11,326 nt of DNA from Candidatus Aminicenantes bacterium. GTDB taxonomy: Bacteria > Acidobacteriota > Aminicenantia > UBA2199. How positions within the stretch are numbered: position 1 is the first letter of the stretch; the number at the start of each line of letters is the position of its first letter. The notes under the pieces were generated by a model that worked only from the letters and a program-made list of their open reading frames with translations, had not been told where the DNA came from and searched no databases. The position numbers and the translations under genes were made by a program. Location of the stretch: the NCBI GenBank assembly GCA_026393795.1, contig JAPKZL010000050.1:1-11326 (forward strand), in the 5' to 3' direction. This document shows positions 1 to 11,326 of the stretch, piece by piece.

Positions 1-50
1 ATTTGCGTTCCCTACGGAAGAAAATCTCCACTGCATTTTTTTTGGACATT

Positions 51-157
51 GGAATTTGGAATTTGGAATTTTAGTCACACTATGGTTTCAGCAAGTTTGG
101 AATTCGCTGAAACCAACTAGTGTGACTATGGAATTTGGAATTTGTGATTTGGAATTT
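51..157. repeat. Composite element: (GGAATTT)x3 direct heptamer repeats (51-71), 20-bp imperfect inverted repeat AGTCACACTATGGTTTCAGC / GCTGAAACCAACTAGTGTGACT (73-92 and 106-127, 13-nt loop), then GGAATTT/GTGATTT heptamers x4 (130-157)
   Basis: Read directly from the sequence: tandem 7-mers on both sides of a long hairpin-capable palindrome, immediately upstream of rsmI. A T8 run lies at 36-43 just before it. Confidence 0.7.
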
Positions 158-180
158 AAGTCCTACGAGAGAACCATCTG

Positions 181-1005
181 ATGGCTCTCTACATCGTCCC
201 GACGCCGATCGGCAACCTGCAGGACATCACCGAACGGGCGGTCGTCGTCCTGCGCCGGGTCGACTTCATCATCGCCGAGGACAGCCGCTACTCGCAGAAG
301 CTTCTCAACCACTTCAACATCAAAAAACGGATCATCAGCCATTACCGTCCCAAGGAGGAAACGCAGGCGGAGAAGATCCTGGCCCTGCTCACCGGCCAGG
401 ACGGGGCTTTGATCACCGATTCGGGCACCCCGGCCATCTCCGATCCCGGCTTCATCCTGATCGCCAAAGCCATCGCACGGAACATCCCGGTCATCCCCCT
501 GCCTGGGCCGACCGCCTTTGTCCCGGCCCTGGTCGCTTCGGGCATCGATCCGCGCCGCTTCATCTTCCTCGGCTTTCCCCCGCGGGGACGAAACGACCTG
601 CACACTTTCTGCAAATCCCTGGCTCCCCTTCCCTATACCATGGTGTTTTACGAATCGCCGCGGCGCAGCGAGGAATTCCTGCGCAGCGCCGCCGCCGTGT
701 TCGGCGCACGCCCTTTCGCCCTGGCCAAGGAATTGAGCAAGAAGCATGAAACGATCATTCGCGGCCGTTTGGATGAATGGCCGCAGGCGCTGAAAGACCA
801 AACTATTCTGGGAGAAATCGTCATCGTCATCGCCGGCACCGGGGCCAAGGCGCACCCGGTCGAACCGCCGCCGCTGCTGCGGAGCATCGAGGACGTTTAC
901 GTCTATTTCCGCGAACGCCACGGCCTGGGTAAAAACTTGCTGAAGAAGATCCTCATGCAAAAGAAAGCAAAAAAAGCGGCCAAACGAGGTTCGGATGCCG
1001 GGTAA
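181..1005 (+). CDS. rsmI: 16S rRNA (cytidine1402-2'-O)-methyltransferase RsmI (tetrapyrrole-methylase fold)
   Basis: The N-terminus LYIVPTPIGNLQDIT, the DSRYSQKLL motif and the GTPAISDPG motif are hallmark RsmI signatures. The protein is 274 aa, a normal length for this family. Confidence 0.9.
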   Translation: MALYIVPTPIGNLQDITERAVVVLRRVDFIIAEDSRYSQKLLNHFNIKKRIISHYRPKEETQAEKILALLTGQDGALITDSGTPAISDPGFILIAKAIARNIPVIPLPGPTAFVPALVASGIDPRRFIFLGFPPRGRNDLHTFCKSLAPLPYTMVFYESPRRSEEFLRSAAAVFGARPFALAKELSKKHETIIRGRLDEWPQALKDQTILGEIVIVIAGTGAKAHPVEPPPLLRSIEDVYVYFRERHGLGKNLLKKILMQKKAKKAAKRGSDAG

Positions 1006-2125
1006 ACGTTTGGAACGAAACCACCGCCGGCAGCGGTTTTTTGGCGCCGCCCTCCTCCTGCTGCTCGCTTTGGGTGAACCGGGCTCCGCCCAGGACGAGG
1101 CCGCCGCCAAACCGCTCGAGCCGGCCCGCGGCGGCTTCGTGGTCGCCCCGGTCGTCTACTACACCCCCGAAACGCTTTTTTCATGGGGCATCGTCGGCAT
1201 CCATTATTTCCGCTTCGGCCGTTCCGTCGTCCCCTCCCGCCTTTCTCATTACCGCTTCAACCTGGTCCGCACCCAGAACAGGCAGACCATCGCCCAGGTG
1301 GACTACGAGCTCTACCTGGCCGGCGGCGCCATCCTGCTGGACGGCCAGGCGAAATACTGGCTTTACCCGGATCGTTTTTACGGCAGCGGCAACCGCAGCC
1401 TGGCACAGGACCGCGAAGACTTCAACGCCCGCAACTGGCGCCTGACGGCGAACCTCCAGCGCCGCTGGGGCGCGAACCTGTTCACCGGGATGCACCTGGA
1501 GATGTTCTCGCAAGCCATCACCGAAACCGCCGGCAACGGCCTGCTGGCCGCACGGGAGATCCCCGGCAGCCGCGGCGCCAGGCTGACCGCGATCGGCCTT
1601 TTCGGCAAGTGGGACAGCCGCGACAACACCTTCTCCGCCGGCAAGGGGGCTTATGGCGCGCTCTTGCTTAACTTTTTCCCCAAGGTGCTGGGCAGCGATT
1701 TTGCCTTCAGCCAGCTGACCCTGGACGCCAGGAATTACTTCCCTTTGGGCCGCGGCGCGGTGCTGGCCGTCCAGGCCATCGGCAAGACGACCTGGGGCGA
1801 GTGCCCGTTTCAGGCGCTGCCCATGTTCGGCGGCCTGAACCTGCTGCGCGGCTTCTACGAAGGCCGCTACCGCGATAAAAGCATGCTGGCCATACAGGCC
1901 GAGTACCGCCTGCCCTTGTGGCGGCGCTTCGGGTTGTGCGCTTTTGCCGGGTTGGCCCAGGTGCAGCCGCGGGCCGGGCTGCTGTCGCTGGCGGAATTTC
2001 ACCCGGCCGCCGGCGTCGGCCTGCGCTACAAGTTCAACCCGCGCGAGAACCTGAACGTCCGCCTGGACGTCGGCTTCGCCGACTCGTCCCCCGCCTTATA
2101 TCTCACCTTCGCCGAGGCATTTTGA
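995..2125 (+). CDS. Omp85/BamA-superfamily outer-membrane beta-barrel protein (Bac_surface_Ag-like, no POTRA domains)
   Basis: The ATG at 995 overlaps the rsmI stop by 11 nt and has GAGG 6 nt upstream. The N-terminus has a signal-like hydrophobic stretch, FFGAALLLLLALGEPGSAQD. The internal GGLNLLRGFYEGRY and AEYRLPL resemble the Omp85 loop-6 and barrel motifs. The C-terminal beta-signal LYLTFAEAF ends in Phe. Confidence 0.6.
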   Translation: MPGKRLERNHRRQRFFGAALLLLLALGEPGSAQDEAAAKPLEPARGGFVVAPVVYYTPETLFSWGIVGIHYFRFGRSVVPSRLSHYRFNLVRTQNRQTIAQVDYELYLAGGAILLDGQAKYWLYPDRFYGSGNRSLAQDREDFNARNWRLTANLQRRWGANLFTGMHLEMFSQAITETAGNGLLAAREIPGSRGARLTAIGLFGKWDSRDNTFSAGKGAYGALLLNFFPKVLGSDFAFSQLTLDARNYFPLGRGAVLAVQAIGKTTWGECPFQALPMFGGLNLLRGFYEGRYRDKSMLAIQAEYRLPLWRRFGLCAFAGLAQVQPRAGLLSLAEFHPAAGVGLRYKFNPRENLNVRLDVGFADSSPALYLTFAEAF

Positions 2126-2159
2126 CGATTTCACAAATAAAAACAATCTGGAGGATTCG

Positions 2160-3767
2160 ATGCGACGCATGCGAAACTGGTTGACTGTCTTGAGCCTGTT
2201 GATTTTCATCTGTATGCCGCTGGCAGCGGACGATATCTTCGCGCCGGTGAAGAAGGGCGAGTTGGACTCCGTTAAAACACTGCTGGAGAAGGACCCGGCC
2301 CTGCTGAATGCCCGGGGGGAATCCGACCGCACCCCCTTGCTGGAAGCCGTCCTTTCACGCCAGCCTGCCGTTTTTGAATTTCTGCTGGAAAAGGGGGCCG
2401 ATTTCAACCTGGTCAACAAGGAAGGCTTTGCCCCCGTTCATTTCGCCGCCTTCCTCGGGGAAACCGAGCTGGTCAAAATGCTCATTGCCAAGGGCGCTCC
2501 GCTGACCGTCAACGCCAACGTCATCGGGGCCACACCCCTCGACCTGGCCGTCAGCGCCGGGCGCAGGGAGATGGTCGAGCTGCTGATCGCCAAGGGGGCT
2601 CCGTTGAACCTGAAGGATAAAAAGGGCAACACGCCGCTGATCAAGGCTGTCCTGTCGGGGCGGGCGGAAATCGCCGGCCTGCTGATCCACAAAGGGGCCG
2701 CTGTCGATGAAAAAGACCAGATGGGCAGCACGCCGCTGCTGCTGGCCGCCCTGACCGGCCAGAAGGAGCTGGCGGCATGGCTGATCGAAAACAAGGCCGA
2801 CATCAACGCGGCCAACTCGCTCGGCGGCACGCCGCTCAGCGTCGCCGTCCGCGAGGGGCACCAGGAGGTCGTTGACCTGCTCGTGGCCAAGGGGGCGAGC
2901 AAGGATTTTCTCAAGCAGCCCGTCCTGGAAGGCGATTACCTGGGGCAGAAGATTCCCGGATTGGCGCCCGAGCGTTTCGCGCCGGGGACCGTATCGACCG
3001 AAAAAAGCGAATTGAACTCGGTTTTCAGTGCCGACGGCAAGGAGTTTTATTTTGCCGTCCAAAGCGGCCCAATGAAGTGGGTGATCATGGTGATGAAGCA
3101 GGAAAACGGCCGCTGGTCAAAACCGCTGCCGGCTTCGTTTTCCGGCCAGTACAGCGACGTCGATCTCTTCATCACCCCCGACAACAAGAGGCTGTTCTAC
3201 AGCTCCAACCGCCCGCTGGCGGAAAACGGAGCGGCCAAGAAGGATTTTGATATCTGGATGGTCGAGCGCACAACGGACGGCTGGTCAAAACCCAGCAATC
3301 CGGGCAGCCCGATCAATTCGGCCGAAGCCGAGTTCTATCCTTCGCTCACCGCGGACGGCACCCTGTATTTCCAGTCCCAGCGCCCGGACACTCTCGGCTC
3401 CAGGGACATTTACCGCTCCCGGCCGACCGACGGCAAGTATGAAAAAATTGAAAACCTCGGCGCCGCCATCAACAGCACCCTTTTCGAAGGAGACGCCCTG
3501 ATCGCGCCCAAGGAAGACTTCCTTGTTTTTTCGGTCGACCGCCCCGACAGCTTCGGCCAGGGCGACCTGTACATCAGCTTCCGTGATGCCAACGACGGCT
3601 GGACGACTCCGAAAAACATGGGCGACAAGATCAATTCCGAATACCACGAGAATTGCCCGATGCTCTCACCGGATGGAAAATTCCTGTTTTTCACCCGCAA
3701 CAACGACATCTACTGGGTGGACGCGCTGGTCATCAAGAATTTGCAGGGCGGCCAGCAGCCCCTCTGA
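2160..3767 (+). CDS. Secreted ankyrin-repeat (about 7 repeats) + PD40/TolB-like beta-propeller fusion protein
   Basis: GGAGG lies 7 nt upstream of the ATG. The N-terminal signal peptide is MRRMRNWLTVLSLLIFICMPLAADD. GxTPLxxAxxxGxxExVxxLIxKGA repeats recur between about residues 30 and 250. The C-terminal half carries PD40-type repeats: FSADGKEFYF, ITPDNKRLFYSS, LTADGTLYFQS, LSPDGKFLFFT. Confidence 0.8.
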   Translation: MRRMRNWLTVLSLLIFICMPLAADDIFAPVKKGELDSVKTLLEKDPALLNARGESDRTPLLEAVLSRQPAVFEFLLEKGADFNLVNKEGFAPVHFAAFLGETELVKMLIAKGAPLTVNANVIGATPLDLAVSAGRREMVELLIAKGAPLNLKDKKGNTPLIKAVLSGRAEIAGLLIHKGAAVDEKDQMGSTPLLLAALTGQKELAAWLIENKADINAANSLGGTPLSVAVREGHQEVVDLLVAKGASKDFLKQPVLEGDYLGQKIPGLAPERFAPGTVSTEKSELNSVFSADGKEFYFAVQSGPMKWVIMVMKQENGRWSKPLPASFSGQYSDVDLFITPDNKRLFYSSNRPLAENGAAKKDFDIWMVERTTDGWSKPSNPGSPINSAEAEFYPSLTADGTLYFQSQRPDTLGSRDIYRSRPTDGKYEKIENLGAAINSTLFEGDALIAPKEDFLVFSVDRPDSFGQGDLYISFRDANDGWTTPKNMGDKINSEYHENCPMLSPDGKFLFFTRNNDIYWVDALVIKNLQGGQQPL

Positions 3768-3786
3768 AAAGACGACTTAAACGGGC

Positions 3787-3817
3787 GGCAGCCGGCTGCG
3801 TTACGCATGCCGGCTGC
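3787..3817. terminator. GC-rich hairpin between convergent genes (candidate bidirectional terminator)
   Basis: GCAGCCGGCTGCG..CGCATGCCGGCTGC is an inverted repeat with a stem of about 13 bp and one bulge. It sits between the + gene ending at 3767 and the - gene ending at 3820. The T-rich flank is on the minus-strand side (GTTTAAGTCGTCTTTTC). Confidence 0.5.
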
Positions 3818-3819
3818 TG

Positions 3820-4590
3820 TCAATTCATAATCGACCGCTGGTCGTCCCTACCCGCAAACTCCTTGCCCAAGGTATATGCACGCTCCAGGTAGCCCCTCCG
3901 TGTGTCCTCGCCGACGGTGGGAACCCCGTAGAAATAGACATGCTCGACTTTTTTGACTCCCGGGTAGCGCAGTCCCCAGTCATCGATCATGCGCCGCATG
4001 GGCAGTTCCCAATCGGCCTTGTAATCTTTTTCGCTGAAAAGGGTGGTATTGATCACCAGCGCTTTTTCCTGGCGCAGCAGCGGCACCCTGCCGCTCGCGT
4101 CCCCTTGCCAGCCGACCGGCGTCAGGGCATAGGCGTCGCCGTAGGCAAAAACCCGCTCGAACCACCCTTTCAGGATGGCAGGAAAATGCAGCCAGTATAC
4201 CGGCGAGATAAAAACCAGTCCCTGGGCATTTTTGACTTTCTCCCACTGGGCCGTGACATCTTTAGGCCTGTGGCTGTGGATGAATTTCGCCACGGCCGGG
4301 AGATCCTTGTTGCGCAGCCAGCGTGAGGCCACGAACCTGCGCAAGGGGCCGCCGGCGGAGTCGATCACGTGCTGCTTGAGGTTCATTAGTTCAAGTATTT
4401 CCAGGGGCATGCTTTCGTGCACGTAGCTGGCAAAGTCCATGGTACGGAAGACGGGGTCGAAACGGATGGCGTAGAGGTCGACCACGTCGATTTCGTGGCC
4501 GGCATCCCGCAGTCCGGCGCTGAGACGCTCAAGGACGGCATGGCAGAAAGACTTGGGTTGCGGATGGGCGTAAACGATTAAAACTCTCAT
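3820..4590 (-). CDS. NAD(P)H:quinone oxidoreductase, NQO1/MdaB-like flavodoxin-fold (Flavodoxin_2 family)
   Basis: The true start is the ATG at 4590..4588, with an AAGGAG RBS 6 nt upstream on the minus strand. MRVLIVYAHPQPKSFCHAVLERL...DLYAIRFDPV is typical of FMN/FAD quinone reductases. The 184 extra N-terminal residues in the listed 440-aa ORF are low-complexity read-through. Confidence 0.8.
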   Translation of the reverse strand: MRVLIVYAHPQPKSFCHAVLERLSAGLRDAGHEIDVVDLYAIRFDPVFRTMDFASYVHESMPLEILELMNLKQHVIDSAGGPLRRFVASRWLRNKDLPAVAKFIHSHRPKDVTAQWEKVKNAQGLVFISPVYWLHFPAILKGWFERVFAYGDAYALTPVGWQGDASGRVPLLRQEKALVINTTLFSEKDYKADWELPMRRMIDDWGLRYPGVKKVEHVYFYGVPTVGEDTRRGYLERAYTLGKEFAGRDDQRSIMN

Positions 4591-4625
4591 TGACTGCTCC
4601 TTATGAAGTCGGTTTTGCGCATCAA

Positions 4626-5045
4626 TCAATACACGAATGGAACAAGTTTTTTCACCTGCGCCGCGTAGGCGGCAAAGCGCTCTCCGAAGGCTTGCTGCAA
4701 CCCCTTTTCCTCCAGGGCGATCAGGGGAAATATGATCGCCAGGTAGATCGCAAAAACCGCCAGGAGCGCCCCGGACTGGGTCAGGCAGAACAACCCGAAC
4801 GAAATACCCAGCGCCCCGGTGTACAGCGGGTTCCTGACCAGCCTGAAGGGTCCGCGGCTGACCAGATCGTCGTGGCGGCGCGGCGCGCTCCCCCCGAGCG
4901 GGTAGGTGCGGTGGTGAGCCATCCGCGGCCAGGGCATGATCAGCCTGTCGAAGATGGAGCCGGTCGCCAGGCGCTTGACGGCCACCAGCGCTGCCAGTAA
5001 GATCAGAATGGCTATCCCAAGTATGGTTTGATTGAATAGGTGCAT
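4626..5045 (-). CDS. Isoprenylcysteine carboxyl methyltransferase / phospholipid methyltransferase (ICMT/PEMT) family membrane protein
   Basis: The protein is hydrophobic and multi-TM. RLVRNPLYTGALGISFGLF and the C-terminal EEKGLQQAFGERFAAYAAQVKKLVP match the ICMT/PEMT signature. AAGGAGGAGGAG sits immediately upstream of the ATG at 5045. The gene is in a different frame from the over-extended 3820..5142 ORF. Confidence 0.7.
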   Translation of the reverse strand: MHLFNQTILGIAILILLAALVAVKRLATGSIFDRLIMPWPRMAHHRTYPLGGSAPRRHDDLVSRGPFRLVRNPLYTGALGISFGLFCLTQSGALLAVFAIYLAIIFPLIALEEKGLQQAFGERFAAYAAQVKKLVPFVY

Positions 5046-5056
5046 CTCCTCCTCCT

Positions 5057-5644
5057 TTATATTTGATCCGATTTTTTTGAATCATCCAAGTCTCCAGGTT
5101 GGCAGCTGCAACCCCCGGCTTCTCCATCAACCGCTTCTTCATCCTCGCTGCCGCAGCAGGAAACGGCTTGCTCCTCGCTTGCGCCCAGAACCGCCCCGGC
5201 CTCGGCTTTTGCCTTCTGGCAGGCGACGTCTCTTATCGCGCAAGCGATCTTTAGCGCCGCGAACATCTGCCCGTCCGTCGCCCCCAGGGCACGGGCGGCG
5301 TCCATGTGCCCCCTGACGCTGGTGCAGCAATTTACGGCATAGGCGGCGGCGATCGCCACGAGCTCGCGCAGCATCGTCGGGGCGCCGTCCGGTTCGGGGA
5401 TGGCCGGGCTCCACTCGGCCTGAGTCAAGCCGCCGGCCCTGGCCATGATGCCGGTCGCCGCCATCCTTACCCTGGCGGCATCACCTGCGGCTTGGCGGAT
5501 ATCTCCTTCGCTCGCTCCGGCGCCGGCCGCTGCCCGCAGGTGAAACTTGATGCAGGGCAGGCAGCCGCTGGCAACAGATGCTCCCACGGCGATGATCTCC
5601 TGATCTTTGTCGCCAAGGACAGGGTCTTCTTTGTGTTTGGTCAT
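5057..5644 (-). CDS. Carboxymuconolactone decarboxylase (CMD)/AhpD-like family protein with Cys-rich acidic C-terminal tail
   Basis: GCLPCIKFH is a CxxCxxxH AhpD-core motif, and a second CMD-like half carries NCCTSVRGH. The C-terminal tail is SCCGSEDEEAVDGEAGGCSCQPGDLDD. The track ORF starts at a TTG at 5665. I prefer the ATG at 5644, 6 nt after a GGGAGG RBS, though the ATG at 5647 is also possible. Confidence 0.6.
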   Translation of the reverse strand: MTKHKEDPVLGDKDQEIIAVGASVASGCLPCIKFHLRAAAGAGASEGDIRQAAGDAARVRMAATGIMARAGGLTQAEWSPAIPEPDGAPTMLRELVAIAAAYAVNCCTSVRGHMDAARALGATDGQMFAALKIACAIRDVACQKAKAEAGAVLGASEEQAVSCCGSEDEEAVDGEAGGCSCQPGDLDDSKKSDQI

Positions 5645-5761
5645 CATGAACCTCCCTGGATTCAATGGTAAGGACGAAATAGGGAATGCAATGGATACAT
5701 GGCCGGGAATCCGGCCCTTGGAGGAGGTTGGGAAAATCAGGGAAGATGCGTTGCCGGGGGG

Positions 5762-6331
5762 TTACTTTTTTGGTTCGCAGACCAGGACGCCGCGTTCGTC
5801 CAAAGAGAATTTGCAGCCGGATGCCAACATGGTTTTCAGCTGGCGCCGGGCGCGGTGGAGCCTGATCTTGACCGTGCTGAGCGGCAGGGCGAGGAGAGCG
5901 GCGATCTCAGGGCCGCTCACTCCGTGCATGTCATGAAGTAGAATCACCGAGCGGAAGGCATCGGGAATATCAGCCAGAAAGCGATTGACACAGGCGCTCA
6001 TTTGCTCCTGCTCGAGGGCTTGCTGCATCGAAGGCAAATCGGGGTCCGGAGGGTCGACGGCGGCGAGGTCAATCCCGGATTCCCTGGATGCGAAACGGGC
6101 CCGCTGCCGCAGCCGGTCGAGGCATACGTGGGTGGCGACACGATAGAGCCATGAAAGCAAGGCGCCCGGATCGCGCACCGTTTCGCGCTCGCGGTGGGCG
6201 CGGAGGAACGCCTCCTGGGTCAGGTCCTCGGCCTCGGCCGAGTCGCGGACCATGCCCCGGACATAGCGGAAGACGCGCTCGTAGTTTTTTTCGAAAAAGC
6301 CGGAAATGTCATCCGCTGGAGAGGCAGGCAT
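5762..6331 (-). CDS. ECF-type RNA polymerase sigma factor (sigma-70 family) with short Cys-containing C-terminal extension
   Basis: Region 2 is EDLTQEAFLRAHR and region 4 is the HTH GPEIAALLALPLSTVKIRLHRARRQLK. A 20-aa tail ASGCKFSLDERGVLVCEPKK follows. The likely start is the ATG at 6331 with a GGAGA RBS 5 nt upstream. The track ORF begins at an upstream GTG at 6364. Confidence 0.85.
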   Translation of the reverse strand: MPASPADDISGFFEKNYERVFRYVRGMVRDSAEAEDLTQEAFLRAHRERETVRDPGALLSWLYRVATHVCLDRLRQRARFASRESGIDLAAVDPPDPDLPSMQQALEQEQMSACVNRFLADIPDAFRSVILLHDMHGVSGPEIAALLALPLSTVKIRLHRARRQLKTMLASGCKFSLDERGVLVCEPKK

Positions 6332-6400
6332 ATTTTTCTCCTGGCAATTTAGGAGGTGCGTCACGCGTTTCTATCATGAGCACAATTTTAGGGAATCAGC

Positions 6401-6416
6401 TGCAAAAATGCAACCA
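6401..6416 (-). promoter_or_regulatory. Candidate sigma-54 (-24/-12) promoter TGGTTGCATTTTTGCA upstream of the ECF sigma gene
   Basis: The minus-strand sequence has GG and GC at the correct 10-nt spacing and an exact TTGCA -12 element. It lies about 70 nt upstream of the ATG at 6331. A sigma-54 activator gene is present in the window. Confidence 0.3.
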
Positions 6417-6433
6417 GTGAAAACAGTTGACTT

Positions 6434-6467
6434 TGACGGTGCGCTCTTGCCTCACCTTTTCACCCTT
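6434..6467 (-). repeat. 34-bp copy (33/34 identical) of the rnpB P10-P12 conserved core, direct repeat of 8984-9017
   Basis: TGACGGTG[C/A]GCTCTTGCCTCACCTTTTCACCCTT occurs at both sites. The minus-sense sequence AAGGGTGAAAAGGTGAGGCAAGAGCGCACC matches the universal RNase P RNA motif. The flanks do not continue the rnpB homology. Confidence 0.7.
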
Positions 6468-6542
6468 GCTGAACAGAGCACAGACGGCCGAGCAGTTTTT
6501 TCTTCAGACATATCGGAAACTCCGGAACCTGCCGTCGGAGGT

Positions 6543-8615
6543 TTACTTTTTGGGCAACTTCTGGCCGGGGATCCCCGGCTCCGAGGGCTTGATACCCGGC
6601 TTGCGTTCAATTTCGGCCACGGGCTTTTTTTCGACCGCTACGATGCCTTTCGTTATATTGCCAAGGACGGCAGCCATGAGGCCTTCGGATGTGCCGCCGC
6701 CCTTCTCGCCGCCGATGACCAGGATGGCGGGCATGATCTTGATGCCATTATCGGCAAGGGCCTTGATGGCGTTGACGACAGCAGTGGCTTGCGGACCGAG
6801 GGCTTGCACCTGGCGCTCGTAGGCTTCGGCGCTGGCCATACCGATCGCGCGGACTTCGACGCCTTTGGCATTGCCCACATCGGTGAGAAAACTGGCCTCG
6901 CCTTGACCTTCCACCTTGCGCGCATCGGCCTGGTTCTTCCTGATCTCGATCCCAACCTTGGACTTGGCCAGCTCGGCCTGCATTTCGGCGGTTCCCTTGC
7001 TCTGTTCCATGGCGATGCGCTGGTCCTGAGCGTCTTTTTGTTTCTGGAAGGTCGTGATTTCCTGGTTGGCAATTTCGCGCTGGGTCAGGACAGTCACCAT
7101 CTGCGGTGGCAGGATGACGTCCTGGATGTAGACCCCGCGGGTCTCCACTTCGTATTCGTTCAACTTGTTTCGGATGTGCTCATTCGCCTCTTCCTGCACT
7201 CCCTGCCGGGTCTCGATAAAGCGGATGGCGGGCATGCTCTGGAGCTTGTCACGGAAGTGGTTGCCCACGGCAGCCTGAAGCACCTCGTTGACCAGGTTGG
7301 TCATGGTGCCGACGATGCTGATCACCTTCGGGGCCTTCGTGTCCGGTACGTGGATCTGGACCTGGAGATCGATGTTGAAGATGAAGCCTTCGCGGCTCTT
7401 GGCCTCGATCTGCTTGAGCTCCTGATCCAGGTTGTGCGCCTTGGAGGTGGCCTCAGCCCAGTTCAGGGTCAGGATGCAAGTCGGAACAATCTCGGCATTG
7501 TAGATGTGTGGGTTGATGGGGTATTTCCCGGTGCGCAAGGGTTCTTCCCAAATGCCGCGATGGCCGGGCCTCACGAGACTGCCGAACTTGAAAGTCTCTC
7601 CGGACGTGTCCTCGGTCGGAAGCCCGACATAGGATTTGACCACGGCGACCTCGCCCTGTTCGATGACCAGCATGGGGACAATCTCGATCTCGACAAGGAA
7701 AGGATTGAGAATGTAGGCGCCGTAGAGCAGCGGGTCGTGTTGCAGACCTATTTTTCCGCCGTTGTCCAGGAATGCCTGGAAGTCCTGGTAGTTATTGTGG
7801 AGATTGTTCTTGTTGCCAAGGATGACTTCGATGAGCTCAGAGTTCCTTACCGGGTTAGCTTTCGTCGCTGCACGTTCAATTTTTGCGATATCGTCATAGC
7901 CGCCGAGGCGCGAAGCAATGTCGCCCGAAGGTAAAGGATCGCCTTCGAGGGCCGTGATGATGCCGATGGCGTCTATAAGTCTATCCACGCCGTTTTTTGC
8001 GTTTCTCTCGAACAAGGGAGCGATGCGGGTGACGTTCAATTGGCCTTCGTGCTTGAGCCCGAAGTTCACGAAGCTGAGTCCGCCGCGTTCACGGGAAGCC
8101 CGCTGGAGCTCCGGAGAGACCGGCAGACCATAAACATTTTTCTTGGTGATGACCAGAAATCCGACCGGATGGATGGGAAGGGTCTGGCCTGGGGAGAGGA
8201 CCCGCCGCTGGACGCCCTTTTGGCCGCCATTCTCGATGAAAACGCGGAGGTCGGTGAAATTACCAAACACCTTCTTGTCGACAGCCGACTTGGCGCCGGT
8301 GGGAAGGGACGATCCGACCTGGGCAATGACGACCCCGATCTCGCCGGCGGGGATCTGAATCCAAGGATACTTGTCCACTTTATAGACGAGCCAGAACTTG
8401 AAGCGCCAGCCGGGCATGAGCAGTTCCGATTGGTAACCGGCTTCACCGTTGAATGCAATGACGTTGTCTTTCGACAGTTTCTTGAAGCCGAACCTCTTGG
8501 TGACAAGACCGACTTCGGTCGGGCCGATCATCCTGATCGAGGGCCAGATGAGGAAGACGAAAAGAAAAATGAAAGAACCAGCATAAAGAAACGGGGTGAT
8601 CGGAGTCAAATCCAT
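6543..8615 (-). CDS. Flotillin-family (SPFH/band-7, YqiK/FloT-like) membrane protein with duplicated SPFH region
   Basis: The ATG at 8615 has an AGGAGG RBS 6 nt upstream. The N-terminal TM is PFLYAGSFIFLFVFLIWPSI, followed by the PTEVGLVTKRFG SPFH start. A second SPFH-like segment leads into an Ala/Glu/Gln-rich coiled-coil (AEMQAELAKSKVGIEIRKNQADARKVEG). The C-terminus LADNGIKIMPAILVIGGEKGGG is typical of flotillins. Confidence 0.85.
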   Translation of the reverse strand: MDLTPITPFLYAGSFIFLFVFLIWPSIRMIGPTEVGLVTKRFGFKKLSKDNVIAFNGEAGYQSELLMPGWRFKFWLVYKVDKYPWIQIPAGEIGVVIAQVGSSLPTGAKSAVDKKVFGNFTDLRVFIENGGQKGVQRRVLSPGQTLPIHPVGFLVITKKNVYGLPVSPELQRASRERGGLSFVNFGLKHEGQLNVTRIAPLFERNAKNGVDRLIDAIGIITALEGDPLPSGDIASRLGGYDDIAKIERAATKANPVRNSELIEVILGNKNNLHNNYQDFQAFLDNGGKIGLQHDPLLYGAYILNPFLVEIEIVPMLVIEQGEVAVVKSYVGLPTEDTSGETFKFGSLVRPGHRGIWEEPLRTGKYPINPHIYNAEIVPTCILTLNWAEATSKAHNLDQELKQIEAKSREGFIFNIDLQVQIHVPDTKAPKVISIVGTMTNLVNEVLQAAVGNHFRDKLQSMPAIRFIETRQGVQEEANEHIRNKLNEYEVETRGVYIQDVILPPQMVTVLTQREIANQEITTFQKQKDAQDQRIAMEQSKGTAEMQAELAKSKVGIEIRKNQADARKVEGQGEASFLTDVGNAKGVEVRAIGMASAEAYERQVQALGPQATAVVNAIKALADNGIKIMPAILVIGGEKGGGTSEGLMAAVLGNITKGIVAVEKKPVAEIERKPGIKPSEPGIPGQKLPKK

Positions 8616-8695
8616 AATGAACCTCCTAAAAACCAGAAATTCTTACTCAATGCCCCGGCAAACCTCGGCATAGTGATCCTCTCCCTACAATTGGA

Positions 8696-8724
8696 ATTTT
8701 AAGGCAATTCGATTTAAATTACAA
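8696..8724 (-). promoter_or_regulatory. Candidate sigma-70 promoter for the flotillin gene (TTGTAA-N17-TAAAAT)
   Basis: On the minus strand the -35 TTGTAA sits at plus 8719-8724 and the -10 TAAAAT at plus 8696-8701, with a 17-nt spacer. That is about 80 nt upstream of the ATG at 8615. Confidence 0.35.
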
Positions 8725-8799
8725 TATCGATCAGCGTTTTTTTAGGTCGGGTAAAAGGCTTCCGGCATATTGTCCGCCGGTTTCCAGAAGAGCGATGAA

Positions 8800-9189
8800 T
8801 AATGGGAGCAGCAGGGTGCGGACTGTAAGCCGGGTTCTGTCTAGAAGAATCATTTATCTGCCCGCGGCATTACTGCCGCGGTCCAGCAGCTAACCCGAGG
8901 GCCTCGGCCGGGAAAGCCTCGAACGCCCTCTGTTAAGCCTTGCTCCGGATGGGGTTTGTCTCAGTCCTGCCTGTCGCCAGGCGTGACGGTGAGCTCTTGC
9001 CTCACCTTTTCACCCTTACGGCCGCCGTTGCCGGCGGCTCGCGGTCTGTTCTCTGTGACACTGTCCTGTTCCCCCGTCTGAGCGGGGGAAAATCCCTGTT
9101 GGGGATCATCCTTCCCTGCGGAGCCCGGACTTTCCTCCCCTCTCAGTTAAGAGAGAGGCGATTCTTCATCCGCACCCTGCTGCTCCTTC
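8800..9189 (-). ncRNA. rnpB: RNase P RNA, bacterial type A
   Basis: The minus-strand sequence contains the P4 halves GGAAAGUCCGGGCUCC (plus 9120-9135) and ACAGAACCCGGCUUA (plus 8826-8840). It also contains AAGGGUGAAAAGGUGAGGCAAGAGCUCACC (plus 8988-9017) and CCGGAGCAAGGC. An 18-bp P1 helix pairs GGAGCAGCAGGGUGCGGA (plus 9169-9186) with UCCGCACCCUGCUGCUCC (plus 8805-8822). The total is about 390 nt. A TGnTATAAT extended -10 sits immediately upstream at plus 9190-9198. Confidence 0.9.
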
Positions 9190-9262
9190 ATTATACCAGG
9201 AGATTCGATTTTTTGATAGAGGTTGCGGCGCAGCAGGCCGGTTACCTGACGACGATATACTC
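9147..9262 (-). pseudogene. Remnant/duplicate of the 3' end (Fis-type HTH and C-terminus) of a sigma-54 activator gene, overlapping the rnpB promoter and 5' end
   Basis: The minus-strand frame reads ...[32 protein letters not shown]. The true activator C-terminus at 10353-10470 reads ...[36 protein letters not shown] identity is about 81% over 85 bp, with two perfectly conserved blocks of 17 and 21 bp and the stop codon in the same position. Confidence 0.55.
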
Positions 9263-10285
9263 CTTGATTTTGGCGAAAGTCTTCTCCTTGATGCCTTTGA
9301 CCTTCATAATGTCTTCGATCTTGGCATAAGGGCGTCCGGCGATGATCGCCTTGGCTTTGACCGGGCCGATACCCAGGAGACCGTCGAGTTGCTCCTCGCT
9401 GGCTTTGTTGATGTTGATCGTCTCGCCGGGCTTGAGCTTGGGCGAGACGGCCGTTTCATCATCCGCTTCAACGGTCACCAGGTTTTTGATGTCGTCGAAT
9501 CTCGCCTGGCCGATGCCGCTGACATTCTTAATGTCCTCGACGTTCTTGAAAGGCCGGGCGGCGATGATCTTCTCGGCAAGCTCCGGTCCGATGCCGGGGA
9601 GTGCTTCCAGGGCGGCTTTATCGGCGCTGTTCAGGTCAACAGGTCCGGCGGCTGTTGACTGCTTGGCGGCCGGCGAGGTCTGTTTAGCGGCAGCCTTGGC
9701 TTCGCTCTCTATCTTTTTGCCGGCCTTGGCTGCTTTAACCGTCACCAGGTCCTTAAGTTTGTCGAATGTCGCCTGGCCGATGCCCTTGACATTTTTCAGG
9801 TCATCGACGTTTTTGAAGGGACGGGCGGCGATGATGTTTTCAGCCAAGGTTGAACCGATTCCCGGCAGGTTTTCAATGGCCGCCTCGTCGGCGGTGTTGA
9901 GATTGACGATCTCCCCGGCAACGGTTTTATCGTTTCCCTTGGCGGCTGTTTCGGTCTTGGCTTTGGCCTTGGTCGCGGTTTCGGCCGTTTTAGCGGCCTC
10001 GGCCGCCTCGACAGTCACCAAGTCCTTGAGATCGTCGAATTTTGCCTGGCCGATGCCGCTGACGTTTTTCAGGTCAGCGATGCTTTTGAACGGACGGGCG
10101 GCGATGATCTTCTGGGCCAAGGAAGGGCCAACGCCCTTCAAGGCCTCGAGCTTGGCCAGGGTGGCGGTATTCAGGTTTATTTTTTTCGCTTTCGCCGCGG
10201 CGCCAGCTGGCATGGCCAGCGAACCCAAGAGCAAGCCAAGAACCACCAGGGAAAAAACAAAATGACAACAAATTCTGTTTTTCAT
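9242..10285 (-). CDS. Secreted protein with four tandem ComEA-like helix-hairpin-helix (HhH) DNA-binding modules
   Basis: The signal peptide is MKNRICCHFVFSLVVLGLLLGSLAMPAGAAA. Four repeats of xNLNTAxxxxLExLPGIGxxLAxKIIAARPFKxxxDLKNVxGIGQAxFDxLKxLVTV are separated by Ala/Lys/Thr-rich linkers. The RBS is GAGGT. Confidence 0.85.
   Translation of the reverse strand: MKNRICCHFVFSLVVLGLLLGSLAMPAGAAAKAKKINLNTATLAKLEALKGVGPSLAQKIIAARPFKSIADLKNVSGIGQAKFDDLKDLVTVEAAEAAKTAETATKAKAKTETAAKGNDKTVAGEIVNLNTADEAAIENLPGIGSTLAENIIAARPFKNVDDLKNVKGIGQATFDKLKDLVTVKAAKAGKKIESEAKAAAKQTSPAAKQSTAAGPVDLNSADKAALEALPGIGPELAEKIIAARPFKNVEDIKNVSGIGQARFDDIKNLVTVEADDETAVSPKLKPGETININKASEEQLDGLLGIGPVKAKAIIAGRPYAKIEDIMKVKGIKEKTFAKIKEYIVVR
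9245..10180 (-). repeat. DNA-level tandem repeats (about 267-273 nt period, 3 close copies + 1 divergent) encoding the HhH modules
   Basis: GTCACCAGGT.. units recur at 9474, 9741 and 10014. The flanking sequences are highly similar (..GCCTGGCCGATGCCGCTGACATT..GGCGGCGATGATCTTCTC..). Confidence 0.8.
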
Positions 10286-10321
10286 TATTTTATTACCTCA
10301 TTCGCTATTTTGATTAAAAAT

Positions 10322-10351
10322 ATTATATTTTGCCGATCCAGTAAAAGTCAA
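10322..10351 (-). promoter_or_regulatory. Near-consensus sigma-70 promoter TTGACT-N18-TATAAT driving the ComEA-like gene
   Basis: On the minus strand the -35 TTGACT is at plus 10346-10351 and the -10 TATAAT at plus 10322-10327. This is about 30 nt upstream of the ATG at 10285, with the -35 abutting the stop of the upstream activator gene. Confidence 0.6.
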
Positions 10352-10352
10352 A

Positions 10353-11326
10353 TTAAGAAATCGGCGATTCTTCATCCGCGCCCTGCGGCTCGACCATGAT
10401 GCCGAGGGACGCGATTTTTTGATAGAGGTTGCTGCGCGGGAGGCCGATCTCGCGGGCCGTCTTGGCCACGTTGTACTCGTATTCCTTCAGCTTCTGTTCC
10501 AGGTAGGCCTTTTCCGCCTCGTTCTTGAACTCCTTCCAATTCTTGATCTGGAGCAGCGCCATTTCGCCGCCGGCGCTGCTGCCATTGATGTAATCGGGCA
10601 GATCCTGGCTGGTGATCGGATCGGTGCGGCACATGATCAGGAGCCTTTCCACCAGGTTGCGCAACTCGCGCACGTTGCCCTTCCAGGGATAATCCAGCAG
10701 CCGGGAGAGCGCCTCGGGGGAAAATACCTTTTTCTTGTAATTGTTCTCCTCGGAAAAGTAATTGATGAAATGCTCGATCAGCAGCGGGATGTCCTCCTTT
10801 CTTTCGCGCAGCGCCGGCGAATGGATCGGCACCACGTTCAGACGGAAAAAGAGGTCTTCGCGGAAATTGTTCTTCCTGATCTCCTCCTCCAGGTTCTTGT
10901 TGGTGGCCGCGATGACGCGGACGTTGACCTTCTTGATCTCCGGCGAGCCCACCGGCTGCACCTCGCCCTCCTCGAGCACGCGTAAGACCTTGGCCTGGGC
11001 CTTCAGGCTCAGGTCGCCGATCTCGTCCAGGAAAATGCTGCCGCGGTGGGCGCTTTCGAACTTGCCGATCTTTTTCTCATAGGCCCCGGTGAACGATCCT
11101 TTTTCATGCCCGAAAAGCTCGCTCTCGATCAGCTCGTCGGGAATGGCGGCGCAGTTGACCTGGACGAAACGGTTCTGGCTGCGGGCGGACTGCTGGTGGA
11201 TCAGGCGGGCGATGAGTTCCTTGCCGGTGCCGCTGTCGCCGGAGATCAGGACGGTGGAATCGCTGCGGGCCACGCGCCGTATCGTTTCCAGCAGGGCTTT
11301 CATGACCGCCGATTGCCCCACCAGCT
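10353..11326 (-). CDS. Sigma-54-dependent transcriptional activator (NtrC/EBP family), 5'-truncated by the window edge; AAA+ sigma-54 interaction domain + Fis-type HTH
   Basis: The Walker A is [14 protein letters not shown] is the GAFTGA-type sigma-54 contact loop. The arginine-finger region is RVIAATN...ELRNL, and the C-terminal HTH is [19 protein letters not shown]. The N-terminal sensory or receiver domain lies beyond position 11326. Confidence 0.9.

Follow-up and report, generated by a model that had tools for sequence, protein, structure and literature searches.

ECF sigma factors that operate without an anti-sigma factor are, to our knowledge, the least understood part of the ECF family, and for SigZ, the founding member of one such branch, we know of no signal or regulon. 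In ECF41, the sigma factor ends in a SnoaL-like extension of approximately 100 residues. Members of ECF238, the group that includes SigZ, carry a Cys-containing C-terminal extension of approximately 20 residues and sometimes a Cys in the linker, with no anti-sigma factor (PMC7826278). SigZ itself has two C-terminal Cys residues (PMC7826278) and is monocistronic, without autoregulation (PMC4105308). In CorE and CorE2 the C-terminal and linker Cys residues are essential, and the corE2 gene itself is not induced by metal (PMC4937300; PMC6851896).

Here we describe a sigma factor of this kind and the genes that follow it in an 11,326-nt stretch of DNA (the window). Our analysis favors, as the most probable reading, a self-sensing SigZ/ECF238-type sigma whose activity would be set by three Cys residues and which would read a promoter of the form TGTATCC-N16-CGTC to drive a three-gene operon.

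The sigma factor and its three cysteines

The sigma gene was delineated using Pfam, NCBIfam, two alignments (A1 and A3) and an AlphaFold2 model, and has the following features:

5762–6331, minus strand: ECF sigma factor, 189 aa
5765–5824, minus strand: C-terminal tail of the sigma factor, residues 170–189, 20 residues with two Cys, ASGCKFSLDERGVLVCEPKK
5990–5992, minus strand: invariant codon for C114
5813–5815, minus strand: invariant codon for C173
5777–5779, minus strand: invariant codon for C185

Read on the minus strand, the gene starts at an ATG preceded by GGAG, a GTG at 6364 being an unlikely alternative. The protein contains Sigma70_r2 (69.2 bits) and Sigma70_r4_2 (42.9 bits), both above cut-off, and no other domain. 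The 20-residue, two-Cys tail described in an earlier note on this DNA is present and invariant across the clade, and the note was also right that the long SnoaL-like extension is missing, since the 189-aa protein has only a hairpin after sigma4. A third Cys, C114, lies in an MSACV motif at the sigma2–sigma4 linker and is as invariant as the two in the tail. Specifically, C114, C173 and C185 are invariant in alignments of 25 and of 108 homologues (57–81% identity), and are retained by clade members as distant as ~31% identity. The C-x11-C spacing of the tail occurs in 101 of 108 representatives at 50% identity, a count that covers only those representatives with a tail matching the search pattern. 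The clade as a whole is widespread, comprising ~230 clusters at 50% identity (E ≤ 1e-30).

In the AlphaFold2 model (pLDDT 82.5, pTM 0.77), the tail forms a confident beta-hairpin with strands at residues 173–177 and 183–187, and residues 91–110 form a disordered linker. Sequence and fold searches of the PDB with the sigma factor returned generic ECF structures only, none of which covers the tail, and a tblastn search of plasmids gave only generic ECF matches below 37% identity and no annotated SigZ. Generic ECF peptide patterns likewise dominated the matches when genome and metagenome contigs were scanned with the sigma factor; among the loci listed, ~20 of 160 belong to the sigma clade, and the remainder were used as a negative control when assessing the promoter motif discussed below.

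With respect to classification, the sigma factor fits the published description of ECF238 (SigZ/CorE2), on which this placement rests. In NCBIfam, PRK11922 and SigZ give the best matches. Of the NCBIfam models, only those for SigZ extend their alignment through the tail, and they rank top or near-top for the window sigma and for six distant clade members. Scores nonetheless fall below the SigZ equivalog cut-offs (106.7 versus 168.65 for TIGR02959 and 104.2 versus 212 for NF007215), so the window sigma is no SigZ orthologue. On TIGR02959, six other clade members reach 106–115 bits.

The conservation of the three Cys residues suggests that they may constitute the sensor. It is unlikely, though worth weighing, that they instead form a purely structural zinc site in a constitutively active sigma factor that is controlled solely at the level of its transcription or its stability. 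Structural roles are common for invariant Cys triads or tetrads, H133 (>90% conserved in the close subfamily) could supply a fourth ligand, and the sigma gene has no promoter motif of its own upstream, so that another input must set the sigma level. H133 is lost, however, in a distant subclade, which reads SELEG at this site, and the homologous Cys positions in CorE2 decide metal specificity and activation (PMC4937300). The content of the predicted regulon, moreover, suggests a thiol- or metal-related signal.

A clade-specific promoter and its probable target genes

Downstream of the sigma gene, the following features were identified:

5673–5699, minus strand: clade-specific ECF-type promoter TGTATCC-N16-CGTC, ending 25 nt upstream of the CMD start codon
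5057–5647, minus strand: two-domain AhpD/CMD protein, 196 aa (Pfam, NCBIfam, alignment A2)
4626–5045, minus strand: PEMT/ICMT-family membrane methyltransferase, 139 aa (Pfam; comparison with relatives L083, L085, L167 and L170)
3820–4590, minus strand: Flavodoxin_2 (NQO1/KefF/MdaB-like) NAD(P)H oxidoreductase, 256 aa (Pfam, 119.5 bits)
3788–3817, minus strand: strong hairpin directly after the reductase stop codon (RNA fold)

The four minus-strand genes reported previously are borne out by their open reading frames, by the minus-strand reading and by Pfam scores above cut-off, and so is their spacing, with a gap of 114 nt between the sigma and CMD genes (117 nt from the second ATG) and then gaps of 11 and 35 nt. 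The earlier note had all four genes follow one predicted promoter; given the conserved ECF-type promoter inside the 114-nt gap, they are probably not one simple transcription unit. A riboswitch or attenuator in the same gap was considered and rejected, as the RNA fold there is not significant (z = −1.0).

The motif TGTATCC-N16-CGTC has only one exact match within the window. The fetched loci (1.58 Mb) contain 20 exact sites, every one of them in a locus of the sigma clade, against a chance expectation of ~0.75 in 3.2 Mb (both strands), and a weight-matrix control gave 4 background matches in 2.75 Mb of non-clade sequence. The motif is found in every close relative. It stands 25–29 nt before the CMD start in the window and in L081, L083, L085 and L167–L169, with the site in L085 preceding a 51-aa N-terminal CMD fragment, and 58 nt before the CMD start in L084. 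In L084 and L086, a terminator separates the sigma stop codon from the motif. An ECF promoter search, suggested earlier as a check on this locus, thus located the motif before the CMD gene in the window and its relatives, and did not find it upstream of the sigma gene itself. This co-occurrence of motif and clade suggests that the window sigma reads the promoter at 5673–5699.

In relatives, distant ones included, the genes downstream of the motif encode CMD proteins with Cys-rich tails, DGC-domain proteins, small Cys/Met-rich membrane peptides, a Met-rich exported protein and a YgaP-like membrane protein. In one relative the downstream gene is an arsenite methyltransferase (ArsM, 316.8 bits versus a cut-off of 263); a link between promoter and ArsM was seen in this relative only. 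With the clade promoter ahead of the CMD gene and such varied genes behind it in relatives, the CMD, methyltransferase and reductase genes are best regarded as targets and not as regulators.

The CMD protein matches PF02627 (67.6 bits versus a cut-off of 23) and carries both the CxxCxxxH motif and the acidic, Cys-rich tail ascribed to it earlier. The motif reads CLPCIKFH (C29, C32 and H36), with C29 and H36 invariant and C32 more than 90% conserved in alignment A2, and a second domain contains C107...H114. In its fold and catalytic motif the protein resembles AhpD/CMD thiol oxidoreductases, from which it differs in joining two CMD domains in one chain with an acidic C-terminal tail bearing two Cys pairs (CC...CxC here, CxC...CxC in most relatives). 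NCBIfam assigns it to ahpD_dom, with weak similarity to the GSU3128 family and to AhpD domains fused to ArsM-type methyltransferases. The family is narrow (68 matches), and at least 17 homologous sigma and CMD proteins come from contigs of matching length. The CMD gene directly follows the sigma gene in every close relative examined except L085, where the 51-aa fragment comes after the sigma gene and a full-length CMD gene comes after that for a 780-aa FtsX/MacB permease.

This linkage raises the possibility that the CMD protein is the regulatory partner of the sigma factor, as an unconventional soluble anti-sigma or co-sensor that would hold it until the CxxC motif or the Cys-rich tail is oxidized or metal-loaded. 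The position of CMD directly after the sigma gene in close relatives and its conserved tail cysteines would suit such a role, and sigma-dependent expression of an anti-sigma is the usual negative feedback. We nonetheless regard it as rather improbable. The target promoter and, in L084 and L086, also a terminator come between the sigma gene and the CMD gene, which is therefore not co-transcribed with the former. In distant members the three Cys residues and the promoter are retained, but the place of CMD is taken by DGC-domain, small-peptide or ArsM genes. The CMD protein contains no anti-sigma domain, and in ECF41 the neighboring COE proteins played no part in signaling (PMC3426412). Of the two candidate regulators named in the earlier note, the Cys tail is thus retained, being invariant and in keeping with ECF238, whereas the CMD protein is set aside, being downstream of the promoter and replaced in distant members.

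The remaining operon genes agree with the ICMT/PEMT-family and NQO1-like calls made earlier, with PEMT and Flavodoxin_2 both above their Pfam cut-offs. The methyltransferase scores 39.6 bits for PEMT (cut-off 25) and 18.4 for ICMT, below the cut-off of 24. It shares the C-terminal cofactor-binding region with PEMT/ICMT methyltransferases such as the methanethiol S-methyltransferase MddA, with weak ICMT and MddA matches in this region and PEMT above cut-off. It carries the motif RNP(L/M)Y in place of the RHPMY of relatives L083 and L085; that this is an inactivating change was considered and not adopted. The window protein corresponds to an in-frame deletion of 195 nt (65 residues, junction near 4943) from a 204-aa protein, and so lacks the complete multi-helix membrane core. 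The full-length 204-aa form is present in L170, which comes from another sample of the same population in a contig otherwise 99–100% identical, and in L083, L085 and L167. Given this internal deletion, the operon may be partly decayed. The reductase has an NCBIfam match to PRK09739 (81 bits, below cut-off), and its orthologue in L081, 72% identical, occupies the corresponding place in the operon. Directly after it, the hairpin (−25.2 kcal/mol, z = −3.9, with 0 of 200 shuffles folding as well) probably closes the operon and lies between converging genes.

Transcription of the sigma gene

Upstream of the sigma gene, three further features bear on its transcription:

6401–6416, minus strand: sigma-54-like motif TGGTTGCATTTTTGCA, doubtful (pattern search)
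6408–6413 (TTGCAT) and 6385–6390 (TAAAAT), minus strand: overlapping sigma-70-type reading with a 17-nt spacer, read from the sequence
6415–6503, minus strand: RNase P RNA relic, 89 nt, model positions 118–204 (Rfam RF00010, 24.1 bits, E = 0.00046)

The earlier note had proposed that the sigma gene is transcribed from a sigma-54 promoter at 6401–6416 under an enhancer-binding protein, for which the product of 10353–11321 is a candidate. Such a sigma-54-to-ECF cascade would be compatible with Cys-based control. The site, ~70 nt upstream of the sigma start codon, combines GG-N10-GC spacing and a TGG with a perfect −12 element, TTGCA. No other intergenic site of the window matches TGG-N8-TTGCW in the correct orientation, and the window does encode a sigma-54 activator. 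We consider this promoter doubtful, however. The −24 element retains only TGG, the site matches just 8 of 12 consensus positions, a score reached or exceeded by 24 sites in the window, and chance alone would yield 0.79 matches to the loose pattern. A sigma-70-type reading of the same bases, TTGCAT-N17-TAAAAT, is also possible, and 4 kb with three genes separate the activator gene from the site. Moreover, no equivalent site precedes the sigma gene in L081, L083–L086 or L167–L169, and the site lies within a 2.46-kb lineage-specific insertion, absent from L169, that holds an SPFH-domain gene and, adjoining the site, the RNase P relic. This relic is 81% identical to the rnpB of L169 and marks a rearrangement upstream of the sigma gene.

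With respect to an anti-sigma factor, the earlier claim that no ZAS-type or membrane anti-sigma is recognizable holds for the window proteins (Pfam) and for the neighborhoods of about ten sigma relatives (gene tables). A conventional anti-sigma encoded elsewhere in the genome is very unlikely: the window covers just 11.3 kb of its metagenome-assembled genome and FpvR offers a precedent as the unlinked anti-sigma of PvdS (PMC6851896), but none was found within 8 kb on either side of the sigma gene in five long contigs, and the conserved Cys tail is a sufficient and precedented alternative.

Proposed mechanism and comparison with known systems

In the self-sensing reading that we favor, the sigma factor would be made, probably, from a housekeeping-type promoter or by read-through, without autoregulation at this locus. 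C114 in the linker and C173 and C185 in the hairpin would most likely set its activity by binding a thiophilic metal or metalloid, or by becoming oxidized or alkylated. The change at these Cys residues would then alter the positioning of sigma2 and sigma4 for binding to core RNA polymerase and to the promoter, as in CorE and CorE2. Once active, the sigma factor would read TGTATCC-N16-CGTC at 5673–5699, from which the AhpD-like thiol oxidoreductase, the PEMT/ICMT-like methyltransferase and the NQO-like quinone reductase would be expressed, up to the hairpin at 3788–3817. Gene content leads us to guess at a soft metal or metalloid as the signal, or else at a reactive sulfur, selenium or electrophile species.

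More tentatively, the three-Cys SigZ-like clade as a whole could combine sensor and regulator in one protein, responding to arsenite, to another soft metal(loid) or to reactive sulfur or selenium species. The signal would be bound at a putative S3 site to which the linker contributes one Cys and the hairpin two, and the sigma factor would turn on a conserved thiol-buffering and methylation detoxification regulon of Cys-tailed AhpD-like proteins, DGC-domain proteins, Cys/Met-rich peptides, ArsM or PEMT-like methyltransferases and quinone reductase. If so, it would be the first demonstrated case of an ECF sigma sensing a metalloid or thiol-reactive compound directly, and would give the SigZ branch a function, which it has not had since 1997. 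A literature search returned nothing relevant linking ECF sigma factors with ArsM, AhpD or DGC-domain genes.

What is chiefly new is the clade-specific target promoter TGTATCC-N16-CGTC, which is joined by a clade signature (one linker Cys and a C-x11-C hairpin) and by a predicted regulon whose thiol-, metal- and methylation-related genes form a coherent set. Since the promoter lies downstream of the sigma gene, pipelines that seek autoregulatory motifs upstream of ECF genes would miss it. Signature, promoter and predicted regulon together make a barely studied group experimentally testable.

In terms of known systems, the parallel with ECF41 and its COE neighbors drawn in the earlier note is apt as a design and does not extend to the sigma factor itself. 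Like Ecf41Bli, Ecf41Rsp and SigJ, the window sigma has no anti-sigma factor and appears to be controlled by its C-terminal extension, with a neighboring CxxC-type CMD gene as its probable target. The ECF41 promoter TGTCACA-N16-CGTC shares the 16-nt spacing and the CGTC −10 element but differs at the −35 element, which is TGTATCC in the window clade, and TGTCACA-N16-CGTC does not occur before the CMD gene here. ECF41 membership was rejected, as the SnoaL-like extension is missing and the best NCBIfam models are those for PRK11922 and SigZ, with no ECF41-type model among the best matches.

The metal-dependent CorE and CorE2 of Myxococcus xanthus, of the former ECF44, offer a likeness in mechanism: sensing would lie inside the sigma factor, via C-terminal and sigma2–sigma4 Cys residues, there is no anti-sigma factor, and sigma expression is largely independent of the signal. 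Metal-related genes also appear in the predicted regulon of relatives of the window sigma. CorE-like factors are distinguished by a CxC linker motif and a C-terminal domain of 28–38 residues with six Cys, whereas the window sigma has one linker Cys, in M-S-x-C-V with no second Cys in 108 homologues, and a 20-residue tail with two Cys on a 13-residue hairpin. Strict CorE-like (ECF44) membership was therefore rejected.

The closest match is ECF238, formed by merging ECF24 and ECF44 and including Bacillus subtilis SigZ. The window sigma shares with it an architecture of sigma2 and sigma4 only, an extension of approximately 20 residues with two conserved Cys, a linker Cys, and the lack of both an anti-sigma gene and autoregulation. 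The system is thus not of a new kind, and its sigma type is already described and barely studied. SigZ has no described conserved neighbor or target promoter, whereas the window clade has both.

Layout of the cluster and the cysteines of its sigma factor

The DNA under study forms one contig of 11,326 bp in a metagenome-assembled genome of Candidatus Aminicenantes. Open reading frames, direct reading of the sequence and Pfam/NCBIfam matches bear out the four minus-strand genes of the earlier note, with the domains and spacing that it gave. The principal features of the window are as follows.

10353-11321, minus: sigma-54 activator, incomplete and running off the window end; C-terminal 322 residues, with AAA+ domain and Fis-type HTH
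9242-10285, minus: secreted ComEA-like protein, 347 aa; four helix-hairpin-helix (HHH_3) repeats with Ala/Lys-rich linkers between them
8810-9177, minus: complete bacterial type A RNase P RNA gene (RF00010, 267.6 bits)
6543-8615, minus: SPFH/Band 7 (flotillin-type) protein, 690 aa
6415-6503, minus: 89-nt RNase P RNA relic, model positions 118-204 (Rfam E = 0.00046; 81% identical to the gene in L169, a related locus)
6401-6416, minus: sigma-54-like motif, TGGTTGCATTTTTGCA
5762-6331, minus: ECF sigma, 189 aa; ATG start with GGAG ribosome-binding site
5673-5699, minus: TGTATCC-N16-CGTC, the sole exact match within the window
5057-5647, minus: CMD/AhpD-like protein with CLPCIKFH and an acidic Cys-rich tail
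4626-5045, minus: PEMT/ICMT-like protein (membrane methyltransferase)
3820-4590, minus: Flavodoxin_2/NQO-like protein (reductase)
3788-3817: strong hairpin 3' of the reductase gene, the last of the four (-25.2 kcal/mol, z = -3.9 by RNA folding)
2160-3767, plus: 535-aa protein with signal peptide, N-terminal ankyrin repeats and C-terminal PD40 (TolB-like beta-propeller) repeats

The gaps separating the sigma, CMD, methyltransferase and reductase genes are 114 (or 117), 11 and 35 nt, respectively. The reductase gene and the ankyrin/PD40 gene are convergent.

The sigma factor has many homologues at 57-81% identity, almost all of them 189-192 aa long. Three cysteines are invariant in alignments of 25 and of 108 such homologues: C114, which stands in M-S-x-C-V where sigma4 begins, and C173 and C185, within the tail motif G-C-x-F-S-x-D-x-R-G-V-L-V-C-E-P-K. 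All three residues are kept in metagenome and genome loci of clade members down to ~31% identity, and were not found in unrelated ECF sigmas picked up in the same scans. When 1.84 billion cluster representatives were searched with a profile, ~230 clusters scored E <= 1e-30, with the tail covered by the alignment in nearly all of the best 150 matches. The C-x11-C spacing occurs in 101 of 108 of these 50%-identity representatives, the 108 being those whose tail matches the search pattern. The AlphaFold2 model has a standard ECF fold (mean pLDDT 82.5, pTM 0.77) with a disordered linker (residues 91-110), and the tail is modeled as a beta-hairpin (173-177/183-187, pLDDT 80-86); PDB sequence and fold searches returned no solved structure spanning such a Cys tail. 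Some 50%-identity representatives, P0229 and P0243 among them, carry additional Cys-rich stretches beyond the C-x11-C hairpin, e.g. ...EEECRDQSGKCKC and ...NTCCGPDSPSCSCVQCE, which may be intermediates towards longer CorE-like Cys-rich domains.

With respect to group assignment, 91 NCBIfam sigma models match the window sigma, the best being PRK11922 and two SigZ models, and among these matches only the SigZ models align through the tail (to residues 184-185). Six distant clade members show the same pattern, with SigZ models as the tail-spanning matches, and all of these scores, including that of the window sigma, fall below the SigZ equivalog cut-offs. In the ECF re-classification, the old ECF24 and ECF44 were merged into ECF238, a group without an anti-sigma that is marked by conserved Cys in a short C-terminal extension of ~20 aa and, in some members, in the linker too; it includes CorE2 and B. 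subtilis SigZ, the latter with two C-terminal Cys (PMC7826278). [quoted passage not shown] Membership in ECF41 was ruled out because the sigma has no SnoaL-like extension. Given the tail-spanning SigZ models, the fit to the ECF238 description and the missing CorE-like and ECF41 features, we file the sigma as a putative SigZ-like member of the ECF238 kind, a placement that follows the group's published description.

A candidate promoter between the sigma and CMD genes

We compared the cluster with loci whose sigmas are at least 63% identical to that of the window (L081-L086, L167-L170 and one JGI contig). In these the sigma gene is followed after 101-142 nt by the gene for that same two-domain CMD protein, and beyond it by a variable set encoding:

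a PEMT/ICMT protein, 164-381 aa
a DUF1761 protein
a DUF6789-like protein
a Flavodoxin_2 reductase
a conserved multi-pass membrane protein of 117-133 aa with no Pfam/NCBIfam match, its gene standing in most relatives after that for CMD and before that for the methyltransferase (118-133 aa; L081 9306-9695, L083 9312-9701, L084 9350-9736, L085 12004-12405, L086 9329-9685, L167 1431-1832), and absent in the window, L169 and L170

The claim that the cluster has no anti-sigma held up, as no anti-sigma domain is encoded in any of these loci. Three of them (L081, L083 and L085) are paralogous sigma-CMD clusters within one assembly, GCA_040961665.1. The order in L085 is promoter, 51-aa CMD fragment, 780-aa FtsX/MacB permease and full CMD gene, and a 58-aa reductase remnant follows the methyltransferase; these clusters evidently rearrange often.

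L170, a contig of another sample that is nearly identical to the window (100% identity over 1,574 nt, 99.2% over the next 1,914 nt), encodes a methyltransferase of 204 aa, from which the window copy lacks 195 nt (65 codons) in frame (junction at window 4943-4945; counterpart L170 1575-1768). This deletion may be a strain variant, or it may be an artefact of chimeric assembly; the sixteen mismatches between window and L170 cluster after the junction.

The CMD protein belongs to a narrow family of 68 hits, and no fewer than 17 of these are on contigs equal in size to contigs bearing sigma homologues. C29, H36, C107 and H114 are invariant in the family alignment, and two Cys pairs, usually CxC...CxC(R/Q)(P/T)G, lie in the C-terminal tail. 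In NCBIfam, the window CMD domain weakly resembles an AhpD domain that occurs in fusion with ArsM-type methyltransferases.

The sigma-CMD intergenic regions share a bipartite motif, TGTATCC-N16-CGTC (consensus ~gGTGTATCCtT...tYCGTCyt). In most loci 25-29 nt separate the end of the motif from the CMD start downstream, against 58 nt in L084. Across the 169 fetched loci (~1.6 Mb) there are 20 exact sites against a chance expectation of ~0.75; all 20 lie in sigma-clade loci, and none was found in the ~140 loci with other ECF sigmas. A weight matrix built from these sites recovered the variants CGTATCC and TGTATCT in further clade loci, and gave just 4 hits in 2.75 Mb outside the clade. With its putative -35 element set 16 nt from a CGTC -10 element, the motif is laid out like an ECF promoter, and its geometry closely parallels that of the ECF41 promoter, TGTCACA-N16-CGTC, which drives neighboring CMD genes (PMC3426412). 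The sigma gene of the window has no copy of the motif in front of it. Between the sigma stop codon and the motif, L084 and L086 carry a GC hairpin with a T-run, and in some distant loci (L001, L002, L088 and L099) the motif precedes an operon whose last gene is the sigma. Promoter prediction in the ECF Hub pipeline assumes autoregulation, and the motif may have been overlooked there because it lies downstream of the sigma gene.

The region upstream of the sigma gene

In L169 the sigma gene has the RNase P RNA gene immediately in front of it, and a contig-end fragment shows the same order in L167. In the window the two are separated by 2.46 kb holding the SPFH-domain gene and the RNase P RNA relic, so the arrangement here is recent and lineage-specific; the relic and the added segment, neither seen in L169, suggest that the SPFH-domain gene arrived via a rearrangement that duplicated part of rnpB.

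The sigma-54-like motif adjoins this relic. Its bases can plausibly be read as a sigma-70-type promoter, TTGCAT-17 nt-TAAAAT, and a clear TTGACG-N17-TAGAAT stands before the sigma of L086. The earlier note had suggested that the sigma gene is under a sigma-54 promoter, which we regard as improbable: although the site has the correct GG-N10-GC spacing and a perfect TTGCA, and a sigma-54 activator is encoded 4 kb upstream, its -24 element is TGG only and 8 of 12 consensus positions match, 24 sites in the window score as well or better, chance alone would give 0.79 matches per window to the loose pattern TGG-N8-TTGCW, and the sigmas of L081, L083-L086 and L167-L169 have nothing comparable in front of them. 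Any sigma-54 input to this sigma would not be a property of the system. The sensory N-terminus and target promoter of the activator lie outside the window.

Predicted regulon, proposed mechanism and relation to known systems

In more distant clade loci, the motif precedes genes for the following.

L087, L089, L099: CMD proteins of one or two domains, with Cys-rich tails
L003, L091, L099: DGC-domain proteins (Pfam 48-65 bits)
L089, L097, L098: 58-77-aa membrane peptides with Cys and Met, e.g. ...WWIFPL...MxxC
L091: Met-rich exported protein
L001, L002: DUF3566-like protein and YgaP-like membrane protein with C-terminal MCDC motif
L094: operon with genes for a small membrane protein, for a Cys/Met-rich peptide of 72 aa (ECGCDCGEMM) and for an arsenite methyltransferase (~909-1712, minus; 316.8 bits against an NCBIfam cut-off of 263)

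The predicted regulon is thus dominated by thiol- or thioether-rich proteins and methyltransferases, a content that makes a soft metal or metalloid, or a reactive sulfur, selenium or electrophile species, a candidate for the signal.

In the mechanism that we propose, the sigma would be made independently of its signal and its three Cys would act as the sensor; the active sigma would then read the promoter at 5673-5699, from which the CMD, methyltransferase and reductase genes would be transcribed as one unit, as their 11- and 35-nt gaps and the terminal hairpin suggest. Both the Cys tail and the CMD protein had been put forward as regulators. The invariance of its Cys makes the tail the likely regulator, whereas the CMD protein, encoded behind the clade promoter, looks like a target.

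The comparison with ECF41 and its neighboring genes survives in its logic, a promoter before a CMD neighbor, but the sigma itself is unrelated to ECF41. Precedents for the mechanism are found in the published behavior of CorE and CorE2 and in SigZ, which lacks autoregulation. The system belongs to a kind that has been described before but hardly studied by experiment, and to this the present analysis adds a clade signature together with a predicted target promoter and regulon.

Follow-up and report, generated by a model that had tools for sequence, protein, structure and literature searches.

Duplication of an overlap between an NtrX-type activator gene and rnpB around an inserted ComEA-like gene in Aminicenantes

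Genes and repeats at the activator/rnpB locus

The analyzed window, i.e. the whole stretch of 11,326 nucleotides, is a single contig of a metagenome-assembled genome, known from one record. At its far end, Pfam searches identified an NtrX-type sigma-54 activator gene, of which the 3' two-thirds (10353..11326, minus strand) lie within the window, cut by its end and closed by a TAA stop codon at 10355..10353. The fragment in the window matches the domains Sigma54_activat (PF00158; 6e-72), AAA_lid_14 and HTH_8 (1.4e-7), and a GSFTGA loop of the GAFTGA type is present in its translation. While the receiver domain falls outside the window, it is present in the full-length orthologues of 464-467 aa as a Response_reg domain, and the name given to these by JGI is NtrX. 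With a loop-containing sigma-54 AAA+ domain, a C-terminal HTH_8 and, in the orthologues, an N-terminal receiver, the protein belongs to the NtrC/NtrX-type enhancer-binding proteins.

Further along on the same strand lies rnpB, predicted to encode a bacterial RNase P RNA of class A (8805..9186, minus strand). The match to Rfam family RF00010 is full-length and includes all conserved elements, scoring 267.6 bits versus a gathering score of 100 (E 6e-87) over model positions 1-367 (9177..8810, minus strand). P1 is evident as a perfect inverted repeat of 18 nt (8805-8822 / 9169-9186), which extends the gene about 9 bp past the Rfam model ends. An extended -10 element, TGGTATAAT, could be read from the sequence at 9190..9198 (minus strand), and the pattern TGnTATAAw was found upstream of rnpB in 29 out of 29 loci examined. 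A consensus promoter scan of the window found neither a good -35 element nor a two-hexamer promoter at rnpB, and for lack of a -35 hexamer the rnpB promoter is not among its calls. The extended -10 is nevertheless the probable rnpB promoter, being conserved and at a fixed distance from P1, with transcription presumably starting near 9183-9186.

Between these two genes is an inserted ComEA-like gene (9242..10285, minus strand), encoding a putative secreted protein of 347 aa in which Pfam recognizes four HHH_3 modules (1e-73 in 4 stretches). The modules are situated behind a hydrophobic N-terminus seen in the translation, MKNRICCHFVFSLVVLGLLLGSLAMPAGAAA, i.e. a likely export or anchor segment, which is the configuration of ComEA-like proteins with predicted DNA binding. 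As canonical ComEA has one HHH_3 module and the window protein has four, the latter is best described as a multi-module relative. The gene carries internal repeats of 267-273 nt, and an exact look-up of the protein returned no other contig. A sigma-70-type promoter of its own, TTGACT-18-TATAAT (10322..10351, minus strand), adjoins the activator stop codon and has 11/12 consensus matches in the promoter scan.

The cassette is flanked by a two-copy direct repeat of 94 nt (9147-9240 and 10353-10446) with 81% identity and a spacing of 1206, found by repeat search and in agreement with pairwise alignment; the copies are the same at 76/94 positions and differ at 18/94. The original prediction had described this repeat with about the same identity (~81%), albeit at coordinates (9153-9262 / 10361-10470) that were off by a few bases, and it correctly held that only the ComEA-like gene and its promoter lie in between (ORF 10285..9242, promoter 10351..10322, nothing else). 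The similarity starts at the common stop codon (9147 / 10353) and fades around 9240 / 10446, the left end (~9240) coinciding with the stop codon of the ComEA-like ORF (9242-9244). Relative to Rfam model position 1 of rnpB, the duplicated segment spans from ~72 nt upstream to about +22..+31.

Both copies were delimited by repeat search, alignment and comparison with the related locus L161. The activator-side copy (10353..10446, minus strand) constitutes the 3' end of the activator gene from the HTH (HTH_8) through the stop codon (10353-10355), in line with what had been predicted. The rnpB-side copy (9147..9240, minus strand) preserves, in relic form, what used to be codons for the activator HTH and tail, and a remnant activator frame can still be read in it up to the equivalent stop, also as predicted. 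It now makes up the predicted rnpB promoter region and the 5' strands of P1, P2 and P3; the extended -10 and the P1 strand had been recognized in the original prediction, and with P2 and P3 the overlap is wider than proposed there.

Within the repeat, two cores are exact: one of 17 nt, GGCGATTCTTCATCCGC (9157-9173 and 10363-10379), and one of 21 nt, CGATTTTTTGATAGAGGTTGC (9206-9226 and 10412-10432). A search found exactly two occurrences of each, versus 0.01 and 0.00, respectively, expected from shuffles. The cores correspond to AACCTCTATCAAAAAATCG and GATGAAGAATCGCC, the segments with the highest conservation across all orthologues, so constraint suffices as an explanation. The other option originally offered, a special recombination core, was dropped as unnecessary, since unduplicated orthologues conserve the same blocks most.

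The overlap of activator and rnpB in relatives

In more than 30 Aminicenantes-type loci with activators 61-92% identical to that of the window, no gene is found between activator and rnpB. Instead, rnpB model position 1, located by Rfam or nhmmer, sits 31-79 nt ahead of the end of the activator stop codon. This uninterrupted set consists of L004-L008, L010-L012, L014, L081-L091, L161-L163, L166-L169, L173-L175 and L177, and it includes the closest relative among the matches listed, L161 (activator 92% identical). The activator ORF of these loci spans the rnpB extended -10, TGGTATAAT, which is read as the codons Gly-Ile-Met/Ile, and continues through the 5' strands of P1, P2 and P3 to a stop codon in the P3 loop. 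The last ~25 activator codons are thereby the same DNA as the rnpB extended -10 and the P1-P3 5' strands. An ancestral arrangement with rnpB starting inside the last codons of the activator is what the original prediction had suggested, and the comparison it proposed, i.e. a search for relatives with the activator stop overlapping the rnpB start and no ComEA-like gene, has borne this out.

Codon usage and base pairing both bear the imprint of the overlap. At the -10 element of the uninterrupted loci, Gly is encoded by GGT in 19/19 and Ile by ATA in 22/22 cases, while conserved residues upstream use 3-5 codons; this collapsed synonymous choice points to dual constraint. Among 20 Aminicenantes sequences, the P1, P2 and P3 5' strands within the ORF pair with their non-coding partners in 91% of cells. 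Double changes were found in 25 of the 34 P1-P3 pairs, a level reached by none of 500 shuffles; slid controls gave 42-52%. As the strands in the ORF covary with their non-coding partners, the tail residues (e.g. HQQDAD, ENSEAD and EQQGAD) follow the helix. The activator tail is probably translated, judging from the sequence.

Same-strand overlapping genes occur in bacteria, e.g. rpmH/rnpA in Thermus. The likeness to these lies in one DNA stretch giving two products under suppressed synonymous variation, and the difference in the nature of the partner, here a structured ribozyme gene with its promoter, and in a protein tail set by P1-P3. Compared to class A RNase P RNA as represented by RF00010, P1 is here ~18 bp and the 5' ~40 nt lie inside protein-coding sequence or, in the window, derive from it. 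What makes the arrangement noteworthy is that throughout a candidate phylum-level lineage the 3' codons of a regulator harbor an essential ribozyme gene together with its promoter, and that a protein tail is written by RNA helices that covary with non-coding partners. No earlier report of an overlap between rnpB and a regulator or other protein gene was found in the literature searched, nor anything relevant on rnpB as an integration site, rnpB together with ntrX, or Aminicenantes RNase P RNA. The overlap also raises the question of whether read-through transcripts of the activator feed rnpB maturation, and whether processing in turn truncates the activator mRNA.

Reciprocal decay of the copies and origin of the cassette

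Changes in both window copies were polarized with L161, an unduplicated outgroup that allows each substitution to be assigned to a lineage. The activator-side copy has seven synonymous and two non-synonymous changes, and three of the synonymous ones fall in TGGTATAAT, destroying the -10; the former element has decayed to CGGCATCAT, and the P3 3' strand is missing on this side. The rnpB-side copy has no synonymous and five amino acid-changing substitutions (Fisher p = 0.02 for 7/2 versus 0/5), while it keeps TGGTATAAT and P1, and also P3 by means of a compensatory C>U / G>A pair. A similar pattern emerges across loci, with a mutated -10 in 5 out of 10 activator copies detached from rnpB versus 0 out of 29 rnpB-adjacent copies (p = 4e-4). 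The loss in the two copies is accordingly complementary, as in subfunctionalized duplicates. The synonymous versus non-synonymous comparison called for by the original prediction thus agrees with its claim that the left copy keeps the promoter and P1, and the right copy the protein C-terminus.

Evolution of this kind is described by the duplication-degeneration-complementation (subfunctionalization) model of duplicate evolution. The case at hand resembles it in that two copies lose complementary functions, i.e. promoter and RNA pairing versus coding sense. It differs in that the unit is a segment of ~94 nt common to two genes, not a whole gene, and in that one subfunction is a protein C-terminus and the other the 5' end of an RNA plus the promoter.

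The copies and the cassette have different sources. The window copies are identical to L161 at 82 and 84 of 94 positions, i.e. nearer to it than to each other (76/94), and both have a lineage-specific 3-nt deletion and a GGGT that are also found in L161, so the second copy is the host's own sequence and not that of a foreign element. The cassette, promoter and ORF together, has 85% DNA identity to a ComEA-like gene in L170/L171, where the orthologous proteins (81-83% identity) occur in an unrelated context and the promoter region is homologous to the cassette promoter. This homology ends at the ORF stop codon on one side and within ~8 nt of the activator stop on the other. An off-site relative with homology bounded by both stops upholds the claim that the overlap was duplicated upon acquisition of the cassette.

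We consider it very likely that a duplication untangled the overlapping activator and rnpB genes, in that a cassette was inserted, the common segment was duplicated, and each copy kept one job; the interpretation put forward in the original prediction is in this respect supported. The ancestor would have had rnpB beginning inside the activator 3' codons, with the stop in the P3 loop. In the window lineage, a 1.1-kb cassette would then have been placed between the two; it comprises the ComEA-like gene and a sigma-70 promoter of its own, and relatives have a related copy elsewhere in the genome. As the activator and rnpB must both stay whole, only a rearrangement duplicating the common segment could survive. 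Each copy would thereafter have been released from one of two constraints, so that the activator-side copy could lose promoter and RNA pairing while keeping the protein tail, and the rnpB-side copy could lose its coding sense while keeping promoter and helices. The favored route may have been a tandem duplication of a unit whose start lay in the 3' end of the activator, after which most of the upstream rnpB copy was lost, or a template-switch insertion; either way, random endpoints would have been filtered by selection. Simple tandem duplication predicts that each cargo once was the neighbor downstream of rnpB, and tblastn of all cargos versus all loci found none beside rnpB in other loci, a result that neither supports nor excludes the model. 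A bare tandem duplication of the overlap, with no cargo, was not seen among the loci examined.

Other insertions at the junction and alternative explanations

Separating two overlapping genes should be difficult, and repeated insertions with duplication amount to a natural experiment. In relatives, the same activator/rnpB junction contains at least five further insertions whose cargos are unrelated; some are serial, and each has a similar flanking duplication. Including the window, at least six independent insertions are thus accommodated by duplication of the common segment. The original prediction, made from the window, could not know of these insertions and is corrected on this point.

In the relatives, non-coding rnpB 5' relics follow the activator stop, extending to about +47 in L002 and L013, to about +74 in L037 and L003, and to +105 in L176. 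Together with +22/31 in the window and ~+24 in L164 and the second insert of L003, these endpoints vary. The upstream ones range from about -60 to -100, although later erosion could blur endpoints, and the duplication length ranges from 94 nt in the window to ~165 nt in L037. In L013 the repeats are homogenized (100% identical over ~75 nt), as opposed to the diverged repeats of its sister L002, which points to recombination between copies. Duplications are also found at the rnpB 3' end, around small palindrome-rich inserts (L037, L166, L167, L173-L175 and L177). Both flanks of rnpB are variable, while the upstream PmbA-PmbA-activator block is constant, and the flanks mark a variable island in Aminicenantes-type genomes.

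Pfam revealed no integrase, transposase or recombinase among the cargo proteins of L001, L002, L003, L037 and L009. In the latter, a weak PD-(D/E)XK match (E 0.008) falls under the curated cut-off. The gene tables of L164, L172 and L176 contain no recombinase either, the largest inserts being judged from their visible part, and between the window repeats the ComEA-like ORF is the only one present. Transposon-type target-site duplications are 2-14 bp and accompany terminal inverted repeats and a transposase; the present duplications are far longer, and neither inverted repeats at the cassette ends (repeat search) nor a transposase (Pfam) was found.

It is doubtful, but conceivable, that the overlap is a true recombination hot spot with a mechanism of its own. 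Template switching could be driven by a transcription-replication conflict or by an rnpB 5' end prone to forming structures, or an unrecognized recombinase might land at rnpB, at its 5' as well as its 3' side. If so, the repeated cassette insertions would come with target duplications that are unusually long (100-170 nt), and the palindrome-rich elements duplicating the rnpB 3' end would be part of the same system.

An improbable alternative is that a site-specific integrative element targets the 5' part of rnpB, the repeats being its attL/attR-like sites and the cassettes its remnants. Such an element would bring its own promoter and 5' end copy, as islands targeting tRNA, tmRNA or dusA genes do. 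Direct repeats flank islands at these genes, e.g. those of the dusA 5'-end-specific integrases (PMC4482086). In common with these islands, repeats of part of a conserved gene flank a cargo, the target is restored, and the site is used repeatedly and even serially (L003, L176), with several independent cargos at one junction as in tandem island arrays. The duplications at the rnpB 3' end and the variability of both flanks beside a constant block also fit. However, no integrase or recombinase domain is present in the cargos examined, including inserts of 5.9 kb and >6 kb, and the cargos consist of single, ordinary genes that have promoters of their own. Moreover, the endpoints of the duplicated segment differ between events (+22/31 to +105; about -60 to -100) with no crossover core shared by the independent insertions, and the second window copy is host-derived, given its 3-nt deletion and GGGT. 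Varying endpoints and the lack of a visible integrase speak against site-specific integration.

Very improbable is the reverse history, in which the ComEA-like gene has long stood between activator and rnpB and the L161-type overlap arose secondarily, by deletion through repeat recombination. This draws on L172, whose activator is only 85% identical and where rnpB is directly preceded by a ComEA-like gene (73% aa identity) of the same orientation. Also, direct repeats of 94-165 nt can recombine, as the homogenized repeats of L013 indicate. The overlap, on the other hand, is found at all depths of the group (61-92% identity), and the minority of loci with inserts have unrelated cargos. The window cassette is closer to the off-site gene of L170/L171 (85% nt including promoter) than to that of L172 (76% nt, promoter not common to both), and each window copy is nearer to L161 than to the other. 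Finally, reversion from diverged copies predicts either an inactive -10 or a disrupted tail, and neither is the case in L161. The window insertion could, given L172, be older or have been recombined in from a relative instead of having arisen in this lineage, in which case L161 would have reverted through recombination between repeats.

It is a negligible possibility that misassembly or misbinning produced the repeat, or that the similarity is due to chance or convergence: although the window is a metagenome-assembled contig from one record, the 18 differences in 94 positions are incompatible with a collapsed or mis-joined identical repeat, they track function, the same architecture with other cargos appears in independent assemblies from different projects, and the expectation by chance is ~0.

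The untangling of activator and rnpB by duplication also has a practical side, as annotation pipelines will take the rnpB-side relic, and likewise the rnpB 5' relics after the activator, for noise or spurious ORFs. One more relic of rnpB occurs in the window directly downstream of an SPFH gene (6415..6503, minus strand). It covers model positions 118-204 (nhmmer E 8e-9; Rfam cmscan 24.1 bits, E 2e-5) and includes the stretch AAGGGTGAAAAGGTGAGGCAAGAGC.CACCGTCA, which is near-identical to the true rnpB.

Duplicated activator/rnpB segment in the window

A repeat search of the window recovered a direct repeat of 94 nt (9147-9240 vs. 10353-10446, 81% identical), so that the repeat described in the original prediction exists, with coordinates shifted by a few bases. 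In the alignment the register starts at the stop codon that both copies have in common and runs upstream until the ComEA-like stop codon, and its two exact cores are present at these two sites only, against a chance expectation of approximately zero. All features at this junction are on the minus strand, namely the 3' two-thirds of the NtrX-type sigma-54 activator gene (Sigma54_activat, AAA_lid_14 and HTH_8 domains; stop codon 10355..10353), which is cut by the window end, a near-consensus sigma-70 promoter identified by sequence match (TTGACT-18-TATAAT, 10351..10322), the ComEA-like ORF (347 aa, 10285..9242), in which the domain search found four HHH_3 modules, the extended -10 of rnpB (TGGTATAAT, 9198..9190), and rnpB itself, a bacterial RNase P RNA of class A (9177..8810; Rfam, 267.6 bits). 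An 18-nt perfect inverted repeat (8805-8822/9169-9186) makes helix P1 about 9 bp longer than in the Rfam model, and the position of TGGTATAAT places the likely transcription start at about 9183-9186, where the extended P1 begins. The four HHH_3 modules correspond to internal direct repeats of 267-273 nt (window 9426-10177, 63-72% identical), and ComEA-like homologs have two to five of them.

Downstream, approximately 7 kb of accessory genes (2160-8615) separate rnpB from an Omp85-like gene (995-2125), which is the direct downstream neighbor of rnpB in three related loci (L083, L011 and L167). These encode e.g. an SPFH protein, a 440-aa flavodoxin-fold protein and a 535-aa ankyrin/PD40 protein, together with a likely ECF sigma factor (5762-6364). 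The minus strand also carries, at 6415-6503, the remnant of another rnpB copy (model positions 118-204; Rfam 24 bits, E 2e-5; nhmmer E 8e-9), which brings the rnpB region to three copies in the window, whole or partial. This relic adjoins the 3' side of the 690-aa SPFH/Band-7 gene.

We consider it very probable that the activator and rnpB overlapped ancestrally, that a cassette was inserted with duplication of the overlap, and that the copies then decayed in a complementary fashion. This overlap, duplication and subfunctionalization had been proposed from the window alone; the proposal is supported by uninterrupted relatives and by the decay polarized with the relative L161, and is extended by further insertions. 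While the RNase P RNA, the activator and the ComEA-like protein are ordinary members of their families, two things are unusual: a ribozyme gene and its promoter overlap a protein tail on the same strand, and this overlap has repeatedly been resolved through duplication followed by complementary decay. The case touches on overlapping genes, subfunctionalization and island-type direct repeats. No description of an rnpB/protein-gene overlap, or of its resolution by duplication, was found in the literature searched, the coverage of which is incomplete, so novelty is not proven.

The overlap in relatives and its probable dual use

Scanning species-representative genomes with an activator fragment yielded 80 loci, the closest of which were labelled Candidatus Aminicenantes, and in the relatives Rfam and nhmmer located rnpB immediately 3' of the activator on the same strand. 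Counted from rnpB model position 1 to the last base of the activator stop codon, the overlap is 31 nt in most Aminicenantes-type loci and 34-37 nt in a few. It reaches 79 nt in L010, L014, L090 and L091, with the activator ORF reading through GGAGGAAAGUCCGG. The latter is universally conserved (overlaps at L010 2855-2933 and L014 1853-1931), and the activator tails of these lineages end in EESPGSAGQDGS or EESPNSTGQDAG. Searching by exact protein match yielded further uninterrupted loci, 86-92% identical (L161-L163, L166-L169, L173-L175 and L177). In all uninterrupted loci, the codons for L-G-I-(M/I), CTT GGT ATA AT(G/A), are also the extended -10, while the activator tail (e.g. HQQDADEESPxx) is encoded by the 5' strands of P1, P2 and P3, with the stop codon in the P3 loop. 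In other Acidobacteriota (Vicinamibacterales and others; L015-L160; ~55-58% identity) the activator ends in NLYKKLEQYQISQETDG, and rnpB follows on the same strand after 18-330 nt, with a TACAAT-like -10 just past the stop. This gapped version of the same order, widely conserved in Acidobacteriota, argues that the linkage is old and that the physical overlap is a feature of Aminicenantes. The L175 rnpB (1870-2195) appears to carry an internal deletion of model positions ~139-181, around P12, by comparison with L173 and L174, loci that are otherwise identical to L175.

Codon choice was compared among 22 uninterrupted, non-identical sequences. Before the HTH end, conserved residues are encoded by three to five synonymous codons (entropies of 1.5-2.1 bits for Thr, Ala, Arg, Leu and Pro); from the NLY motif on the choice is narrower, and at the -10 it is fixed (Gly GGT 19/19, Ile ATA 22/22). 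Pairing of the helix 5' strands was counted on a 20-sequence alignment (18 pairs in P1, eight each in P2 and P3), where standard pairs occupied 91% of the P1/P2/P3 cells and 25 of the 34 pairs, including 16 of the 18 in P1, had changed on both sides. None of 500 shuffles matched these values, and shifting the partners by 1-3 columns reduced pairing to 42-52%. The variable tail residues thus track the RNA helix.

Reciprocal decay of the two copies

The activator of L161 is the closest (92%), and since a 3-nt deletion and a GGAT>GGGT change are common to it and both window copies, this locus is a good unduplicated outgroup. Over 94 nt, 76 positions are identical between the copies, 82 between the activator-side copy and L161, and 84 between the rnpB-side copy and L161. 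The activator-side copy has seven synonymous and two amino-acid changes (Q>P, L>I); its -10 is destroyed, TGGTATAAT having become CGGCATCAT through three of the synonymous changes, and one more weakens P1. The L>I change is in the last codons, and since donor-like homology starts ~8 nt before the stop, the junction and not a point mutation may have produced it. The rnpB-side copy has no synonymous changes and five changed codons (P>L, S>R, A>E, L>P, V>K), and it keeps the -10, P1 and P3, the last by a compensatory C>U/G>A pair. The two patterns (7:2 vs. 0:5) differ at p = 0.02 (Fisher's test). Taking all loci together, the TGnTATAAw next to rnpB is intact in 29/29, whereas it is mutated in five of the ten activator copies detached from rnpB (window, L172, L002, L037 and L009; p = 4e-4).

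Cassette origin, further insertions and routes of duplication

The nearest homologs of the ComEA-like protein (83% and 81%) are found in L170/L171, far from any rnpB, with a FecR-domain gene on one side and a membrane-transport gene on the other. At the DNA level the cassette is 85% identical to these loci across promoter and ORF, and the homology breaks off precisely with the ORF stop codon and, on the other side, within ~8 nt of the activator stop. The inserted unit is thus promoter plus gene, ~1.12 kb; on either side of it lies the recipient segment, which spans about -72 to about +22..+31 relative to rnpB model position 1.

Further cargos lie between activator and rnpB in relatives, all with a similar flanking duplication. 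These are a 297-aa CARDB-domain protein (L002, L013), a 138-aa membrane zinc-ribbon protein (L037; repeats ~165 nt, ~95% identical, the activator copy already with TATCAT and GGAAGAACGUCCGGAC), the L037 arrangement with three more genes, then a second copy and a further insert (L003), a 526-aa protein, a FecR-domain protein and more over >6 kb, with rnpB absent within the locus (L164, L165), and other genes over at least 3.6 kb (L001). In L176 an rnpB relic to +105 precedes a 397-aa lipoprotein and a second copy broken at +70, and in L172 (2695-7060) four genes are followed by a ComEA-like gene (73% aa identity) directly upstream of rnpB. The promoter region of the latter is not homologous to the window cassette, and the gene may reflect either the window's event or a second capture from its family. 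Relics of the rnpB 5' end past the activator stop, where they have no coding role, are explicable only by an overlap that predates them. In L013 the two copies match fully over ~75 nt, whereas in its sister L002 they differ; this indicates gene conversion between the L013 copies. The upstream PmbA-PmbA-activator block is constant across these loci, and the DNA on both rnpB flanks differs by locus, as far as a conserved Omp85/TP_methylase/NAD-synthase block.

Selection accounts for every surviving insertion duplicating at least the segment from promoter to activator stop, but not for how the duplication arose. A unit from the activator 3' end, including rnpB and downstream cargo, might have been duplicated in tandem, after which the upstream rnpB copy would decay and hot-spot cargo would be shifted from downstream to upstream of rnpB. 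Scattered rnpB relics fit this route, and among the loci neither a bare tandem duplication nor these cargos downstream of rnpB elsewhere were seen. Alternatively, a template-switch insertion could have re-entered the template upstream of its departure point. Either route fits the structure, and the data do not favor one of the two over the other. Site-specific integration of an element bringing its own rnpB 5' segment would fit the structure too, but endpoints ranging from +22 to +105 and from about -60 to -100, the absence of a recombinase from all cargos examined and the host-lineage derivation of the window's second copy argue against it.

A promoter-like motif, TTGACAT..(C/G)A(G/T)A(C/T)AATTA.C(C/T)T.A.AAT, recurs 5' of several cargo genes in the larger inserts (L164 11440-11480 and 13400-13450; L003 about 2330-2370). 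In relatives, duplications of the rnpB 3' end (model positions about 304-372 or 328-372) enclose stretches with nested palindromic hairpin units, e.g. ACTTTCACTATGATTTCAAC...GTTGAAATCATTGAGTGAAAGTAT and GACAAACTAGATCC...CCAAAGTCGGCGGATAGTTTGTGC (L037 7930-8190; L166 11670-12060; L167 11734-12235; L177 5700-5817; L173 6546-6590). The pattern resembles a small, MITE-like element linked to rnpB. An insert of ~55 nt lies within the P18 loop of rnpB in L166 and L177.

Follow-up and report, generated by a model that had tools for sequence, protein, structure and literature searches.

The presence of four helix-hairpin-helix (HhH) modules of the ComEA type within one protein of a Candidatus Aminicenantes bacterium raises the question of what a cell would do with a tandem form of a DNA receptor. 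The encoding gene was examined within the window, meaning here the whole stretch of 11,326 nucleotides that was analysed, and by comparison with related loci and proteins. With modest confidence, we favour the explanation that its product is an exported, most likely periplasmic, sequence-non-specific dsDNA binder of the ComEA type that acts in a multivalent fashion.

The open reading frame (ORF) is a genuine gene encoding 347 amino acids, in which the Pfam profile HHH_3 (PF12836; 65 positions, gathering threshold of 27 bits) was matched four times (E 1.2e-73 for the whole protein; Table 1). Each module taken singly scored 60-73 bits and covered model positions 2-65 or 4-64, thereby confirming the four ComEA-type HhH modules called in the initial annotation. 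The AlphaFold model gave four helices per module and pLDDT values above 90 for all four domains, with the linkers between them at ~30. The linkers had all been described as Ala/Lys-rich, which holds for the first two (33 and 31 residues, each with 11 Ala and 6 Lys) and not for the third (16 residues). The length of linker 1 differs between relatives; in the PKLKPG motif of linker 3, P282, P286 and G287 were invariant, and K283 and L284 nearly so, among 13 relatives. With its Lys-rich N-terminal tail and linkers, the predicted mature protein is basic (~33 kDa, pI ~9.3), modules 2 and 3 themselves being acidic (pI 5.1 and 4.8, respectively). A Pfam domain search of the 347-residue protein found neither an oligomerisation domain nor one of the SLBB type.

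Table 1. Features of the tandem HhH gene and its surroundings, in order of transcription (positions refer to the window).
Feature	Position	Strand	Details
Direct-repeat copy A	10353..10446	minus	3' end of sigma-54 activator ORF, HTH tail
-35 hexamer TTGACT	10346..10351	minus	starts 1 nt past sigma-54 activator stop codon
-10 hexamer TATAAT	10322..10327	minus	18-nt spacer; ends 36 nt ahead of ATG
Shine-Dalgarno-like GAGG	10296..10299	minus	read from sequence; 10 nt ahead of ATG
ORF, 347-aa four-module HhH protein	9242..10285	minus	ATG start; TAA stop at 9242-9244
Signal-peptide-like N-terminus, residues 1-29	10199..10285	minus	hydropathy and motif: MKNR / hydrophobic core / PAGA
Module 1, A-type HhH2 domain, aa 36-93	10007..10180	minus	HHH_3 68.8 bits; AlphaFold pLDDT >90
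Linker 1, aa 94-126, Ala/Lys/Thr-rich	9908..10006	minus	composition; pLDDT ~30 for residues 95-123
Module 2, A-type, aa 127-184	9734..9907	minus	HHH_3 73.1 bits
Linker 2, aa 185-215, Ala/Lys-rich	9641..9733	minus	composition; pLDDT ~30 for residues 185-212
Module 3, A-type, aa 216-273	9467..9640	minus	HHH_3 64.6 bits
Short linker 3, aa 274-289, with PKLKPG motif entering module 4	9419..9466	minus	alignment with relatives
Module 4, B-type terminal domain, aa 290-347	9245..9418	minus	HHH_3 60.3 bits
Direct-repeat copy B	9147..9240	minus	81% identical to copy A; non-coding
Extended -10 of rnpB, TGgTATAAT	9190..9198	minus	inside 64-nt spacer past HhH stop codon
rnpB, bacterial class A RNase P RNA	8810..9177	minus	cmscan 267.6 bits, E 5.9e-87, full length

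The gene has its own strong predicted sigma-70-like promoter. The near-consensus arrangement TTGACT-N18-TATAAT, recognized from the outset, proved to be the best sigma-70-type match in the window; it agrees at 11 of 12 positions, and first-order Markov simulations put the expected number of matches this good at 0.003 per window. Across the aligned upstream regions of five loci, which are preceded by unrelated genes, the pentamer TTGAC was invariant, and the placing of the promoter is shared with four relatives: the end of the -10 hexamer lies 142 nt from module 1 in the window, and 142, 142, 143 and 146 nt from it in loci L001, L006, L005 and L013, respectively. At the site equivalent to that of the Shine-Dalgarno-like sequence, the relatives carry (G)GAG(A/G). 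Outside of the Aminicenantes, matches at 10 or more of the 12 positions were found in 14% of upstream regions compared to 3% of controls, and with so weak an enrichment a strong promoter was rejected as a trait of the family beyond this lineage.

The history of the array differs from that first supposed. The initial annotation treated the four modules as equivalent and their DNA repeats as still highly similar, indicative of recent expansion or homogenisation. The DNA copies are, however, 63-72% identical (ungapped), and Tandem Repeats Finder reported nothing. Within their 58-codon cores, modules 1-3 share 70-74% DNA identity, with 50-59% at third codon positions; they are mutually 67-72% identical, whereas module 4 shares 57-58% DNA and 40-41% protein identity with the others. 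Each module is nearest to the module at the same position in relatives rather than to its neighbours within the same protein (81-95% identity for module 1 and 79-93% for module 4). The modules are thus positional orthologues and the array is old, and both recent tandem duplication and concerted evolution were rejected on these grounds. The layout is that of a series of A-type modules followed by one conserved terminal B-type module, here three and one, and the two types stay distinct classes across phyla, with the B-type module 4 being 60-84% identical between them. Module number does vary among relatives, as had been suspected: three-module relatives at 84% identity do not have module 2 (P0013 and P0015), and five-module relatives are found at 63-64% identity.

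The same order of signal peptide, A-type modules and terminal B-type module was found throughout a database family of tandem ComEA-like proteins, of which the present gene is a member. Among its best matches are proteins of two to six modules, with 180 clusters, formed at 50% identity, reaching E<=1e-30; the family occurs in Aminicenantes, Nitrospirota, 'Deltaproteobacteria' or Desulfobacterota-type 'delta' metagenome-assembled genomes (MAGs), Planctomycetota and Thermoanaerobaculia. Complete genomes with a family member include one of Aminicenantes (OY970122.1) and that of the culturable Singulisphaera sp. PoT (locus L020; NZ_CP186274.1). Its members are labelled 'competence protein ComEA' or 'helix-hairpin-helix domain-containing protein', and a literature search covering tandem or multi-domain ComEA and ComEA in Aminicenantes found no experimental study of any of them. 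The four-module protein is best regarded as an uncharacterised architectural variant of the ComEA-type proteins, and the design is common in uncultured bacteria. The exact protein sequence was not matched on other contigs, and searches of plasmids and phages returned single-module matches alone, none covering at least 80% of the query.

The gene was originally described as lying between a flotillin scaffold gene and a sigma-54 activator; both do flank the region, but rnpB, situated directly downstream of the HhH gene and between it and the SPFH/flotillin gene, had been missed. No terminator-like site was found on the minus strand between positions 9242 and 9177. The extended -10 of rnpB is kept in all related rnpB loci and, where the arrangement is uninterrupted, lies within the coding sequence of the activator; the activator ORF overlaps rnpB in 17 of 26 related contigs. 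In the window, the two are separated by a 1112-bp unit of promoter and ORF flanked by a 94-nt duplication. Copy B of this duplication contains the promoter of rnpB together with the first 31 nt of that gene, and the TATAAT embedded in copy A has been lost through synonymous changes. The promoter and 5' end of rnpB were initially contained in the activator ORF and the duplication split the overlap, following which copy A kept its codons and lost the promoter, and copy B retained the promoter at the cost of its reading frame. The locus shows cleanly, and in a natural setting, how a protein gene and an RNA gene that overlap come to be separated.

Adjacency to rnpB was rejected as a family trait, being present in the window and in locus L005 only. 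Likewise, an integron-type or integrase-driven cassette was rejected, given that no attC-like sequence is present (a single nucleotide separates the stop codon from the repeat); an integrase was found neither in the window nor in the variable segments of loci L005, L094 and L109. A search of the literature on rnpB as an integration site found nothing directly relevant. A second RNase P-like match of 89 nt (positions 6415-6503) was also noted; it reduces to a near-identical 34-nt piece of P11-P12 without homologous flanks.

Neither the window nor the 143 neighbouring genes of 37 related loci include competence genes (comEC, pilus genes or dprA). Four close relatives of the gene lie in three different contexts and synteny is not kept. 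The neighbours that recur over the 37 loci are genes for YidB-like proteins (12 by Pfam, 22 loci by iterative search), MscL (4) and S1/P1 nuclease (3). With contexts so different and recurrent neighbours so few, a conserved operon or competence neighbourhood was rejected. In many other phyla the YidB-like gene follows the family gene, and it is absent here; nothing directly relevant was found in the literature on YidB function. The lack of competence-gene neighbours and of conserved synteny counts against the ComEA-type explanation, and the S1/P1 nuclease genes adjoining family members count in its favour.

The same observations bear upon an alternative, the one preferred in the initial annotation, in which the protein captures or scaffolds extracellular DNA (eDNA) at the cell surface or in a matrix, or holds it as a nutrient for nucleases, and feeds no transformation machine. 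Consistent with this notion are a promoter of constitutive and strong appearance, placed too close to the neighbouring gene for a regulator site to fit upstream of it, the missing competence linkage, the nuclease neighbours and the wide distribution of the family among lineages of sediment and soil (Aminicenantes, Nitrospirota, Desulfobacterota-type 'delta' MAGs and Planctomycetota). However, a Sec signal alone would take the protein to the periplasm only, and there is no sign of passage across the outer membrane, be it a secretion-system gene, sorting signal, lipobox or anchoring domain. Furthermore, known systems that take up DNA as a nutrient rely on the same periplasmic step of the ComEA type, such that this alternative overlaps the explanation favoured here. 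The alternative as a whole appears unlikely, and of the role proposed in the initial annotation, a multivalent dsDNA binder is still the most reasonable reading of the sequence while nothing favours an extracellular or matrix location over a periplasmic one. Many uncultured diderms may also put the fold to a related use, for example to scavenge DNA from the environment.

The expectation of a periplasmic location derives from the N-terminus, which hydropathy and motif reading resolved into MKNR, a hydrophobic stretch of ~21 residues, P-A-G-A and then AAKAKK. This Sec-signal-like pattern, common to 214 of 234 scorable family members, is in line with the signal peptide previously called; its cleavage, as judged from these motifs, would probably occur near or after Ala29. 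A diderm envelope would fit the presence of a gene for an Omp85-family protein in the window and of one for a TonB-dependent receptor in a relative. The ComEA proteins of diderms are soluble, periplasmic single domains from which the signal peptide has been cleaved, and a membrane anchor is confined to those of Gram-positive bacteria (PMC9747964, PMC3879209). The anchor taken in the initial annotation as canonical is therefore a Gram-positive feature, and a signal peptide does not separate the present protein from a classical competence receptor.

Were the hydrophobic segment to remain uncleaved, it could hold the four modules at the periplasmic face of the inner membrane, in the manner of Gram-positive ComEA. 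With a family median of 22 residues, the length of the uncharged stretch counts against cleaved export, and membrane-anchored ComEA proteins do exist. Against this stand the small-x-small motif (A-G-A here, A-x-A in relatives) found in most relatives past the hydrophobic core and a Pro or Gln that would break the helix, together with the cleaved and soluble state of the diderm ComEA proteins studied so far; we consider an anchored form quite improbable.

The case for DNA binding rests on fold and contact residues. Foldseek placed the ComEA of Geobacillus stearothermophilus (8DSS; rmsd 1.3 A, 48% identity across 66 columns) and a ComEA-related protein of Thermus thermophilus (2DUY; rmsd 0.5 A, TM 0.84) at the top, with PsbU structures ranking next. 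In a sequence search of the PDB, the best matches (2DUY, 8DFK and 8DSS) all aligned to residues 280-346, 2DUY being the first of them (E 1.3e-12, aligned to module 4). Against the NCBIfam ComEA models, the whole protein scored 207.7 bits for TIGR01259 (cut-off of 152.35) and 158.1 bits for TIGR00426 (cut-off of 53.1), these being sums over four modules; single modules reached 50-62 and 40-51 bits, respectively, below both cut-offs, and TIGR01259 (120 positions) was matched over its HhH part alone (positions 53-120). That these cut-offs are reached by summed modules alone counts against the ComEA-type explanation, as does the sharing of the fold with PsbU, the single-domain 12-kDa extrinsic protein of photosystem II. 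Every module also matches Pfam PsbU (PF06514; 28-37 bits, cut-off of 24.5) and the type II secretion family T2SSK (PF03934; 24-33 bits). The equivalog model NF002708 stands for a single-domain protein of about 100-135 residues in oxygenic phototrophs. The identity of the present protein with PsbU was rejected, since single modules scored 27-36 bits against the cut-off of 85 for this model, which was passed solely by adding modules, and since the source is an Aminicenantes MAG; to our knowledge, photosystem II is not known in this lineage, and we know of no DNA-binding role for PsbU. Identity with the type II secretion pseudopilin GspK, which in full length has a pilin N-terminus and both GspK domains, was rejected as well, because only the 63-position HhH-like subdomain of T2SSK was matched and NF037980 scored 60.7 bits against a cut-off of 130.

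The residues by which ComEA contacts DNA include K62/K63 in Vibrio cholerae, K164 and K193 in Bacillus subtilis and K195/T196 in G. stearothermophilus; the Lys/Thr contacts were modelled, the corresponding lysines of B. subtilis have been mutated, and V. cholerae ComEA requires K62/K63 (PMC9747964, PMC3879209). Module 4 keeps these side chains, its first hairpin being followed at three residues by a Lys (GIGPVK) and its second containing GIKEKTF. In modules 1-3, Leu takes the place of the first contact lysine (V. cholerae K63, B. subtilis K164), and close to the second site there is K, T or R. Given this Leu and the acidity of modules 2 and 3, the DNA affinity of A-type modules on their own may be low. 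It might even be supposed that the A-type modules, or the protein as a whole, are protein-binding or structural modules of the envelope akin to PsbU or the GspK subdomain, with module 4 at most tethering such a complex to DNA, a notion to which the PsbU and T2SSK matches and the separate conservation of A and B types across phyla would also lend themselves; it is very doubtful, as every module scores far higher for HHH_3 and ComEA than for PsbU, the backbone-contacting GhG hairpins are intact in each A-type module (the one departure in the protein being G-I-K in the second hairpin of module 4), and the same Leu is seen in T. thermophilus 2DUY as well as in many homologues with one module.

A multivalent periplasmic DNA binder of the ComEA type, the explanation preferred here, would function as follows. 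Transcribed from its own sigma-70-type promoter, the protein would be exported via Sec and, following removal of the signal peptide, would be a string of four compact HhH domains, each of two hairpins, connected by linkers that are disordered and positively charged. At the C-terminus, the conserved B-type domain would serve as the canonical ComEA DNA-binding unit, to which the three A-type domains and Lys-rich linkers would add further, probably weaker, contacts with the backbone; one molecule could thus hold or bridge several DNA segments. In a diderm cell, such a protein may trap and compact DNA entering the periplasm in a ratchet-like manner. Two points from the literature count toward this explanation: diderm ComEA is described as a free periplasmic DNA ratchet, and cooperative DNA binding driven by oligomerisation is essential in Gram-positive ComEA. 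Multivalency, gained by the latter through an oligomerisation domain, would here be covalent. The analysis itself established the domains and their fold, the motifs, the conservation of the promoter, the architecture of the family and the history of the insertion, while export and cleavage, binding to DNA, multivalent action and any connection with DNA uptake are inferences.

More tentatively, and as a joint proposal that we regard as rather unlikely to hold in full, the protein may be the covalent counterpart of ComEA oligomerisation, with a high-affinity B-type anchor and one to five low-affinity A-type modules on charged tethers forming a periplasmic DNA-condensing 'winch', and the gene may be mobile in Aminicenantes, entering an rnpB-linked insertion hot spot as a self-contained unit of promoter and ORF, its insertion being accompanied by the duplication that separates overlapping protein and RNA genes. 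If there is such a winch, diderms would gain the pulling force that Gram-positive ComEA obtains from its oligomerisation domain. In current models of uptake, the ComEA of diderms is one free domain that works as a Brownian ratchet, and oligomerisation is a Gram-positive speciality; a large cross-phylum family of exported proteins with two to six domains, always with one conserved terminal type, suggests that many uncultured diderms solve multivalency differently.

Among known systems, the ComEA of V. cholerae and ComE of Neisseria resemble the present protein in having a Sec signal (predicted in the latter), a two-hairpin ComEA-type domain and no other type of domain. The lysine after the first hairpin of V. 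cholerae ComEA (K63) is matched in module 4, and a diderm periplasm is the expected location of both. Unlike the present protein, these have one domain rather than four, of which three here are divergent A-type modules without that lysine; the gene described here also has no competence genes as neighbours, and its promoter is a plain sigma-70-type consensus. The receptors of B. subtilis and G. stearothermophilus (8DFK, 8DSS) provide the best structural match, that of an atypical HhH domain without a connector helix, but possess a separate oligomerisation domain and a membrane anchor where the present protein has tandem repetition; its four domains and missing oligomerisation domain depart from the ComEA receptor layout with its one C-terminal DNA-binding domain. 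The T. thermophilus protein 2DUY shares the short 'GRPY' loop between hairpins and is a single domain. PsbU, finally, has a small HhH-type fold with a short 'xxPY/F' inter-hairpin loop, but its scores with the modules are much lower than those of HHH_3 and ComEA.

The helix-hairpin-helix (HhH) gene of the initial annotation is real, and the observation made on it was largely right. Its product, named by NCBI as a 'helix-hairpin-helix domain-containing protein', carries four HHH_3 domains in Pfam (E 1.2e-73), as had been claimed, and each module by itself reaches 60-73 bits (cut-off, 27). The whole protein also exceeds the cut-offs of the NCBIfam ComEA models TIGR01259 (207.7 bits vs. 152.35) and TIGR00426 (158.1 vs. 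53.1), but only because the four modules add up; singly, they reach 50-62 and 40-51 bits, respectively. With a 73-sequence alignment as input, AlphaFold returned four four-helix domains of pLDDT >90 (about residues 33-94, 124-184, 213-274, and 281-347), with linkers at residues 95-123 and 185-212 (pLDDT ~30) and a short hinge at residues 275-280. Foldseek ranked Geobacillus stearothermophilus ComEA first (8DSS, rmsd 1.3 Å), followed by the Thermus thermophilus ComEA-related protein 2DUY (rmsd 0.5 Å, TM 0.84) and then PsbU; a PDB sequence search agreed, its best matches all falling on module 4. The modules share the ComEA-type fold and conserved hairpins, and their tethers are basic.

The encoding repeats of ~270 nt had been read as the product of recent expansion, which proved to be wrong; the array is old. 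Its DNA copies, spaced 267 and 273 nt apart, are 63-72% identical ungapped. Over 58-codon cores, modules 1-3 (A-type) are 67-72% identical among themselves in protein, 70-74% in DNA and 50-59% at third positions; for the terminal module 4 (B-type) against modules 1-3, these values are 40-41, 57-58, and 41-45%. The nearest kin of each module is the module at the same position in relatives (m1-m1, 81-95%; m4-m4, 79-93%). Together with a TRF run that reported nothing and the low third-position identity, this rules out recent expansion or homogenization. Copy number does vary between relatives, through internal gain and loss of modules in an old array; three-module forms (84% identity) are without module 2, and five-module forms have one extra internal module.

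The near-consensus TTGACT-N18-TATAAT promoter reported initially agrees with the consensus at 11/12 positions, better than any other site in the window; first-order Markov simulations predict 0.003 sites this good per window. Because TTGAC is invariant in relatives whose upstream genes are unrelated, and because the distance from the end of the -10 element to module 1 is kept (142 nt in the window; 142, 142, 143, and 146 nt in the related contigs L001, L006, L005, and L013), the promoter is very likely functional in this Aminicenantes clade. Outside Aminicenantes, its signal is weak.

With regard to gene context, the sigma-54 activator gene was correctly placed on one side, but on the other the RNase P RNA gene (rnpB), lying between the HhH and flotillin genes, had been missed. 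It is found 64 nt downstream of the HhH stop codon and, as no terminator-like site lies between the two, read-through is possible. A 94-nt direct repeat (81% identical) brackets exactly the promoter and ORF, 1112 bp. Searching metagenome contigs with the rnpB 5'-end pattern provided 26 related loci, in 17 of which (L087-L092, L095-L101, L106-L108, and L110) the activator ORF runs straight into rnpB with an overlap of 31 nt. Activator orthologues are 77-89% identical in 15 of the 17; the remainder comprise one distant activator (56%) and one with a broken reading frame. In the overlap loci, the rnpB -10 element lies inside the C-terminal activator codons TCT CTT GGT ATA ATG (SLGIM), and the activator stop codon falls within an early rnpB hairpin. 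This overlap segment is duplicated in the window, one copy on each side of the HhH insert. In the coding copy, GGC ATC preserves the amino acids through synonymous changes, with TATAAT gone; the rnpB-proximal copy retains TGGTATAAT, its reading frame lost. That an insertion and a duplication occurred where activator and rnpB overlap is a neat finding beyond those of the initial annotation.

In the related loci L001-L003, FecR and Mem_trans genes flank the HhH gene, and homology with the window (84-85% DNA identity) ends at the stop codon. Since the homology in this other context covers just promoter and ORF, the gene behaves as a self-contained, relocatable unit, present in at least three contexts. 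L005, with HhH protein and activator 73 and 85% identical to those of the window, has the same HhH-to-rnpB junction, but upstream of its HhH gene are four further genes. TPR-ankyrin genes are inserted at the activator-rnpB junction of L109 and L111, and L094 has there a C5-methylase/SNF2/NOV_C set and a partial rnpB duplicate; another partial duplicate occurs in L104. Judging from the varied gene sets of L005, L086, L093, L094, L104, L105, L109, and L111, both rnpB and the junction on its upstream side resemble an insertion hot spot in this lineage. Neither the window nor the variable segments of L005, L094, and L109 revealed an integrase, and none was seen in the available stretches of the hot-spot loci; an attC-like site was not detected, and plasmid and phage searches gave no homologue of the array.

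In L086, L088, L093, L102, and L111, rnpB is followed directly by Omp85-like and RsmI-like genes; in the window, approximately 6.7 kb appear to be extra variable content. A second, weak RNase P-like match, the 34-nt core of which is 97% identical to rnpB P11-P12 (8984-9017), sits between the flotillin and ECF sigma genes. No homologous flanks surround this core, and it may be a rearrangement remnant. The longest ORF at 3820-5142 is over-extended: the Pfam match of the flavodoxin-like protein begins at an internal start, MRVLIVYAH (about 4590), and the upstream 180 codons, in same-strand overlap with the PEMT-like gene, are probably non-coding. Ahead of the RsmI-like gene, where the contig begins, are two 34-nt copies (85% identical) made up of TGGAATT-like heptamers. 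The called L005 HhH protein (P0012, starting MLGPLAV) is cut short by an apparent frameshift in a T-rich run at the 5' end of its gene; the stretch is rich in homopolymers, and an assembly error is the probable cause. Near the relocated HhH gene of L001 and L002, a Moco/tungsten riboswitch precedes a TonB-dependent receptor gene; it is unrelated to the HhH gene finding.

Coordinates of features in the window and in related loci (prefixed L)
Feature	Position	Strand	Detail
HhH ORF	9242-10285	-	347 aa
HhH -35	10351-10346	-	TTGACT
HhH -10	10327-10322	-	TATAAT; 18-nt spacer from -35
GAGG			10 nt before HhH ATG
94-nt direct repeat	9147-9240; 10353-10446		brackets 9241-10352
rnpB	8810-9177	-	complete bacterial class A; 267.6 bits
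rnpB extended -10	9198-9190	-	TGgTATAAT; within 64-nt spacer
Apparent variable content	2126-8800		ankyrin/PD40, flavodoxin-like reductase, PEMT-like, CMD-family, ECF sigma factor, SPFH/flotillin
Weak RNase P-like match	6415-6503	-	24 bits; core 6434-6467
Longest ORF at this site	3820-5142	-	over-extended
TGGAATT-like copies	43-76; 129-162		
Homology of window 10360-9242	L001:5926-7044; L002:5926-7026; L003:86-1186		stretches matching window 9242-10360
Overlap example, activator ORF	L088:988-2382		
Overlap example, rnpB	L088:2352-2720		
Partial rnpB duplicate	L094:7409-7692		
Apparent HhH frameshift	L005:5943-6001		
Moco/tungsten riboswitch	L001:3309-3521; L002:3135-3347		

It is moderately probable that the protein would be exported by Sec to the periplasm, there to bind dsDNA non-specifically and, like ComEA, to trap or compact it through multivalent contacts. 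That neither the window nor 37 related loci showed any competence genes in the vicinity counts against a strict competence role. Recurrent neighbours of the multi-module HhH gene are genes for YidB-like proteins, MscL (four loci) and S1/P1 nuclease (three loci). An iterative search placed the YidB-like gene (PF20159) within ~1.5 kb at 22 distinct genome loci of several phyla (e.g., L006:9155-9490, L008-L010, L016, L025, L027-L029, L032, and L033); it is absent from the window. The L006 YidB-like protein, the only one inspected, has no obvious signal peptide. Capture or scavenging of extracellular DNA at or beyond the cell surface is possible but unlikely.

Residues 1-29 comprise MKNR, a hydrophobic stretch of ~21 residues and P-A-G-A, followed by AAKAKK, with no lipobox in the N-terminus. 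This export-like N-terminus is conserved: of 234 scorable relatives, 214 have the positive start, hydrophobic core and small-x-small motif. We infer that the signal is cleaved, for a predicted mature protein of 318 aa, 33 kDa and pI 9.3. As the hydrophobic core is long, it could serve as an uncleaved membrane anchor with an alternative topology, which we regard as distinctly improbable. An Omp85-family protein is also encoded in the window, which fits a diderm envelope.

For the favored periplasmic DNA binding, module 4 retains the residues equivalent to K166, K195, and T196 of G. stearothermophilus ComEA, the side chains of which were modelled as DNA contacts; the equivalent B. subtilis lysines were picked for mutagenesis, and K62/K63 of V. 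cholerae ComEA are required (PMC9747964, PMC3879209). At the first contact site, the A-type modules carry Leu or Thr, and two of them (modules 2 and 3) are acidic. A PsbU-like structural role of the A-type modules, not involving DNA, is likewise improbable. Because Leu is also found at this site in 2DUY and many single-module homologues, DNA binding by these modules is to be considered uncertain.

Most of the multi-module proteins found have a signal peptide, (A-type)n and a terminal B-type module, a layout favored by the genome scan, which was seeded by the module 1 and module 4 motifs. This architecture crosses phyla, being seen in Aminicenantes, Nitrospirota, 'Deltaproteobacteria', Planctomycetota and Thermoanaerobaculia genomes, with B-type modules 60-84% identical to module 4 of the window. 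Searched exhaustively with HMMER, 1.84 billion representatives yielded 33,692 matches at E<=0.001, of which 2,484 passed E<=1e-10 and 180 passed E<=1e-30. Among the 120 best matches of the indexed search, two modules were counted in 2 proteins, three in 29, four in 77, five in 8, and six in 4. P0122, a protein of 2806 aa in the representative library, has 14 stretches matching HhH, and several multi-module proteins measure 500-1200 aa; far longer arrays, or fusions, of the domain thus exist.

Source databases label the family 'competence protein ComEA', and a literature search found no experimental paper on the tandem form. The protein is a member of a large, catalogued, unstudied family, an architectural variant of ComEA. 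The contrast drawn initially with a 'canonical' membrane-anchored ComEA holds for the Gram-positive form only; in the literature, the ComEA of Gram-negatives is described as one stand-alone domain in the periplasm, whereas the protein here has four. Gram-positive ComEA is reported to need an oligomerization domain for cooperative binding and uptake, for which tandem repetition of the HhH module would stand in.
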